A stretch of 64,000 nt of DNA from Dehalococcoidia bacterium (GTDB taxonomy: Bacteria; Chloroflexota; Dehalococcoidia; UBA2979): assembly GCA_963667465.2 (NCBI GenBank), contig CAXXDN010000002.1, positions 1,376,001 through 1,440,000 of the forward strand. The letters run 5' to 3'. This document shows positions 1 through 64,000 of the stretch, in pieces (the stretch's first letter is position 1; every line of letters begins with the position of its first letter). The position numbers were made by a program, and so were the translations under genes. The notes beneath the pieces were generated by a model. It saw nothing but the letters and a program-made list of their open reading frames with translations. It did no database searches and was not told where the DNA came from.

Positions 1-42
1 CTCGCTGTGCTCACACACTCAGCCTACGACGCGACGGCGGAA

Positions 43-60
43 GCGTCCGCAGGCGGACGC
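43..60. terminator. GC-rich hairpin downstream of rpmE, possible terminator
   Basis: Perfect inverted repeat gcgtccgc-ag-gcggacgc; only a weak U-tract. Confidence 0.35.
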
Positions 61-71
61 GACGAGGGAGT

Positions 72-111
72 GCCAGGGTCTTGCAGGGAAGGCCAGGGTC
101 TTGCAGGGAAG
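72..111. repeat. exact 20-bp tandem duplication
   Basis: gccagggtcttgcagggaag occurs twice in a row. Confidence 0.95.
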
Positions 112-127
112 GGAAGTGCGCCGCGCG

Positions 128-382
128 CTATTCGCTCTCTTGCAGGCGGGCGTAGCGGCGGCGGAAGCGCTCGACCTGGCCGGCGGTGTCGACGATGCGC
201 TGCTCGCCCGTGAAGAACGGGTGCGAGCTGGCGCTGATGTCGACGCGCACGATGTACGCCTCGACGCCGTTGACCTCGCGGCGCTCCTCGGAGGTCATCG
301 TGGAGCGCGTCAGGTACTCCTCGCCGGTGGAGATGTCGACGAAGCAGACGTAGTCGTAGTCGGGGTGGATGCTGTCCTTCAT
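128..382 (-). CDS. rpmE: 50S ribosomal protein L31, type B (Zn-independent)
   Basis: MKDSIHPDY...DISASSHPFFTGEQRIVDTAGQVERFRRRY, 84 aa, no CxxC motifs; start trimmed to ATG 382. Confidence 0.95.
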   Translation of the reverse strand: MKDSIHPDYDYVCFVDISTGEEYLTRSTMTSEERREVNGVEAYIVRVDISASSHPFFTGEQRIVDTAGQVERFRRRYARLQESE

Positions 383-389
383 CCGGGCG

Positions 390-659
390 CTACCCTCCGG
401 CCGCCACGGGCTGGATCGAGACCTGCTTGCGCCGCCCCTTGGCGTAGGGGCTGAACTTGACCTTGCCGTCCACCTTCGCCCAGAGCGTGTGATCGCGGCC
501 AATCCCGACGTGCGGGCCGGCGTGGATGCGCGTCCCGCGCTGGCGCACGAGGATCGAACCCGCGGTCACGAACTGGCCGTCGAAGCGCTTCACGCCCAAC
601 CGCTGTGCGTTGGAGTCGCGGCCGTTACGGCTGGATCCCCCGGACTTCTTGTGAGCCAT
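390..659 (-). CDS. rpmA: 50S ribosomal protein L27
   Basis: [24 protein letters not shown] signature. Confidence 0.98.
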
Positions 660-679
660 CGCCTCGACCCCGCTTCCCG

Positions 680-997
680 CTACGCCCCGGCGCTGATGCC
701 GGTGATCGTGATGCGCGTGCGCTGCTGGCGATGCCCGCGCAGCACGCGACGGCGTGTCTTGTTCTTGTACTTGAAGACCAGCACCTTCTTGTCGCGCGTG
801 TGCTCGTCGATGCGCGCAGCCACCGAGGCGCCCTCGACGGTCGGGTCGCCAACCGTCACGTCGTCACCGTCGGAGACGAGCAGCACGTCGAACTCGACCT
901 CGGCGCCCTCGGGCACCTCGAGCCGCTCGACGGCGAGCTGGTCGCCTTCGCTCACGCGGTACTGCTTCCCGCCGGTGCGGATGATTGCGTAGGAGAT
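680..997 (-). CDS. rplU: 50S ribosomal protein L21, probable ATC start
   Basis: The frame continues upstream of the listed GTG through [14 protein letters not shown] and ends ...[12 protein letters not shown]. There is no in-frame ATG/GTG/TTG before the upstream TAG. GGAG lies 9 nt before ATC at 997. Confidence 0.93.
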
Positions 998-1138
998 GGC
1001 GTCGTACTCCGCTGGTCGATGCTCGTGGTGCGCCGCTGGCGTGTAGTGATCGCAGGGGCGACCGTTACGATCCTAGGCAGGCCGGGCGCGGAGCGTCAAT
1101 GAAGGCGCGCCGCCGGATGCCTCAAGCGGAGGTTCGCG

Positions 1139-1867
1139 GTGGAGTTTGTCGACGTCATCACCGCGCCGTACGACGCCCTCAACTGGGTCGCGGACCAGAT
1201 GTTCCTGATTGCGAACGACCTGTTCGACCGCTTCGGCGCGCCGGTCGTTTTCGCCTCGGCGCTGATCGAGGCGACGGTCGGTCTGGGCCTAATCTACCCC
1301 GGCGTGATCATGATGTTCCTCGGAGGCGCCTTCGCCGATGACCAGGGAACGCCGATCGGCATGATCTTCGCGCTCGCGTTCTTCGGCACGATCCTCGGAG
1401 ACACGCTGTCCTACGCGCTCGGGCGCTGGGGCGGAAGCCGGCTCGAGCGCACCCGCTTCGGCCCTCACTTGCGGATCGGGAAGATGATCGTCGGCGGCAA
1501 GACGCTGTGGCTGATCCCCTTCTATCACCTCAACAGCTGGACGCGGACGCTGGGGCCGTTCGGGGCGGGCGCGATTCGCATGCCCCTGCGCCTCTGGATG
1601 CCGCTCGACTTCCTCGGCGCGGTCATCGCCAACTCGGCCTGGGTCGGCGCCGGCTGGATTCTCGGGCAGGCCGTGCTCACGCCCGAGGGCAAGCTCGATG
1701 AGCACCCCGCGCTGCGCATCGGCCTCGGCCTCGGCGCCGCGATCTGGTTCGTCCTCGCCCAGCGCGAGTTCCTCAAGAGCTACCGCAAGGCGATGCGCGA
1801 AGAGCAGCAGTCGAAGGAGGCCGCCGAGACCACGCTGGCCGCCGCGGAGCCGTCCTCGGAAGCGTGA
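1139..1867 (+). CDS. DedA/VTT family membrane protein
   Basis: E...G...PG and GDTLSYALGRWGG motifs, PFGAGAIRMP, hydrophobic helices, GGAGG RBS. Confidence 0.85.
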   Translation: MEFVDVITAPYDALNWVADQMFLIANDLFDRFGAPVVFASALIEATVGLGLIYPGVIMMFLGGAFADDQGTPIGMIFALAFFGTILGDTLSYALGRWGGSRLERTRFGPHLRIGKMIVGGKTLWLIPFYHLNSWTRTLGPFGAGAIRMPLRLWMPLDFLGAVIANSAWVGAGWILGQAVLTPEGKLDEHPALRIGLGLGAAIWFVLAQREFLKSYRKAMREEQQSKEAAETTLAAAEPSSEA

Positions 1868-1977
1868 CGGCGCGCGGGCGCCTCGCCGGGCCTCGAGGTC
1901 GCGCGCCTCGAGGACAAGATCGCTCTCGCGCTGCGTGCGGGCGACAGCAGGTCCGGAGTGCTCCGGGCGGGCGGCGG

Positions 1978-3948
<1,971 letters not shown>

Positions 3949-4258
3949 CGGTCCGGGACGCTCCTCGCGCTCAGGCTGGGCCGCCCGGAGGGGCTCGCAG
4001 GACTCGCCCGCGTGAGCGCCTGATCCAGTGTATCACCGGGCCCGCTTCGCGCCCGGCGCTGCACCCGGTACGCCTCGGCGCCAGCCGTGCACGAAACGCA
4101 CGGAACCTCACGACCCGCCGCCGCTGATGCAGCCCGAGCGCTTCCTCTTGCCGCCATCCCGGCGCACTCCGCCGGCGCGGTTCACAACCATCTGTAATGC
4201 CGCTCCCGGAATGCCGCCCTGCCGCCGGCAGCCAGCGGACGGCTTTCGGGAGGGTGCA

Positions 4259-5129
4259 ATGAGCGAGCAAGCGACGGCAGAACGATACGCCGACCTCGGA
4301 CTCTCGGTCGGGACACCCGACACCAAGTCGGTGGGGCCGATCGCGTTCGGGCCGGACGGCATCCTCTTCGTGGCGGACAACGCGAGCACCCCGATCGTGG
4401 AGTTCTCGCTCGGCTTCGGGCCCGCCGGTCCCGCGCCCGCCTCCCAGGCGTTCGCAACCTCGACGCGCGCCTGCCTCGCGCCTCGGCTGCGCGAGCGAGG
4501 ACGTCTCGATCCGCGACATGGCCGTCTGCCCGTTGACGAAAGAGGTCTACCTGTCCGTGATGCGCGGCAACGGGTCAGGCGCCATCCCGGTGATCGCCCG
4601 CGTCGAGGCTGACGGCCAGGTGGTCGACGTCCCCCTCGAAGGCGTCCCGTTTGCCTGCACGACCATCGAGGACGCTCCAGACACCGGCGACGAGCGGACC
4701 GGCGTCCAGGTGCTGCCTGACGACAGCGCGGACGGCGAACAGATCGAGACGGGACCGGGCGTGACCCTGCGCATCGCGCGTGGGGGGCTGCGCACCGTGA
4801 CCGTCACGGACCTGGACTAGGTGGACGGCACGCTGCTCGTCGCGGGCGCGTCGAACGAGGAGTTCTCCTCGACGCTGCTCCAGCACTCCCTCGAGGTCAG
4901 CGACGACGCCGGCCACCCGGTCCGAGGGCGTCCCGGCAGCGGGCCCGACGAGCGCTCGTGGACCTTCACCCCCGCCGCGCCGTGGGCGGCCGGCAAGTAC
5001 CGCCTCGCGATCGACCCGCGGATCGAGGACCTCGCCGGCAACTCGCTCGCCCGCGTCTTCGACCGCGACCGCGAGCGCGACGAGGCGCCCCCGGATCCCG
5101 CGGGCACGTCGATCTCCTTCGTGCTGTAG
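4259..5129 (+). pseudogene. decayed chimeric gene: propeller-like N-part with frameshifts and an in-frame TAG, joined to the Ig-like C-terminus of another gene
   Basis: RBS plus ATG 4259. Protein-like text changes frame near 4449 and 4473. TAG at 4818-4820 splits ...VTDLD*VDGTLLVAG. The sequence switches abruptly after FSSTL to ...WTFTP..W...IEDLAGN. Confidence 0.65.
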
Positions 5130-5303
5130 ACGCGGTGTCGCATATTTGGTACCGTCCGGAGGTCGAGTCCTCCCCCGCGCCGGCGAAGTCGTCGAACGCG
5201 CTCGATGCGACTCTGCGACAGCAGCCAAGCGCCCACTGCTCGGAAGTCTGTCGGAGCCGCGACGAATCGCAGGTGAAGCGCGATAGGAGAGGAATCTCGA
5301 ACT

Positions 5304-5678
5304 GTGAAACACCAGGTCTCGTTCTACGAGACCGAGGGTGGGAAGCAGCCGGTACGCGTCTATCTGGATCGAGTGGGCCGATCGGGACGGGCGCAGGAAC
5401 TGGCAGGCATCTTGCGGCATATCGATCTCCTAGTCGCATTCGGTGCTGACCTTTCCGCGCTCGGCAAGTCCGCTCGGAAGGTAGTCGGCACTCGGGGTCT
5501 CCTGGAACTAAGGGCAGGTGCCCACCGGATCGCATATGGCCACCACGCAGGCGAGTTCGTTCTCTTTCACGCGTGGAGGAAGCGGGGTTCGAAGCCATCA
5601 CGCTTGGATATCGAGCGTGCTCAGAGGGCCTCCGCCGACTGGTGCGCACGACACCCCACGGGTGGCGACGCCCAGTAG
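5304..5678 (+). CDS. higB: type II TA toxin, RelE/HigB family
   Basis: VSFYETEGGKQPV..., GLLELR, HRIAY, FVLFHAWRK pattern; lies upstream of an XRE antitoxin. Confidence 0.85.
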   Translation: MKHQVSFYETEGGKQPVRVYLDRVGRSGRAQELAGILRHIDLLVAFGADLSALGKSARKVVGTRGLLELRAGAHRIAYGHHAGEFVLFHAWRKRGSKPSRLDIERAQRASADWCARHPTGGDAQ

Positions 5679-5684
5679 CAGGGA

Positions 5685-5993
5685 GTGGGGGATGTGAGCG
5701 CGGAAGACAGAACCTACGAGGCATTCCTCGAGCGTCTTCTTCGCACCGACGAGCGTGTTCGGGAGGAATACGAGAGACTCGAAGCTAGATTCGCTGTCGT
5801 CCGGGAGTTGCTGGATGCGCGGCGCCGCTCAGGGCTTACGCAGGCCGAATTGGCGATCGCGATGGGGACGAGCCGGTCAGTCGTGAGCCGCCTCGAGTCG
5901 GGTCGGCATTCACCGTCTGTCGACACTCTTGCGGCTGCGGCGAAGGCTCTTGGTTGCCGTCTCGAGATCCGCCTTCGGAGCTTGGATCCATGA
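5685..5993 (+). CDS. higA: XRE-family HTH antitoxin (HigA-like)
   Basis: GLTQAELAIAMGTSRSVVSRLESG HTH; directly follows the toxin. Confidence 0.85.
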   Translation: MGDVSAEDRTYEAFLERLLRTDERVREEYERLEARFAVVRELLDARRRSGLTQAELAIAMGTSRSVVSRLESGRHSPSVDTLAAAAKALGCRLEIRLRSLDP

Positions 5994-6236
5994 TCCCTGC
6001 CCAGCGCTAGCCACCACCGCTGCTGGCGCTTCCTCGAAGCCCGTTCCGGCGCCACACTCCCCGGCCTTCCGCGGCCGGTGACTTCGGATGGCGGATCCCC
6101 GCTGGAGACGAAGTGCACTACGCGTGGGCGATAGCAGGAGCCTGGTCGCAGCAGTGGTCGGAGCTGGCCACGAGGGCAAGGACCCGCTGTTCTACATGCG
6201 GGACATCCCGCAGATCGCCTACCTCGCGCTGCTGAG

Positions 6237-7391
6237 CTAGCCGCGCTGGCGGCGCAGCACGCGGTAGATGTTGTTGCGCTGCACCTCGCTGGCGCCCTCG
6301 TAGATGCGGGCGACGCGGATGTCGCGGTAGAGGCGCTCGATCGGGGAGCCGCGCAGGTAGCCGACGCCGCCGTGCAGCTGGAGCGAACGGTCGACCACCC
6401 GCTGCGCCGCCTCGCTGGCGTAGACCTTGCAGATCGAGGCTTCCGCGGCCACGTCCTCGCCGGCGTCGAGCTGCAGCGCCGTGCGGTAGATCAGCGACTC
6501 CGCGGCCATCACCTCGATCGCCATGTCCGCGAAGGCGTGCTGCGTCACCTGGAAATCGCCGACCGTCTGCCCGAACAGCTCGCGCTCGTGCGCGTAGCGC
6601 CAGCCAAGCTCCAGCGCCTCCTTCGCCACGCCGAGGCACATCGCCCCAATGCCGACGCGCGATCCGTTGAGCACCGAGAGCGCGAGCCGGAAGCCCCCAT
6701 CCACCTCGCCGATGAGGCTCGCGCGCGACGTGCGCACGCCGTCGAGGATCACGTGCGCAGTCGATGAGGCGCGCAGCCCCATCTTGTCCTCGAGGCGCGC
6801 GACCTCGAGGCCCGGCGAGCCGCCCTCGACTGCGAACAGCGAGATGCCCTCGCGCCCGCGCTCCGGCGCGGTCTTCGCAAAGACGAGGTAGACGCCGGCG
6901 CGGTCGCCGTTGGTGACGTAGGCCTTCTCGCCATCGAGGACGTAGTCGTCGCCGTCGGCGCGCGCGGTCGTGCGCAGCGCCGGCACGTCGCTGCCGCCGC
7001 CGGGCTCGGTCAGGCAGAACGAGCCGACGACCTCGCCGCTGACGAGTCCGTGCAGCCAGCGATCGCGCTGCCCGTCGCTACCGAAGCGCTCGATCAGCGG
7101 GGCCGCGAGGCCGGTCGAGGCGGCGAGCACGAGCGCCGTCGAGACGTGGGCGCGCGACAGCTCCTCGAGGGCGATCGCGAAGCCGATCTGGCCGAGCTCG
7201 GCGCCGCCCCACTCGGCGGGGAAGGGCGTGCCGAAGAAGCCAACCTCGCCCAGCAGCGCGATCACCTCGTCCGCGATGCGCTCCTCCGCCTCCATCTCTT
7301 CGACGCGCGGGCGCAGCTCGCGGTCGGCGAAGTCGCGCGCGGTGCGGCGCAGGGCGGCGATCTCGGGCGGCAGTCCGGCGTCGGCGTCCAT
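6237..7391 (-). CDS. acyl-CoA dehydrogenase
   Basis: FCLTEPGGGSD, GEKAYVTNG, QLHGGVGY, RIYEGASEVQ; start at MDADAG. Confidence 0.95.
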   Translation of the reverse strand: MDADAGLPPEIAALRRTARDFADRELRPRVEEMEAEERIADEVIALLGEVGFFGTPFPAEWGGAELGQIGFAIALEELSRAHVSTALVLAASTGLAAPLIERFGSDGQRDRWLHGLVSGEVVGSFCLTEPGGGSDVPALRTTARADGDDYVLDGEKAYVTNGDRAGVYLVFAKTAPERGREGISLFAVEGGSPGLEVARLEDKMGLRASSTAHVILDGVRTSRASLIGEVDGGFRLALSVLNGSRVGIGAMCLGVAKEALELGWRYAHERELFGQTVGDFQVTQHAFADMAIEVMAAESLIYRTALQLDAGEDVAAEASICKVYASEAAQRVVDRSLQLHGGVGYLRGSPIERLYRDIRVARIYEGASEVQRNNIYRVLRRQRG

Positions 7392-7412
7392 CGAGGTTCC
7401 TCGCTGCCTTCG

Positions 7413-7442
7413 GCGGCTCGGTGCGGCTCGGTGCGGCTCGGC
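7413..7442. repeat. 10-bp tandem repeat, three copies
   Basis: gcggctcggt twice plus gcggctcggc, intergenic. Confidence 0.85.
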
Positions 7443-7447
7443 GGGCC

Positions 7448-8224
7448 TCAGCGCGCGCGGCCGCCGCCATCGATGTTGTAGATCGCGCCGTTGATGTAGG
7501 AGGAGTCGTCGCTGAGCAGGAAGGTGACGAGCGCGGCGACCTCCTCCGCCTCGCCGTAGCGGGCCATCGGGTTGCGCTGTTCGTACTGGCGGCGGGTGGT
7601 GTCCGGGCTGTCGGGCGTGCGGCTCGCCTCCAGACGGCGCATCATCTGCGTGTTGATCGGCGAGGGGCAGACGGCGTTGACGCGCACGCCCGCGTCGCCG
7701 AACTCGAGCGACGCGGTCTTCGTCATCCCCACCACGGCGTGCTTGCTCGCACCGTAGGCAACAATGCCCGGCGTCGCGCCCAAACCCGCCACCGAGGAGG
7801 TATTGACGATCGAGCCGCCGCCACGGTCGATCATCCCCGGCACGACGTACTTCATGCCCAGCCACACGCCCTTGAGGTTGATCGCGATCACGCGGTCGAA
7901 CAGCTCCTCCGGGTACTCCGTGAGCGGATGCACCGTGCCCTCGATCCCCGCGTTGTTGAAGAACACGTCGATGCCGCCGAAGTGCTCCGTCGCGCGCTCG
8001 ACGTAGCGCTCGACCTCGTCGGCGTGCCGCACGTCGGCCTCGAGAGTCAGTACCTCGGCGCCGGCCTCGCGCACCGGCGCCGCCGCGGCGACGAGGCTCA
8101 CTGCGTCGAGGTCGACAAGCACGATGCGCGCGCCCTCGCGGGCGAGTCGCAGCGCGGTCGCGCGTCCGATTCCACCCGCGCCGCCGGTGATCAGCGCCGT
8201 CTTGTCCTCGAATCGCCCGTCCAT
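7448..8224 (-). CDS. short-chain dehydrogenase/reductase
   Basis: TGGAGGIG, NNAGIEG, YGASKH; start MDGRFEDK with GGAGG RBS. Confidence 0.95.
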   Translation of the reverse strand: MDGRFEDKTALITGGAGGIGRATALRLAREGARIVLVDLDAVSLVAAAAPVREAGAEVLTLEADVRHADEVERYVERATEHFGGIDVFFNNAGIEGTVHPLTEYPEELFDRVIAINLKGVWLGMKYVVPGMIDRGGGSIVNTSSVAGLGATPGIVAYGASKHAVVGMTKTASLEFGDAGVRVNAVCPSPINTQMMRRLEASRTPDSPDTTRRQYEQRNPMARYGEAEEVAALVTFLLSDDSSYINGAIYNIDGGGRAR

Positions 8225-8271
8225 CGCGTCCTCCGCTTCCTGAGGTCTCTCGTTGCCTGGCCTGGTGCAGC

Positions 8272-9942
8272 CTAAACGAAGGTCGGCTGTTCGTACTCGC
8301 CGAGGGCGTCCCGCATCGTGTTCGTGATCTCGCCGAGCGTGCAGTAGGCGTTCGCCGCATCGATCAGCAGCGGCATCACGTTCTCCCGCGGATCGCGGCA
8401 CGCCTCGGCGAGTTGCGCGAGCGCGTGGCGCGCGGCCGCCGCGTCGCGGGTGGCGCGCACACGCTCGAGCCGCTCGAGGTGGCGCGCCTCGCCCTCCGGG
8501 TCGAACTCGAGGATCGGGATCTCGATCGGTTCGTCCACCTCGTGGTCGGTGACGCCGACGATCGCGCGCTCGCCCTCGGCAAGCTCGCGCTCGAAGCGGT
8601 AGGCCGCCTCGGCGATCTCGCGCTGCGGGAAGCCGCTCTCGAGGGCCGGGATCATGCCGCCGAGGTCCTCGATGCGGGCGAAGTACTCGTAGGCCTCGCG
8701 CTCGATGTCGCTGGTCAGCGACTCGACCATGTAGGAGCCGCCGAGGGGATCGACGCTGTTGGCGGCGCCGGTCTCGTGGAGCAGCACCTGCTGGGTGCGC
8801 ACGGCCAGCCGCGCGGCCTTCTCGCTGGGCAGCGCCAGCGCCTCGTCCATCGCGTTGGTGTGCAGCGACTGCGTGCCGCCGAGGACGGCGGAGAGCGCCT
8901 GCAGGGCGACGCGCACGAGGTTCACCTCGGGCTGCACGTCGGTCAGCGAGACTCCCGCCGTCTGCGCGTGGAAGCGCATCCACCACGAGCGTGGGTTGGT
9001 CGCGCCGAAGCTGTCGCGCAGCTCCTTCGCCCAGATCCGGCGGGCGGCGCGGTACTTCGCGATCTCCTCGAAGAAGTCGCTGTGCGCGTTGAAGAAAAAC
9101 GAGAGCCGCGGTGCGAACTCGTCGATCGCGAGCCCGCGCTCGAGCGCCCAGCGGACGTACTCGAAGCCGCTGGCGAGGGTGAACGCCAACTCCTGTGCGG
9201 CGGTGCTACCGGCCTCGCGGATGTGGTAGCCGCTGATGCTGATGCTGTTCCAGAGCGGCAGCTCGCGGGTCGCGAACTCGATGGTGTCGGTGACGAGCCG
9301 CATGCTCTCGCGCGGCGGGAAGATGAACTCGTTCTGGGCGATGTACTCCTTGAGGATGTCGTTCTGCAGCGTGCCGCCGAGCTTCGCGCGCGGGATGCCT
9401 CGCCGCTCCGCGGCGGCGATGAACATCGCCCAGATCGCCGCCGCCGGGCCGTTGATCGTCATCGAGACTGTGACCTCGTCGAGCGGCACCCGATCGAGCA
9501 GGATCTCCATGTCGGCCAGCGAGGAAACCCCGACTCCGCACTTGCCGAACTCGCCCGCGGCGATCGCCTCGTCCGGGTCGTAGCCCATCAGCGTCGGCAG
9601 GTCGAAGGCCATGCTCAGGCCGGTCTCGCCGTGGGCGAGCAGGTCGAGGAAGCGCGCGTTGGTCTCCTCGGCGGTGCCGAAGCCGGCGAACTGGCGAATC
9701 GTCCACGGCCTGCCGCGGTAGCCGGTCGGGTGGATGCCGCGCGTGTAGGGCGGCTCGCCCGGCAGTCCGAGGTCGCGCGCCGCCTCGATGCCGCGCGCCG
9801 CGAGATCGGTCTCGTCGTAGACCCGCTGGATCGGACGGGAGGAGACCGTCTGGAACGGCCCCGGCAACTCGCGGCCCTCGGCAGCGACACGCTCCTCCCA
9901 GGCGCGCCGCCGCGCTGCGGCGTCCGCGTCCGGGCCAGCCAC
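8272..9942 (-). CDS. icmA: B12-dependent acyl-CoA mutase large subunit, isobutyryl-CoA mutase-like
   Basis: [19 protein letters not shown] (Phe), [11 protein letters not shown] (Gln), SGYHIREAG; no B12-binding domain. Confidence 0.85.
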
Positions 9943-9957
9943 GCGTCCGCCTCGCCC

Positions 9958-11139
9958 TCAGGCTGCCGGCACGCGCGCGAGGCGCGCATCGACGCTGCGC
10001 AGCGCCGCCTCGGCGGTCGAGCTGCCCTCGCGCTCCGCGCGGTGCAGCAGCTCCAGCGTCGTCGGGCCGACGCGAGTGAGGAGCTCCTCGATGCGATCGG
10101 CGCCGCCGGCGGCGTGGTCGATACCGGCGGCGACCACGCCGCCCGAGCTCACGATGTAGTCGGGCACGTAGAGGATGCCGCGCGCGGCGAGCAACTCGGC
10201 GTCGGCGGGGTCGTGCAGCAGCTGGTTGTTCGCCGCGCCGCAGACGACGCGGCAGCGCAGCTGGGTGATCGACTGCGGGTTGAGCACCCCGCCCAGGGCG
10301 TTCGGCGAGAGCACATCGCAGGGCTGCAGGTAGGCGCCCTCGAGGGCGATCGCCTCGCCGCCGATCTCGCGTGCGAGGTCCACAGCGAGGTCCTCGAACA
10401 GGTCCGCGACGGCCACGGCGGCGCCCGCGGCGGCCGCCCGGCGCGCCACCTTGCCGCCGACCTTGCCCGTGCCCACGACGACGACCCGCCGCCCAACCAG
10501 CAAGCTGTTGCCGAAGGCGAACTCGCAGGCCGCGTGCATCCCGTTGATCACGGTGCGCGCCGTCGGTTCCGAGGTGTCCACGTCGTGCCGGCCGCCCCGC
10601 GCGACGCCGGCGAGGTGCTGCGTCTGTTTCGCGATCGCCCGCAGGTCGTCGAGCGTCGTGCCGACGTCGGTGGTGGTTATGTAACGCCCTCCGAGGCGCT
10701 CGACGAAGCGCCCGTAGGCCGCGAGCAGCTCGGGCGTCTTAGCGGCCGGGTCGCCGACGATCGCAGCCTTCCCGCCGCCGTAGTCGAGGCCTGCGACCGC
10801 CGACTTCGCCGTCATCGCCGCCGAGAGCCGGAGCACGTCGATCAGCGCCTCGCTGATCTGCTCGTAGGGCCGCCAGCGCGCGCCGCCGAAGCCCGGACCG
10901 AGCACCGACGAGTGCAGCGCGACAAGCGCACGCAGGCCGGACGCGGCGTCGTGGTGGTAGTAGACGGCCTCGTGGCTGTCGGGGTCGTAGGGGAGCCCGG
11001 TGCGAGCGCCGTCGCCGCCTGGCGCGCGCGTGGCGGTCCAGCGCAGCAGATCCGCGTCCAGTTCCCCGGCAGGTCCGAGCAGCCCTTCGAGGGCGGCGCG
11101 ATCTTCCTGGAATCCGGGCCTGGATGATGCGCTGCTCAT
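9958..11139 (-). CDS. Glu/Leu/Phe/Val dehydrogenase (leucine/valine DH-like)
   Basis: MTAKSA, GGGKA, GTGKVG, GAANNQL, YVPDY. Confidence 0.92.
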   Translation of the reverse strand: MSSASSRPGFQEDRAALEGLLGPAGELDADLLRWTATRAPGGDGARTGLPYDPDSHEAVYYHHDAASGLRALVALHSSVLGPGFGGARWRPYEQISEALIDVLRLSAAMTAKSAVAGLDYGGGKAAIVGDPAAKTPELLAAYGRFVERLGGRYITTTDVGTTLDDLRAIAKQTQHLAGVARGGRHDVDTSEPTARTVINGMHAACEFAFGNSLLVGRRVVVVGTGKVGGKVARRAAAAGAAVAVADLFEDLAVDLAREIGGEAIALEGAYLQPCDVLSPNALGGVLNPQSITQLRCRVVCGAANNQLLHDPADAELLAARGILYVPDYIVSSGGVVAAGIDHAAGGADRIEELLTRVGPTTLELLHRAEREGSSTAEAALRSVDARLARVPAA

Positions 11140-11182
11140 GGATCAAGAATAGCCCTGCGCGGCGTTGCGGGGCGTCGGATTC

Positions 11183-11848
11183 CTATCCGTCTTCGGAGAC
11201 CTGTTCCAGCAGCGAGGCGTGCCCCACGACGAAGGCGGCTGTTGCCTCGCCGAGGGGTGTCGCGCCGCGCAGCAGGTCGCCTGCCTCGTCCACGTCGTCG
11301 CGCAGCGAGGGCAGCTCGAGCCAGGCGACGGCCAGCCCGGCCGCCTCGCCGAGCGCGCGGTGGCGCGCAGCCGACCCGACACCGAAGGCGGGCGCGATCG
11401 CGTCCGGCGGGCGCAGCCCGAGCAGCCCCGTCCCGCCGTCGCGCGACGGCGCAACGACGACCGCGTGCTCCTCGAGCGCCTCGATGGCGCTGCGCAGGTC
11501 CGGGGGCTGCGCGCGTGACTGGTCGGCGGGCAGCAGCAGCGCCGCGCCCGCCTCGCGGGCGCCGGCAGCGGCGAGGGCCTGGGCGACGGCGGCGTTGTAG
11601 CCGCCGCCCGCGTCTGCGATGAGCTCGGCGCCCGCGCGTCTGGCGGCGGGCGCGTACTCCTCGTCTGGCGTGACCAGCAGCAGCGGCCCATCGTGCGCCG
11701 CGCGGGCGGCGCTCAGCACGTCCTCCAGCATCGCCAGCACCAGCTCGGCGCGCTGGCGCGGTCCGAATACCGCCGCGAGCCGCGACTTCGCCTCGCCGAG
11801 GCTCTTGACCGGCACGATCACGCACAGGGCGCCGGGTTCGGCGCTCAC
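11183..11848 (-). CDS. cofC: 2-phospho-L-lactate/PEP guanylyltransferase (F420 biosynthesis)
   Basis: VPVKSLGEAKSRL, DGGTG, DVDEAGDL; overlaps cofD. Confidence 0.92.
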   Translation of the reverse strand: MSAEPGALCVIVPVKSLGEAKSRLAAVFGPRQRAELVLAMLEDVLSAARAAHDGPLLLVTPDEEYAPAARRAGAELIADAGGGYNAAVAQALAAAGAREAGAALLLPADQSRAQPPDLRSAIEALEEHAVVVAPSRDGGTGLLGLRPPDAIAPAFGVGSAARHRALGEAAGLAVAWLELPSLRDDVDEAGDLLRGATPLGEATAAFVVGHASLLEQVSEDG

Positions 11849-12771
11849 AGCGTCACCGCCTCGAGGGCGCGACGTGCCAGCGCCTCGCGCCGCCCGGTGC
11901 TTGTCATCATCGTGTCGCAGACGACGGCGCGCAGGCCCAGCGCCTCGACGGCGTCGCCAAGGGCGGCGTCGATCGCATCGAGGAGGAAGGCGTCCACCAG
12001 GCCGGAATAAAGCCGCGCCACGCCCAGTGCCGAGGTCTCGTGGCCGAGGCTGCGCATGATCGCCGCCGCCGGACCCTTCACCGCCTCACCACCGACGATC
12101 GGGCTGACCGCGACGCGAACGGCCCGCGAGCCCTCGAGGGCATCGCGCACGCCGGGCACGGCGAGCAGCGGGTCGATCGAGACGAACGGGTTGCTCGGCG
12201 CGACGATCACGGCGTCCGCTTCCTCGATCGCCTCGATCACGCCGGGCGCGGGCCGCGCCTCCGCAGCGCCGGGGAAGCGGAGCCCGGTGACGGTCGCCGT
12301 AGCGCGGCCGCGCACGAAGTAGTCCTGGAAGCTCAGCTCGCCCTCGGGCGTCACTACGACGGTCGGGTGCGGGTCGTCGGTCACGGGCAGCAGCCGGAAG
12401 CGCAGGCCGCGCCGCCGCGTCAGCTCCGCCGTGACGGCGCTCAGCGGCTCGCCGCCGCGCAGCCGCTCGCTGCGCCAGAGGTGCGTCGCCACGTCGCGGT
12501 CGCCGATGCGGAACCACGGCTCCTCGCCCAGCGCCGCGAGCTCGTCGAGCATCGTGAAGCTGTCGCCGCGGCGGCCCCAGCCCTGCTCGCCCTCGAGGCC
12601 GGCGAGCGTGTAGCTGACCGTGTCGATGTCAGGCGATACGTGCAGGCCGCGCCACTCGAAGTCGTCGCCGACGTTGCAGACGATGGTTACCTCGGCCGGG
12701 TCGACGACGCGGCAGAGCCCGTCGAGGAAGCGCGCGGCTCCGACGCCGCCGGCCAGCACGGTGATGCGCAT
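11845..12771 (-). CDS. cofD: 2-phospho-L-lactate transferase (F420 biosynthesis)
   Basis: LAGGVGAARF, SPDIDT, WFRIGDRD, PSNPFVSI, VKGPA. Confidence 0.96.
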   Translation of the reverse strand: MRITVLAGGVGAARFLDGLCRVVDPAEVTIVCNVGDDFEWRGLHVSPDIDTVSYTLAGLEGEQGWGRRGDSFTMLDELAALGEEPWFRIGDRDVATHLWRSERLRGGEPLSAVTAELTRRRGLRFRLLPVTDDPHPTVVVTPEGELSFQDYFVRGRATATVTGLRFPGAAEARPAPGVIEAIEEADAVIVAPSNPFVSIDPLLAVPGVRDALEGSRAVRVAVSPIVGGEAVKGPAAAIMRSLGHETSALGVARLYSGLVDAFLLDAIDAALGDAVEALGLRAVVCDTMMTSTGRREALARRALEAVTL

Positions 12772-12807
12772 GCGACCGCCCCGCCAAGCCCGCGTCCGCC
12801 GCGCCGC

Positions 12808-13785
12808 CTAGATGCCGGACTGGTAGCCGGCGTTCTCCTCGATCACCCGCACCGGCGACCCGCGGAGGAAGGCGGCGATGTCCTCGACGGCCTCCTCGTA
12901 GTAGACCCGGTAGCCGTCCTCGATCACGTAGCCGACGTGCGGCGTGAGCACCGTGTTCGGGAGGCTCCGCAGCGGGTGGTCGAGCGGCAGCGGCTCGCGG
13001 TCGAAGGTGTCGAGGCCGGCGCCTGCGATTGTGCCCGCCGCGAGCGCCTCGACGAGTGCGTCCTCGTCGATGATCGGCCCGCGCGAGGTGTTGATGATGT
13101 AGGCGCCCTCCTTCATCGCCGCCAGCTCGGCCTCGCCGATCAGCCCTCGCGTGCGCTCGCTGAGCTTGAGGTGGATCGTGACGACGTCCGAGCGCTCCAG
13201 CAGCTCCTCGAACTCCACGAGCTCCGCCCCTGCCTCCTTCGCGCGCTCCTCCGTCAGGTTCTGACTCCAGGCGAGCAGCGTCATCCCGAAGGCCGCGCCG
13301 ATCCGCGCCACCTGCTTGCCGAGATTGCCGAGGCCGAGGATGCCGAGCGTCCCGCCTCGCAGGCCCTGCCCGAGCGCGACCTGCCAGCCGCCCTCGCGGA
13401 TGGCGCGGTCCTCGCGCGTGATCTGCCGGGCGAGCGCGAGGATCAGCGCCCACGTCAGTTCCGACGTTCCGAAGCCGAGCGAGCCGGTCCCGGAGACGAT
13501 CGCGCCGAGCTCGCGCGCCGCCTCGACATCGATCGCCGCGTTCTGGTTGCCGGTTGTGATCAGCAGCTCAAGCCTGGGCAGCTTCTCCAGCAGGTCGCGC
13601 TGGAACGGCGTGCGTTCGCGCATCGCGACGACGATCTCGAACTCGCGCAGCCGCTCCGCGACCGCGTCGATGTCGTCCAGGTGGTCGGAGAACACCTGCA
13701 CATCCGTCCCCGCCGGGAGGCTGGACCAGTCCGCCATCTCCAGCGCGACGCTCTGGTAGTCGTCCAGGACCGCTACGCGAACCAT
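12808..13785 (-). CDS. D-2-hydroxyacid dehydrogenase
   Basis: VAVLDDYQ, GLGNLG, INTSRG, TPHVGY. Confidence 0.95.
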   Translation of the reverse strand: MVRVAVLDDYQSVALEMADWSSLPAGTDVQVFSDHLDDIDAVAERLREFEIVVAMRERTPFQRDLLEKLPRLELLITTGNQNAAIDVEAARELGAIVSGTGSLGFGTSELTWALILALARQITREDRAIREGGWQVALGQGLRGGTLGILGLGNLGKQVARIGAAFGMTLLAWSQNLTEERAKEAGAELVEFEELLERSDVVTIHLKLSERTRGLIGEAELAAMKEGAYIINTSRGPIIDEDALVEALAAGTIAGAGLDTFDREPLPLDHPLRSLPNTVLTPHVGYVIEDGYRVYYEEAVEDIAAFLRGSPVRVIEENAGYQSGI

Positions 13786-13838
13786 CGGAACCTCCTCGCG
13801 ACCCGCGCCTCCCGGCGCGCATCTGGCTCTGACTGCTG

Positions 13839-14732
13839 CTAGGCCTGACCGGGTGCGTCCGTCTCGTGACGCTGGTGATACTCCATGCCCGCCCTCGCCG
13901 GCGCCTTGCCGTCCACGATCGCCTCGGCACGGGCGCGCGCGATCGCATGGCCGATGTCCGGGCGGCTGATGATATAGAAGCGATCCTCCTGGATCGCCTC
14001 CACGACGTGCCCGGCGATCTCGTCTGCTGTCGGGTAGTCCGTGCGGCTCTGCGAGACGGCGAGGCGCACGTGGTAGCGCTCCATGTCGAGCTCCGCCTGA
14101 TCCTCCTGGCCGGCGTTCGTGAACTCCTCGGGCCGGCGCGTGCGGGTGACCGCTCCGCGGATGTGCGGGATCAGCACGGAGACGCTGACCGCTGCCTCTT
14201 CCTGCTTCAGTTCGTGCCAGAGCACCTCGCTCAGCGCCAGCACGGCGCTCTTCGTGACCACGTAGCTGCCGGTGCCCGGCCGCCCCGCGAGGCCCGCCGT
14301 CGAGGCGGTGTTGACGATGTGCCCCTCCTCGCCGCCTTCCAGCATGATCGGGACGAAGACGCGCAGCGCGTGGATCATGCCCCAGAGGTTGGTCCCGAGT
14401 GCCCATTGCCAGTCGCGCTCGCTCGTCGTCCAGACCGACACGTCGCGGGTGTTGATGCCGACGTTGTTGCAGAGCACGTGGACGCCGCCGAGCTCCTCCG
14501 TCACGCGTACGGCCAGCGCCTCGACGCTCTCGCCGCTCGAGATGTCGGTCTCGACGGCGATCACTCGCGCGCCGCGCTCCAGCAGTTCCTCCTGCGTCGC
14601 CGCGAGGGCGTCCCTGTCGAAGTCGGCGACGGCGACCGCCATGCCCTCGCGGGCGAAGCGGCGCGCCATGGCGGCGCCGAGCACGCCGCCGCCGCCCATC
14701 ACCACCGCCACCTTGCCGGCGAACTCCTGCAT
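13839..14732 (-). CDS. short-chain dehydrogenase/reductase
   Basis: GGGGVLG, NNVG, GHIVNTAS, YVVTK. Confidence 0.92.
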   Translation of the reverse strand: MQEFAGKVAVVMGGGGVLGAAMARRFAREGMAVAVADFDRDALAATQEELLERGARVIAVETDISSGESVEALAVRVTEELGGVHVLCNNVGINTRDVSVWTTSERDWQWALGTNLWGMIHALRVFVPIMLEGGEEGHIVNTASTAGLAGRPGTGSYVVTKSAVLALSEVLWHELKQEEAAVSVSVLIPHIRGAVTRTRRPEEFTNAGQEDQAELDMERYHVRLAVSQSRTDYPTADEIAGHVVEAIQEDRFYIISRPDIGHAIARARAEAIVDGKAPARAGMEYHQRHETDAPGQA

Positions 14733-14895
14733 CGCGCACCCCCTCGGCCCGCCTCGCGACCCTCGTGCGGGGCCATCCGTACCACGCGCCGCCCGCGCGC
14801 GTCACGCGCGGCCATCACGCTGCGCACGTGCGCAGGATAGAATCCCTGAGCCGTCGCGGCGCCCGCCGCGCGCACTGAGGCCGGAGGGAGCCCCC

Positions 14896-15978
14896 ATGCG
14901 AGCAGTGATCTTCCATGACGTCGGCAAGCCGATCACCATCGAAAACGTCGAGATCGACGAGCCAATCGCAGGCGAGGTGCTCGTCAAGACCGCCGCCAGT
15001 GGCATCTGCGGCAGCGACCTCCACTACTTCGACGGCACCTCCGCCATGCCCTACCCCGCCGTCTTCGGCCACGAGGGCGCCGGCGTCGTCGAGGCCGTCG
15101 GTCCCGGCGTCACGGAGTTCCAGCCGGGCGACCACGTGATCGCCTGCCTCTCCGTCTACTGCGGGGAGTGCGTCGACTGCCTGACCGGCCGCAGCAACCT
15201 CTGCGAGCTGAAGCCGGAGCGCGGCGCCGACGACCCCCCGCGGCTCTCGCGCGACGGCGTGGGCGTGCACCAGCACGCGCGCGTCGGGAGCCACGCGGAG
15301 TACATGCTGCTGCACAAGAACGGGCTGGTGAAGATCCGCGAGGACATGCCCCTCGACCGCGCCTCGCTGATCGGCTGCGGCGTCACCACCGGCTTCGGCG
15401 CCGCGCTGCGGACCGCGCGGGTCGAGCCCGGGAGCACGGTCGCCGTCTTCGGCACGGGCGGCGTCGGCCTCAGCGCGCTCAACGGCGCCGTCGTCGCCGG
15501 CGCGCGCACCGTTATCGCCGTCGACATTCGCGACGACAAGCTCGCCAATGCCAGCAACATCGGAGCCACGCACGTCGTCAACGGCGCCGAGACCGACCCC
15601 GTCGAGGCGATCCGCGACATCACCGGCGGTGGTGCGGACTACACCTTCGAGGCGATCGGCAAGCCCGAGGTCGGACGCCAGGCCTTCGACGCACTCCGCG
15701 CCGGCGGCACCTGCACCGTCATCGGCGTGATGCCGATCGGCTCGGAGATCAGCATCGCGGGCCGCGACCTGCTGCGCGAGAAGAAGCTGCAGGGCTCCTC
15801 GATGGGGTCGAACCGGCTGAAGGTGGACATCCCGCGTTATGTCGACATGTACCTCAGCGGCAAGCTCAAGCTCGACGCCATGATCACCAACCGCGGCACG
15901 ATCGACGACGCGCCGGCCATGTTCGACGCCGCCATCGCCGCCGATGAGGCCCGCCAGATCTTCCTCTTCGACAGCTAG
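14896..15978 (+). CDS. Zn-dependent alcohol dehydrogenase (class III-like)
   Basis: CGSDLH, GHEG, CGECVDC...C, GCGVTTG, GTGGVG; GGAGGGAG RBS. Confidence 0.95.
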   Translation: MRAVIFHDVGKPITIENVEIDEPIAGEVLVKTAASGICGSDLHYFDGTSAMPYPAVFGHEGAGVVEAVGPGVTEFQPGDHVIACLSVYCGECVDCLTGRSNLCELKPERGADDPPRLSRDGVGVHQHARVGSHAEYMLLHKNGLVKIREDMPLDRASLIGCGVTTGFGAALRTARVEPGSTVAVFGTGGVGLSALNGAVVAGARTVIAVDIRDDKLANASNIGATHVVNGAETDPVEAIRDITGGGADYTFEAIGKPEVGRQAFDALRAGGTCTVIGVMPIGSEISIAGRDLLREKKLQGSSMGSNRLKVDIPRYVDMYLSGKLKLDAMITNRGTIDDAPAMFDAAIAADEARQIFLFDS

Positions 15979-15989
15979 CGAGGGGTGCG

Positions 15990-16373
15990 ATGAGCGACCA
16001 GGACGCGTTCGCCAGCCTCGAGGACGAGGACCACGTGAGCCTCGCCACGTTCAGGCGCAGCGGCGAGGCCGTCCCGACCGCGCTCTGGTTCGGCCTGCAC
16101 GAGGGCGCGCTCTACGCGCGCTCGCAGGCTGCCGCCGGCAAGCTGAAGCGGATCCGCAACGGCAGCGCCGTACGGGTCGCGATCTGTGACGCGGCGGGTG
16201 TCGTGAGCGGCCCGTGGATCGACGGCGCGGCGCGAATCCTCGAGGACTCGGACCCGCGCGTCGCCATCGCCGACGCGCTGCTCGACGAGAAGTACGGGGA
16301 GCGCCGGCGCGCGCTCGCGCGCTCACGGGCGCCGGATGTGCGCCTGGCCTGGATCGAAGTACGGCCGGCCTGA
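15990..16373 (+). CDS. PPOX-class F420-dependent oxidoreductase
   Basis: SLATFRRSGEAVPTALWF, GKLKRIRN, KYG. Confidence 0.88.
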   Translation: MSDQDAFASLEDEDHVSLATFRRSGEAVPTALWFGLHEGALYARSQAAAGKLKRIRNGSAVRVAICDAAGVVSGPWIDGAARILEDSDPRVAIADALLDEKYGERRRALARSRAPDVRLAWIEVRPA

Positions 16374-16402
16374 CCGGCCGCTGGCGAGGAAGGAGGAGCC
16401 CC

Positions 16403-17347
16403 ATGCCCACCGTCGAAACCGCACTCGGCCCCGTCGACACGGCGAAGCTCGGCTTCACGCTCTCGCACGAGCACATCATCAGCGGCGACCTCGCCGTGCG
16501 GCACAACTGGCCGCACGTGATCGACGTCGAGAAGGAGATCGTGGACGCGCAGGCGCGGCTCGACGAGGTCCACGACCTCGGCGTGCGCACGGTGGTCGAC
16601 CTCACGACGGTCGATCTGGGGCGGGACGCCTCGATCATCCGCCGCGTCGCCGAGGGCACGAAGATGCAGATCATCGTCGCCACCGGCGTGCACCGGCGCA
16701 TTCCCCGCTACTTCGAGCGGCGCACGCCCGAGCCGGTCGTCGAGTTGTTCGTGATGGACATCGAGCAGGGCATCGCCGACAGCGGCGTGAAGGCCGCCTG
16801 CATCAAGCTCGCAACCGAGGAGGAAGTGGACCCGCTCAACGAGCTGATGCTGCGCGCGGGCGCGCTCACCCATCGCGCGACCGGCGTGCCGATCATGACG
16901 CACTCCAACCCGTTCCACGGCACCGGCCGGGACCAGCAGGACGTCTTCGAAGCCGAGGGCGTCGACCTGACGCGCGTGGTGATCGGGCACTCCGGCGACA
17001 CGGACGACCTCGATTACCTGATGAGCGTCATGGACCGCGGCAGCACGATCGGGATGGACCGCTACGGCACGAAGATCGGCGCGGACACGGAGAAGCGCAC
17101 GGACGTGATCGCCGAGCTGTGCAGCCACGGTTATGCGGACCGCATGGTGGTCTCGCATGACGCCGGGTCGTTCTCGCTCAACGTCCCCCGCCACATCCGC
17201 GACACGCAGTTCCCGGAGTGGAACTACCTCACGATCCCCACGAAGGTCATCCCCGGCCTGCGCGATCGCGACGTGCCCGAGGAGCAGATCGAAGAGATCA
17301 CGACCCACAACCTGCGCCGCATCTTCGAGCAACAAGGCGGGTACTAA
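16403..17347 (+). CDS. phosphotriesterase-like amidohydrolase (PTE/PHP family)
   Basis: TLSHEH, DLGRD, IKLA, MTHS, IGHS, VSHD metal ligands. Confidence 0.93.
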   Translation: MPTVETALGPVDTAKLGFTLSHEHIISGDLAVRHNWPHVIDVEKEIVDAQARLDEVHDLGVRTVVDLTTVDLGRDASIIRRVAEGTKMQIIVATGVHRRIPRYFERRTPEPVVELFVMDIEQGIADSGVKAACIKLATEEEVDPLNELMLRAGALTHRATGVPIMTHSNPFHGTGRDQQDVFEAEGVDLTRVVIGHSGDTDDLDYLMSVMDRGSTIGMDRYGTKIGADTEKRTDVIAELCSHGYADRMVVSHDAGSFSLNVPRHIRDTQFPEWNYLTIPTKVIPGLRDRDVPEEQIEEITTHNLRRIFEQQGGY

Positions 17348-17351
17348 CGTG

Positions 17352-17759
17352 ATGACGCCGGAAGCGGCCGACGCCTTCCTGCGCGAAGGGCGCATCGCCG
17401 ACCTCGCCACGGTGCGGCCGGACGGCTCGCCCCACGTTGCGCCGGTCTGGTTCCACTGGGATGGCGAGGTGGTCAAGGTCTTCGCGCGGCCGACGGCGGT
17501 GAAACTGCGCAACATCGCGAACGACCCGCGCGTCTCCATCTCCGTCGCCACGCCTGGCCGGCCCTACCGCTACGTCATCGTCACCGGCACGGCCGAGGTC
17601 TCCGCGGGCGTGGACATCCGCGAGCTCGTGCACACCATGGCGCGGAACTACATGGGAGACGTCGAGGGGCCGCCGTACGCCGAGGAGATCCTCTCGCGGA
17701 TGACGCCGTTCAGCCTGATTACCGTGACGCCCTCGAAGATCAGCGGCTGGTCCGAGTAG
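17352..17759 (+). CDS. PPOX-class F420-dependent oxidoreductase
   Basis: LATVRPDGSPHVAPVWF, KLRNIANDPRVS. Confidence 0.9.
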   Translation: MTPEAADAFLREGRIADLATVRPDGSPHVAPVWFHWDGEVVKVFARPTAVKLRNIANDPRVSISVATPGRPYRYVIVTGTAEVSAGVDIRELVHTMARNYMGDVEGPPYAEEILSRMTPFSLITVTPSKISGWSE

Positions 17760-17793
17760 CGCACCATCTCACGCGCCCGGTCCCCGGCGTCGC

Positions 17794-19503
17794 TCAGCGG
17801 CGCCACTCCGCGATATTCCACAGCTCGCTGTCCCAGGCGTTCATGCGCACGCCCTGGAGCGTATTGAGGTGCGCGGACACCAGGGCCCGATTCACGAGCG
17901 GGATCTCGTAGTAGTGCTGCACGACGATGTCGTTGAGGCGCTTGACCAGCTCCTCGCGCTCGGGCCCGAGGGTGGTCGCCGCCAGCTGCTCATACAGCGC
18001 GTCGTACTCCGGATTGCAGGCGCGAGCGACGTTGTCGTCGCCCCAGTTGTTGTCGCGCCTCTGGATGTGGTCACAACGCAGGCCGGACAGGTACTCCTGA
18101 GGATCGATGCCGGGTCCGGTCGTGTACATCTGCACGTCAGCGAAGAACCTGCGGTACGACTCGTCGGGACTCTCCACCGGATCGCCGCCGAATAACAGGC
18201 TGGCATCGTGGTCCACCAGCTCGGCCTCGATGCCAATCTGACGCCACCAGTCGCGCACGAGGGCCTGCGTTTCCTGGCGCACCGTGTTCGTCGAGGTCTG
18301 GTAGACGATGCGCAGTGGCACGCCCTGGTACTCGCGGATCCCATCAGCGTCGCTGTCGACGACCCCGCTCTCGTCCAGCAGCCGCATCGCGCCCTCGATG
18401 TCCTGGACAAGGCATCCGCCGTTCGCGGATGAGACGTAGCGCGGAGGCCCCGTGATCAGGTTGCACGTCGGCCCGCCCGCGAACCCGTAGAGCCGGTCGG
18501 CAAGCAGCGTGCGGTCGATCGCCATCGACATCGCCCGCGGGATCGGCGTGAACGTCAGGAAGGGGTGCGGGTTCCGCCCAGCGAGGTACTCGGAGCGGTC
18601 GTCGCCGAGCGCGGGGTCGGGGTTCGTCTGGTTGACGACGATCCGCTCGACGTCGCTGGCAAAGGCCGTGACGACCACGCCCGTGCCGGCGCCCTCGAAC
18701 TGCGTAACCTCGTCCGGCCGCAGTTGCAGGTTCCAGGCGTAGTCGGCCTCGCCCGTCTCCAGTACGGCCCGCGCCGCCGTGATCGCGTCGCCGCCACCCT
18801 TGAGGACCACGCGATCGAAGTACGGATCCTCGCCACGGTAGTGCGGGTTGCGCTCGTAAACCGCCTGCTTGTTCGGCATGAACTCGACGATGCGGTAGGG
18901 GCCGGTGCCCAGCGGAAGCGTGTTCTGCTCCTCGCAGGATGTAGCCGCCGCGCCGACGCAGCCGGCGAACTGCGCGCTGCTGAGGATCGGTGAGCCAGCG
19001 CTCACGAAGGCGTTGTACGGGTACTGCGTGGGCGCATCGAAGGTGATGCGCACGGTGAGCGCATCGACAGCCTCGACGGTGGCGATCTCGGCGAAGGCGC
19101 TATGCGCGATGCAGCCCGTGGCCTCGTCGGTGCAGTAGCGCCAGGTGAAGACGACGTCCTCGGCGGTCATGTCGCTGCCGTCGGACCACTTGAGGCCCTC
19201 GCGCAGCGTCCAGGTCATCGACATCAGATCGGCGGACAGCCCGCCGTTCGCGAGCGTCGGGATCTCGGCGGCGAGCCGCGGCACGAGGTTGCCGTCCGGA
19301 TCGTAGCTGGCCAGCGGTTCGAGCGTGATCGCCCCGCCGTCCCGATCCTTTGTGCCCGCCGCCAGGTATGGCCCGGGCAGCGTCGGCGCCTGCCAGTAGA
19401 GGATGGTCAGCACCCGCTCCTCCGAGGACTGGAACGGGTTGCAGGCCGCGAGCAGCAGCATGAGGGCCGTCAGGCCAAGAGCGAGCGTCCGGCGCGTGCG
19501 CAT
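17794..19503 (-). CDS. peptide ABC transporter substrate-binding lipoprotein (SBP family 5)
   Basis: Lipobox LLAAC, LREGLKWSDG...TAEDVVFTW, PLGTGPY; AGGAGG RBS before ATG 19503. Confidence 0.93.
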   Translation of the reverse strand: MRTRRTLALGLTALMLLLAACNPFQSSEERVLTILYWQAPTLPGPYLAAGTKDRDGGAITLEPLASYDPDGNLVPRLAAEIPTLANGGLSADLMSMTWTLREGLKWSDGSDMTAEDVVFTWRYCTDEATGCIAHSAFAEIATVEAVDALTVRITFDAPTQYPYNAFVSAGSPILSSAQFAGCVGAAATSCEEQNTLPLGTGPYRIVEFMPNKQAVYERNPHYRGEDPYFDRVVLKGGGDAITAARAVLETGEADYAWNLQLRPDEVTQFEGAGTGVVVTAFASDVERIVVNQTNPDPALGDDRSEYLAGRNPHPFLTFTPIPRAMSMAIDRTLLADRLYGFAGGPTCNLITGPPRYVSSANGGCLVQDIEGAMRLLDESGVVDSDADGIREYQGVPLRIVYQTSTNTVRQETQALVRDWWRQIGIEAELVDHDASLLFGGDPVESPDESYRRFFADVQMYTTGPGIDPQEYLSGLRCDHIQRRDNNWGDDNVARACNPEYDALYEQLAATTLGPEREELVKRLNDIVVQHYYEIPLVNRALVSAHLNTLQGVRMNAWDSELWNIAEWRR

Positions 19504-19605
19504 GAGCCTCCTCCTGAGACCCGATACACGTCTTGGCGTGGCGATGGTGGCCGAGCCCGCCCCACACCGCAAGTCCCGGCAGACGGCGGGCTGCCCGAAG
19601 CGTCG

Positions 19606-20760
19606 CTACGCCGCCCGCCAGGCCACCTCGCCGCCGAGTACGGTGCAGGCGGGAGCGAGGTTCAACTCGCCCTCGACGCTGTGCCCGGACATGTCGACCC
19701 AGGTAACGGGGCCTTCGACGAGATCGAAAACCGCGGCGTCACCGGCCATGCCGGGCGCGAGCGAGCCGATCTCGTCGCCCAGCCCGAGGACCGCAGCCGG
19801 AGCGGCGGTGCTCGCCTCGACGGCGTCCCCGAGTGACATGCCGAGCGCATGCAGCTGCGGGATCAGCTCGTGCATGCCGTAGGTAACGCGGCCCGGCGGG
19901 GGGACGTGGATGTCGGTGCTGATCGTCGAGGGCGGGAAGCCCTGCGCGATCGCCTGCCTCGTGACCTCGATGTCGAAGTGCACGCCGGCGTGGCCGACGT
20001 CCATCACCACGCCGCGCTCGCGCGCCGCCAGCACCTCCGGCCGCACCGCCCCGCGCCCGTCGAGCATGTGCTCGGTGTGCCCGTTGTAGGCGTGCGTCAC
20101 CACATCGCCCTCGCCGAGCAGCTCGAGAATCTCGGGCAGCGGGATCGGCGTGCCGCTGACGTGCACCATCAGCAGCGAGCCGGAGTCGTCGGCCGCCTGG
20201 CGCGCCAGTGCCAGCGCCTCGCGCGCGTCCCAGTGCGCGACGGCGTCGCGCTGCATCCGCACTTTCACACCGAACAGGAAGCCGGGGTTGGCGCGGATCT
20301 CGGCGGCGGTCGCGTCGGCGTCGATCAGCCGCAGGTCGCGCAGCTCGCCGCCGACCGTGCGCCCGTGCGCCAGCCCGACGGCGCCGATGTGCAGCAGCGC
20401 GAGCAGCCGCACGCGATGCGCCGGGAAGACGTAGTCGCGCATCGCCCCGTAGTTGGCGATGCCCGCGCTCCCGGCGTCGAGGCCCGTCGTCACCCCCGAG
20501 GGCAGGCAGGACGCGTCGGCGTGAACCGCGCTGGTGGTGCCGCCGTGATAGAAGTGCCCATGCAGGTCGATCAGTCCGGGCGTCACCAGCCGCCCGCTCA
20601 CGTCGACAACCTCGACGGCCGTCCCTGCATCGACGCGATCGGCGACGGCGCTGACCCGCCCGCCCCGGAACGCGACGTCACGCTGTGCGTGGACGCCCTG
20701 CGCCGGGTCGAGCAGCGTCCCGCCGCGCAGCAGCAGATCGTGCCTTGGGGCTTCAGGCAT
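19606..20760 (-). CDS. amidohydrolase/deacetylase (dihydroorotase-like)
   Basis: PGLIDLHGH, DAGSAG, VKVR, MVH, THAY, ISTD. Confidence 0.9.
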   Translation of the reverse strand: MPEAPRHDLLLRGGTLLDPAQGVHAQRDVAFRGGRVSAVADRVDAGTAVEVVDVSGRLVTPGLIDLHGHFYHGGTTSAVHADASCLPSGVTTGLDAGSAGIANYGAMRDYVFPAHRVRLLALLHIGAVGLAHGRTVGGELRDLRLIDADATAAEIRANPGFLFGVKVRMQRDAVAHWDAREALALARQAADDSGSLLMVHVSGTPIPLPEILELLGEGDVVTHAYNGHTEHMLDGRGAVRPEVLAARERGVVMDVGHAGVHFDIEVTRQAIAQGFPPSTISTDIHVPPPGRVTYGMHELIPQLHALGMSLGDAVEASTAAPAAVLGLGDEIGSLAPGMAGDAAVFDLVEGPVTWVDMSGHSVEGELNLAPACTVLGGEVAWRAA

Positions 20761-20797
20761 CGCCGTTAGTCCCTTCCGGCCTTACGCGCGCGGGTGC

Positions 20798-21040
20798 TCA
20801 CGCTCCGCCAGCCACGAGTAGATCGGCCGCTGCCACCCCCAGTGCATCGGCGAGTGCATGGATGTTGTCGAGCGAGATGTTGCGCTCTCCTCGCTCGACC
20901 GAGCCGACGTAGGTCCGATGTAGCCCGGCAAGGTCAGCGAGCGCCTCCTGCGAGAGCCCGCGAACACGCCGTAGCCCGCGCACGCGCTCCCCGAACGCAC
21001 GCCGTCGCTGCTGCACCCGCGCCGACCGTTTGCGCACCAC
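20798..21040 (-). CDS. XRE-family regulator, R-M controller (C) protein-like
   Basis: FGERVR...LSQEALADLAGLHRTYVGSVERGERNISLDNI..LA.AL. Confidence 0.88.
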   Translation of the reverse strand: MVRKRSARVQQRRRAFGERVRGLRRVRGLSQEALADLAGLHRTYVGSVERGERNISLDNIHALADALGVAAADLLVAGGA

Positions 21041-21064
21041 TTGCCCAAGGGCACGCTAGGCCGG

Positions 21065-21099
21065 TTGATGACAATATATCGACAGACTATAAGTAGCAT
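21065..21099 (-). promoter_or_regulatory. C-box operator pair upstream of the C-like gene
   Basis: Minus strand ATGC-TACTTATAGTC-TGTC-GATATATTGTC-ATCAA fits two GACT-N3-AGTC boxes around a GT-containing spacer. Confidence 0.75.
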
Positions 21100-21107
21100 T
21101 CAGGCTA

Positions 21108-22241
21108 GTGAGGTGCAGGTTGGGATCTTTGTGGCAATGGTGGAGTGGACTACGCCGGCGGTGGAAGGTCGCTTGGGTCATCGGCGCGCTGTTCGCCGCG
21201 CTCATAGTCCTCGGTGCCATCTCGCCTGCACCAGAGGAGGAGCAGGCACCTGACGGCGACCGGCAGGCCACAGCCACAGCGCCGACCGCGGCAACAGCGA
21301 CGCCAGCGCAAGCGCTCGCTCCGAGCGCCAGCCCGTCGCCAGCAAGCGAAGGCACACCGACGCCAACCCCCGAACCGACACCAACCGCCACACCTGAGGC
21401 GACGCCAGAAGATCCTTCGCTTGGTGATCGGGTTCAGGTCGGCAGCCTGGACCTTACCGTCCTCGGGATCGAGCGAATCGATACGACCGACTTCAACTCG
21501 TTCAACGACCAGAATCTCCGAGTCCGCGTACTCGCGACGAACGCTCGCGGGGATGAGGGTGCGGAGTACAACCTGTCGGCGTTCTGGGCCTTCAAACTCG
21601 TCGATCCGAATGGCGTCGTTCATGACGCTGGATTGAGTTGTGCTGGCTGTCCGTCGCAGATCGGAGAGGTCTACCTTCCGCCGGGTCGCAGCGTTCTCGG
21701 GTACGTATACTTTGAGTTCCTACCGGATCGTGAGCCGGTCGAACTGATCTACGAACCGCTCCTCTCCCGCAACAAGGCAAGAATCGATCTCACGCAGACA
21801 GGGAACGAGGCCGGCACGGAACCCTCGGTGCCAGCGCCGGAGCGCCTCCCCAGGCAACCGAGGGTTGGCGACGTGGTCCAGGTCGGAAGCCTCGACCTCA
21901 CTGTCCTCGATCATGGCCCGGTCGAGACCGACAGCTACAACCGATTTAGCACCGCGAACTATGCAGTGCGCGTTCTGGCGCGGAACGTCCGGGGAGACGC
22001 GGACGACGAGTACAACGTCTCCGCATTCCTCGGCTTCGAACTAGTCGACGCGGACGGGATACACCGCGACGCTGACTTCGGCTGCGCGGACTGCCCGGAG
22101 GCGATAGACGACGTCGATCTCGTCCGTGGGGGACATATCGAAGGTCTTGTGTACTTCGAAGTGCCGGATGACGTAGAGATCGTTGAGTTGCGCTATGCGC
22201 CCCTGTGGTCGATGAACGTCGCTCGGATCTGGCTGCACTAG
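21108..22241 (+). CDS. membrane-anchored protein with a Pro/Thr linker and two DUF4352-like domains
   Basis: N-terminal TM, TP-rich linker, two repeats of GD.VQVGSLDLTVL...F.LVD..G...C..CP...G.VYFE...EL.Y.P; exact start uncertain. Confidence 0.8.
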   Translation: MRCRLGSLWQWWSGLRRRWKVAWVIGALFAALIVLGAISPAPEEEQAPDGDRQATATAPTAATATPAQALAPSASPSPASEGTPTPTPEPTPTATPEATPEDPSLGDRVQVGSLDLTVLGIERIDTTDFNSFNDQNLRVRVLATNARGDEGAEYNLSAFWAFKLVDPNGVVHDAGLSCAGCPSQIGEVYLPPGRSVLGYVYFEFLPDREPVELIYEPLLSRNKARIDLTQTGNEAGTEPSVPAPERLPRQPRVGDVVQVGSLDLTVLDHGPVETDSYNRFSTANYAVRVLARNVRGDADDEYNVSAFLGFELVDADGIHRDADFGCADCPEAIDDVDLVRGGHIEGLVYFEVPDDVEIVELRYAPLWSMNVARIWLH

Positions 22242-22301
22242 ACAGCAGGAAGTGCGTTCGTCCCTTCCGGCGTCCGACACTCGCGGGGCTACGCCGCGCG
22301 C

Positions 22302-22340
22302 CCCCTCACCCCAACCCTCTCCCGCCAGGGGAGCGGGGGC
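22302..22340 (+). repeat. REP-like palindromic repeat, copy 1
   Basis: cccctcaccccaaccctctcccgccaggggagcggggg. Confidence 0.85.
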
Positions 22341-22382
22341 CGGAGGGCCGCCCCGGGCGCTACACGGCCGGGACCGCGAGGG

Positions 22383-23150
22383 TTAGCGGCCCTTCCAAAC
22401 CGGCTGGCGCTTCTCCGCGAAGGCGCGCGGGCCCTCCTTGATGTCCTCGCTGAACTTGATCGGGGCGAGGATGTGCTGGGCGATCTGCATGCCCTCCTGG
22501 CGGGTCAGGGTGACGCCGCGGTAGAGCACTTCCTTGAGGCCGCGCACGGAGAGCGGCGCGTTCTCCTCGAGGATCGCGGCGAACGCCTCGACCTCTTCGT
22601 AAAGCTTGTCGTCCGGCACCACGCGCGTCGCGAAGCCCATCTCCAATGCGCGCTGCGGCGTGATGTATTCGCCCGTCAGCACGACCTCGAGGGCGTTCCC
22701 GAGGCCAATGATGCGTGGCAGATCCACCGTCCAGGCGGGCATCAGGCCGCGCTTGACCTCGCGGATGCCGAGCGTTGCCTGGTCGGACACGAAGCGGAAG
22801 TCGGAAAGCTGCGCAAGCTGCCAGCCGCCCGCGAGGCAGTAGCCACGGATGGCGGCGATGACGGGCTTCCAGACACCGTCAGGCATGGCGTTGCCGATAG
22901 TGTGCTTCTTGCTCCAGTCCTCGCCGCTCGCGTCCACCTGGGCGCGCTCCTTGAGGTCCATGCCGGAGCAGAACGAGCGCCCCGCGCCGGTGAGCACGGC
23001 GATCCAGATGTCGTCGTTGTTCTTGACTTCCTCCCAGGCGTCGGCCAACGCCTGGTTGAGGGCGTAGCTCAGCGCGTTGTGCACCTCGGGCCGGTTCATC
23101 GTCAGCCAGGCGACGTGCCCCCTGACCTCGAACTTCAGCTCGTCCGCCAT
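22383..23150 (-). CDS. enoyl-CoA hydratase/isomerase family protein
   Basis: NRPEVHNA, FCSGMDL, KPVIAAIRG, AFAEKRQPVWKGR. Confidence 0.94.
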   Translation of the reverse strand: MADELKFEVRGHVAWLTMNRPEVHNALSYALNQALADAWEEVKNNDDIWIAVLTGAGRSFCSGMDLKERAQVDASGEDWSKKHTIGNAMPDGVWKPVIAAIRGYCLAGGWQLAQLSDFRFVSDQATLGIREVKRGLMPAWTVDLPRIIGLGNALEVVLTGEYITPQRALEMGFATRVVPDDKLYEEVEAFAAILEENAPLSVRGLKEVLYRGVTLTRQEGMQIAQHILAPIKFSEDIKEGPRAFAEKRQPVWKGR

Positions 23151-23187
23151 CTGTCCGTTCCCTTCCCGCGATTCGCTTGCCTCGCCG

Positions 23188-24300
23188 CTACGCTCCCGCG
23201 GCGGCGTGTCCCATCCGCTCGAGGGTGTCGTAGGCCTCTTCCATCAGGTCGAACACCACCTGCCGCGCGGGCTTGATCTCCTTGACGAAGCCGACGCCCT
23301 GCCCGGCGGCGACCGGGCCCGCCCAGTCCTCGAGGTCCCAGTCCTCCGCCGCCTGCAGCAGCTTGCCGCCGACGATGTCCTGCAGCGGCATCGGCAGCGG
23401 CTCGGGCGAGCCCTCAGCCTCCCACGCCTCGTAGTACTTGTTGCGGATGCCGCGGTTGCGCTTGCCGTCCATCGCGGTCGAAACCCAGGCGTCCTGGTTC
23501 TGCGCCTGCAGCAGCCGCTGCTTCTCCCACTGCTTCGTCTCCGACTCGTGCGTCGCCTGCCAGATCGTGCCCGTCCAGACGCCGACCGCCCCGAGGGCGA
23601 GCGCGGCGACGATGTGCGCGCCGGTCGTGATCCCGCCCGCCGCGACGATCGGCGTGTCGTGGGCCTCGGCCAGCGCGGTCACCTCGCGGACCAGCGAGAA
23701 GGTGCCCATCCGGCCGGTGTGGCCGGCCGAGTCCTGCCCCTGCGCGATGATCAGGTCGAGCCCCGCCTCGAGTTCGCGCGCGGCCTGCCTCGCGAGGCCG
23801 ATCAGGCCCCAGACCTTCACCCCCGCATCGTGCATCTCGTTCAGCACGAACGCGGGGCTGCCGAGGCCGGAGGCGAAGATCGGGATCTGCTCCTCCATCA
23901 TGATCTCGAGCTTGGCGCGCGTCTCGGCCAGCCCGCGCAGCCGTGTGTTGCCCCACGGCGCCGGCGTCTTGGGCTCGGGGATCTCGTTCTCCTCGATCAG
24001 CCGATCGATGAAGTCCCAGTGGCTCTGCGGGATCTGTGACTCCAGCTCCTCGCGCGTGCCTTCGACGTAGGAGGACGGGATGGTGATGTCGACGCCGAAG
24101 GGGCGGTCGCCGACGCGCTCTTTGACCCAGCGAATGTTGGTGCGCATCTCCTCGGCGGTGACGGTGCTCTGGCCGAGCATGCCGATGCCGCCCGCGTTGG
24201 AGACCGCGACCGTCACGTCGCGCGTGTGCGCGAAGGCGATGATCGGGTATTCGCAGCCGTACTCCTCGCAAAGCCGCGTCTGCAGCGGGTCTTGCGCCAT
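23188..24300 (-). CDS. nitronate monooxygenase family flavoprotein
   Basis: VSNAGGIG, RPFGVD, AQG..SAGHTG, AAGGI, GVWTGT. Confidence 0.92.
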   Translation of the reverse strand: MAQDPLQTRLCEEYGCEYPIIAFAHTRDVTVAVSNAGGIGMLGQSTVTAEEMRTNIRWVKERVGDRPFGVDITIPSSYVEGTREELESQIPQSHWDFIDRLIEENEIPEPKTPAPWGNTRLRGLAETRAKLEIMMEEQIPIFASGLGSPAFVLNEMHDAGVKVWGLIGLARQAARELEAGLDLIIAQGQDSAGHTGRMGTFSLVREVTALAEAHDTPIVAAGGITTGAHIVAALALGAVGVWTGTIWQATHESETKQWEKQRLLQAQNQDAWVSTAMDGKRNRGIRNKYYEAWEAEGSPEPLPMPLQDIVGGKLLQAAEDWDLEDWAGPVAAGQGVGFVKEIKPARQVVFDLMEEAYDTLERMGHAAAGA

Positions 24301-24415
24301 CCGTCTCACCTCCGCGCCGCCGGCGCTCCCGAGGCCGGCGCAGCCGATGATAGCGCCCCGCCTGATGCCCGCGACCCCGGCGCTTTGCCGGACTGCTGCG
24401 ATACTGTGCCGAAGG

Positions 24416-24451
24416 CCCTCACCCCAACCTCTCCTTCGGGGAGAGCGGGAG
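24416..24451 (+). repeat. REP-like palindromic repeat, copy 2
   Basis: ccctcaccccaacctctccttcggggagagcgggag. Confidence 0.75.
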
Positions 24452-24479
24452 CGGATGGGCAGGAGCAGGGGAGGCGCGC

Positions 24480-25418
24480 ATGTCCGGGCAGCAGGCCGAA
24501 CGCAGGGTGGCGCTGGTGACCGGCGCCAGCCGCGGCATCGGCAAGGCGACCGCCGTCGCCCTCGCCGAGGCCGGCTACGACGTGATCGCCGCCGCCCGCA
24601 CCCTCGAGGAGGGCGAGCCGCAGGAGCTGGCGGAAACCGTCCACGAGTCGAACGTGCAGCCCGTCCCCGGCGGCAGCCTGCGCGACACCGTCGCGCAGAT
24701 CGAGCAGACGGGACGGCGCGGGCTCCCCGTCCGCTGCGACCTGATGAGCCGCGCCGACATGGACGCGCTGATCGAGACGGCGATTGCCGAGTTCGGCGGC
24801 ATCGATGTCTTCGTCAACAACGCGCGCTACGTGGGGCCGGGCTTCAAGGACCGCTTCCTCGACACGCCCTACGAGGTCCTCGAGGACTCGATGCGCGTCA
24901 ACGCGCTCGCGCCGCTCTACCTGCTCACGATGATTGCGCCGCTGATGGTCGAGCAGGGCAGCGGGCTGATCCTGCACATCAGCTCGCTCGAGGGCGTCAT
25001 GGAGTCGGCGAAGCTGCCGACGGGGCACTGGACCGGTCGCGGCGGCCTCTCCTACGGGGTCAGCAAGGCGGCCTTCAACCGCATCGGGCCCGCGCTCGCC
25101 AAGGAGCTGCGCGAGGACGGCATCGCCGTCGTCAACGTCGAGCCGGGCGATGTGGCGGTGGAGCGCAAGGCGGTGCAGCGCGGCGACGCCTACGACCCGC
25201 GCAACCACGACTCGCCGCTGGCGGCGGCGCGCACCTGCGCGCTCATCGCATCCTCGAAGCATCCGCTGTTCTACTCGGGCCTCACGGTCTACGCGCCGGA
25301 GTTCGCGGTTGAGCGCGGCCTGATCGAGCCGGAGCAGGCGGCGCCCGGACGCCGCGAGGAGTGGGGCCAGCCGGGCCGCCTCCTGCCCTTCTACAGCAAC
25401 ATGGCCCACGAGCGCTGA
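24480..25418 (+). CDS. short-chain dehydrogenase/reductase
   Basis: TGASRGIG, VNNA, YGVSK. Confidence 0.93.
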   Translation: MSGQQAERRVALVTGASRGIGKATAVALAEAGYDVIAAARTLEEGEPQELAETVHESNVQPVPGGSLRDTVAQIEQTGRRGLPVRCDLMSRADMDALIETAIAEFGGIDVFVNNARYVGPGFKDRFLDTPYEVLEDSMRVNALAPLYLLTMIAPLMVEQGSGLILHISSLEGVMESAKLPTGHWTGRGGLSYGVSKAAFNRIGPALAKELREDGIAVVNVEPGDVAVERKAVQRGDAYDPRNHDSPLAAARTCALIASSKHPLFYSGLTVYAPEFAVERGLIEPEQAAPGRREEWGQPGRLLPFYSNMAHER

Positions 25419-25466
25419 GGCCCGCGCCGACACTCCAAGACCGGCTGCCGCCTGTATCCTCTGCCC

Positions 25467-25976
25467 ATGACCGCCGCGCCGACCGACGCCGCATCCGAGG
25501 CCAGGCTGGACGAGCGCCTGACCCGCCTCGCCGCGGCGCGCGAGGCGTTGCTCGGCGCTCTGCGGGACCTCGATCAGCCGCACTTCGTACGCCGGCCGCC
25601 GGACCCAGCCGCCGAGGGCGACCGGCGCTGGTCGATCCGCGAGGTGCTGTGGCACGTCGCCGACTCCGATCGCTGCTGGCGTGGGTGGATCGAGGCGGCG
25701 CTGCGCGGCGAGGCCGTGACGCGCTTCCGCGGCGTCCGCCGCCCCGCTCACCTCAACACCCTGCCGCAGCTGACGGAGAGCCTCGAGGAGCAGCGCGCCA
25801 CCACGCTCGCGCTCCTCGGTGGCCTCGGCGCGGACCCGGACGTGACGACGCGCCACCCGACGCCGTCCCACGCGCGCTCGATCCTCGAGGTGCTGGACCA
25901 CCTCGCCAACCACGACCGCGATCACGCCGAGCAGATCGCGGCGCTCGCCGCGCTGCCGCCCGGGGAGGAACGCTGA
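25467..25976 (+). CDS. DinB family protein
   Basis: WSIREVLWHVAD...HDRDHAEQI; TATCCT lies 6 nt before the ATG. Confidence 0.88.
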   Translation: MTAAPTDAASEARLDERLTRLAAAREALLGALRDLDQPHFVRRPPDPAAEGDRRWSIREVLWHVADSDRCWRGWIEAALRGEAVTRFRGVRRPAHLNTLPQLTESLEEQRATTLALLGGLGADPDVTTRHPTPSHARSILEVLDHLANHDRDHAEQIAALAALPPGEER

Positions 25977-26464
25977 TGGGAACGCGATTGCGCCGCGAGG
26001 GCACGCTGCCATGGCTGCCCGGCTTCCGCTACGGCGCGCTGCTGCCGCCGCTCGCCCTCAACCTGCTGGTCAGCGACACCGAGCGCGCCGCTGCCTTCTA
26101 CCGCGACGTCCTCGATGCCGAGGTGCACTACCGCGACATCGATTTCGCCGCCGTCCGCGTCGGCCCCGCCGAGGTGATGCTGCACGCCGACCACACCCAC
26201 GACGAGCACCCCTGGAGCACCGACCTCGCCGAGGGCGCGACGCGCGGCGTCGGCGCGCAGCTGCGGCTGCTCGGTATCGACCCCGACGCCGTCGAGGCGC
26301 GCGCCCGCGAGCATGGCGCGCAGCTCGTCGCCGCGGCGACGGACAAGGGCCACGGCTGGCGCGAGACGCTGGTGCGCGACCCGGACGGCTATGAGTGGGC
26401 CGTCGGCGTACTGATCGAGCCCGCGAAGGGGCCCTTCGGCCCTCACGAGGTGAGCGCACCGTGA
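25976..26464 (+). CDS. VOC/glyoxalase family protein
   Basis: AFYRDVL, HGWRE..VRDPDGYEW; TGATG coupling to the previous gene. Confidence 0.88.
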   Translation: MGTRLRREGTLPWLPGFRYGALLPPLALNLLVSDTERAAAFYRDVLDAEVHYRDIDFAAVRVGPAEVMLHADHTHDEHPWSTDLAEGATRGVGAQLRLLGIDPDAVEARAREHGAQLVAAATDKGHGWRETLVRDPDGYEWAVGVLIEPAKGPFGPHEVSAP

Positions 26465-27273
26465 GCGCCGACCAGGCCGCGACCTACCCCTCGCTGGCCG
26501 GGAAGCGCGCCGTCGTCATCGGCGGCTCGCGCGGCATCGGCCGCGCGATCTCGCTGCGCCTCGCTGCCGAGGGCTGCCACGTGCTCGTCAACTACGCGCG
26601 CAGCGCCGAGGCCGCCGAGCAGACCGCCGCCGCGTGCCGCGCCCGAGGCGTCGGGGCAGAGGCGGTGCGCGCCGACGCCGGGGACCGCGACGACATGGCC
26701 GCGCTGTTCGCACGCGTCGCGGAGTGGGGCGGCGTCGACCTGCTGGTGAATAACGCCGCGCGCGGCCTCGAGCGTCCGAGGCCGGCGATCTCCCAGCGCC
26801 CGGGCCACCTGCACTCGACGATGGACGTGAACCTGTTCGGCCCCTGGCAGGCCGCGCAGGCCGCCGTGCCGCTGATGGAGGAGCGCGGCGGCGGCAGCAT
26901 CGTCAACCTGCTCTCGCCGGGGGCCTGGCAGTACATGCCGGACTACTCGGCAGTGGCCGTGAGCAAGGCGGCGCTCGCCTCGCTGACGCGCTACCTCGCC
27001 GTCGAGCTTGCCCCGCGCGGGATCCGCGTCAACGCCGTCTCCGCCGGCTGGGTCGAGGCCTCCGAGGGCGAGCACTCCTACCGCAGCGGCGTCTCCGACG
27101 CCGTGCGCCCGCACGTCCCGGCCGGCCGCAACGTTGCCCCCGAGGACGTCGCCGCCGCCGTCGCCTGGGTCTGCTCCGGCGAGGCGCCGATGCTCGTCGG
27201 CCAGACGGTCCACCTCGACGGCGGCTTCGGCCTCTCCGCCTGGAACGCTATCCTCGACCCCGACTCGCGATGA
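26461..27273 (+). CDS. SDR, FabL-like enoyl reductase
   Basis: GGSRGIG, VNNAA, YSAVAVSKAAL..LTRYLAVEL. Confidence 0.88.
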   Translation: MSADQAATYPSLAGKRAVVIGGSRGIGRAISLRLAAEGCHVLVNYARSAEAAEQTAAACRARGVGAEAVRADAGDRDDMAALFARVAEWGGVDLLVNNAARGLERPRPAISQRPGHLHSTMDVNLFGPWQAAQAAVPLMEERGGGSIVNLLSPGAWQYMPDYSAVAVSKAALASLTRYLAVELAPRGIRVNAVSAGWVEASEGEHSYRSGVSDAVRPHVPAGRNVAPEDVAAAVAWVCSGEAPMLVGQTVHLDGGFGLSAWNAILDPDSR

Positions 27274-28124
27274 CCGCCCCCGGCCGTGAACTCGAAGGCC
27301 GCGTCGCCGTTGTGACCGGGGCGAGCCGGGGGATCGGGCTCGCGATCGCCCGGCGCTTCGCGGCGGCGGGGGCGCACGTCGCCGTCGTCGCGAGGAGCCT
27401 CGACACATCCTCGACGTTCCCGGGGACGCTCGCGGAGACGGTGCGGCTGATCGAGGACGCAGGCGGGAGCGCCTTCCCGGTCCGGGCGGACATCACGCAG
27501 GCCGCCGACCGCGCCCGGCTGATCGAGGCGGTGCAGGCCGAGCTGGGACCGATCGACGTGCTGGTGAACAACGCGGGGACGGCCTCGTACTCACCGGCCG
27601 CCGACGTCTCCCCCGAGGACTACGACTACACGGTGGCCCAGTACTTCCGTGCGCCGTTCGAGCTCTCCCAGCGGGTCATCCCGGGGATGCGCGAGCTTGG
27701 CGGCGGCTGGATCGTCAACATCGGCTCGGTCACGGCGCGCCACCCCGAGGGACCGCCCTACAACGAGTCGGCCCGCACCCTCGGCCTCGTGCTCTACGCC
27801 TCGCTGAAGGCGGCGCTGCACCGCTTTGGCAGCGGCCTCGCGGCCGAGCTGCACGAGGACGGCATCGCCGTCAACTCGCTCGCCCCCACGCGAGCCGTGC
27901 GCACGCCCAGCGTCGAGGCGGCCGGGGTGCTCTCCCCCGATCGGCCGGAGATCATCGAGCCTGTCGAGTTCATGGCGGAGGCCGCGCTGGCGCTCTGCGC
28001 CGGCGACCCGCGGACGCTCACCGGGCGCGTGGCGTACAGCAGCCCGCTGCTCCTCGAGCTGGGCCGCGCCGTTCGCACCCTCGACGGTCGCGAGGTGTAC
28101 TCGATCCAGCCTGTGGCGCAGTAG
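27270..28124 (+). CDS. short-chain dehydrogenase/reductase
   Basis: TGASRGIG, NNAG, YASLK. Confidence 0.92.
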   Translation: MTAPGRELEGRVAVVTGASRGIGLAIARRFAAAGAHVAVVARSLDTSSTFPGTLAETVRLIEDAGGSAFPVRADITQAADRARLIEAVQAELGPIDVLVNNAGTASYSPAADVSPEDYDYTVAQYFRAPFELSQRVIPGMRELGGGWIVNIGSVTARHPEGPPYNESARTLGLVLYASLKAALHRFGSGLAAELHEDGIAVNSLAPTRAVRTPSVEAAGVLSPDRPEIIEPVEFMAEAALALCAGDPRTLTGRVAYSSPLLLELGRAVRTLDGREVYSIQPVAQ

Positions 28125-28154
28125 GAGTCGCGCCGGCGAGAGCGGCGCGGCGGG

Positions 28155-28613
28155 TCAGACCGCGTGGGCCGCGCCGGCGTCCGCGAGCGCCCGCTCGACC
28201 GCGGCCTCCTGCCGCGATCCGAGCAGTCGCGCACCCTCGCCGTCGACGAGCACGATCGTCCCGCGACCGACAGCCTGGTGCTCCTCGATCTGCACCGAGT
28301 CGAAGCGCGTATCGACGATGAAGCCCGTCGGCGCAGTGTGCATCAGATCCTCGAGCGACTCGGTCAGCACGGAGACCGTCGCGATGCCGTCGAGGTGCCT
28401 GAGCGACCCGACCAGCTCCGCGGGCTCCTGGTCGAGGTGCAGGCCAACGGAGAGCAGCAGATCCTCGACGTCGGGATCGCCGCCGGGCATCGAGGGCGCG
28501 TCGCCGACCTTGAGCTCCTGCGGGTGCGAGGCGTTGAGCGCCGCGCCGATGCGCACGGCGTCGTCGGGACGCAGGGTCCAGCAGAAGCGAATGTTGGTGT
28601 CTTCCCCCGCCAT
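28155..28613 (-). CDS. hypothetical protein
   Basis: Protein-like composition; TAGGCT -10 box 6 nt before the ATG. Confidence 0.7.
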   Translation of the reverse strand: MAGEDTNIRFCWTLRPDDAVRIGAALNASHPQELKVGDAPSMPGGDPDVEDLLLSVGLHLDQEPAELVGSLRHLDGIATVSVLTESLEDLMHTAPTGFIVDTRFDSVQIEEHQAVGRGTIVLVDGEGARLLGSRQEAAVERALADAGAAHAV

Positions 28614-28733
28614 GCGAGGAGCCTAGCACGTATAGCGATAGCCCCGCCGGGCTCGCTGCGAGGCCTGGCTCCGCCAGGTCGCTCCCAGGCTGAGGTGGGG
28701 TGGGAGATTCAGGGCGCCGCAGCCTCCTCCGAT

Positions 28734-28770
28734 CCCCTCACCCCGCCCTCTCCCGCAAGGGGCGAGGGGG
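28734..28770 (+). repeat. REP-like palindromic repeat, copy 3
   Basis: cccctcaccccgccctctcccgcaaggggcgaggggg. Confidence 0.85.
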
Positions 28771-28839
28771 CCGGACCGCTCTCGAAACGGGAGTTTCGCG
28801 AGGTTCCCCGAGGGAGCGGGAACAGGCGGCCGGCCGCGG

Positions 28840-30513
28840 CTACCCCGTGATCGCGCCCTCCGCGGCGCTCGAGACGGAGCGCGCGTACTTCGCGAACACG
28901 CCGCGCTCCCAGCGCGGCGGGGGCGGCGTCCACTCCTCGAGGCGGCGCTCCACCTCCGCCGCGTCCACCTCGAGGTCGAGCGTGCGACCGTCGATGTCGA
29001 AGGCGATCGTGTCGCCCTCGCGGACGGCGGCGATCGGGCCGCCCGCGGCGGCCTCGGGCGCGACGTGGCCGGCCATCAGCCCGCGCGTCGCGCCGCTGAA
29101 GCGCCCGTCCGTGAGCAGCGCCACCGTCTCGCCGAGGCCCGCGCCGACCAGCGCCGCGGTCACGCCCAGCATCTCGCGCATGCCCGGTCCGCCGACCGGG
29201 CCCTCGTTGCGGATCACCAGCACGTCGCCCTCGTTGATCGAGCCGGCGAGCACGGCCGCGAGGGCGTCCTCCTCCTGCTCGAAGACGCGCGCCGGGCCGC
29301 GGTGCTGCGTCCGCTCGTAGCCCGCGACCTTCACCACGCAGCCGTCGGGCGCGAGGCTGCCATGCAGGATCACGAGGCCGCCCGTCTCCTTCAGCGGGTC
29401 GTCGAGCGAGCGCACGACGTCCTGGCCCGGCGTCTCGACGGCGTCCGCGGCCTCCTCGGCCAGCGTCCGGCCGGTGACCGTCATGACGCCGCCGTGGACC
29501 TTGCCGCCCTCAACGAGGCGCTGGGCGACGAGCTGGATGCCGCCCGCGCGGTCGAGGTCGAGCGCGACGTAGCGCCCGCCCGGCCGCAGGTCGCCGATCA
29601 GCGGCGTCTGCTCGCTGATCTCGTCGAAGTCGTCGATCTCGAGCGGGATGCCTGCCTCGCGCGCGAGCGCGAGCAGGTGCAGCACCACGTTCGTCGAGCC
29701 GCCCGTGGCGGCGGCGCAGGCGATGCCGTTCTCGATCGCCTCGCGCGTGAGGATCTCGCTCGGCTTCAGCCCACGCTGCAGCACGTCCATCACCAGCTGC
29801 CCGGCCTCGAAGCCGACGCGGTCCTTGCGCGGGTCGGTGGCGCCGACCGAGCCACTGCCCATCGGCGCGATGCCGAGGAACTCGAGCACCATCGCCATGG
29901 TGTTGGCGGTGTACTGCGCGCCGCAGGCGCCCGCGCCGGGGCAGGCGGCGTCCTCGATCGCCGTCAGTTGCTCGTCGGTGATCGTGCCGGCGGCGTGCTG
30001 GCCGACGCCCTCGAAGACGTCCTGGATCGTCAGGTCGCGCCCGTCGAGCACGCCCGGGTCGATCGATCCGCTGTAGAGCGCGAGGCTCGGGATGTCGAGG
30101 CGCGCGAGGGCGAGCGTGGCCGCGGGGATCGTCTTGTCGCAGCCGACGAGGACGACCGCCGCGTCGAAGCCGTAGCCGATGCCGCACAGCTCAATCGAGT
30201 CGGCGATCAGCTCGCGGCTGATCAGCGAGGCCTTCATGCCCTGCGTGCCCATCGAGATGCCGTCGCTGATCGAGACGGTGTTGACCTCCATCGGCGTGCC
30301 GCCGGCGGCGCGCACGCCGGCCATGACGTGCTGCGCCAACTCGCGCTGGCTGAAGTTGCAGGGCATCGTGCCGATCCAGCTGTGCGCGACCATCACCAGC
30401 GGGCGCTGCAGGTCCTCGCTGGAGAGTCCGACTGACTTGAGGTACGAGCGCGCGGGCGCGCGGTCCGGCCCGTCGACGACCGTACGGCTGCGGTGCCGGG
30501 GGTCAAACGTCAT
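28840..30513 (-). CDS. ilvD: dihydroxy-acid dehydratase
   Basis: [27 protein letters not shown]; GGAGG RBS before MTFDPRHRS. Confidence 0.97.
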
Positions 30514-30578
30514 CTCCCACCTCCGTGGACTGCGTGCCGGGCATCCACCCCAAGAATCGCGCGACTGCGCCGTGGCTG

Positions 30579-31121
30579 CTAGGGGAAGTCCTCGTCCTCG
30601 CCCTCGACCGGTATTTCCTCCTCGTCCGAGTGGCCGTTGGCGCCGGGGCAGAAGTGCGTCCCGTCGCCCTCGAGCGGCCGCCCGCAGAGCGGGCAGCGCG
30701 GGCGTCCCGCGGCGACGACCGAGCCGATGCGAGCGACGAGCGAGCGCGCTGCGTCGCGGCCGATCTCCATGCGGAAGGCGGGGGTCGCGCCCTGCGTCAG
30801 CGCCTCCTGGTCGTCGGCGAGCAGGCGCACGCGCCCGCCGCCATCCTCGCTGTAGTCGAGGCCAAGCCGCGCCACCTGCAACTCGATGTCGGGGTCGCCG
30901 AACTCGCCCATGCCGGGCGGTGCGGGAAGCGGATCTTCGCGCCGTGGGGCGCGGTCGGCGAGCAGCCGCGAGATCGCGCGGCCGAGGACGGTGAGCTGCT
31001 CCTTCTCCATCCAGAGCGCGGCGCGCATCGCGCCGGAGCGGGCGCGTAGGCGGAAGGTGCGCTGGCCCGGCTCGCCGATCGCCTCGGCGTCCACCACGTC
31101 CACGAGGCCAAAGTCGATCAT
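30579..31121 (-). CDS. DUF3090 family protein
   Basis: [33 protein letters not shown]....HFCP..NGH. Confidence 0.88.
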
Positions 31122-31505
31122 CGCGCGCGCGGCCTCGCTCGTTCGTCACGTCTCGCGGTGTCGGTCGCTGGAGCGTAGGCAGCGCGCGATCGGCGGTCAA
31201 CCGCGCTCGCGTCCGCCATGTACCCCTGGTGGCGCGATCGGCCAGTCCGCCCTGCGGATCGACGCGCTGATCTGATCGAACAGGACATCGACAGCGGGTG
31301 AGCTCGTGACGCGTTCGACCTCCGTGCCCGTCGAAGGATCGATGGCGAGTATTGAGCCCGTGTCCGCGTCGATCAGCGTGCCCCCCCGCCCACGACGAGC
31401 TGAGTGGATACGCATACCGCCTCTTGTATGACCCGCGTGTCCCGGCGAGGCGCCCGCACCGCTCTCGCGCAGCCCGCAACCCGCGCCTCGCCTACCATGG
31501 AGGCC

Positions 31506-32495
31506 ATGACCGCGCCCCCGCCCCCAGGCATCGAGGTGCACCACGACGTGCCGCTCGCGCGGCATACCTACCTGCGGCTTGGCGGGCCCGCGCGCTACTT
31601 CGCGATCCCCGAGGACGTCGCACAGCTCGAGCGGCTCCTCCGCTGGGCGCGCGACGAGGCGCTCTCCGTGCGCGTGCTCGGCGGCGGCTCCAACCTGCTC
31701 GTCGCCGACGAGGGCGTCGACGCCCTCGTCGTCTCGCTGCGGCGCGCCACCGGCTCCTATCGCTTCGAGGACGATCGCGTCAGCGCCGGGGCGGCGGTGA
31801 TGCTGCCCGCGCTCAGCCGCGCTGCCGCCGACCGCGGCCTCGGCGGCCTCGAGTTCGCGATCGGCATCCCCGGCGCCGTCGGCGGCGCGCTCAACAGCAA
31901 CGCCGGCATCGGCGACGGCCGCGCGATCGGCAACCTCGTCGAGTCCGTCGAGGTGCTCGGCGGACGCGGTCGCATGACGCTCCCGCGCGACCAGCTCTAC
32001 TTCGGCTACCGCCGCTCCTCGCTGCGCGGGGCGGGCGTCATGGTCCTTGGCGCGACGCTGCGGCTGCGCCCACGCCCGAGCGAGGAGATCGAGGCGGATC
32101 TGCGCGAGCTGCTCGCGCACCGCCAGGCCACGCAGCCGACCGCCGGGCCGAACGCCGGCTCGGTCTTCACCAACCCCGAGGGCGACTACGCCGGACGGCT
32201 GATCGAGGCGGCCGGTTGCAAGGGCCTCGCCGTCGGCGAGGCGCGGGTCAGCGAGCTGCACGCCAACTTCTTCGTCCACGACGGCGGGGCGAGCGTCGCC
32301 GAGATGGTCCAGCTGATGGCCGAGGTGCAGCGTCGCGTCCTCGATCACTCCGGCGTGCGGCTGCAGCCGGAGATCGAGTGGTGGGGCGACGGCCCCCTGC
32401 CCGAGGTATTCGTGGAGCCGGAGGCGGACCTTCCGGAGGAGCCGGAGCCGCACGGCGAACCGGATAGCGCGAACGGCGAGCGCGCAGTCTTCTGA
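31506..32495 (+). CDS. murB: UDP-N-acetylmuramate dehydrogenase
   Basis: GGGSNLL, GIPGAVGGA...NAG, FGYRRS, AGSVFTNP, HANF, L.PEI; TACCAT 7 nt before ATG 31506. Confidence 0.94.
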   Translation: MTAPPPPGIEVHHDVPLARHTYLRLGGPARYFAIPEDVAQLERLLRWARDEALSVRVLGGGSNLLVADEGVDALVVSLRRATGSYRFEDDRVSAGAAVMLPALSRAAADRGLGGLEFAIGIPGAVGGALNSNAGIGDGRAIGNLVESVEVLGGRGRMTLPRDQLYFGYRRSSLRGAGVMVLGATLRLRPRPSEEIEADLRELLAHRQATQPTAGPNAGSVFTNPEGDYAGRLIEAAGCKGLAVGEARVSELHANFFVHDGGASVAEMVQLMAEVQRRVLDHSGVRLQPEIEWWGDGPLPEVFVEPEADLPEEPEPHGEPDSANGERAVF

Positions 32496-32563
32496 GGCCC
32501 GCCGCGCCGCCGGCAGCACGTCGCGCCGCGCGAGGCGCTAGGCTGCGCGCGAAGGAGCAAGCC

Positions 32564-33364
32564 ATGAGCGAACGACATGTCCTCGACGAGCAGAACGGCG
32601 CGGTGTTGACGCTGACGCTCAACCGGGCGGAGAAGCGAAACGCCCTCGGCAACCAGTTGCGCGGCGAGCTGGACGAGTGCCTGGCGCGCGCCGGCGAGGA
32701 CGACTCGATCGCCGTGATCGTGATCAAGGCGGACGGGCCGGACTTCTCGGCGGGCATGGACGTGAAGGCGAACATCGGCATCAACGACGACCTGGCGGCG
32801 GCGCAGCGCGGCGTCACGGGACTGCAGGACTTCATGCTGCGCGTGCGCGACGTGCCGAAGGCGACGATCGCGCAGGTACACGGGCACTGCGTCGGCCTCG
32901 CCACACAGCTCGCGATCTGCTGCGACATCGTCGTCGCCGCCGAGGACGCGCGGATCGGCGTACCCGGCTGGCCGAACGACTGGATCGCGGACTGGTGGGT
33001 CTTCCGCGTCGGCGCGCAGCGCGCGAAGTTGATGAACTTCACCAGCGGCAGCCTGCTCAGCGGCCTCGAGGCCGTCGAGTGGGGCTTCGCGGCGAAGGCC
33101 TACCCGGCCGAGCGGCTCGACGCCGAGACGCAGCGGCTGGCCGCCTGGATCGCGAAGACGCCAGTGCAGCTGCTGCGGCTCAAGAAGCACGCCATCAACC
33201 AGGCCGAGGACCAGCTGGGCTTCCGCACGGTGGCGCGCTACACCGCCACGCAGAACACCCTGATCTCACGCTCGGAGGGCGGGCACACCGGCGGCGACTA
33301 CGCGCGCGCCCACGGCTTCGCCGCCGCGCGCGAGCGCTACGGCCCGCCGCCGCCCGTCGAGTAG
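32564..33364 (+). CDS. enoyl-CoA hydratase/isomerase family protein (atypical)
   Basis: LNRAEKRNAL, FSAGMD, PKATIAQVHGHCVG. Confidence 0.9.
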   Translation: MSERHVLDEQNGAVLTLTLNRAEKRNALGNQLRGELDECLARAGEDDSIAVIVIKADGPDFSAGMDVKANIGINDDLAAAQRGVTGLQDFMLRVRDVPKATIAQVHGHCVGLATQLAICCDIVVAAEDARIGVPGWPNDWIADWWVFRVGAQRAKLMNFTSGSLLSGLEAVEWGFAAKAYPAERLDAETQRLAAWIAKTPVQLLRLKKHAINQAEDQLGFRTVARYTATQNTLISRSEGGHTGGDYARAHGFAAARERYGPPPPVE

Positions 33365-33393
33365 CCCTCGAGGCCGCTACCAGGCCCAGGCGC

Positions 33394-33876
33394 CTACCAC
33401 GCCCACGCATCGTTGTCCTGCGCGAGGGCGCGCAGGTGGTTGATCTCGCCCGCGTGGTAGAGGTCGTGGCGCATCAGCACGTGCAGGATGTCGGCGAGCG
33501 GCATGGTTCCGCCCCATGGCGTCGCCTGCTCCTCCTCGAGCTCGGCGTCGTCGAGGACCGCGAGGGCGGCGCGCAGGCCCTCGTGCGCCTCGCGCAGCCA
33601 CTTGGCCCCGCCCTCGGGGGTGCCGAGCGCTCCCTCACCCTGCACGAGCGGGTCGTCCATCGCGAGGGAGCCGTCGCCAAAGGCGCGATCGCCGTACATC
33701 AGCTTCGCGGCGCCGGCGTGCTGCACGATCGCGCGGATCGAGCGCGCCCCGTTCGGCGGCAGCCAGTCCCAGTCCTCGCTGCGCACGGACGCGACGTTCG
33801 CAGCGAGCGAGTGCGTCGTGTCGCCCTCGAACGCGGCGTCGAGCTGCGCCAGCATCCGCTCGGCGCGTACGCCCAT
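33394..33876 (-). CDS. DinB family protein
   Basis: RSIRAIVQH...HDLYHAGEINHLR; AAGGAGG RBS. Confidence 0.88.
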   Translation of the reverse strand: MGVRAERMLAQLDAAFEGDTTHSLAANVASVRSEDWDWLPPNGARSIRAIVQHAGAAKLMYGDRAFGDGSLAMDDPLVQGEGALGTPEGGAKWLREAHEGLRAALAVLDDAELEEEQATPWGGTMPLADILHVLMRHDLYHAGEINHLRALAQDNDAWAW

Positions 33877-33929
33877 GGGGAGCCTCCTTCGGGTTTGGCC
33901 TCGGGCCTCGGGAGAAGGCCCCGGACTCT

Positions 33930-33985
33930 CCTTCACCCGATCCGTCTCCCTCGGACCGGAGGGCTCTCCCGCAAGAGGCGAGAGG
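33930..33985 (+). repeat. REP-like repeat, divergent copy with an internal insert
   Basis: ccttcaccc...ctctcccgcaagaggcgagagg shares both ends with copies 1-3. Confidence 0.6.
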
Positions 33986-33994
33986 ACCGGAGGG

Positions 33995-34807
33995 CTAGCG
34001 CCCCTTGAAGACGGGCTTGCGCTTCTCCGAGAAGGCCTTCGGGCCCTCGGCCGCGTCGTCCGAGGTCTGGACGATGGTCATCGCCGCCTGGGCGGCCTCG
34101 AGCGCCTCGGTGAACGAGCTGCTCTGGCCGCGGTAGACCAGCCGTTTCGCCATCTGCATCGTGATCGGCGGGCCGGAGGCGAGCTTCGCGGCGTACGCGT
34201 AGACCTCGTCCATCAGCGATTCGTGCGGGACGACGCGCGAGACGTAGCCGATCTCGAGCGCCTCCTCTGCGCTGAACAGATCGCCGCTCCAGATCAGCTC
34301 GAGCGCCTTCTGCAGGCCGACCAGCCGGGGCAGCAGCCAGGCCCCGCCGTCGCCGGGAATCAGCCCGACGTTGACGTAGGCCATCCCGAAGCGCGCCTGA
34401 TCCGAGGCGATGCGGATATCCGCCATCGAGCACATGTCCATGCCGGCGCCGACCGCCGCGCCGTTGATCGCGACGAGGTAGGGCTTGTCCAGGTACTGCA
34501 GCGCCTGCGGCACGCGCTGCACGCTGTAGCGCAGCGAGTTGCGGCGCATCGCCGGCGTCCAGCTCTCGTCCGAGGCGAGGATCGCGTTCTCCTCGGCGCG
34601 CGCCTTCACATCGGCGCCAGCGCAGAAGGCGCGCCCCGCGCCGGTCACGACAACGACGCGCACGCTCTCGTCCTCGGCGGCCTCCGTGATGGCGGCAGCC
34701 CAGCTCGCCAACAGTTGCTCGCTGAACGAGTTCATCCGCTCGGGCCGGTTGAGCGTGATCGTCGCGATGCCGTCGTGCACCTCGTAGCTGATGTCCTGGT
34801 ACTCCAC
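33995..34807 (-). CDS. enoyl-CoA hydratase/isomerase family protein
   Basis: LNRPERMN, FCAGAD, KP...AINGAAVGAG, EKRKPVFKGR. Confidence 0.93.
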   Translation of the reverse strand: MEYQDISYEVHDGIATITLNRPERMNSFSEQLLASWAAAITEAAEDESVRVVVVTGAGRAFCAGADVKARAEENAILASDESWTPAMRRNSLRYSVQRVPQALQYLDKPYLVAINGAAVGAGMDMCSMADIRIASDQARFGMAYVNVGLIPGDGGAWLLPRLVGLQKALELIWSGDLFSAEEALEIGYVSRVVPHESLMDEVYAYAAKLASGPPITMQMAKRLVYRGQSSSFTEALEAAQAAMTIVQTSDDAAEGPKAFSEKRKPVFKGR

Positions 34808-34869
34808 GCCAACCGCCTTTCCGCTGGTCGCGCCTGCTGTGTCGCTGCTCGTTGCTCCGGATCCCCGGG

Positions 34870-35634
34870 CTAGCGGCCCTTGAACACTGGCGTGCGCTTC
34901 TCCGCGAAGGCGACCGCCGCCTCCATCGTGTCGTCGAGGTCGTTGAGGTGCGTGCGCGCCTCGACCTCGCGGTCGAGCATCGGCGCGTCCGGCATGTTGC
35001 GCATCGAGCGCATCAGCGCCTTCGTGCGGTAGACGTGCTGGGGCGGGAGCGCGAGCACGCGGTCGGCCCAGCTCTGCGCTGTCTCCAGCAACTGATCGTC
35101 GGCGACGACCTCGTTGACGAGGCCGTGCTGGTAGGCGCGCCGCGCGTCGATGCGGTCGCCGATCAGCGTCAGCTCCGCGCCGATGCACCACGGCAGCGAC
35201 TCGACGGCGGAGAACCAGTACGGGCCCATCAGCCCGGTCGGGATCTCGGCCATCCCGAACTGCGCGGACTCGGCCGCGATGCGGAAGTCGCAGCCCACGG
35301 TGATGTACCAGCCGAGGCCGATCGCGAATCCGTTCACCGCCGCGATCATCGGCTTGTCCGTGTCCACGACACCGAAGATGTTGTACTCGTAGGAGTAGCG
35401 CGGCAGGGTCGCCTCGCCGGCCTCGACCTGCGCCTTGATGTCGCGTCCGGCGCAAAATGAGCGGCCGGTGCCGGTGATGATCGCCACCCAGGCATCGTCG
35501 TTCTCGTCGAAGTCGAGCAGCGCCTGGCGGAACTCGTTGCCCATCTGCTGGTTGAACGCGTTCAGCCGCTCGGGCCGGTTGAACGTGATCGTGGCCACGT
35601 GGTTCTCGACCTCATATCCGACGAACTCACCCAC
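34870..35634 (-). CDS. enoyl-CoA hydratase/isomerase family protein
   Basis: FNRPERLNAF, FCAGRD, KPMIAAVNG, EKRTPVFKGR. Confidence 0.93.
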   Translation of the reverse strand: MGEFVGYEVENHVATITFNRPERLNAFNQQMGNEFRQALLDFDENDDAWVAIITGTGRSFCAGRDIKAQVEAGEATLPRYSYEYNIFGVVDTDKPMIAAVNGFAIGLGWYITVGCDFRIAAESAQFGMAEIPTGLMGPYWFSAVESLPWCIGAELTLIGDRIDARRAYQHGLVNEVVADDQLLETAQSWADRVLALPPQHVYRTKALMRSMRNMPDAPMLDREVEARTHLNDLDDTMEAAVAFAEKRTPVFKGR

Positions 35635-35664
35635 GTATCTCCTCCTCCTCAGCGCCCTCCGGCG

Positions 35665-36579
35665 CTACAGCTGCGCATGCTCCGCGACGCTCGCGAGCAC
35701 GCGCATCGTCTCCTCGGCCGGCGGCCGTCCTCCCGCGAGGGCGGCCGCGCGCACCTCTCCCCAGCGCTCGTACGGCAGCGGCGTGCCCGGGTGGTTGTAG
35801 ACCCCGACGACCAGCCGGTCCGCGCCCGCCGACTCGTACGCGCGCTGCGTCTCCGGCGTGGCGTCCATCGCGAAGACGGTGATCTCCATCTTCGAGGCGT
35901 CGCGCCCCAGCTCGGCACACCAGCGCTCGATCTCGCGCCGCCCGCTCTCGCACTCCTCGGGCGACGCCATCACCGGCAGCCAGCCGTCGCCAACGCGCGC
36001 GATGCGCCGGAACGTGCGCTCCGAGGCCGGCGCGCCGATCAGCACGGGCGGATGCGGGCGCTGCTTCGGGATCGGGTCGCAGCGCACCTCGCCGAAGCGG
36101 ATGCGCTTGCCCTCGAAGCTGGCGCTGCCGTGCTCCCAGAGCTTCTTCATCGCGAGGATCGACTCGTTGGCGTAACCCCAGCGGTCGGCGAAGTCCGTGC
36201 CGTAGAGCTCGATCTCCTCACGCAGCCAGCCGGCCCCGACGCCGAGCGTGACGCGCCCGTTCGAGAAGTTGTCGAGGGTGCCGACGGTGTTCGCCAGCGT
36301 CAGCGGGTGGCGCTCCGGTAGCAGCGTCACACCCGTCCCCAGCCGCACCTTCGAGGTGACGGCCGCGATGAACGAGAGCAGCACGAAGGGGTCCGCCATC
36401 TCCCCGTAGAGCTGCGGGATCGCCTGCCCCGGGCGGCGGTACGGCGTCTCGGGATCGACCGGCAGCACCGGGTGGTCCGGTACCCAGATCGACTCGAAGC
36501 CGTGATCCTCGGCGGCGCGCGCGAACGTCACGGCATCGACCGTGTAGCCGGTCACGAACATCCCGACGCCGATCTTCAT
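35665..36579 (-). CDS. LLM-class (probably F420-dependent) oxidoreductase
   Basis: GFESIWVPDH, DPFV.L, RLGTGV, GR..LGVGAGW..EE, PKQRPHPP. Confidence 0.92.
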   Translation of the reverse strand: MKIGVGMFVTGYTVDAVTFARAAEDHGFESIWVPDHPVLPVDPETPYRRPGQAIPQLYGEMADPFVLLSFIAAVTSKVRLGTGVTLLPERHPLTLANTVGTLDNFSNGRVTLGVGAGWLREEIELYGTDFADRWGYANESILAMKKLWEHGSASFEGKRIRFGEVRCDPIPKQRPHPPVLIGAPASERTFRRIARVGDGWLPVMASPEECESGRREIERWCAELGRDASKMEITVFAMDATPETQRAYESAGADRLVVGVYNHPGTPLPYERWGEVRAAALAGGRPPAEETMRVLASVAEHAQL

Positions 36580-36639
36580 CCCAGACCTCCGAACTCGCGC
36601 GAGCGGCGCTGAGTATACGGGAGTGCGGAGGGCGACCGG

Positions 36640-37590
36640 TCAGGCCTGCTGGAAGGCCCTCGTCAGCTGGCGCGCCGCCTCGGCAACCGCGCGTTCCGCC
36701 TCGTCGATCATCCCGAGGGCGATCCAGTAGTCGTGCGGCTGGTCGTCGGCGAGGGATAGCGTGACGTCCACGCCGGCGTCCTCGAGGCGCGCCGCGTAGG
36801 CCAACCCCTCGTCGCGCAGCACGTCGTAGCCAGAGATCACCATGTGCGCGGCGGGCAGGCCCTCGAGGCTCTCCGCACGCAGTGGCGCGACGCGCGGGTC
36901 GGTCATGTCGCCGTCGCCGACGTAGTGGCGCCAGAACCACTTCATCATCTCGCTGGAGAGCAGGTACCTGGGGTCGCCGAACTCGTGGTAGGAGTCACGC
37001 TCGAAGTCGCTGTCGGTGACGGGGCAGACCAGCAACTGGAATCCGATCGCCGGGCCGTCCTCGTCGCGCGCCTTCTGGGCGACGACCGCCGCGAGGTTCC
37101 CGCCCGCGCTGTCACCGCCGACGGCCAACCGGCCCGCGTCGGCGCCGAGGTCCGCGGCGTTGGCCACCGCCCACTCCAGCGCCGCCCAGCAGTCATCGAG
37201 CGGCGCGGGATAGGGATGCTCGGGCGCCAGCCGGTAGTCGACCGAGACGATCACGCAGTTGGCGACGTTCGCGAGGAGGCGCAGCGCCTCGACGCCGCTG
37301 TCGAGCCCGCCGATCACCCAGCCGCCGCCGTGGTACCAGACCAGCAGCGGGTATGAGTCACCAGGCCCTGGCTTCATGATGCGGACCGGGATCTCGCCCC
37401 CCGGGCCGGAAATCGTGCGGTCCTCCTCGGCGTGAACCGCCGGGCCCATGCCCGCCGCGGCCGCCTCGGCCTGCATCGCCGCGAGGCCGTCCCGCCAGGG
37501 CGCCGGTGGCCGCTCCGGGATCGGCGGGAATGCCGAGTCCCACTCGATGAACGCGTTGAGAAACTCCTGAGCCTGGGGGTGCAGCGGGAT
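36640..37590 (-). CDS. HSL-family alpha/beta hydrolase (esterase), probable ATC start
   Basis: HGGGW, DYRLAPEH, GDSAGG, DVLRDEG; GAGGAGG 6 nt before ATC-CCG-CTG-CAC-CCC-CAG. Confidence 0.93.
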   Translation of the reverse strand: MPLHPQAQEFLNAFIEWDSAFPPIPERPPAPWRDGLAAMQAEAAAAGMGPAVHAEEDRTISGPGGEIPVRIMKPGPGDSYPLLVWYHGGGWVIGGLDSGVEALRLLANVANCVIVSVDYRLAPEHPYPAPLDDCWAALEWAVANAADLGADAGRLAVGGDSAGGNLAAVVAQKARDEDGPAIGFQLLVCPVTDSDFERDSYHEFGDPRYLLSSEMMKWFWRHYVGDGDMTDPRVAPLRAESLEGLPAAHMVISGYDVLRDEGLAYAARLEDAGVDVTLSLADDQPHDYWIALGMIDEAERAVAEAARQLTRAFQQA

Positions 37591-37704
37591 GGCGCGCCTC
37601 CTCAATCCTGCGGGTGGGCTGCGGCGTCAGCGCCGCGACTCGTTCAGCCGCGGCTCACCGTACGGAGGGCGCCTCAGGGCGTCAACGCGCGGTAGCGCGA
37701 GGCG

Positions 37705-38448
37705 CTACGGACGCTGCCCGCCGACCGAGATCACCTCGCCGGTGATGTACTCGGACTCCTTGCTGCAGAGGTAGCGTACGAGGCCCGCCAGCTCGTCTGG
37801 CATCGCCGAGCGGTTCAGCGGGTGCTCGTCGCTGCCCTCGGGGACAGTGCCCATCGTGCGGCCCATCCACTCGTTCCAGACCGAGCTGGGGGCAACGGTG
37901 TTCGCGCGGATGTTGTGCTCGCCCAGCTCGAGGGCGATCACGCGCGTGAAGGCGATGATCCCCGCCTTCGCCGCCGCGTACTGCGCGCGGCCCTGCCCGC
38001 CCCGCCACGTCACCACCGAGGCGAAGTTGACGATGTTGCCGCCGCCCTGCTCGATCATGTGTGGCACCGCCGCCTTCGTGCAGTAGTAGGTGCCGTGCAG
38101 GCAGACGTTGATCGGCGTGTGCCAGGTGTCGTCGTCCATCTCCAGGAACGGCGTTTCCATGTCGCGGTAGGCGTTGTTGATCAGGTGGTCGATCCGCCCG
38201 TAGCGCTCGATCGTCTTCCCGATCAGCTCGGCGACCGACTCCTGGTTGGAGACATCGCAGGAGATCGCGAGGAAGTCGCGGTCATGCTCCCCGGCGAGCG
38301 ACTCGCCGACGGCGAGCGTGCGCTTCTCGTTCAGGTCGCTGACGACGACCTCGGCGCCCTCTGCTGCGAAGCGGCGAGCCGTCGCCTGCCCGACTCCGGC
38401 GCCCGCGGAACCGGTGACGATCACCACCTGACCCTCGAACTCGCTCAT
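37705..38448 (-). CDS. short-chain dehydrogenase/reductase
   Basis: TGSAGAGVG, INNA, YAAAKAG. Confidence 0.93.
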   Translation of the reverse strand: MSEFEGQVVIVTGSAGAGVGQATARRFAAEGAEVVVSDLNEKRTLAVGESLAGEHDRDFLAISCDVSNQESVAELIGKTIERYGRIDHLINNAYRDMETPFLEMDDDTWHTPINVCLHGTYYCTKAAVPHMIEQGGGNIVNFASVVTWRGGQGRAQYAAAKAGIIAFTRVIALELGEHNIRANTVAPSSVWNEWMGRTMGTVPEGSDEHPLNRSAMPDELAGLVRYLCSKESEYITGEVISVGGQRP

Positions 38449-38515
38449 CGCGTCCCCCTCGTCGCTCCGCGCCAACGCCGGGCGCGCCCGCGTCGAGGAG
38501 CATAGCGGGCGCGCC

Positions 38516-38599
38516 CTGGCCGCGTCGTCACTGGCCGCGTCGTCACTGGCCGCGTCGCCACTGGCCGCGTCGTCACTGACCGCGTCGTCGCTGGCCGCG
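38516..38599. repeat. 15-bp tandem repeat, about 5.6 copies (VNTR)
   Basis: Unit ctggccgcgtcgtca with a few substitutions, in a divergent intergenic region. Confidence 0.95.
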
Positions 38600-38641
38600 C
38601 CGGGAGGGGCGGCGCGGTAGACTGTCGCGCGGAGGCTGCGG

Positions 38642-39100
38642 ATGAGTGCAGACGACCGGCTCGCAATCCTCGATCAGATCGGACGCTACTCGTACGCCTG
38701 GGACGGGAAGGACTCCGACGTGTACGCCGCCCTCTTCACCGAGGACGCGGTGTTCGAGGTCTTCACCCGCGGCGACGAGCCGGTGATCCACAACGAGGGC
38801 CGCGAGGCGATCCGACGCTGGGCGCGCGCCACCCACAGCGGCGAGCGGCCCGGCCTGCGCCCCCACCCGCCGGACGAGCAAACCCGCCACAACCAGAGCG
38901 GGACCGTCTTCGACGAGCTCGGCGAGGACGCCGCGCGCACCCGCACCATACTGCTCTCCGCCCGGCAGGGCCCCGGCGACGTGATCCCGATCCCCTCGAC
39001 CACCGGCGTCTACCGCGACGAGTGGCGCCGCACCTCCGAGGGCTGGCGCATCGCCCGCCGCAGCCTGCGGATCGACACCCCGACCCCGCGCGTCCGTTAG
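38642..39100 (+). CDS. SnoaL/NTF2-like protein
   Basis: RY...D, LFTEDA, TRH, G.Y.D..RRT..GWRI..R. Confidence 0.88.
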   Translation: MSADDRLAILDQIGRYSYAWDGKDSDVYAALFTEDAVFEVFTRGDEPVIHNEGREAIRRWARATHSGERPGLRPHPPDEQTRHNQSGTVFDELGEDAARTRTILLSARQGPGDVIPIPSTTGVYRDEWRRTSEGWRIARRSLRIDTPTPRVR

Positions 39101-39109
39101 GCGGCGCGC

Positions 39110-42100
39110 TCACTCCACGACGACGGCGAACTCCTGACGGGCGCTCCCGCCCTCATTCGAGGCCGTCACGGCGACCATGGCGACGCCCGCGGCCAGCGGC
39201 GTGAGCCGCAGCCGTCCCTCCGACACCCAAGCGTGCACGACTCCGGCCGGGTCCGCCGAGACGCGGTAGCGCGCGATCGCGCCGCTGAAGTAGTCCGCGA
39301 GCTCGATTTCGTGCGACTCCCCCGCCTCGTTGAGCGTGCTGCCCTCGAGGCGGCCGAGCGCCTCCGGAGCAGCGGCGCCGACCGTGACGATGAAGGGCTG
39401 CTCGGCGCTGCCGGCGGAGTTTGTCGCCGTCACGACGACCGTCGCGACGCCTGCAGCCAGCGGGGTGAGCGTCAGCCGGCCAGCCGACTCCCAGCCGTGG
39501 ACCACGCCGCCGCGGTCCGCCGTGAGGTGGTAGCGAGCGGCCTCGCCGCCGAAGTAGTCCCCGAGGTCGATCTCACGCACGGCCCCACCCTCGGCGAGCG
39601 CGATGCGCTCTGCGCGGCCGGGCGTCTGCGGCGCGGCGGGAGCGACCGCCACGGCGAAGATCTGACTGGCGCTCCCGCTACCGTTGCTCACCGTCACCGT
39701 GACAGTCGCGACACCGGCCGAGAGCGGCGTGAGCCTCAGCCGCCCGCCGGACTCCCAGAGATGCAGGATGCCGTCGGGCCGCGACACCACCTCGTAATGG
39801 GCCACCTCGCCATCGAAGTAGTCTGCGAGGGCGATCTCCTGCCCGGCGCCTCCCGCCGCGAGCGGGGCCGCCACGATCCGGCCCAGCGCCGTCGGCGGGG
39901 CGGGTTGCACCACGACCGTGAACTGCTGCTCGGCGCTGCCGCCCGCGTTCAGCGCCGTCACCTCCAGCGTCGCCAGCCCCGCCGCGAGGGGCGTCAACGT
40001 CAGGAGCCCGCCCGACTCCCAGCGGTGGACAACCCCGCCCGGAGTCGCCGCCAGCGCGTAGCGCTCGACATTGCCACCAAAGTAGTTCGCGAGCTCGACG
40101 CTCAGCGGCCGTCCGTCCATCGACAGCGTCAGGAGCGTGCTGGAGGCCAGCGCCCGTGGCGCGCGCGGTCTCACGCTCACATCGAAGGTCTGGCTCGCCG
40201 TGCCTCCGGTGTTCGCCGACCAGACGGTGACGGTCGAGGAGCCGGCGGCCAGCGGCGTGAACGTCAGCCGCCCAGCCGATTCCCAGAGGTGCACGATGCC
40301 GGTCCGCTCCGCGATCGCTCCGAACCGCGTGAGGGATCCACTGAAGTGAATCGAGAGGTCGATGGTCCGTGCCGCGCCTCCGCTGGTGAGGGTGAGGGCC
40401 TCGATGCCGTCCCGCACCTTTGGGGCGCGCCTCGAGACGACCACGACGAGCTCCTGCGCGGCGCTCCCGGCTTCGTTCGTCGCGGTTACGGTCACGAGCG
40501 CAATACCCACGGCGAGCCCCGAGACCACGGTGGTCTCGCCATGCGCCTCGACCGCCACGACGCCGGGCCTCGATGACTCCGCCGCGAACGTGACGCCTTC
40601 GCCCTCGAAGTACGAAGAAACGCCGATGATCGAGTGGTCGCCCTCGACGATCTCCACGAGAGGTGTGGTTCCCAGTGCCCGGGGCGCACCGTCGCGGACG
40701 GTGGACAGGAAGGCCTGCTGCGCCACACCCCCCGCGTTCGTCGCCGCCACCGTCACGACGGCGACGCCCGAGGCGAGCGGCGTGAGCGTCAGCCGCCCAC
40801 CCGATTCCCAGACGTGCACGACACCGGCAGGCGTCGCGGACGCGTCGTAGCCCTCGACGACGCCGCCGAATTGGTCCGCCAGTTCGATTTCGCGAGCAAC
40901 CCCATCCTCGCGCAGCGCTATGTCCGCGATCGCTCCGATCGCCAGCGGCGCAGCCAATCGCACCTCGACGACGAACTCCTGCTGCTCACTCCCGCTCATA
41001 TTCGTCGCCGTCACCGTCACCGTCGCGCTGCCCGCCGCGACCGCTGTCACGGTGACCTCCGACCCATCCACCTCGACCGTCGCCACCTCCGTGTCCGAGG
41101 ACATAGCGCCGTAGGTGACCCCCTCGCCCTCGAAGTAGCTCGCTACGTCCTCGGCGTGCGTTGCGTCCTCGATGATCGTGACTGCCTCGATGCTCCCGAC
41201 GGCGACCGGCGCGGGCGACACGACCGTGACGAGGAAACCCTGCTCGGCGCTGCCCCCGCCGTTCGTCGCCGTCACCGTCACTGTGGCGCTGCCCGCCGCG
41301 ACCGCTGTCACGGTGACCTCCGACCCCTCCACCGCGACCGTCGCCACTTCCGTGTCCGAGGACACAGCGCCGTAGGTGACCCCCTCGCCCTCGAAGTAGC
41401 TCGCTACGTCCTCGGTGTGCGTTGCGTCCTCGATGATCGTGACTGCCTCGATGCTCCCGACGGCGACCGGCGCGGGCGACACGACCGTGACGAGGAAACC
41501 CTGCTCGGCGCTGCCCCCGCCGTTCGTCGCCGTCACCGTCACTGTGGCGCTGCCCGCCGCGACCGCTGTCACGGTGACCTCCGACCCCTCCACCTCGACC
41601 GTCGCCACTTCCGTGTCCGAGGACATAGCGCCGTAGGTGACCCCCTCGCCCTCGAAGTAGCTCGCTGCGTCCTCGGCGTGCGTTGCGTCCTCGATGATCG
41701 TGACTGCCTCGATGCTCCCGACGGCGACCGGCGCGGGCGACACGACCGTGACGAGGAAACCCTGCTCGGCGCTGCCCCCGCCGTTCGTCGCCGTCACCGT
41801 CACCGTCGCGCTGCCCGCCGCGACCGCTGTCACGGTGACCTCCGACCCCTCCACCTCGACCGTCGCCACTTCCGTGTCCGAGGACATAGCGCCGTAGGTG
41901 ACCCCCTCGCCCTCGAAGTAGCTCGATGCGTCCTCGGCGTGCGTTGCGTCCTCGATGATCGTGACTGCCTCGATGCTCCCGACAGTCCCGGGCGCGGGCG
42001 GGACCACGGTGACGGCGAACCCTTGCTCGGCGCGCCCTCCGGGGCTCGTCGCCGTCACCGTCACTGTCGCGCTGCCCGCCGCGACCGCTGTCACGGTGAC

Positions 42101-44011
42101 CTCCGACCCATCCACCTCGACCGTCGCCACCGCTTCATCCGAGGACACAGCACCGTAGGTGACCCCCTCGCCCTCGAAGTAGCTCGCTACGTCCTCGGCG
42201 TGCGTTGCGTCCTCGATGATCGTGACTGCCTCGATGCTGCCGACAGTCCCGGGCGCGGGCGGGACCACGGTGACGGCGAACCCTTGCTCTGCGCGCCCTC
42301 CGGGGCTCGTCGCCGTCACCGTCACCGTCGCGCTGCCCGCCGCGACGGCCGTGAGCGTGAGCTGCGATCCCGATCGCGAGGCGTGGACGATGCCGCTCGG
42401 GGAGACCGCCACCTCGTAGCCGGTGACATCGGCGCCGAAGTAGTCGGCGAGCTCGATCGTCCGCGTTCCGTCCTCCGCCAGGATGATCGAGGGGAGCTGG
42501 ACGGTGACGGAGAAGGACTGCCCGACGCTCCCGCCTGCGTTTGTCGCGGTCAGCGTCACCGTCGCGTCGCCCGCGCCGACCGCCGTGACCGTGACCGTCG
42601 TGCCCTCCACAGCCACGGTGGCGACCGCCGCTTTCGAGGACTCCGCCGTGTAGGTGATCCCCTCGCCGTTGAAGTGGGCCGCGGCGTCCTCCATGTGCGT
42701 CTCGCGCTCGGCGAGGATCACGGCCTCGATGCTGCCGACGGCCGCCGGCGCGGGCGGCAGCACCGTGACGGCCAAGCTATGCTCCGCAGTACCGTCCGCG
42801 CTCGTCACCTCGAGGGTGACCGTCGCGTTGCCAGAGGCGAGGGCGGTGAGCGTCAGCTGCGAGCCGGTCAGCGCGAGCCCGACGATGCCTGCCGGAGCGA
42901 CCGCTGCGCCGTAGCCCGTCGCCTCCTCTCCAAAATGGTCCGCGAGCTCGAGTGTCCGCGCGTCCCCTCGAGTGAGCGTCACGGCTGGGAGCTGGACAGT
43001 GACGGCGAATGACTGCCCGGCGCTGCCGCCGGCATTGGTGGCCGTCACCGTCACCGTCGCGTCGCCCGGCGCAACCGCCTTGACCGTGACCGCAGCGGCC
43101 TCCGTCGCCACGGTGGCGACCGCCACGTTCGAGGACTCTGCCGTGTAGGTGATCCCCTCGCCGCTGAAGTGGGCCGAAACATCCTCCACGTGCGTCTCGC
43201 CCTCGGCGAGGGTCACGGCCCCGATGCTGCCGACGGTCGCCGGAGCGGGCGGCAGCACTGTGACGGCGAAGCGCTGCTCCGCGCTTCCGCCCGAGTTGGT
43301 CGCAGTCACGGTGACCGTCGCGCTCCCGGCGGCGACCGCCTTCACTGTTACGTCCGCGCCCGCGACCTCGACCGTCGCGGCCGCCGTGTCCGAGGACGCT
43401 GCCGTGTAGGTGATCCCCGCGCCCTCGAAGTAGTCGGAGGCCGTCACGGCGTGGGTAACGCCCTCGGTGAGGGTGAGGGCGGCGATGCTGCCGGTTGCGG
43501 TGGGGGCAGCGACCATGGCCACCACAGTGACGGCGAAGCGCTTGCGCTCGCTGCCACGCAGCTTCCGGCCCCTGACTGTGACGGTCGCCGAGCCCACCGC
43601 AACCGGCTCGAGGGTGACCTCGGTCCCCGACCGCGAGATGCGGACGATGCCGTTGGGAGCTGCCGTTACCTCGTAGCCATGCACGGCATCGCTGAAGTAG
43701 CCCGCCACGTCGACCGTGTGAGAGGCGCCACCGAGCGTCAGCGAGACGTCCGGGAGGTCGTCTTCGGGCGTCGGCGTCTGCTGCGCCCGAACGCCATCGA
43801 GGGCGCCGAGCGGGTCACCGGCCAGGAGGCTCCGTGGGTGCAAGCGACTGTCTCGCGGCGCACTTGCCGCCTCGTCGGCAGCCTGGACTGTGGGAGCGGT
43901 GGATAGCAGGACGCACAAGCCGACGATCACGACAGCCGTGCACGCGCCACGCCAGCCCACAGCCAGCGGGACACCGAAGAGAGCGTGCGCGAGCCAGGCG
44001 CCCCTGGGCAC
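39110..44011 (-). CDS. large secreted protein of about 18 tandem Ig/cadherin-like domains
   Basis: Signal-like segment, then about 87-aa repeats (YF...Y....A.G.ATVTVTATN..GSA.Q.F.VTV). Start uncertain; GTG 44011 has an AGGGGG RBS. Confidence 0.88.
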   Translation of the reverse strand: MPRGAWLAHALFGVPLAVGWRGACTAVVIVGLCVLLSTAPTVQAADEAASAPRDSRLHPRSLLAGDPLGALDGVRAQQTPTPEDDLPDVSLTLGGASHTVDVAGYFSDAVHGYEVTAAPNGIVRISRSGTEVTLEPVAVGSATVTVRGRKLRGSERKRFAVTVVAMVAAPTATGSIAALTLTEGVTHAVTASDYFEGAGITYTAASSDTAAATVEVAGADVTVKAVAAGSATVTVTATNSGGSAEQRFAVTVLPPAPATVGSIGAVTLAEGETHVEDVSAHFSGEGITYTAESSNVAVATVATEAAAVTVKAVAPGDATVTVTATNAGGSAGQSFAVTVQLPAVTLTRGDARTLELADHFGEEATGYGAAVAPAGIVGLALTGSQLTLTALASGNATVTLEVTSADGTAEHSLAVTVLPPAPAAVGSIEAVILAERETHMEDAAAHFNGEGITYTAESSKAAVATVAVEGTTVTVTAVGAGDATVTLTATNAGGSVGQSFSVTVQLPSIILAEDGTRTIELADYFGADVTGYEVAVSPSGIVHASRSGSQLTLTAVAAGSATVTVTATSPGGRAEQGFAVTVVPPAPGTVGSIEAVTIIEDATHAEDVASYFEGEGVTYGAVSSDEAVATVEVDGSEVTVTAVAAGSATVTVTATSPGGRAEQGFAVTVVPPAPGTVGSIEAVTIIEDATHAEDASSYFEGEGVTYGAMSSDTEVATVEVEGSEVTVTAVAAGSATVTVTATNGGGSAEQGFLVTVVSPAPVAVGSIEAVTIIEDATHAEDAASYFEGEGVTYGAMSSDTEVATVEVEGSEVTVTAVAAGSATVTVTATNGGGSAEQGFLVTVVSPAPVAVGSIEAVTIIEDATHTEDVASYFEGEGVTYGAVSSDTEVATVAVEGSEVTVTAVAAGSATVTVTATNGGGSAEQGFLVTVVSPAPVAVGSIEAVTIIEDATHAEDVASYFEGEGVTYGAMSSDTEVATVEVDGSEVTVTAVAAGSATVTVTATNMSGSEQQEFVVEVRLAAPLAIGAIADIALREDGVAREIELADQFGGVVEGYDASATPAGVVHVWESGGRLTLTPLASGVAVVTVAATNAGGVAQQAFLSTVRDGAPRALGTTPLVEIVEGDHSIIGVSSYFEGEGVTFAAESSRPGVVAVEAHGETTVVSGLAVGIALVTVTATNEAGSAAQELVVVVSRRAPKVRDGIEALTLTSGGAARTIDLSIHFSGSLTRFGAIAERTGIVHLWESAGRLTFTPLAAGSSTVTVWSANTGGTASQTFDVSVRPRAPRALASSTLLTLSMDGRPLSVELANYFGGNVERYALAATPGGVVHRWESGGLLTLTPLAAGLATLEVTALNAGGSAEQQFTVVVQPAPPTALGRIVAAPLAAGGAGQEIALADYFDGEVAHYEVVSRPDGILHLWESGGRLRLTPLSAGVATVTVTVSNGSGSASQIFAVAVAPAAPQTPGRAERIALAEGGAVREIDLGDYFGGEAARYHLTADRGGVVHGWESAGRLTLTPLAAGVATVVVTATNSAGSAEQPFIVTVGAAAPEALGRLEGSTLNEAGESHEIELADYFSGAIARYRVSADPAGVVHAWVSEGRLRLTPLAAGVAMVAVTASNEGGSARQEFAVVVE
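41001..42348. repeat. five near-identical 261-bp intragenic tandem repeats
   Basis: The same sequence recurs at 41172, 41433, 41694, 41955 and 42216 (261-bp period). Confidence 0.93.
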
Positions 44012-44149
44012 TGCTGAATCCCCCTGCGTCAGCAACATTTTCTTGCTAACACTAGTTGGTCTCAACATGAATGTGTGATACCGATTAGCTGCGCGGGACC
44101 ATTGGCGGGGGCCTCGTTCTCTCGCCAGCGCACAGGCAGGGGAATCGGA

Positions 44150-47100
44150 TTGCGGCGTTCCGCAACGCTCGCGCTGCTCGTCGGCGCGCTCGCACTCGCG
44201 GCCCTCAGCACCACCGGCAGCCACGCGCAGTCCCCGGCGGATCCGCAGAACCTCCTGCCCAACGGCGGCTTCGAGGACGGGCTGGACGGCTGGGTGCAGC
44301 CAGCCGGAGCAGTCCTCGAGGCTGTCGGCGAGCCCGTTCAGTCAGGCGCCGCCGCAGCGAAGGTCACTACGAGCGGGCCGGGCCGCGTGACGGTGATGAC
44401 CCAATACTGGGACGTGCGAGTCGCGCCGGGGGCCGCGCATACGCTCCGCGTGTGGCTTCGCAGCGACGCCCCCGCTGATCCCGCGGGCCCAAACGTCCTC
44501 CGGATGGAGGTGAGCCTCGAGTTCGTCGGCGCGGACGGAACCCGTGTCGGCGTTCCGACTACGCAGCGGATCGAGACTCCGACGGCGGGCTGGCAGCGCG
44601 TTGAGATCGCTCCAGTCGCGGCGCCGACCGACGCCACGTACGCTCGTCTGCGGGTGACCGCTGAGGTCTCCGCGAGCGGGGCCGTGTTCTACCTGGACTC
44701 GGCGGAACTCACGGCCGCCCCGCCGCCGCCCACGCCGACCCCGACCGAAACGCCGACGCCGACCGCTACTCCGACCCCGACCGAAACGCCGACCGTTACC
44801 CCGACCGCGACTACCGCAGCTGAGCCCACCTTCTTCGCCTCACTCACCAACGGCGACTTCGAACTGCCAGGCGCGACACCATACGGCTGGGGCGCGCACG
44901 CCGCCGAGGCCATCGTCACGCCCGCGGGCGGCTCGCGAACCGTCACGCTCACCTCGCGCGGGAGCGCGACGGCCTGGCTGCACCAGTCCTTCGCCGTCGA
45001 GGGCGGACACTGGTACGAGGCGTCCGGCCTGCTTCGGCCCGTGTCCAACGCCGCGCTCGCGCGCATCCGCATCGCCTGGTACGCCTCGGAAGACGCGAGC
45101 GGCGCGCAGCTCTCCACGGCCGACGCCGACGAGGTCCTCGGCGTCGGCGACTCCTCCACGACCGTCTCCACAGGCCCGATCCGTGCGCCCGACAACGCGC
45201 GGAGCGCGCAACTGCGAGTCATGCTCCGGCCCGCAAGCGTGGCGCCCGCCGTGCTGCGCGCGGACGACGTGCGCTTCGAACGCACCGCGCCGCCGCCGAG
45301 CACAACCGTCGTGAGGACTCCCGTGCCCGTGCCCACACCCGAGGCGATGCCAACATTCTTCGTCGCGCTGACGAACGGCGACTTCGAGCTGCCGGGCGAC
45401 ACGCCCTACGGCTGGCGCGCCCACGCGGGCTCGGCCCTCGTCGCCTCCAACGGGGGCTCACGCAGCGTCACGCTTACCTCGCGAGGGAGTTCCACAGCCT
45501 GGCTGCACCAGTCCTTCGCCATCGAGGGCGGACGCTGGTACGAGGTCAGTGGGCGGCTGCGCGCGGTCTCCAACGCCTCCCTCACCCGCATCCGCGTCGC
45601 CTGGTACGCCTCGGACGACGCGAGCGGCGCGCAGCTCTCCACGGACGACTCCGCCGAGCTCAGCGGCGTCGGCGACTCGTTCACGCCCGTCTCCACCGGC
45701 GCGATCCGCGCGCCCGACGAGGCTCGCAGCGCGGAGCTGCGGGTGATGGTCCGGCCGGCGAGCGCGGCTCCGGCCGTCCTGCGCGCCGACGACGTGTCCT
45801 TTGCCCGCACCGCTCCGCCGCCGCCGGACGTGACCTCCGAGGCTCCGCCCACGCAACGGTTGCGGCCGCCCGAGGCGGCGCCCTCGTTCTTCGTCGCCCT
45901 CACCAACGGCGACTTCGAGCTGCCGGGCGATACACCCTACGGCTGGCGCGCCCACGCCGGGAACGCCCTCGTCACTTCCGAGGGCGGCTCGCGCGCCGCC
46001 CTGCTCACGTCGGAGGGCGCGGCGATTGCCTGGCTGCACCAGTCGTGCGCCGTCGAGGGCGGGCGCTGGTACGAGGTAGCCGGGAGGCTCCAGCCCGGCG
46101 CGGGCGCGGACCTCGCCCGCATTCGCGTCGCCTGGTACGCCTCGGAAGACGCGAGCGGGCCGCAGCTCTCCATCGCGGACTCCGGGGAACTCGAGGGCGC
46201 GGGCGACTCCCTCGCCACCGTCACCACCGGCGCAATCCGCGCACCCGACGAGGCGCGCAGCGCACAACTCCGCATCATGCTGCGCCCCGCCGCTGAAGCC
46301 CCGGCAACCCTCGTCACCGATGACGTGTCCTTCACCCGCACCGCGCCTCCTGCACCCGCGACGCCCGACACGCCGCCGGAAGCCGCCTCCCTCGCTCCCG
46401 AGGAGGCGCCAGCGTTCTTCGCCTCCCTCACCAACGGCGACTTCGAGCTGCCCGGCGAGACGCCCTACGGCTGGCGCGCCCACGCCGGAGATGCCCTCGT
46501 GGTCTCCGAGGGCGCCTCGCGGGCTGCCGCGCTCACCGCACGCAGCGACACGACGGCCTGGCTGCACCAGCCCTTCGCCGTCGAGGGCGGCCGCTGGTAC
46601 GAGGCCACGGGTTCGCTGCGGCTCGGCGACAATGCCGCGCTCGCCCGCCTCCGCGTGGCCTGGTACGCCTCTGAAGACGCGAGCGGGCCACAGCTCTCCG
46701 TCGCCGACTCGGATGCCCTCGAGGGCGTTGGCGACTCCTTTGCCGCGGTCTCGACCGGCGCGATCCGCGCGCCCGACGAGGCTCGCAGTGCGCAACTGCG
46801 CGTCATGCTGCGTCCTGCGGGCGAGACTCCCGCCGTCCTGCACGCCGACGATGTCGCCTTTACGCCCGCCGCCCCGCCAGCGCCCGCCCCGACACCGCCT
46901 GCCCCCGCTGAGAGCCCCGCGTCGCCGTCGCCGGAAGCGGCGGCTCGGACGTCCCCTCCCCCCGCGGCGACCTCGGGCGAGGGCGCGCTGCCGGCGCTGG
47001 AGCCGTACCACCTGCGCAGCGCCTCGGCGGTGCTGCTGCGCATCACGGAACTGCTGCCCGATCCGGTCCAGAGCGGCCCCGATGCGGAGTACGAATGGAT

Positions 47101-47848
47101 CGAGGTCGCCAACGTGGGCGCGGCCGCCGTCCCGCTCGCGGGTCTGCTCCTCGCCGACAACCACGGCTGGATCGCCCTGCCCACGCTGACGCTGCCACCC
47201 GGCGGCGCGATCGTCGTCGCGGGGCCGCAGGCGGAGATCGGGGACGCCATCGCGCTGCGGCAGGGCAGCGGGCTGTTCAACGGCCTCGGCAACTCCGGTG
47301 ACCGCCTCGCACTCGCCACGACGGACGGCGCGATCATCGATGCGCTGTCCTACGGCAGCGACGGCAGCGTGGACGAGCCGCCGCTCAAGGCGCCGCCGGC
47401 CGGGCGCTCGCTGCAGCGCCGCTTCGACCCGGCCGGCCGGCTGATCGAGGCGGCCGTCGCCGAGCAGCCCTCCCCCGGACACCTCGAGGGGCCCGCCCCG
47501 CCGGATGGGATTGCAGCGCCGGAGGCGGGCGCGACATCGGCGGCACCGGCCGACGCTGCGGACGCCGGCGCCTACACGTCGCCCTCGAGTGTCGAGGCGC
47601 TGCGCAGGCAGCTCGACGCTGCTGCGAGCGCGGACCGGACGGCCTGGATCGTGCTCGCCTCAGTCGCCGCGGTCGCCCTCGTGGCCGCGGGCGCTCACCG
47701 CGCCCGCGAGCTGCTGCGCGCTGCCCCTCCCGCAGCAAGCGTCGCGCCCCCACGCCGTGGGCGGCGCTGGCGACGCTATGCGAGCGGAGAGCAGGTGCGA
47801 GGGCGCGCGCTCAGTCCTCGTCGTCGTCGTAGAACTCCTCCGGCATGA
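44150..47848 (+). CDS. surface protein with five CBM4/9-like (NGxFE) domains, a lamin-tail domain and a C-terminal TM anchor
   Basis: Signal peptide from TTG 44150, LPNGGFE plus four LTNGDFE repeats with Pro/Thr linkers, LRITELLPDP...EWIEVAN...LGNSGD, hydrophobic tail followed by basic residues. Confidence 0.88.
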   Translation: MRRSATLALLVGALALAALSTTGSHAQSPADPQNLLPNGGFEDGLDGWVQPAGAVLEAVGEPVQSGAAAAKVTTSGPGRVTVMTQYWDVRVAPGAAHTLRVWLRSDAPADPAGPNVLRMEVSLEFVGADGTRVGVPTTQRIETPTAGWQRVEIAPVAAPTDATYARLRVTAEVSASGAVFYLDSAELTAAPPPPTPTPTETPTPTATPTPTETPTVTPTATTAAEPTFFASLTNGDFELPGATPYGWGAHAAEAIVTPAGGSRTVTLTSRGSATAWLHQSFAVEGGHWYEASGLLRPVSNAALARIRIAWYASEDASGAQLSTADADEVLGVGDSSTTVSTGPIRAPDNARSAQLRVMLRPASVAPAVLRADDVRFERTAPPPSTTVVRTPVPVPTPEAMPTFFVALTNGDFELPGDTPYGWRAHAGSALVASNGGSRSVTLTSRGSSTAWLHQSFAIEGGRWYEVSGRLRAVSNASLTRIRVAWYASDDASGAQLSTDDSAELSGVGDSFTPVSTGAIRAPDEARSAELRVMVRPASAAPAVLRADDVSFARTAPPPPDVTSEAPPTQRLRPPEAAPSFFVALTNGDFELPGDTPYGWRAHAGNALVTSEGGSRAALLTSEGAAIAWLHQSCAVEGGRWYEVAGRLQPGAGADLARIRVAWYASEDASGPQLSIADSGELEGAGDSLATVTTGAIRAPDEARSAQLRIMLRPAAEAPATLVTDDVSFTRTAPPAPATPDTPPEAASLAPEEAPAFFASLTNGDFELPGETPYGWRAHAGDALVVSEGASRAAALTARSDTTAWLHQPFAVEGGRWYEATGSLRLGDNAALARLRVAWYASEDASGPQLSVADSDALEGVGDSFAAVSTGAIRAPDEARSAQLRVMLRPAGETPAVLHADDVAFTPAAPPAPAPTPPAPAESPASPSPEAAARTSPPPAATSGEGALPALEPYHLRSASAVLLRITELLPDPVQSGPDAEYEWIEVANVGAAAVPLAGLLLADNHGWIALPTLTLPPGGAIVVAGPQAEIGDAIALRQGSGLFNGLGNSGDRLALATTDGAIIDALSYGSDGSVDEPPLKAPPAGRSLQRRFDPAGRLIEAAVAEQPSPGHLEGPAPPDGIAAPEAGATSAAPADAADAGAYTSPSSVEALRRQLDAAASADRTAWIVLASVAAVALVAAGAHRARELLRAAPPAASVAPPRRGRRWRRYASGEQVRGRALSPRRRRRTPPA

Positions 47849-49211
47849 GCACGAACTCGGGGTAGGCCTCGAGACCCAGCTCGCCCGCGTCCTGGCCGAG
47901 GCGCTCGACCTCGGGCGCTACGCGGACGCTCAGCGTCCTCGCCAGCACCTGCCAGAGCACCCAGGAGACCGTGAACACGAAGGCGCCTACCGAGAGCACG
48001 CCGACGATCTGCACGCCGAGGTCCGCCCCCGCCACGATCGAGGCGGCCAGCGTGCCCCAGATGCCGGCGAAGAGGTGGGCGGGCACCGCGCCCACCACGT
48101 CGTCGAGCTGGAGCTTCTCCATCAACCTCAACCCGGCGGTACAGATGATCCCGCCGATCGCGCCGATGATCACCGCCCAGTAGTGCTCGGTGATGTCCGG
48201 CCCGGCGGTGATCGAGACGAGCCCCGCAATCGCGCCGTTCAGGCCCGCGAAGAGGTCCATCCGCCCGAGAATGTAGCGAGAGAGACCGAGGGCGGCCATC
48301 ACGCCGGCCGCCGCCGCGAGGTTCGTGTTGACGAGCACGTGGCTCATCGCCACCGCGTCGGAGGCGCTGCCCAGCGCGAGCTGCGAGCCGCCGTTGAACC
48401 CGAACCAGCCGAACCAGAGGATGAAGACGCCCAGCGTCACCACCAGGATGTTCGAGGGCGGCGTCGACCGCGGCGTGCCGTCGCGACGGAACTTACCGAG
48501 CCTCGGACCGACCACGAGGATCCCGGCGAGGGCAGCCCAGCCGCCGACGCCGTGCACGATGGTGGAGCCGGCGAAGTCCTGGAACCCCAGCTCGGCCAGC
48601 CAGCCGCCGCCCCACGTCCACGCGCCGACGATCGGGTAGATCAGCGCCGTCAGCGCCAGCGTGAAGAGGAAGAACGTCCACATCTTGACGCGCTCGGCCA
48701 GCGCACCCGAGACAATCGAGGCCGCGGTCGCGACGAAGACCATCTGGAAGAACCAGTCGGACATCGTCGAGTAGCTGTTGTTCGCCACGATCGCGGCCGC
48801 GTCACCCTCCCCCGCCACGAGGGCGATCTCCTCGGAGGTCGGGCCGTAGAGCAGGTTGAAGGAGCCGATTACGCCGCCGACGATGTCGACGTACATCAGG
48901 TTGTAGCCGATGAAGAAGTAGGCCAGCCCCGCGATCGAGTAGAGGCCGATGTTCTTGAGGCAGATCATCGACGCGTTCTTGGTGCGCACCGAGCCCGACT
49001 CGAGCATCGTGAAGCCGGCGCACATCCACATCACGAGCGCGCCCCAGACGAGGAACGAGAAGGTGTTGAGGATGAACGCGGCCTCGGCCCCGATCTCGGC
49101 CTGCTGGGCCTGGGCCGTGCCGGAGAACAACAGGAAGAGCACGAGCGCGAGGACGCCCGAAGCCGCCAGGATGGCGGCGGGACGGCGCTTCGAGAGGATC
49201 GTGACGAGCAT
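47811..49211 (-). CDS. amt: ammonium transporter
   Basis: DFAGSTIVH, WFGWFGFNGGS, LDDVVGAVPAH. Confidence 0.97.
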   Translation of the reverse strand: MLVTILSKRRPAAILAASGVLALVLFLLFSGTAQAQQAEIGAEAAFILNTFSFLVWGALVMWMCAGFTMLESGSVRTKNASMICLKNIGLYSIAGLAYFFIGYNLMYVDIVGGVIGSFNLLYGPTSEEIALVAGEGDAAAIVANNSYSTMSDWFFQMVFVATAASIVSGALAERVKMWTFFLFTLALTALIYPIVGAWTWGGGWLAELGFQDFAGSTIVHGVGGWAALAGILVVGPRLGKFRRDGTPRSTPPSNILVVTLGVFILWFGWFGFNGGSQLALGSASDAVAMSHVLVNTNLAAAAGVMAALGLSRYILGRMDLFAGLNGAIAGLVSITAGPDITEHYWAVIIGAIGGIICTAGLRLMEKLQLDDVVGAVPAHLFAGIWGTLAASIVAGADLGVQIVGVLSVGAFVFTVSWVLWQVLARTLSVRVAPEVERLGQDAGELGLEAYPEFVLMPEEFYDDDED

Positions 49212-49340
49212 GGCGGCCTCCTCAATTTGCTACGGCGCGCTGGGGAGGTGACAACGATCGGGGATCGGCTGCGGTCACGTCTCCGCGACGGCGGACATGA
49301 TAGCGGAATGGGATGAGGTACCAAGCGCCGCGCTGCGCCG

Positions 49341-50942
49341 CTACGCGGCGCCCGGCGTTCCCAGCCTCCGCAGCACCTCGTCGTGGAGCCGGCCGTTCGA
49401 GGCGATGCGCGGTCCCGCGCCCTCTGCTGCGGCGCCCGCGGCGTCCGTGATGCGGCCCCCGGCTTCCTCGACGATCGGGACCAGGGCGGCCACGTCCCAC
49501 GGGTGCAGATCGACGCCGTCCAGCATGACGTCGGCCGCGCCCTCGGCGACGAGGCAGAAGCCCCAGAAGTCGCCGAACCCGCGCACCCGCCAGGCCTCGC
49601 CGAGCAGCGCCCGCGCACCCGGCCAGCGCTCGAGGGTCGCGACCGTCTCGCCGTACACGACCTGCGCCGCTGACAGCGTCGCCGCGTCCGAGACGTGGAT
49701 GCGCTCGCCCGCGCCACGGGAGCCGGTCGCTCCCCGGTACGCCCCGAGGCCGTGGCCCGCCCACCAGCGCGTCCCGAGCGCCGGCGCGGAGACGACGCCG
49801 ACCTCGATGCTTCCGTCGCGCTCGCAGGCGATCAGCGTCCCCCACACGGGGATGCCGCGCATGTAGCTGTGAGTCCCGTCGATCGGGTCGAGGATCCAGC
49901 GCGCCTCGGCTTCCCCGGAGCCCTCGTCGTCGCCCTGCTCCTCGCCGAGGACGGCGTGCGCCGGGTAGCGCTCGGCGATGCGCTCGCGCAGCAACGCCTC
50001 GATCTCGCGGTCGGCAGGCGTCACGTACGTGCCGTCGGCCTTGCGCTCCACGGCGTGCTCGCCTCGATAGTCCCGCATCGCGATCGCGTCGGCGGCGTCC
50101 GCCAGCTCGAGGGCGAAGGCGAGGATGTCGGTGGTGGTGTCACTCGCCGCCTCGCGACCTGGCGCGGCCCGCCGAACGTCTTCCATCAATTCGAAGTGCG
50201 GAGTCTGGTAGCCCTGCTGCCGCTGTCCCCACGGGGAGTCGAGGAGAGTGCGCACCCGTGCAGCAAGCAGCTCGCCGTGGTCCTTCGACGGCAGGATCAC
50301 GAAGCACCGCGGGACTTTGCGACGCCAGCGCAGCACGATCGGATTGAGCGCTCGGCCGAAGCGGCCGCGGATGCCGTCGGTGAGCTCCGCGATCTGTTGA
50401 TCTATCGGCTGCCGCTTCGCGTGCTGGTAGATGACGATGCTCTGTCCTCGCTCCCAGCAGCGGGCGAGATCGTCGTGGTAGGCGTACTTCGGACCGTTTG
50501 ACGCTGTAGGGCTGGTACGGCGGGGTGCAAGACCATTGTCGGGATCGACGAAGACGACGTCCGCCTCTCGCACGGTGTCGAGCCCTCGCTGCAGCCAGCC
50601 GTCGCGCTTCAGCAAGCGATCGTTGGGCGACTCCCGGGCCTCAAAGCTCAGCGCTTCATCGAAGAATGCGGTCCCTTCCGGCAGGATTCGCCGTCTCTGC
50701 ACCGCGGCGACAGAGCGCTCGGCCGCGACAACATCTTGCAACTCGTCGAAGAGATCGGGGTCGCACCTGCGCAGGCCCGCTTCCGGCGAATCGAGGTAGT
50801 CCGTGATCCCACCGTCGCCGTCGCCCTCCTCGTCCGGCACGCGGTACCACAGCACGCCAAGGCGAAGATCGTCGCCGCAGAGGGCGCGCAGCAATCCGTA
50901 CTTGCCGAAGTCGCCGATGTCGCCCGCGTAGCGATCCTGCAT
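49341..50942 (-). CDS. hisN: fusion of an uncharacterised MTase-like domain (N) and an IMPase-family histidinol-phosphatase (C)
   Basis: C-half has GEE, WILDPIDGT and WDVAA. N-half has MQDRYAGDIGDFGKYGLLRAL...VFVDPDNGL. One continuous frame. Confidence 0.82.
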   Translation of the reverse strand: MQDRYAGDIGDFGKYGLLRALCGDDLRLGVLWYRVPDEEGDGDGGITDYLDSPEAGLRRCDPDLFDELQDVVAAERSVAAVQRRRILPEGTAFFDEALSFEARESPNDRLLKRDGWLQRGLDTVREADVVFVDPDNGLAPRRTSPTASNGPKYAYHDDLARCWERGQSIVIYQHAKRQPIDQQIAELTDGIRGRFGRALNPIVLRWRRKVPRCFVILPSKDHGELLAARVRTLLDSPWGQRQQGYQTPHFELMEDVRRAAPGREAASDTTTDILAFALELADAADAIAMRDYRGEHAVERKADGTYVTPADREIEALLRERIAERYPAHAVLGEEQGDDEGSGEAEARWILDPIDGTHSYMRGIPVWGTLIACERDGSIEVGVVSAPALGTRWWAGHGLGAYRGATGSRGAGERIHVSDAATLSAAQVVYGETVATLERWPGARALLGEAWRVRGFGDFWGFCLVAEGAADVMLDGVDLHPWDVAALVPIVEEAGGRITDAAGAAAEGAGPRIASNGRLHDEVLRRLGTPGAA

Positions 50943-51874
50943 CAGGCCTCCCCCTTCGCCGGACCCTCACCCCCCGCCCTCTCCCGCAGGGGGAGAGGGG
51001 GCCGGATGTCCGCCTGCTCGCGAAACACGACGCCCTCGCACGACGCGAAGCGGCGGCGCATCACCGCGAACGCCTCCGGCGAGCTGTCGGCGAGGACGAA
51101 GCGGCGGCCGTGGCGCAGCGCCGCCTCGCCCGTCGTGCCGCTGCCCGCGACGAAGTCGCAGACCAGCCCGCCGGGCGGCGAGGAGGCGCGCACGATCCGC
51201 TCGAGGACACCGATCGGCTTCTGCGTCGGGTAGCCCAGCTTCTCCTTGCCCGTCGGGCTCACGATCGTGTGCCACCAGGTGTCCGTCGGCAGCTTGCCGC
51301 GCGCCGCCTTCTCGGGGCCCACGAGGCCGGGCGCCATGTAGGGGATGCGCTCGATGTCCTCGGCGTTGAAGCGGTTGCGCGCGGCGTCCTTCGCGTAGAA
51401 GAGGATGTTGTCGTGCTTCGCCGGCCAACGCCGCTTCGGCCGCGCGCCGTAGTCATAGGCCCAGATGATCTCGTTGACGAAGTTGACACGACCGAAGATC
51501 CCGTCCGCCAGCACCTTCGCGTAGTGCACCTCGCGGTAGTCGAGGTGCAGGTAGAGGCTGCCCGAGGGCGCGAGCACCCGCTGCGCCTCGACGAGGAACG
51601 GCTCGAGGAAGCCGAGGTAATCGTCGCGGTCGTCCTCGAAGGAGCGGCTGCCCAGCCGCTCGGTCTCGTAGCGACGCCCGCCGAAGCCGCTGCGGTCGCC
51701 CTCCCCGTCCGCGACCCGTCGCGTGCGCAGCTGCTCGCGCGTCTGCCGCCGGCCGGTGTTGAACGGCGGGTCGAGGTAGACGAGGTCGACGCTTTCGTCC
51801 TCGAGGGTGCGCGCGACCGCCACACCGTCAGCGCAGTGCACGACGCCGCGCGGCGCGGCAGTGCTGTCGCTCAC
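50942..51874 (-). CDS. N4/N6 DNA methyltransferase, beta class
   Basis: LVYLDPPF precedes YPTQKP and DFVAGSGTT. Confidence 0.94.
   Translation of the reverse strand: MSDSTAAPRGVVHCADGVAVARTLEDESVDLVYLDPPFNTGRRQTREQLRTRRVADGEGDRSGFGGRRYETERLGSRSFEDDRDDYLGFLEPFLVEAQRVLAPSGSLYLHLDYREVHYAKVLADGIFGRVNFVNEIIWAYDYGARPKRRWPAKHDNILFYAKDAARNRFNAEDIERIPYMAPGLVGPEKAARGKLPTDTWWHTIVSPTGKEKLGYPTQKPIGVLERIVRASSPPGGLVCDFVAGSGTTGEAALRHGRRFVLADSSPEAFAVMRRRFASCEGVVFREQADIRPPLPLRERAGGEGPAKGEA
50964..51001 (+). repeat. REP-like repeat inside the 3' end of the MTase gene
   Basis: ccctcaccccccgccctctcccgcagggggagaggggg, read as PPLPLRERAGGEG on the minus strand. Confidence 0.85.
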
Positions 51875-51881
51875 GACGCCC

Positions 51882-52640
51882 TCACGCCGTCAGCGTGCCC
51901 TTGGTGCTCGGCACCTCGCCGGCGATGCGCGGATCGCGGCGAGTGGCGGCATCGAGGGCGCGCCCGAGCGCCTTGAAGGCGGCCTCGGCGATGTGGTGGT
52001 CGTTCGCGCCGGCGAGCTGGCGGACGTGCAGCGCGCAGCGCGCGCCCTGCGAGAACGATTGCAGGGCGTGGCCGATCATCTCCGTCGGCGCCTGGCCGAT
52101 TCGCTCGCTGCCCCAGTCGAAAGCGATCGCGGCGTAGGGACGGCCCGAACAGTCGACCACCGCCTGCACCAGCGCCTCGTCGAGCGGCACGGTCGCGTCG
52201 CCCATGCGCACGAGGCCGGAGCGGTCGCCCAGCGCCTCGTCGACGGCCGTGCCGAGCGCCAGCGCGCAGTCCTCCATCGTGTGGTGCTCGTCGACGTGCA
52301 GGTCGCCCTCGCAGCGCAGTTCGAGGTCGAAGCGGCCGTGCTTGGCGAACGCCTCGAGGACGTGGTCATAGAAGCCGACGCCGGTCGCGATCTCGGCGCG
52401 GCCGGTGCCGTCGATGTCGATCTCGACGTGGATGCGGGTCTCGGCGGTGCTGCGGTCGAGGGTGGCGCGGCGGGCGCCGCCATCGAGGTCGCGCTTGACG
52501 CGCTTGAGGTTGGTGTTGATCGCCTGGCGGGTCACGCCAAGCTCCTCGGCGAGCCGCGTCTGGCCGCCGAGCACGTCAAGCTCGCCCGCCTCGTAGGCCT
52601 CGCGGACGCGCAAATAGGTCTCGCTCTTGATCTCGACCAT
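51882..52640 (-). CDS. hisB: imidazoleglycerol-phosphate dehydratase with an N-terminal HTH extension
   Basis: IGPD motifs DEHHTMED, PLDEAL, NDHHIAEA, PSTKG; about 55 extra N-terminal aa including QTRLAEELGVTRQAINTNLKR. Confidence 0.93.
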   Translation of the reverse strand: MVEIKSETYLRVREAYEAGELDVLGGQTRLAEELGVTRQAINTNLKRVKRDLDGGARRATLDRSTAETRIHVEIDIDGTGRAEIATGVGFYDHVLEAFAKHGRFDLELRCEGDLHVDEHHTMEDCALALGTAVDEALGDRSGLVRMGDATVPLDEALVQAVVDCSGRPYAAIAFDWGSERIGQAPTEMIGHALQSFSQGARCALHVRQLAGANDHHIAEAAFKALGRALDAATRRDPRIAGEVPSTKGTLTA

Positions 52641-52692
52641 GGGGCCGACCTTTCCGGTGCGCCCATCGAGCGTACGGCTTAAGTTAAGCTCT

Positions 52693-52723
52693 GTCTACCA
52701 CAAACAAGGATCATGTGGTTGAC
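52693..52723. promoter_or_regulatory. operator-like inverted repeat upstream of HTH-hisB
   Basis: GTCTACCACA-N11-TGTGGTTGAC (9 of 10 positions pair) in an AT-rich spacer. Confidence 0.55.
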
Positions 52724-52734
52724 GCTTGTTGACT

Positions 52735-53904
52735 TCAGCCACTTTTGCTACCTGGCTGCCCCTCAATGTCTTGACGCGCCTCGGACAGTGCCGCGAGCAG
52801 ACGCGCGCTGTCAGCGGGAGTGCCGACCGAGATGCGGACGTGGTCGCGCAGGCGCTCGTGGCCGAAGAAGCGCACGAAGACGCCGCGCCGCGCCAGCGCC
52901 TCGCGCAGCGCCGCCCCGCTGCCGGCGGTGAGGCGGCAGAGCAGGAAGTTGGCCTGCGAGGGCACGGGCTCCAGCCAGCCGCCCGCGCGCAGCTGCACCG
53001 CCAGGCGGTCACGCTCCCCGGCGATCTCGCAGGCGCGCTCGTCGAGCAGCGCCGCGTCCTCCAGCGAGGCGAGCGCGGCCGCCTCGGCGGCGGTGCTCAC
53101 GCCGTAGGGCTGCTTGCACTGCATCAGCAGCGCGGCGACCGAGGCCGGCATCACGCCGTAGCCGACACGCAGCCCGGCCAGACCGGCCCACTTGCTGAAC
53201 GTGCGCAGCACGATCAGCGGCGCGCCTCCCTCGCTCGTTGCGTCGGCCACGAGGCTCGGCGATCCGCTGTGCACTCCCCCGTAGCCGCTTGCGAACTCCA
53301 CGTAGGCCTCGTCGATGACAACGATCGCGCCGCTCGCGCGCAGGCGCTCGGCTGCGCCCTGCGGCAGCAGCCCGCCCGTCGGGTTGTTGGGCGAGGGCAG
53401 GAAGACGGCCTTCGCGCCCTCGCAGGCCGCGAGGAGCGCGTCGAGGTCCACCGACCAGTCGCCGCGCCTCGGCACGTCGACCAGCTCGGCACCCGCGATC
53501 TCCGCGCCGAAGGGATACATCCCGAACGTCGGCGAGGCGATCACGACACGGTCGCCCGCATCGACGAAGATGCGGAAGACGAGGTCGATGATCTCGTCGG
53601 CGCCCGCACCGGCGACGATGCACTCCGGCGGCACTTCATGGCGCGCGCCGAGGGCGTCACGCAGCCTTCGCTGCTCCGGGTCCGGGTAGCGGTGCGCGGC
53701 GTAGCCGCCCGCGAGCGCCGCCAGGGCTCGCGGGGAAGCGCCGTAGGGGTTCTCGTTGCCGTCGAGCTTGACGATCGCCTCCGGCGCGACGCCGTAGCGG
53801 GCGGCGAGCTGCGCGGGCGGGTCGATCGGCTCGTAGCCGCGCAGCGAGCGCAGCGGCGGGCGCAGCGCGCCCTCGAGGTCGAAGCTCGCGGAGTCCGTCA
53901 TCAC
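52735..53904 (-). CDS. hisC: histidinol-phosphate aminotransferase
   Basis: KLDGNENPY, SPNNPTG, IDEAY, RTFSKWAGLAGLRVGY. Confidence 0.96.
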   Translation of the reverse strand: MMTDSASFDLEGALRPPLRSLRGYEPIDPPAQLAARYGVAPEAIVKLDGNENPYGASPRALAALAGGYAAHRYPDPEQRRLRDALGARHEVPPECIVAGAGADEIIDLVFRIFVDAGDRVVIASPTFGMYPFGAEIAGAELVDVPRRGDWSVDLDALLAACEGAKAVFLPSPNNPTGGLLPQGAAERLRASGAIVVIDEAYVEFASGYGGVHSGSPSLVADATSEGGAPLIVLRTFSKWAGLAGLRVGYGVMPASVAALLMQCKQPYGVSTAAEAAALASLEDAALLDERACEIAGERDRLAVQLRAGGWLEPVPSQANFLLCRLTAGSGAALREALARRGVFVRFFGHERLRDHVRISVGTPADSARLLAALSEARQDIEGQPGSKSG

Positions 53905-55244
53905 AGTCCCTCCAGCCTGCGCTCGATCGAGCGGGCGTGGCCGGTCAGTCCCTCGGCGCGGGCCAGCCGCGCGGCGTGCGGCCCGAGCTCGGCGAGTGCG
54001 CCTTCCGGCAGCGCGATCACGGAGCTGACCTTCAGGAAGTCGAGCACCGAGAGTGGCGAGGCGTAACGCGCCGAGCCGCCGGTGGGCATGACGTGGCTCG
54101 GCCCCGCGACGTAGTCGCCGAGCACCTCGGGCGAGTGGTCGCCGACGAAGACGCCGCCCGCCTGCGTGATCTGCGGCGCGATCGCCTCCGGCTCGCGCGT
54201 CAGCAGGCAGAGGTGCTCCGGCGCGAACTCGTTGGCGAGCGCCACCGCCTCGTCGAGGCTGCCCGCGACGACCGCCCCACCGCCCTCGACCGCCGCGCGC
54301 GCGATCGCGCCTCGCTCGAGATCTGCGAGCTGGCGCTCGACCTCGGCCTGCACCGCCTCGGCGTGCGCGCGCGTGGTCGTGATCAGCACCGGCCTCGCGA
54401 GGGCGTCGTGCTCCGCCTGCGCCAGCAGGTCTGCGGCGCAGAGGTCGGGCGCGGCCTCGTCGTCGGCGAGCACGAGCGTCTCGGTCGGGCCATAGATCGC
54501 GTCGATGCCGACCTCGCCGAAGAGCTGCTGCTTGGCGAGCGTCACGAAGACGTTGCCCGGCCCGAAGATCTTGTCGGCGCGCGGGATCGTCTCCGTGCCC
54601 AGCGCCAGCGCCGCGATCGCCTGCGCGCCCGAGGCGCGGAAGATGCGCTGCACCCCGGCGAGCTCGGCCGCCACCAGCTTCAGCGGGTGCACGCTGCCGT
54701 CCTCGCGCGCGGCCGTGACGCCGATGCGATCCGGCACGCCCGCGACGAGTCCGGGCAGCGCCGTGTGCAGCACCGAGGAGGGCAGCACCGCCACGCTGCC
54801 GGTCATATAGACGCCCGCCCTCACGATCGGCTGTACCGTCATGCCGACGCCGTCCTCGAGGAAGGAGCGCGGGCCGTGCGCCAACTGGCGCTCGTGGTAG
54901 TGGCGCACGCGGTCGGCGGCGAAGCGCAGCGAGTCGAGCAGCTCGTCGGGCGTCTCCGCGAACGCCGCCTCGATCTCCTCGCGGCCCACCTCGAGTGGCG
55001 CGTCCGCGGAGCCGTCGAAGCGCTGCGAGAAGGCGCGTACCGCTGCGTCGCCCTCCTCGCGCACTCGCGCGACGATCCGCGCGACCACCTCGGAGGCGCT
55101 CAGGTCCGCGCCGAACGTCTCGCGGATCGAGGCGCGCACGGGCGGCGGCAGCGCGGGGTCGCCAAGCGGGTCGCGCCGCAGCACGCCGGCGCGAGCGGCC
55201 GTGGCGCCCTCGACGATGCGCAGCGCGGGCGTGGTGGCAGCCAT
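53901..55244 (-). CDS. hisD: histidinol dehydrogenase
   Basis: GAQAIAALA.GT, GPGNVFV, DLLAQAEHD, APEHL, GDYVAGPSHVMPT. Confidence 0.97.
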   Translation of the reverse strand: MAATTPALRIVEGATAARAGVLRRDPLGDPALPPPVRASIRETFGADLSASEVVARIVARVREEGDAAVRAFSQRFDGSADAPLEVGREEIEAAFAETPDELLDSLRFAADRVRHYHERQLAHGPRSFLEDGVGMTVQPIVRAGVYMTGSVAVLPSSVLHTALPGLVAGVPDRIGVTAAREDGSVHPLKLVAAELAGVQRIFRASGAQAIAALALGTETIPRADKIFGPGNVFVTLAKQQLFGEVGIDAIYGPTETLVLADDEAAPDLCAADLLAQAEHDALARPVLITTTRAHAEAVQAEVERQLADLERGAIARAAVEGGGAVVAGSLDEAVALANEFAPEHLCLLTREPEAIAPQITQAGGVFVGDHSPEVLGDYVAGPSHVMPTGGSARYASPLSVLDFLKVSSVIALPEGALAELGPHAARLARAEGLTGHARSIERRLEGL

Positions 55245-55999
55245 CAGCGCCGCGGCAGGTATTCGCGGAGGCGCTCGGCGGCCAGCTCGGTCGCCTCCTC
55301 GAGGTAGCGCGTGACCTCCTGCTCGGTGACGTGCGAGAGCGACTCCTGGATCAGCCCGCCCGGGTTCTGCGCGACCTCCTCGACCTCCTCCTCGCTGAAA
55401 CCGCCGCGCCGCAAGTGGATCTGCATCACGCGCGGGAAGCGCTCCCAGTCCGGGCGCTGGTAGGTGATGCCGCGTGTGAAGTCGCGCCACTCCGGCCACA
55501 GCCGTTCCTCGATGAAGCCGACGGCGATCGCCGCCTCGGTCGTGTCGATGGCGGTGCGAATCTCCGCGAGGGCGGCGTCGTTCTCCAGCTCGCGACGGTT
55601 CATCTCGTACTGCAGGGCGCGGTCGAGGATGTTGGCGCGCAGATCGCCGCCGAGCGACGAGCGCTCACCGAAGAAGCGGCGGTAGACGCTCTGGATGTAG
55701 TGCTCGTCCATCAGCAGGTGCGTGACGTAGCCCGCCACGAACGCCCTCGTGCTCTCGTTGAGGCCGGCGACGTTCCGGAGGTCCGGGTGCTCCTCGAACA
55801 TGCGCGCCACCGAGTCCTGCTGCTCGAAGTCGTCGAGCTCGAAGAAGTGCGTCAGACGGCGATCCACGCGCAGCAGCACGCGGATGTCCGGCGCCGTGGA
55901 GCCCAGGTAGTAGGACCCGCGATCGGCGTCGATGCACGGGTGGCCGAGACGGTCGGCCAGCCCGTAGGCACTGGCGAGGTGCGATCCCAGTGAGGGCAC
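55244..55999 (-). CDS. zinc-dependent phospholipase C-like protein
   Basis: MP...SH, LGSTAPD, THFF, GYVTHLLMDE; GGAGG RBS. Confidence 0.75.
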   Translation of the reverse strand: MPSLGSHLASAYGLADRLGHPCIDADRGSYYLGSTAPDIRVLLRVDRRLTHFFELDDFEQQDSVARMFEEHPDLRNVAGLNESTRAFVAGYVTHLLMDEHYIQSVYRRFFGERSSLGGDLRANILDRALQYEMNRRELENDAALAEIRTAIDTTEAAIAVGFIEERLWPEWRDFTRGITYQRPDWERFPRVMQIHLRRGGFSEEEVEEVAQNPGGLIQESLSHVTEQEVTRYLEEATELAAERLREYLPRR

Positions 56000-56000
56000 G

Positions 56001-57440
56001 TCAGACCTCCGCGGCTCCCGCCCGCAGCCGCTCGACCAGATCGTCGCGCAGCTCGCCGCGCGCACCCGGCGGACGCTCCGTCGATCCGATCGCGCAGTTC
56101 GTCGACTCCATGATGACGTCGATCATACGGAGCCGGTTGGCGCGCAGGGTGGAGCCCGTCTCCGTGCCCTCGATCAGGATCTCGGCGTCGTCCGGCACGA
56201 AGCCCTCGGATGCCCCGGAGATCGGCAGCACCTGGTAGCGCCCGAGGTGCCGCTCGCGCGCGTAGTGGTCGGCCAGCGCAACGTACTCCGAGGCGACGCG
56301 GATCGGCCGCTTTGGGTCGTCGCGCCGCCACCACGCAATCGCCTCGGCGATCGTCTCGGCGGGCACGGCCTCGGGCACGACGGCTCCGAGGCGATAGCGG
56401 CTGCGGCGCAGGTCGCACAGCTCGGCGACCGGCGAGAGCGGGAACGCCGCGCGGTGCGCAGCCAGCCAGTCGCGCCCCGTCAGCGCGAGGTCGAAGCAGC
56501 CGAGCGCGACGGCCTGCGGCATGTCCTGCGGGCGGATCACCTTTACCTCGAAGCCCTCGATACCGGAGCGCGGGTGGCGGTCGGTGGCGCCGTCGCCGTA
56601 GCCCTCGAAGCGAAGTCCGGCGGAGGCAAGCGCCTCGACGGTGTGCCGCTGCGCGTGCCCGTCCGGCAGCGCAAGCCGGAAGACGCCACGATCGTTATCC
56701 GAGGTCCGCGAGGCGATGCCCTCAAGGCCGCCGGTGCGGCCGTTGCCGCGCGGCAGCGGGCGCGCCTCGGAGGCGTCCCGGTCGCCCGCCGGCAGCGCGA
56801 GCAGCGGCCCGAGCGCCTCCGCGAGATCGCGACTCGCGAGCGCGTCGCGGTTTGCGACGAGCGTGGCCGAGCCGCGCTGCACCTCGGCGACGACGGCCAG
56901 CCCCTCGCGGGCGAGGACGGCGCCGGCCGCCGCCGCGTCGAGCGGCACGCTGAGGATCGCGGCGTCGGCGTCCTCGGGTGGCCACGCCTCGGGCTGGCCC
57001 CAGACCTCGATCACGCGGTAGTCCGGCACGCGCAGGTAGTTGAGCGCACGCGCCGCCAGGTTCGGGTGCGTCGTCGTCACCCGCACGCCCGGCGTCGCCG
57101 CGAGGCGGTCGAGCGTGACGCCCTCGGGCGCCGCGAGCACGAGCCGCCGGCCTCCGAGGTCGAGCGGACGCAGCGGCGTCAGCGAGTCGAGCGGGTAGCG
57201 CGCGAGCAGTTCATCGATCCAGGCGCGGCTGGTGATGCCGAGATCGTACTGGCCGAGCGCGACCTGGATTGGAATGTCCTCCTCGGCGAAGACGCGCACG
57301 ACCACGCCCGGCCGGCCTTCGACAGGGAAGCGGTAGGCGCGCGATCCGCCCTCGTAGCCCTCGACGGCGAAGCCGGCCGCTCGCAGGCGCTCGGCGAGCG
57401 GCGCGCGCAGGTCGCCGCGCGGCAGCGCGACGCGGATCAC
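56001..57440 (-). CDS. hisG: ATP phosphoribosyltransferase with two tandem short-form HisG units
   Basis: Unit 1 VALPRG...DIPIQVALGQYDLGI. Unit 2 LALPDG...RPQDMPQAVALG.FDLA.TG.D...ETGSTLRAN.L. Confidence 0.92.
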   Translation of the reverse strand: MIRVALPRGDLRAPLAERLRAAGFAVEGYEGGSRAYRFPVEGRPGVVVRVFAEEDIPIQVALGQYDLGITSRAWIDELLARYPLDSLTPLRPLDLGGRRLVLAAPEGVTLDRLAATPGVRVTTTHPNLAARALNYLRVPDYRVIEVWGQPEAWPPEDADAAILSVPLDAAAAGAVLAREGLAVVAEVQRGSATLVANRDALASRDLAEALGPLLALPAGDRDASEARPLPRGNGRTGGLEGIASRTSDNDRGVFRLALPDGHAQRHTVEALASAGLRFEGYGDGATDRHPRSGIEGFEVKVIRPQDMPQAVALGCFDLALTGRDWLAAHRAAFPLSPVAELCDLRRSRYRLGAVVPEAVPAETIAEAIAWWRRDDPKRPIRVASEYVALADHYARERHLGRYQVLPISGASEGFVPDDAEILIEGTETGSTLRANRLRMIDVIMESTNCAIGSTERPPGARGELRDDLVERLRAGAAEV

Positions 57441-58468
57441 GACGCCGCCTCCGGCGCGAGCGCGGCGAGGCGCAGCAGGTCGGCGGCGAAGCCCGAGGCG
57501 GGCGCGGGCCGTCCGCCGATCGCCTCGGCCATGCGGTCGTAGCGGCCACCCAGCAGGCAGGCCTCGTTCCCCGCGAGGACGCGGAAGGTGAGGCCTGTGT
57601 AGTACTCGAAGCTGCCCCCGGCCGCCGGCGCCAGGTCGCAGGCAACCCCCGCTTCCTCGAGCGTGCTCACTGCTGCGCGGAGTTCCGCGATCGGCTGTGC
57701 CGCCTCCGGCAGCGCCGCCTCGACGTTGTCGAGGTAGCCCCCGGCCCCGCCGCGAATCTCCAGCAGCAGGCGCAGGCCGGTCGCCCGCTCCGGGCTCGCG
57801 GCCGCGAGCTCGCCGGCCACGGCCTCGACGGCGTCCTCGCCGCCCTCGATCACGCGGTCGAGCGCCTCGATCTGCCCGGCCGGGTCGAGCCCGGTCGCCG
57901 CCAGCGCAGCGCGCAACAGCCCGGCGTGGGCGAGCTCGAAGCGCAGCTCGCCAAGTCCGAGGGCGCTCAACAGCTCGCGCGCGAGGCCCAGCAGCTCCAC
58001 GTCGCCCTCGGGGGCGGCGAGACCGAACAGCTCCACGCCGCACTGCCACAGCTCGCGCTCGCCGTCCCCGGCGTCGAAGCGGTAGACGGGCTGCACGTAG
58101 CTCAGCCGCGCGGGCTCGCCCACGGAGGCGCCGGCCTGGCTCTCAAACCAGCGGACCGCCGGCAGTGTGCTGTCCGGCCGCAGCACCATCCGCTCGCCGC
58201 TCCAGCCGTCCCAGTCGAGGAAGGAGTAGACGCGGTCCAGCAACTGCGGCGAGAGCGCCCCGGCGCTGGTGAAGAGGTGCAGCGGCTCCACGGTGGGCGT
58301 ACGGATCTCCTGGTAGCCGGCCGCGGAGGTCACCTCGAGGAAGCGCGCCTCGGCGCGCCGGAAGCGGCGCATCTGGTCCGGTCCGATGTCGTGCATGCCG
58401 CGGCTGCGGAGGCCCTCGGTGCGGCCGGCGGAGGCGGGGTTGCTGGCTTCTGTTTCGGGTTCGGTCAC
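57437..58468 (-). CDS. hisZ: ATP phosphoribosyltransferase regulatory subunit
   Basis: HisRS-like GY.EIRTP, VLRPDST, QCGVELFG, EYYTG..F, GGRYD; no anticodon domain; overlaps hisG. Confidence 0.92.
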   Translation of the reverse strand: MTEPETEASNPASAGRTEGLRSRGMHDIGPDQMRRFRRAEARFLEVTSAAGYQEIRTPTVEPLHLFTSAGALSPQLLDRVYSFLDWDGWSGERMVLRPDSTLPAVRWFESQAGASVGEPARLSYVQPVYRFDAGDGERELWQCGVELFGLAAPEGDVELLGLARELLSALGLGELRFELAHAGLLRAALAATGLDPAGQIEALDRVIEGGEDAVEAVAGELAAASPERATGLRLLLEIRGGAGGYLDNVEAALPEAAQPIAELRAAVSTLEEAGVACDLAPAAGGSFEYYTGLTFRVLAGNEACLLGGRYDRMAEAIGGRPAPASGFAADLLRLAALAPEAAS

Positions 58469-58542
58469 GCTCGTCTCACTCTCACGGTTCGTGCTGGTGG
58501 TCCGGTTTCGTGGGGAGCCGGGACGGCGACGCCTGTCTGCTC

Positions 58543-58578
58543 ACACAGAAACGCCGCGACGGGGTTCCGCCGCGGCGT
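58543..58578 (-). terminator. attenuator terminator hairpin of the his leader
   Basis: Minus strand acgccgcggcgg-aacc-ccgtcgcggcgt followed by ttctgtgt. Confidence 0.65.
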
Positions 58579-58600
58579 GTCACTGGCATCAGCGTTCCGG

Positions 58601-58693
58601 CTATCGATGCAAGCGGCTTCGCGGCGGCGACTCCTCGCCCCGATGGCTATGCGCATGCGCGCGCCCGCCGCTGATCTCGTACGTACGCATCAT
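58601..58693 (-). CDS. hisL: his operon leader peptide
   Basis: MMRTYEISGGRAHAHSHRGEESPPRSRLHR*, four His all encoded by CAT, between a promoter and a terminator upstream of hisZ. Confidence 0.7.
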   Translation of the reverse strand: MMRTYEISGGRAHAHSHRGEESPPRSRLHR

Positions 58694-58697
58694 GCTG

Positions 58698-58726
58698 ATC
58701 GTAGGAGCACCGCCCTGCGAGGGCAA
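58698..58726 (-). promoter_or_regulatory. sigma70-type promoter of the his operon
   Basis: TTGCCC-N17-TACGAT, 4 to 7 nt before the leader ATGs. Confidence 0.65.
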
Positions 58727-58765
58727 GCGCGGCGCGTTCATGCCCTGGCGGAAACGCCGCCTGGG

Positions 58766-59011
58766 CTAGGCGAAAATCGGGAACGAATGTCCACTCTCGC
58801 CGATCAGTTGCTCCACCTGCTGAGCGAAAGGCATGTCGCTCAAGTCGATCCCGGTGCTCGCACCGATGAACTCAACACCGAGGACTCCTCCATCGGCGGA
58901 GTAGTCGAGGATTCGAAGGTCGTCAAGGAACGCCTGGCTCGCCGGGGACTCGCCATCCCGCAACCGCACGTACAGGATGTCCCCTTCGTGATCGTAGGTC
59001 GCCTCCGGCAT
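58766..59011 (-). CDS. DUF2283 family protein
   Basis: YDHEGDILYVRL...LDYSADG.VLGVEFIGAS. Confidence 0.85.
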   Translation of the reverse strand: MPEATYDHEGDILYVRLRDGESPASQAFLDDLRILDYSADGGVLGVEFIGASTGIDLSDMPFAQQVEQLIGESGHSFPIFA

Positions 59012-59012
59012 G

Positions 59013-59261
59013 TCAGTTCTCCCAGGCCGCCGTCGTCACGAGGGGCGGGTCCGAATCCCGCTCGACATAGACGCGGAGGTCGCGTCCATTCCACTCTCCA
59101 ATATAGATCACCGCTGGCCTCGCCCCCGGACGGGGTCCCGCCGGACGGCTAGTGTGGTAATGCTCCAGGACCGCGTCAACTGCCCGAACGGGTATGCCCC
59201 GCTCTTGCATGCGCCAGCGCGCATGGGAGTTGATCCGCCTACGAGCAGCCCCTTCCGCCAA
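59013..59261 (-). CDS. DUF4258 family protein (RelE-like fold, putative toxin)
   Basis: SHARWRMQERGI...LRVYV...VTT; start uncertain; paired with DUF2283. Confidence 0.72.
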   Translation of the reverse strand: MAEGAARRRINSHARWRMQERGIPVRAVDAVLEHYHTSRPAGPRPGARPAVIYIGEWNGRDLRVYVERDSDPPLVTTAAWEN

Positions 59262-59455
59262 CGTGGAACGTACCGCCTAGCTGTAGTTCCCACGTAGGTT
59301 GTTGCAGGTGAGGGGCCCCGCCCTGTGCCTGGACGGTGGGCACAGCAGGTGCGGGCTTGGCTCGTTCATGGTTGCGGTCTCCCCGTTCTCTATAACGCAA
59401 TCGTACCATGACATGGGGAGAGGGCCGCCGATGCTGCGTGGCCGGGTATCGCCGC

Positions 59456-60268
59456 TCACAGTGTCGTCACGTCACCGGCGGCGAACCTGCGCTCCGAACC
59501 GTCGTCGAGGCGCAGCTTCAGCTCGCCCGTCGCGGTGACGCCAACGGCGACACCTTCGACGGCGTCTCCGCCGGCCTCGGGACCGGCGGGGGCGAGCTGC
59601 ACGGGCCGCCCGATCGTCTCGAGGCGCACGCTCCAGTCGGCGAGGAACGCCGCCGGGTCGCGCTCGATCTGCACGACGCGCCGCTCAAGCGCCCTCGACA
59701 GCTCGGCGAGCAGCGTCTCGGCGTCCGGCGGCGTAACGCCCGCGCCCTCGATGCTCGTCGCGCGCGCCCGCTCGTCGGGCGGCAGTCCTGCTGTCGCAGC
59801 CTCGCGCAGGTTCACGCCGATACCGAGGAACACCTCGACGTTCCCGCGCGCGGACCGCGCGTCGGCGAGGATGCCCGCCAGCTTGCGGCCCCCGGCCAGT
59901 ACGTCGTTCGGCCACTTGAGCGTCACGCCGAGGCCGCAAGCCGCCTCGACCGCCTCGGCGGTGGCGAGGCCGCCGGCGGCGCTGAGCAGCGGCGTGTGCG
60001 GTCCGGCGGCGGGGCAGAGGTGGAAGGTGACGAGCAGCGCGGCGCCAGGCGCCGCAACCCAGCGCCGCCCGAAACGCCCTCGGCCGGCGGTCTGCTCGCC
60101 CGCGAGGTAGGCGTCGCCGCATCCCGCCGTGCCGCGCCCGTCCGCGCCCGCACGCGCGTCGTCCATCGTCGAGGTCGTAGCGGCGACGGCGTGGACCCGC
60201 GCGCCGATGCGCCCGCCGCCGCGCAGCGCGGCAAAGCGCTCGTAATCGAAAGCTGCGTCGGCCACCAT
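59456..60268 (-). CDS. birA: biotin-protein ligase, no HTH domain
   Basis: STMD, EQTAGRGRFGRRW, KWPNDV, KLAGIL, GIGVN, AGDV. Confidence 0.95.
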   Translation of the reverse strand: MVADAAFDYERFAALRGGGRIGARVHAVAATTSTMDDARAGADGRGTAGCGDAYLAGEQTAGRGRFGRRWVAAPGAALLVTFHLCPAAGPHTPLLSAAGGLATAEAVEAACGLGVTLKWPNDVLAGGRKLAGILADARSARGNVEVFLGIGVNLREAATAGLPPDERARATSIEGAGVTPPDAETLLAELSRALERRVVQIERDPAAFLADWSVRLETIGRPVQLAPAGPEAGGDAVEGVAVGVTATGELKLRLDDGSERRFAAGDVTTL

Positions 60269-60288
60269 CAGCGGAACCTCCCGGACGC

Positions 60289-60319
60289 AGAACACCCCGG
60301 CCGATGGCCGGGGTGTTCT
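60289..60319. terminator. perfect 14-bp stem hairpin
   Basis: agaacaccccggcc-gat-ggccggggtgttct. Confidence 0.75.
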
Positions 60320-60341
60320 TCTCAGTCACACGGGCCCAGGA

Positions 60342-60413
60342 TCAGCCCGCAGACACCTCCGTGGAGATGTCCCACCGGTGGTCCTCGACCTCGTGACTAC
60401 GTTCATCATCCAT
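60342..60413 (-). CDS. small 23-aa acidic peptide, function unknown
   Basis: AAGGAGGTGA-N7-ATG; MDDERSHEVEDHRWDISTEVSAG*; promoter upstream and hairpin downstream. Confidence 0.65.
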   Translation of the reverse strand: MDDERSHEVEDHRWDISTEVSAG

Positions 60414-60441
60414 GTGGGCATCACCTCCTTCCTCGTGAACG

Positions 60442-60471
60442 ACGATAGGGCTGCGGCTTCGCAACCGTCAA
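60442..60471 (-). promoter_or_regulatory. sigma70-type promoter for the small peptide gene
   Basis: TTGACG-N18-TATCGT. Confidence 0.55.
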
Positions 60472-61904
60472 TCGGCGGGCGGCGCGGGCTGCTCCACCCG
60501 CTCTGACTCCCCGGCCGTCCGTTCGCCGAGCGTGTAGCCGCGGAAGGAGAGGAAGCCGATGAACACCAGCACCCCTGCGACCGGGCCGACGAGCCGCACG
60601 CCCAGCGGGTCGCTCGCGCTGTCGCCGGCGAGCAGCACAATCGCGAGCAGCAGCGGCGCGAAGGCCGAGGCGCTCTTCTCCAGCAGGTTCTGCGAGCCGT
60701 AGAACATCCCCTCGCGGCGCGTCGAGGTGCGCTGCGCGTCGTGGTCCACGATGTCGGCGATCAGGATGTTGGGCAGCATCAGGATGCCGGCCAGCGGTAT
60801 CCCGGTGACGAGGATCACCCCCGCCGCCTGCGCCACCCTGGAGATTCCCGGCATGAAGCCAGCGAAGAAGAGCAGGAAGAGCCCTCCCATGCCCCACAGC
60901 ATCGCCGTGCGGAAGGCGTACGCGTTGCCCCTGCGCCTCGCCAGTGGCGTGAAGATCGCGATCCCGATCAGCACGCCGAGGATCACGATGACCGTGAGAG
61001 CAAAGGTGAAGAGGCCCGCGTCGTCGGAGCCGTTGCGGCCGAACACTTCGCTCGTCGAGAGCGCCGCCGAGACGTAGAAGGGGAACAGCGCTGTCAGCAT
61101 CAGCTGGGCGATGCGGAAGAAGATGAAGCTCGGCAGGAACGCGACAAACTGCTTGTTGGAGAACGTCTCGCGGACCGACCGCTTGAAGCCCGGCGTCGAG
61201 GGCTGATCGTCGCTCTTCGCGTGGCTCCAGCACCCGAACAGCGCCGTATAGCGCGTCGCCAGCGCGACGGCGGCCATGATCGCCGCCATCGTCGTGAAGC
61301 CCACGATGTCCACCAGCAGCGAGCTGATCGAGAGCCCGATGAATGCGCCGAAGACCCCGAAACTCAACTGGTACGCCGCCACCGTCACCCGATGCTGGTG
61401 CGACTTCGCGATGTGCGGGAGCAGCGCCTCCAGCGGAGCTCCCGAGATGTTGCTGGACAGCCAGAAGATCTCGAGGATCACGACCAGCCAGAGCAGGTTC
61501 GCGAAGCTCTCGCCAGCAACCGGCGGTGCGAAGAGCAGCGCGAACAGCAGCGCCCACCAGGGCGTCCCCAGCAGGATCCAGGGAATCCGCCGCCCCCAGC
61601 GCGACCTCGTGCGATCGGTCAGGTAGCCAACGACCGGGTCGTCGATCGACTCGACGATGCGTGCGCCGGTCAGCATGAGGCCGAGCACGACGCGCGGCGC
61701 GAGCTCGTCCGGAAACGAGAACCCGCCGATATCGAGACCAGGCAGTCCGATCCCGGGGACACGGGTGGTCAGGTCGTCCCTGTCGGACGGCGGCGCGTAG
61801 AAGAAGATCAGCCACAGCGAGAAGGCCTGCGAGATGACGTTCCCGGAGACGGATCCGCTGGCGTAGAAGACCCTGGTGCGCAGCGGCCGCTCTTCGTCTG
61901 TCAC
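60468..61904 (-). CDS. MFS transporter, GPH/MelB-like
   Basis: DDPVVGYLTDRTRSRWGRRIPW, ADIVDHD...RREGMFYG. Confidence 0.93.
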   Translation of the reverse strand: MTDEERPLRTRVFYASGSVSGNVISQAFSLWLIFFYAPPSDRDDLTTRVPGIGLPGLDIGGFSFPDELAPRVVLGLMLTGARIVESIDDPVVGYLTDRTRSRWGRRIPWILLGTPWWALLFALLFAPPVAGESFANLLWLVVILEIFWLSSNISGAPLEALLPHIAKSHQHRVTVAAYQLSFGVFGAFIGLSISSLLVDIVGFTTMAAIMAAVALATRYTALFGCWSHAKSDDQPSTPGFKRSVRETFSNKQFVAFLPSFIFFRIAQLMLTALFPFYVSAALSTSEVFGRNGSDDAGLFTFALTVIVILGVLIGIAIFTPLARRRGNAYAFRTAMLWGMGGLFLLFFAGFMPGISRVAQAAGVILVTGIPLAGILMLPNILIADIVDHDAQRTSTRREGMFYGSQNLLEKSASAFAPLLLAIVLLAGDSASDPLGVRLVGPVAGVLVFIGFLSFRGYTLGERTAGESERVEQPAPPAD

Positions 61905-61954
61905 GCCGCCCTCCACCCGGCTCGCGCCGGTCCCGGCATGCTACGCGATCGCGC

Positions 61955-62716
61955 TCACGCCTCGCCGTAGACGCCCCGCAGCTCCCGGGGCAACAGCGCC
62001 GTGACGGCGCCCATCACCGCCCGCGCGCCGTCCTCGTCGCTCATTCGCTCCAGCGTGAACGGCTCGCCGAAGGTCGCGAGGAGCGCGCCGTCCTCGTCGT
62101 CGCGGACGGCCACCGGCACCAGCGGCGTGGTTCCCGCAGACAACCACGAGAGCGCCGCGCCGGACCCCGGCCAGGCAGCCGCCAGCTCCGGCCCGGACCC
62201 GCTCGCCGCCTCGGGCGTGATGCCCAGCACCGAGCCCGCACGCACGATCGCGCGCGCCTCGCGCAGCAGCGACGAGCGGGAGCGCACCTCGGCGTCTGGT
62301 CGCGCGACGAGCAGCAGCCCGTAGGCGTCGCCGATCTTGCCGAGCAGCCACGCCATCAGCCGGTCCGGCATCGGCAAACCAGCGAAGCGGAAGCCCTCGA
62401 AGCGGTCGGTGATCAGCCAGTGCAGAGGCGGATCGCCCCCGCGATGGCTCTCGAGCGCGGCGCCGACCAGCGCCGCGCACCACCAGACGCGCAGGCCCGG
62501 ACGCTCGTAGTGGTTCATCACCACGATGCACGGGCCCTCGACGGGCACGCGCTCGAGGCCCACGACGCGCGGGCGCGGCTGCGCGCCCCGCAGCAGCTCG
62601 CGTGAGTCCGGCCCGAGCCGCCGGCGGCGGCGCAGCACGGCGACGCTGAACAGCCAGCGCACGATGTAGCCGAGGCTGAAGTTGTACGACTGCGCGGTGG
62701 ACAGGTCGCGGTCCAT
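61955..62716 (-). CDS. PlsC-like acyltransferase
   Basis: VVGLERVP.EGP.IVVMNH, GITPE, PLVPVAV, FGEPF. Confidence 0.75.
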   Translation of the reverse strand: MDRDLSTAQSYNFSLGYIVRWLFSVAVLRRRRRLGPDSRELLRGAQPRPRVVGLERVPVEGPCIVVMNHYERPGLRVWWCAALVGAALESHRGGDPPLHWLITDRFEGFRFAGLPMPDRLMAWLLGKIGDAYGLLLVARPDAEVRSRSSLLREARAIVRAGSVLGITPEAASGSGPELAAAWPGSGAALSWLSAGTTPLVPVAVRDDEDGALLATFGEPFTLERMSDEDGARAVMGAVTALLPRELRGVYGEA

Positions 62717-62727
62717 CGGCTCGGCCC

Positions 62728-64000
62728 CTACGCGCCCTCCGCCGCAACGCCCGAGGCGACAAGCGCGTCGATCTCGTGCTCGGGCAGGCCGAACTCGCGC
62801 AGCAGTTCGCGCGTGTGGCGGCCGACCGGCGGGGCGGCGGCGCGGGCCTTCGCCGGCGTCTCCGAGAGCTCGATGATCGGGCCGACGACGCGCTGCGGGC
62901 CAGTCACTTCGTGTTCGAGGTCCGCCATGATGCCCTCGGCGGCGACCTGCGGGTCGTCGGACATTTCCTCCGGCAGGTTGACCGGCGAGACCGGCGTGCC
63001 CGCCGCCTCGAACGCCTCGACCCACTCGGCGACCGTGCGCTCGGCGATGCGATCGCGGATCACCTGCTTCCAGCGATCGGCCGCGGCGAGGTTGACCGGG
63101 TCGAGGGCGTCGTAGTCCGGGTCGTCGCAGTTCTCGCCCTCGAGGCCGAGCACCTCGCGCATCGCGTCGCGGTTCGCCTTGGTGAGCGCACCGAGGACGA
63201 CGCCGCCGTCCTTCGCCTGGTAGCCGTTGTAGTAGAGCGCGAACTGCGTCCCCAGCTCGCGGCCGGCCATGCGGATCTCGATCACTTCGCGGTAGTCGGC
63301 GCCCCGTGCGCGCGCCTCGTCGATCTTCGCCATCGTCGTGTCGCGCACGACGCTGTCCGACACCGGCTCGCGCATCGTGATGTGGCCCTGCCCGTACATC
63401 GCCGAGCGCAGCAGCGAGCCGGAGACCTTCTGGCCCTCGCCGGTTCGCTGGCGGTGGTAGAGGGCCGTGGCCACGCCCATCGCGGTGGCGATGCCGGTCA
63501 TGTAGTCGGCCCAGGCGCCGGCCTTGAGCGCCAGCGGCTCGCCGCCCGCGCCCACCTTGCCCTCGCCCGCCATCAACCCCGAGTAGGCCTGCGCGACGAT
63601 GTCCGAGGCCGGGAACCCGGCGAGCCGCCCGCGCGTCCCAAAGCCCGTGCTCTCCACGTAGATCAGGTCCGGGCGGATCGCCCGCAACGTCTCGTAGTCG
63701 ATGCCGAGGCGCTTCGCCACGCCGAGCCGGTAGTTCACGACGACTACGTCCGTCTGCGGCACGAGCCGGTGAATCAGCGCCCGCCCCTCCTCGCGGCCGA
63801 GGTCGACGACGAGGCTGCGCTTGCCACGGTTGAAGTTCTGGAAGAGCTTGCCCTCGTTCGGCACGACCGCGCGGTTGCGGCGGTGCGGCTCGCCGCCGGG
63901 CGGCTCCACCTTCACCACGTCCGCCCCGAGGTCGCCGAGGATCACGCCGCAGACGGGCCCGGCGACCACCACCGAGAACTCGAGCACCCGGATCCCATCA
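62728..64000 (-). CDS. CaiB/BaiF family III CoA-transferase, 5' end outside the window
   Basis: GIRVLEFS..AGP, LGDLGADVVKVEPP, NRGKRS, GFG, APPVG.HT; frame open to the window edge. Confidence 0.93.
   Translation of the reverse strand, partial: DGIRVLEFSVVVAGPVCGVILGDLGADVVKVEPPGGEPHRRNRAVVPNEGKLFQNFNRGKRSLVVDLGREEGRALIHRLVPQTDVVVVNYRLGVAKRLGIDYETLRAIRPDLIYVESTGFGTRGRLAGFPASDIVAQAYSGLMAGEGKVGAGGEPLALKAGAWADYMTGIATAMGVATALYHRQRTGEGQKVSGSLLRSAMYGQGHITMREPVSDSVVRDTTMAKIDEARARGADYREVIEIRMAGRELGTQFALYYNGYQAKDGGVVLGALTKANRDAMREVLGLEGENCDDPDYDALDPVNLAAADRWKQVIRDRIAERTVAEWVEAFEAAGTPVSPVNLPEEMSDDPQVAAEGIMADLEHEVTGPQRVVGPIIELSETPAKARAAAPPVGRHTRELLREFGLPEHEIDALVASGVAAEGA

Follow-up and report, generated by a model that had tools for sequence, protein, structure and literature searches.

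A putative helix-turn-helix domain fused to the histidine biosynthesis enzyme HisB in one clade of Dehalococcoidia, with a candidate promoter and operator upstream

Can an enzyme of histidine biosynthesis carry its own transcriptional regulator? The question is raised by a his locus in the window, a 64,000-nucleotide stretch of DNA from an uncultured member of the Dehalococcoidia, where an open reading frame of 252 aa plus stop, starting with ATG, encodes imidazoleglycerol-phosphate dehydratase (IGPD, HisB) preceded by additional residues. The initial annotation proposed that these form a helix-turn-helix (HTH) fused to IGPD. Indeed, the protein (hereafter HTH-HisB) consists of a 55-aa N-terminal extension predicted to be a three-helix HTH, a variable linker of ~10 aa and a full IGPD domain. 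The features of the gene are as follows.

51882..52640, minus strand: HTH-HisB coding sequence (ORF list; Pfam and NCBIfam; matched full-length in 10 genomes)
52476..52640, minus strand: N-terminal extension, residues 1-55, HTH (AF2, structural matches, Cro profile match, dN/dS)
52461..52490, minus strand: variable linker, residues 51-60, DLDGGARRAT in the window genome (dN/dS 0.88; alignment)
51882..52475, minus strand: IGPD domain, residues 56-252 (PF00475, NF002116, 6fwh)
52649..52655, minus strand: Shine-Dalgarno sequence GGAAAGG (8 nt 5' of the ATG; conserved in 10 of 10 genomes)

The boundaries of the fusion agree with those first proposed. Solved IGPDs align from residue 57 and the NCBIfam HisB model from residue 56, which leaves the ~55 aa that had been counted ahead of the enzyme, and the IGPD start taken as normal in the initial annotation (RRATLDR...) corresponds to the HisB start of the sister clade, M[ST]ERRATV. 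The ribosome-binding site GGAAAGG was found where it had been claimed, and the nine other genomes with the fusion have GGAAGGG or GGGAGGG in its place. The start codon is ATG in six of the 10 genomes; in the other four, in which ACC replaces the ATG, it is the adjacent GTG. As the initial annotation had noted, no in-frame internal start lies near the IGPD boundary: the window genome and four others lack ATG, GTG and TTG throughout codons 37 to 76, where the scan ended. The nearest internal candidate in the window genome is a GTG at V36, within the HTH.

The extension is more constrained than the enzyme. In 45 pairwise comparisons of 10 genomes, residues 2-50 have a dN/dS of 0.07, compared with 0.19 in IGPD and 0.88 in the linker, and 43 of 58 alignment columns are invariant, so the conservation on which the initial annotation had staked its proposal is present. 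This is far beyond chance because the extension is near-invariant in 10 genomes whereas the DNA directly 5' of its start varies freely. Sequence comparison thus confirms that the extension is translated and selected, and the fusion is real and under strong purifying selection. In one metatranscriptome run (X1), 7% of the sampled words were present; its contigs, which are 85-95% alike and so come from relatives, match some of the IGPD core but almost none of the extension or the spacer.

These data bear on the suggestion that the fusion is an annotation artefact, in which the true start would lie at the IGPD boundary and the 55 upstream codons would be a chance-open, untranslated leader. Long chance open frames do occur in high-GC genomes, and valine at linker residue 56 is GTG-coded in 5 of the 10 fusion genomes. 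Among 20 long IGPD frames elsewhere in the phylum, the only non-IGPD domain ahead of IGPD was hisD, in one case, and none of the 20 had an HTH among the matches listed. (These are 19 of the 20 listed frames of at least 250 aa, one in an unpublished genome being skipped, plus one other; 288 of 401 phylum-sample genomes hold IGPD, and 150 of ~295 matches were listed.) Against this stand the selection on the extension, the conserved Shine-Dalgarno sequence and start, the lack of start codons between codons 37 and 76 in five genomes, and free-standing homologues that align over the whole extension, all of which make an artefact very improbable.

The enzyme domain matches the complete Pfam IGPD profile (PF00475, positions 1-144 of 144) at residues 86-229 (E 4.3e-59; 199.2 bits, cut-off 27), the NCBIfam equivalog model for HisB, NF002116 (profile positions 3-197 of 197), at residues 56-250 (270.9 bits, cut-off 269), and solved IGPDs at residues 57-250 (6fwh, E 7e-64). 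Both D.HH..E metal motifs (VDEHHTMED and NDHHIAEA), which we take to bind Mn, are intact, conserved in all alignment rows and aligned with those of 6fwh. HTH-HisB is the sole IGPD of the window genome, and there is one IGPD per fusion genome; together with the intact catalytic motifs, this indicates that enzyme function must be kept. The IGPD domain is complete and presumably active.

IGPD self-assembles into a metal-dependent 24-mer cage, and the initial annotation had suggested that the fusion would display DNA-binding heads on it. In support of this, the N-terminal sheet of IGPD is described as facing outward in the 24-mer (PMC10978614), so the HTH heads would sit on its surface. The AF2 model of the IGPD part itself was poor (mean pLDDT 46.5, from an alignment of just 19 rows), and its geometry was unusable.

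For the extension, AF2 predicts an HTH-type arrangement of three helices (residues 7-17, 26-34 and 38-54; pLDDT 81-89), in line with the initial annotation, which had identified the HTH stretch QTRLAEELGVTRQAINTNLKRV, also present here, and proposed structure prediction as a check. For residues 2-56, every structural match is a DNA-binding HTH domain, with Z scores of 5.7-6.4, short of the 8 that would be decisive. They include AsnC (Z 6.4, rmsd 2.3, 49 residues aligned), the KorA-operator complex (Z 5.9, rmsd 2.6, 51 aligned) and the DeoR-operator complex (Z 6.0). The sequence profile of the extension matches Cro of prophage Pfl6 (2pij, E 1.6e-4). No Pfam HTH family scores above its curated cut-off for the extension: the best is YdaS_toxin (PF15943, 25.4 bits against 30), and Cro (PF09048, 17.8 against 32.7) and P22_Cro (PF14549, 14.3 against 30.2) also fall below theirs. 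There is no HTH_3/Xre match at E up to 0.1 in Pfam and none in NCBIfam, nor does the HTH have a match in PADLOC.

Free-standing homologues of the extension align across its whole length, and one of them (P0006) barely reaches the YdaS_toxin cut-off (30.2 bits against 30). All 10 genomes have the same putative recognition helix, TRQAINTNLKRVKR, which is partly common to these free-standing mini-HTH proteins. They belong to a rare, Cro/YdaS/KorA-like family, from which the HTH is derived. The window genome has no HTH paralogue elsewhere, and a profile search of 401 genomes of the class gave strong matches only in G000, G001 and G009, with partial, generic HTH matches (E 3e-5 to 8e-3) in 11 others. 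Viral contigs searched with P0007 yielded only generic matches to the HTH motif, such as an HTH at the C terminus of a phage protein of 663 aa; metagenome contigs searched with P0006 yielded a 225-aa protein, MarR-like by eye, in which only the HTH motif was matched. A word-index search found no relatives of the extension with lengths of 30-97 aa.

The 10 species-level genomes in which the fusion was found make up one clade within one genus of the class Dehalococcoidia, in the uncultured Chloroflexota, which is consistent with a single origin. No further HTH-HisB fusion was found among 185,579 species representatives, and the fusion makes up one cluster among 1.84 billion protein representatives. 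It is young and restricted to a single subclade of the genus. In sister species, HisB is canonical, and hisB abuts or overlaps the hisC stop codon with no spacer. The Atlas has a cluster of Chloroflexota IGPDs, represented by a protein of 269 aa, with HTH_3 on 12% of its members (score 0.79), and this cluster may be the HTH-HisB family itself. We found no published description of an HTH and HisB fusion. The locus offers an unusually clean snapshot of the birth of a putative regulator, in which both the unfused sisters and the free-standing donor family survive and the promoter and operator came along.

The spacer that separates hisC from hisB in the fusion genomes contains ~95 bp of regulatory DNA with a conserved order of elements: GTCAAY-N4-GTCAAY, 20 nt, TAGACA (-35), 17-18 nt that include TTGAC, and TAnnnT (-10). 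The initial annotation had singled out 52641-52734 for EMSA, and this stretch does contain a conserved candidate promoter with three hexamers of the GTCAAC type, which are found together with the fusion.

52669..52674, minus strand: candidate -10, TACGCT, with TAnnnT conserved (identity 0.80; all 10 genomes have it 17-18 nt 3' of the -35)
52683..52688, minus strand: hexamer 3, in the promoter spacer (identity 0.83; fixed 3 nt after the -35)
52692..52697, minus strand: candidate -35, TAGACA (5 of 6 positions match TTGACA; identity 0.97 in 10 genomes)
52718..52733, minus strand: tandem hexamers 1 and 2, GTCAAC-AAGC-GTCAAC, candidate operator (repeated at 10 bp; the -35 follows 20 nt downstream)

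Mean pairwise identity across the 10 genomes is 0.92 for hexamer 2 and 0.74 for hexamer 1, which reads GTAATA in two genomes and GTCAGC in one. The flanks are at random level, with 0.29 for the 20 nt upstream of hexamer 1 and 0.30 for the 20-nt spacer between hexamer 2 and the -35, the length of which is kept (20 nt in nine genomes, 21 nt in one). Hexamer 3 is the degenerate CTTAAC in the window genome and GTTGAC, an inverted GTCAAC, in most relatives. A consensus promoter and terminator scan of 51700-53000 returned 0 promoters and 0 terminators; the candidate -10 matches the consensus at 3 of 6 positions, below the scan threshold, and the promoter was called from conservation alone. At the Rfam gathering score, no RNA family was found in 49000-57000, where two snoRNA matches were at chance level (E 0.35 and 0.66).

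The tandem motif is unique in the 2.97-Mb window genome. It occurs once per genome, in the same place, in four of five other fusion genomes, the fifth having a one-base variant, and in none of five non-fusion relatives. This co-occurrence is not independent evidence, because motif and fusion trace back to one ancestral insertion. The candidate promoter arrived with the HTH, as hisB in the sister clade abuts or overlaps the hisC stop without a spacer.

If the hexamers served RNA polymerase or another host regulator, the extension might be an appendage for structure, solubility or protein interaction that does not bind DNA. The sub-threshold family scores, the fold matches below Z 8 and the lack of a second hexamer site in the genome would fit such an appendage. 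We nevertheless regard it as unlikely, given that the TRQAINTNLKRVKR helix is invariant and partly shared with mini-HTH proteins, that every structural neighbor of the extension is a DNA-binding domain, and that the hexamer motif set occurs only where the HTH does.

The reading we favor, at somewhat better than even odds (about 55%), is that an HTH was captured together with its promoter and that HTH-HisB binds the hexamers and autoregulates this new internal his promoter. The first three HisB residues would have been replaced by a Cro/YdaS/KorA-like three-helix HTH and a flexible linker of ~10 residues, through an insertion between hisC and hisB that brought ~95 bp of its own regulatory DNA. 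This DNA would comprise a sigma-70-type promoter accompanied by three hexamers of the GTCAAC type: a tandem pair ~20 nt upstream of the -35 and, in the spacer, a single inverted copy. Binding of HTH-HisB to these hexamers, which we infer for its HTH, would autoregulate the internal promoter and hence hisB, the methyltransferase gene, the RlmJ-like gene and hisN. The 50-residue HTH contains no dimerization element; the IGPD oligomer (trimers, 24-mer) may provide the missing multimerization, because the heads would be displayed on its outer surface. The likeliest direction would be repression via the site in the promoter spacer. No site was found outside its own promoter, so local autoregulation is likely rather than a wider regulon. 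Several features speak against this autoregulatory reading: two direct repeats and one inverted repeat are unlike the usual dyad for HTH dimers, hexamer 1 varies in three genomes and hexamer 3 is degenerate in the window genome, the consensus promoter scan was empty, and the HTH family and fold matches stay below their thresholds. The conserved hexamers could also be bound by another factor.

Autoregulation might also be positive, with the HTH as an activator that the new promoter requires. The sole IGPD would now depend on a weak promoter, active only when an HTH is bound upstream of it, and the HTH would be retained because the insertion severed the translational coupling of hisB with hisC, as an evolutionary ratchet without metabolic sensing. 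Assuming a transcription start ~7 nt 3' of the -10, the tandem hexamers, which precede the -35, lie at roughly -58 and -68, where class I activators bind, and both the weak -10 and the abutting hisC and hisB of sister species agree with this. However, the third hexamer lies within the promoter spacer, a position typical of repression, and no terminator was found after hisC, so that hisB may still be expressed by transcription running on from the his promoter. We hold activation to be a minority possibility.

Similarly tentative is an extension of the favored reading in which regulation senses enzyme assembly. Only a Mn2+-loaded, catalytically competent 24-mer would space its HTH heads widely enough to bridge the tandem and inverted hexamers, and the inactive trimers formed on loss of Mn2+ would release them. 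The tandem hexamers lie ~35 bp from the inverted spacer hexamer, center to center, and the IGPD 24-mer is ~110 Å across. If true, more HisB would be made exactly when the cell's IGPD is inactive, and the locus would present, early in its evolution, a metal- or substrate-responsive transcription switch made from a 24-valent enzyme cage.

Several bacterial enzymes have a comparable architecture. BirA joins an HTH to biotin ligase, PutA an RHH to proline dehydrogenase/P5C dehydrogenase, and NadR an HTH to NMN adenylyltransferase; in all three, an N-terminal DNA-binding domain sits on an active enzyme of the pathway that it controls, and the protein autoregulates its own operon. HTH-HisB likewise has an N-terminal domain of DNA-binding type on a pathway enzyme, with autoregulation of its own operon only proposed here. 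It differs in the enzyme, the type of HTH, its young age and the 24-mer cage, and no site was found away from its own promoter; BirA (8f8u) appeared in the extension profile search at chance level (E 1.3). The best sequence and structure neighbors of the extension, below family cut-offs, are instead Cro (2pij), KorA/TrfB of plasmid RK2 and YdaS-type HTHs. Like HTH-HisB, these are small three-helix HTHs, presumably with their own operator beside their own promoter; unlike it, they are free-standing dimers with a dimerization element, whereas the HTH-HisB head has none and is carried on an enzyme oligomer.

In BzdR, the enzyme-like domain has turned into a sensor. BzdR is described as an Xre-type HTH joined to a shikimate-kinase-like domain, an enzyme fold that took up a DNA-binding domain and so became a regulator (PMC3602430). 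In HTH-HisB, by contrast, the cell has no other IGPD, and the enzyme has to remain catalytic. N-terminal fusions to IGPD are tolerated, as indicated by HisNB, which carries an N-terminal HAD-type histidinol-phosphatase on a full IGPD in the enterobacterial his operon (PMC1963479). The domain added in HisNB is a second enzyme, whereas that of HTH-HisB is an HTH of DNA-binding type. The HisNB model NF003937 scores 224 bits on HTH-HisB against a cut-off of 443, with profile positions 136-355 only, through the IGPD part, and Pfam shows no HAD match in the protein. Known control of his operons includes his attenuators, T-box leaders and HisR of the TrpR family (PMC9413887). None of these is an enzyme fusion, HisR being a separate TrpR-family protein, and among the papers searched on histidine biosynthesis we found no comparable enzyme-fused transcription factor described. 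We rate HTH-HisB as an addition to the known theme of enzyme-regulator fusions; the few metabolic enzymes that have a DNA-binding domain of their own would be joined by another, with an oligomeric logic that is new among them.

The genes around hisB bear on what else the HTH might serve.

53901..55499, minus strand: hisD, histidinol dehydrogenase (PF00815, E 9.8e-138, matched from residue 134; translation probably begins well within the ORF)
52735..53904, minus strand: hisC, histidinol-phosphate aminotransferase, upstream of hisB (PF00155, E 2.8e-53; stop codon 1 nt from hexamer 1)
50942..51874, minus strand: Type II N6/N4 DNA methyltransferase (PF01555, E 7.8e-42; PADLOC MTase_II, E 2.1e-128)
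49341..50942, minus strand: 533-aa ORF with an RlmJ-like domain (1-270) and a HisN-type histidinol-phosphatase (271-533)

The methyltransferase gene lies directly downstream of hisB and is present in both clades of the genus. The 533-aa ORF that follows scores 246 bits with the HisN model TIGR02067, below the cut-off of 275 (AF2 pLDDT 89), and its N-terminal domain matches RlmJ (Foldseek, 4blw, E 3.4e-5, TM 0.47-0.48) and is mostly free-standing elsewhere. As this domain has an RlmJ-like methyltransferase fold and not that of a nuclease, we rejected the methyltransferase and the RlmJ-like domain as a restriction-modification pair.

The controller proteins of restriction-modification systems are small autoregulating HTHs with sites around their own promoters, and the hexamers fit GTYRAC, which we take to be a known type II recognition pattern. 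The HTH might then be a controller-like switch that mainly serves the methyltransferase and RlmJ-like genes, both downstream of hisB in the same orientation, with the fusion to HisB being incidental. Such controllers have an Xre/HTH_3 HTH beside an endonuclease gene, neither of which was found for HTH-HisB: its extension lacks an HTH_3/Xre or PADLOC match, and the neighboring domain is methyltransferase-like. Moreover, the methyltransferase and RlmJ-like genes are present in the sister clade without any HTH and thus predate it, which makes a controller role improbable.

Apart from these genes, the insertion point between hisC and hisB is a hotspot that also gathers toxin-antitoxin cassettes.

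HTH-HisB carries a complete enzyme behind its N-terminal HTH extension: residues 86-229 match Pfam IGPD (E 4.3e-59), residues 56-250 match the NCBIfam HisB equivalog NF002116 above its cut-off, and residues 57-250 align end to end with solved IGPDs (6fwh, E 7e-64), with both D.HH..E motifs intact. It is the sole IGPD found in the window genome (2.97 Mb, 93.6% complete); the organisms carrying it are uncultured and known as MAGs. The gene sits in a minus-strand his cluster ordered hisD, hisC, a 94-bp spacer (50% G+C vs ~72% in the surroundings), HTH-hisB, a Type II DNA methyltransferase, and a 533-aa ORF with a HisN-type histidinol-phosphatase as its C-terminal half:

53901-55499, minus strand: longest hisD ORF, 532 aa, with a histidinol dehydrogenase profile from residue 134 only
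51882-52640, minus strand: HTH-HisB ORF, 252 residues encoded
49341-51874, minus strand: Type II N6/N4 DNA methyltransferase and RlmJ-like protein, between hisB and hisN

The initial annotation proposed a genuine extension ahead of the IGPD, and this is borne out by the occurrence of the full-length protein in ten genomes and by the selection pattern. When 41 related genomes were searched in six frames, 10 members of the window's genus (the fusion genomes) matched HTH-HisB in full, from residue 1 or 2 to residue 252, at 90-100% identity. In eight other genomes of the genus and in every more distant genome, the match begins only at about residue 56, and one member of the genus gave no match. 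Conservation of the extension, on which the proposal had been made to depend, is high: 43 of 58 alignment columns are invariant among the fusion genomes, unlike the sequence immediately preceding the start codon, which diverges freely. Across all 45 pairs, Nei-Gojobori dN/dS comes to 0.07 in residues 2-50, 0.19 in the IGPD core, and 0.88 in the 10-residue linker between HTH and IGPD, figures that describe one lineage of kin genomes and not ten independent trials. Such a pattern marks a folded domain under selection that is flexibly tethered, and for practical purposes it excludes a mis-called start.

The ribosome binding site claimed earlier also holds, as a GGAAGGG/GGGAGGG Shine-Dalgarno (SD) is kept at the same distance across the fusion genomes. 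The start codon is ATG in six of these and has changed from ATG to ACC in four, where the next codon is GTG. In agreement with the reported lack of an internal start near the IGPD boundary, the window genome has no ATG, GTG, or TTG in codons 37-76, where the scan ended. At linker residue 56, five of the ten fusion genomes carry a Val encoded by GTG, and these five may have a minor internal start there.

Structure prediction, suggested as a check in the initial annotation, yields three helices in the extension (AF2; residues 7-17, 26-34, and 38-54; pLDDT 81-89). An all-against-representatives structure search with residues 2-56 matched DNA-binding HTH domains only, including AsnC (Z 6.4), sigma region 4 (Z 6.1), a homeodomain (Z 6.0), and the operator complexes of DeoR (Z 6.0) and KorA (Z 5.9); for the predicted model, these matches, all with Z < 8, identify the type of fold but not the family. 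Among solved proteins, prophage Pfl6 Cro is closest in sequence (E 1.6e-4), followed by KorA/TrfB, and the best Pfam match, YdaS_toxin, falls below the cut-off (25.4 bits vs 30). Based on the helices and on these structure and sequence matches, we class the extension as a putatively DNA-binding tri-helical HTH that resembles Cro and KorA and belongs to a rare, unnamed family.

In a maximum-likelihood tree of IGPD-core DNA (19 of 20 loci; G006 was left out by a motif filter), the ten fusion genes group on a single branch (support 96/94), with the state changing once. A pattern scan covering one genome per species (185,579 species) recovered the extension in nine loci besides the window genome, all from MAGs labelled Dehalococcoidia or Chloroflexi and, by matching contig coordinates, all from genomes already in the six-frame search. 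A word-index search with the extension alone returned four 90%-identity clusters (249-255 aa), all of the fused architecture. Searched exhaustively with a HMMER profile, 1.84 billion representatives yielded 11 matches at E up to 0.001: the fusion itself, four free-standing proteins of 58-87 aa to which the whole extension aligns (39-50% identity), two unrelated repeat proteins, and four generic multi-HTH proteins. No paralogue of the extension was found in the window genome. In the sister clade, which belongs to the same genus and has canonical HisB, the protein starts M[ST]ERRATV, directly at the hisC stop or overlapping it. From the tree, the distribution, the free-standing relatives, and the sister-clade start, we conclude that a mini-HTH gene and its regulatory DNA entered the hisC-hisB junction in a single event, with an in-frame fusion that replaced the first three hisB codons.

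The hisC-hisB junction is an insertion hotspot, and the gap opened there by the HTH insertion seems to receive small mobile cassettes. Five of the ten fusion genomes have 270-830 bp more between hisC and the repeats, encoding toxin-antitoxin-type ORFs (DUF4258, toxin-like; DUF2283, antitoxin-like), as follows in oriented loci:

L003, 592-1420: extra insert
L004, 860-1420: extra insert
L005, 891-1420: extra insert
L007, 1147-1420: extra insert
L010, 878-1420: extra insert

In the gap of genome G009 the partner ORF differs and is internally duplicated; in that of G017 there is the DUF2283 part only.

Upstream of hisB, all ten fusion genomes share a single layout: GTCAAY-N4-GTCAAY (hex1 and hex2), 20 nt (21 in one genome), TAGACA, 3 nt, (G)TTGAC (hex3), 8-9 nt, TAnnnT, the SD, ~8-10 nt, and the start codon. 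A pattern parse placed TAnnnT 13-14 nt from the SD in eight genomes; in the other two it fell on GGAAGGG just after the -10, and the SD is in register in the alignment. In the window, these elements are:

52733-52718, minus strand: hex1-N4-hex2
52697-52692, minus strand: candidate -35
52688-52683, minus strand: hex3, degenerate here (CTTAAC)
52674-52669, minus strand: candidate -10

Because TAGACA matches the -35 consensus at five of six positions and lies 17-18 nt from TAnnnT, we read the two as a candidate promoter, a call resting on conservation; a consensus promoter scan found neither promoter nor terminator here, and an Rfam scan found nothing credible. Mean pairwise identity among the ten genomes is 0.74 for hex1, 0.92 for hex2, 0.97 for the -35, 0.83 for hex3, and 0.80 for the -10. 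The stretch of 20 nt before hex1 reaches 0.29. The 20-nt spacer reaches 0.30, its length being conserved and its sequence not. The tandem pattern occurs once in the window genome, as does the 16-mer with the -35 and hex3. One copy lies in the same place in four of five other fusion genomes tested, the fifth (G009) having GTCAGC as hex1, and none of five non-fusion relatives searched has the pattern. Among the conserved hexamers (window 52683-52733, minus strand), GTTGAC is the reverse complement of GTCAAC, and both fit GTYRAC, a type II restriction-modification recognition site. A DNA methyltransferase is presumably co-transcribed; conceivably, the operon's own enzyme could methylate the candidate operator.

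PMC10978614 describes IGPD as a 432-symmetric 24-mer of ~110 Å, with an outer surface formed by the N-terminal sheet and, in some species, inactive trimers upon Mn2+ withdrawal. An HTH under selection now sits on a complete enzyme whose N-terminus faces outward, and this HTH came together with a candidate promoter containing three conserved, phase-locked hexamers. In the reading we favor, the HTH heads would bind the hexamers, the enzyme oligomer would substitute for the dimerisation element missing from the 50-residue HTH, and occupation of hex3 would repress the promoter, so that hisB and the genes that follow would be negatively autoregulated; we give these steps jointly a probability of roughly 0.55. 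The upstream hexamer pair lies roughly at -58 and -68 from the predicted transcription start, a placement that would suit activation instead of, or besides, repression; such activation we consider rather unlikely. Possibly the HTH acts like a controller of the methyltransferase module downstream, a reading weakened by the presence of this module without the HTH in the sister clade and by a neighboring domain that is RlmJ-like (Foldseek E 3.4e-5, TM 0.47-0.48), not nuclease-like. A non-DNA role for the extension would leave the invariant recognition helix and the motif set unexplained. A wider regulon is unlikely, since no further site was found in the window genome.

BirA, PutA, and NadR are enzymes with their own DNA-binding domain that act on their own operon. 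HTH-HisB would work in like manner but is not a member of any of these families. A full-text literature search, with subscription journals outside its scope, found no description of an HTH + IGPD architecture. The accessible portions of two reviews (PMC1963479, PMC9413887) cover his-gene fusions (hisNB, hisIE, and others) and his regulation (attenuators, T-boxes, HisR), and in them we found no DNA-binding fusion to hisB; the term "DNA-binding" has zero occurrences in PMC1963479. Automatic annotation may already show HTH + IGPD in Chloroflexota (an Atlas lead). Among the matches listed for a phylum sample, none of 20 long IGPD open frames has an HTH, with 145 further IGPD matches lying outside that set.

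The placement of the methyltransferase and the RlmJ-like protein between hisB and hisN occurs throughout the genus and is absent from two neighboring genera (loci L019 and L020); in L020, hisN directly follows hisB. The RlmJ-like protein has a DUF519-like fold and belongs to an unnamed family of >1500 members. In the window genome, it shares the 533-aa ORF with HisN, and relatives such as G009 encode it on its own as a 249-aa protein; the joint ORF may be a real fusion or an assembly frameshift. In the hisD ORF, where the histidinol dehydrogenase profile does not begin until residue 134, the initial ~100 residues, rich in Arg, Gly, and Pro, are probably untranslated, with the true start further in. 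DNA sequencing runs containing the locus (X2, X6) contain a diverged second contig as well, with 219 letters in place of 473 bases of window 52390-52864. This is the size expected of an unfused hisC-hisB arrangement, so relatives with and without the fusion seem to share these habitats. A further Chloroflexota genome has one stop-free frame (L075; G528:C5:67000-68400) that spans the C-terminal half of histidinol dehydrogenase and a complete IGPD domain and may be a hisD-hisB fusion.
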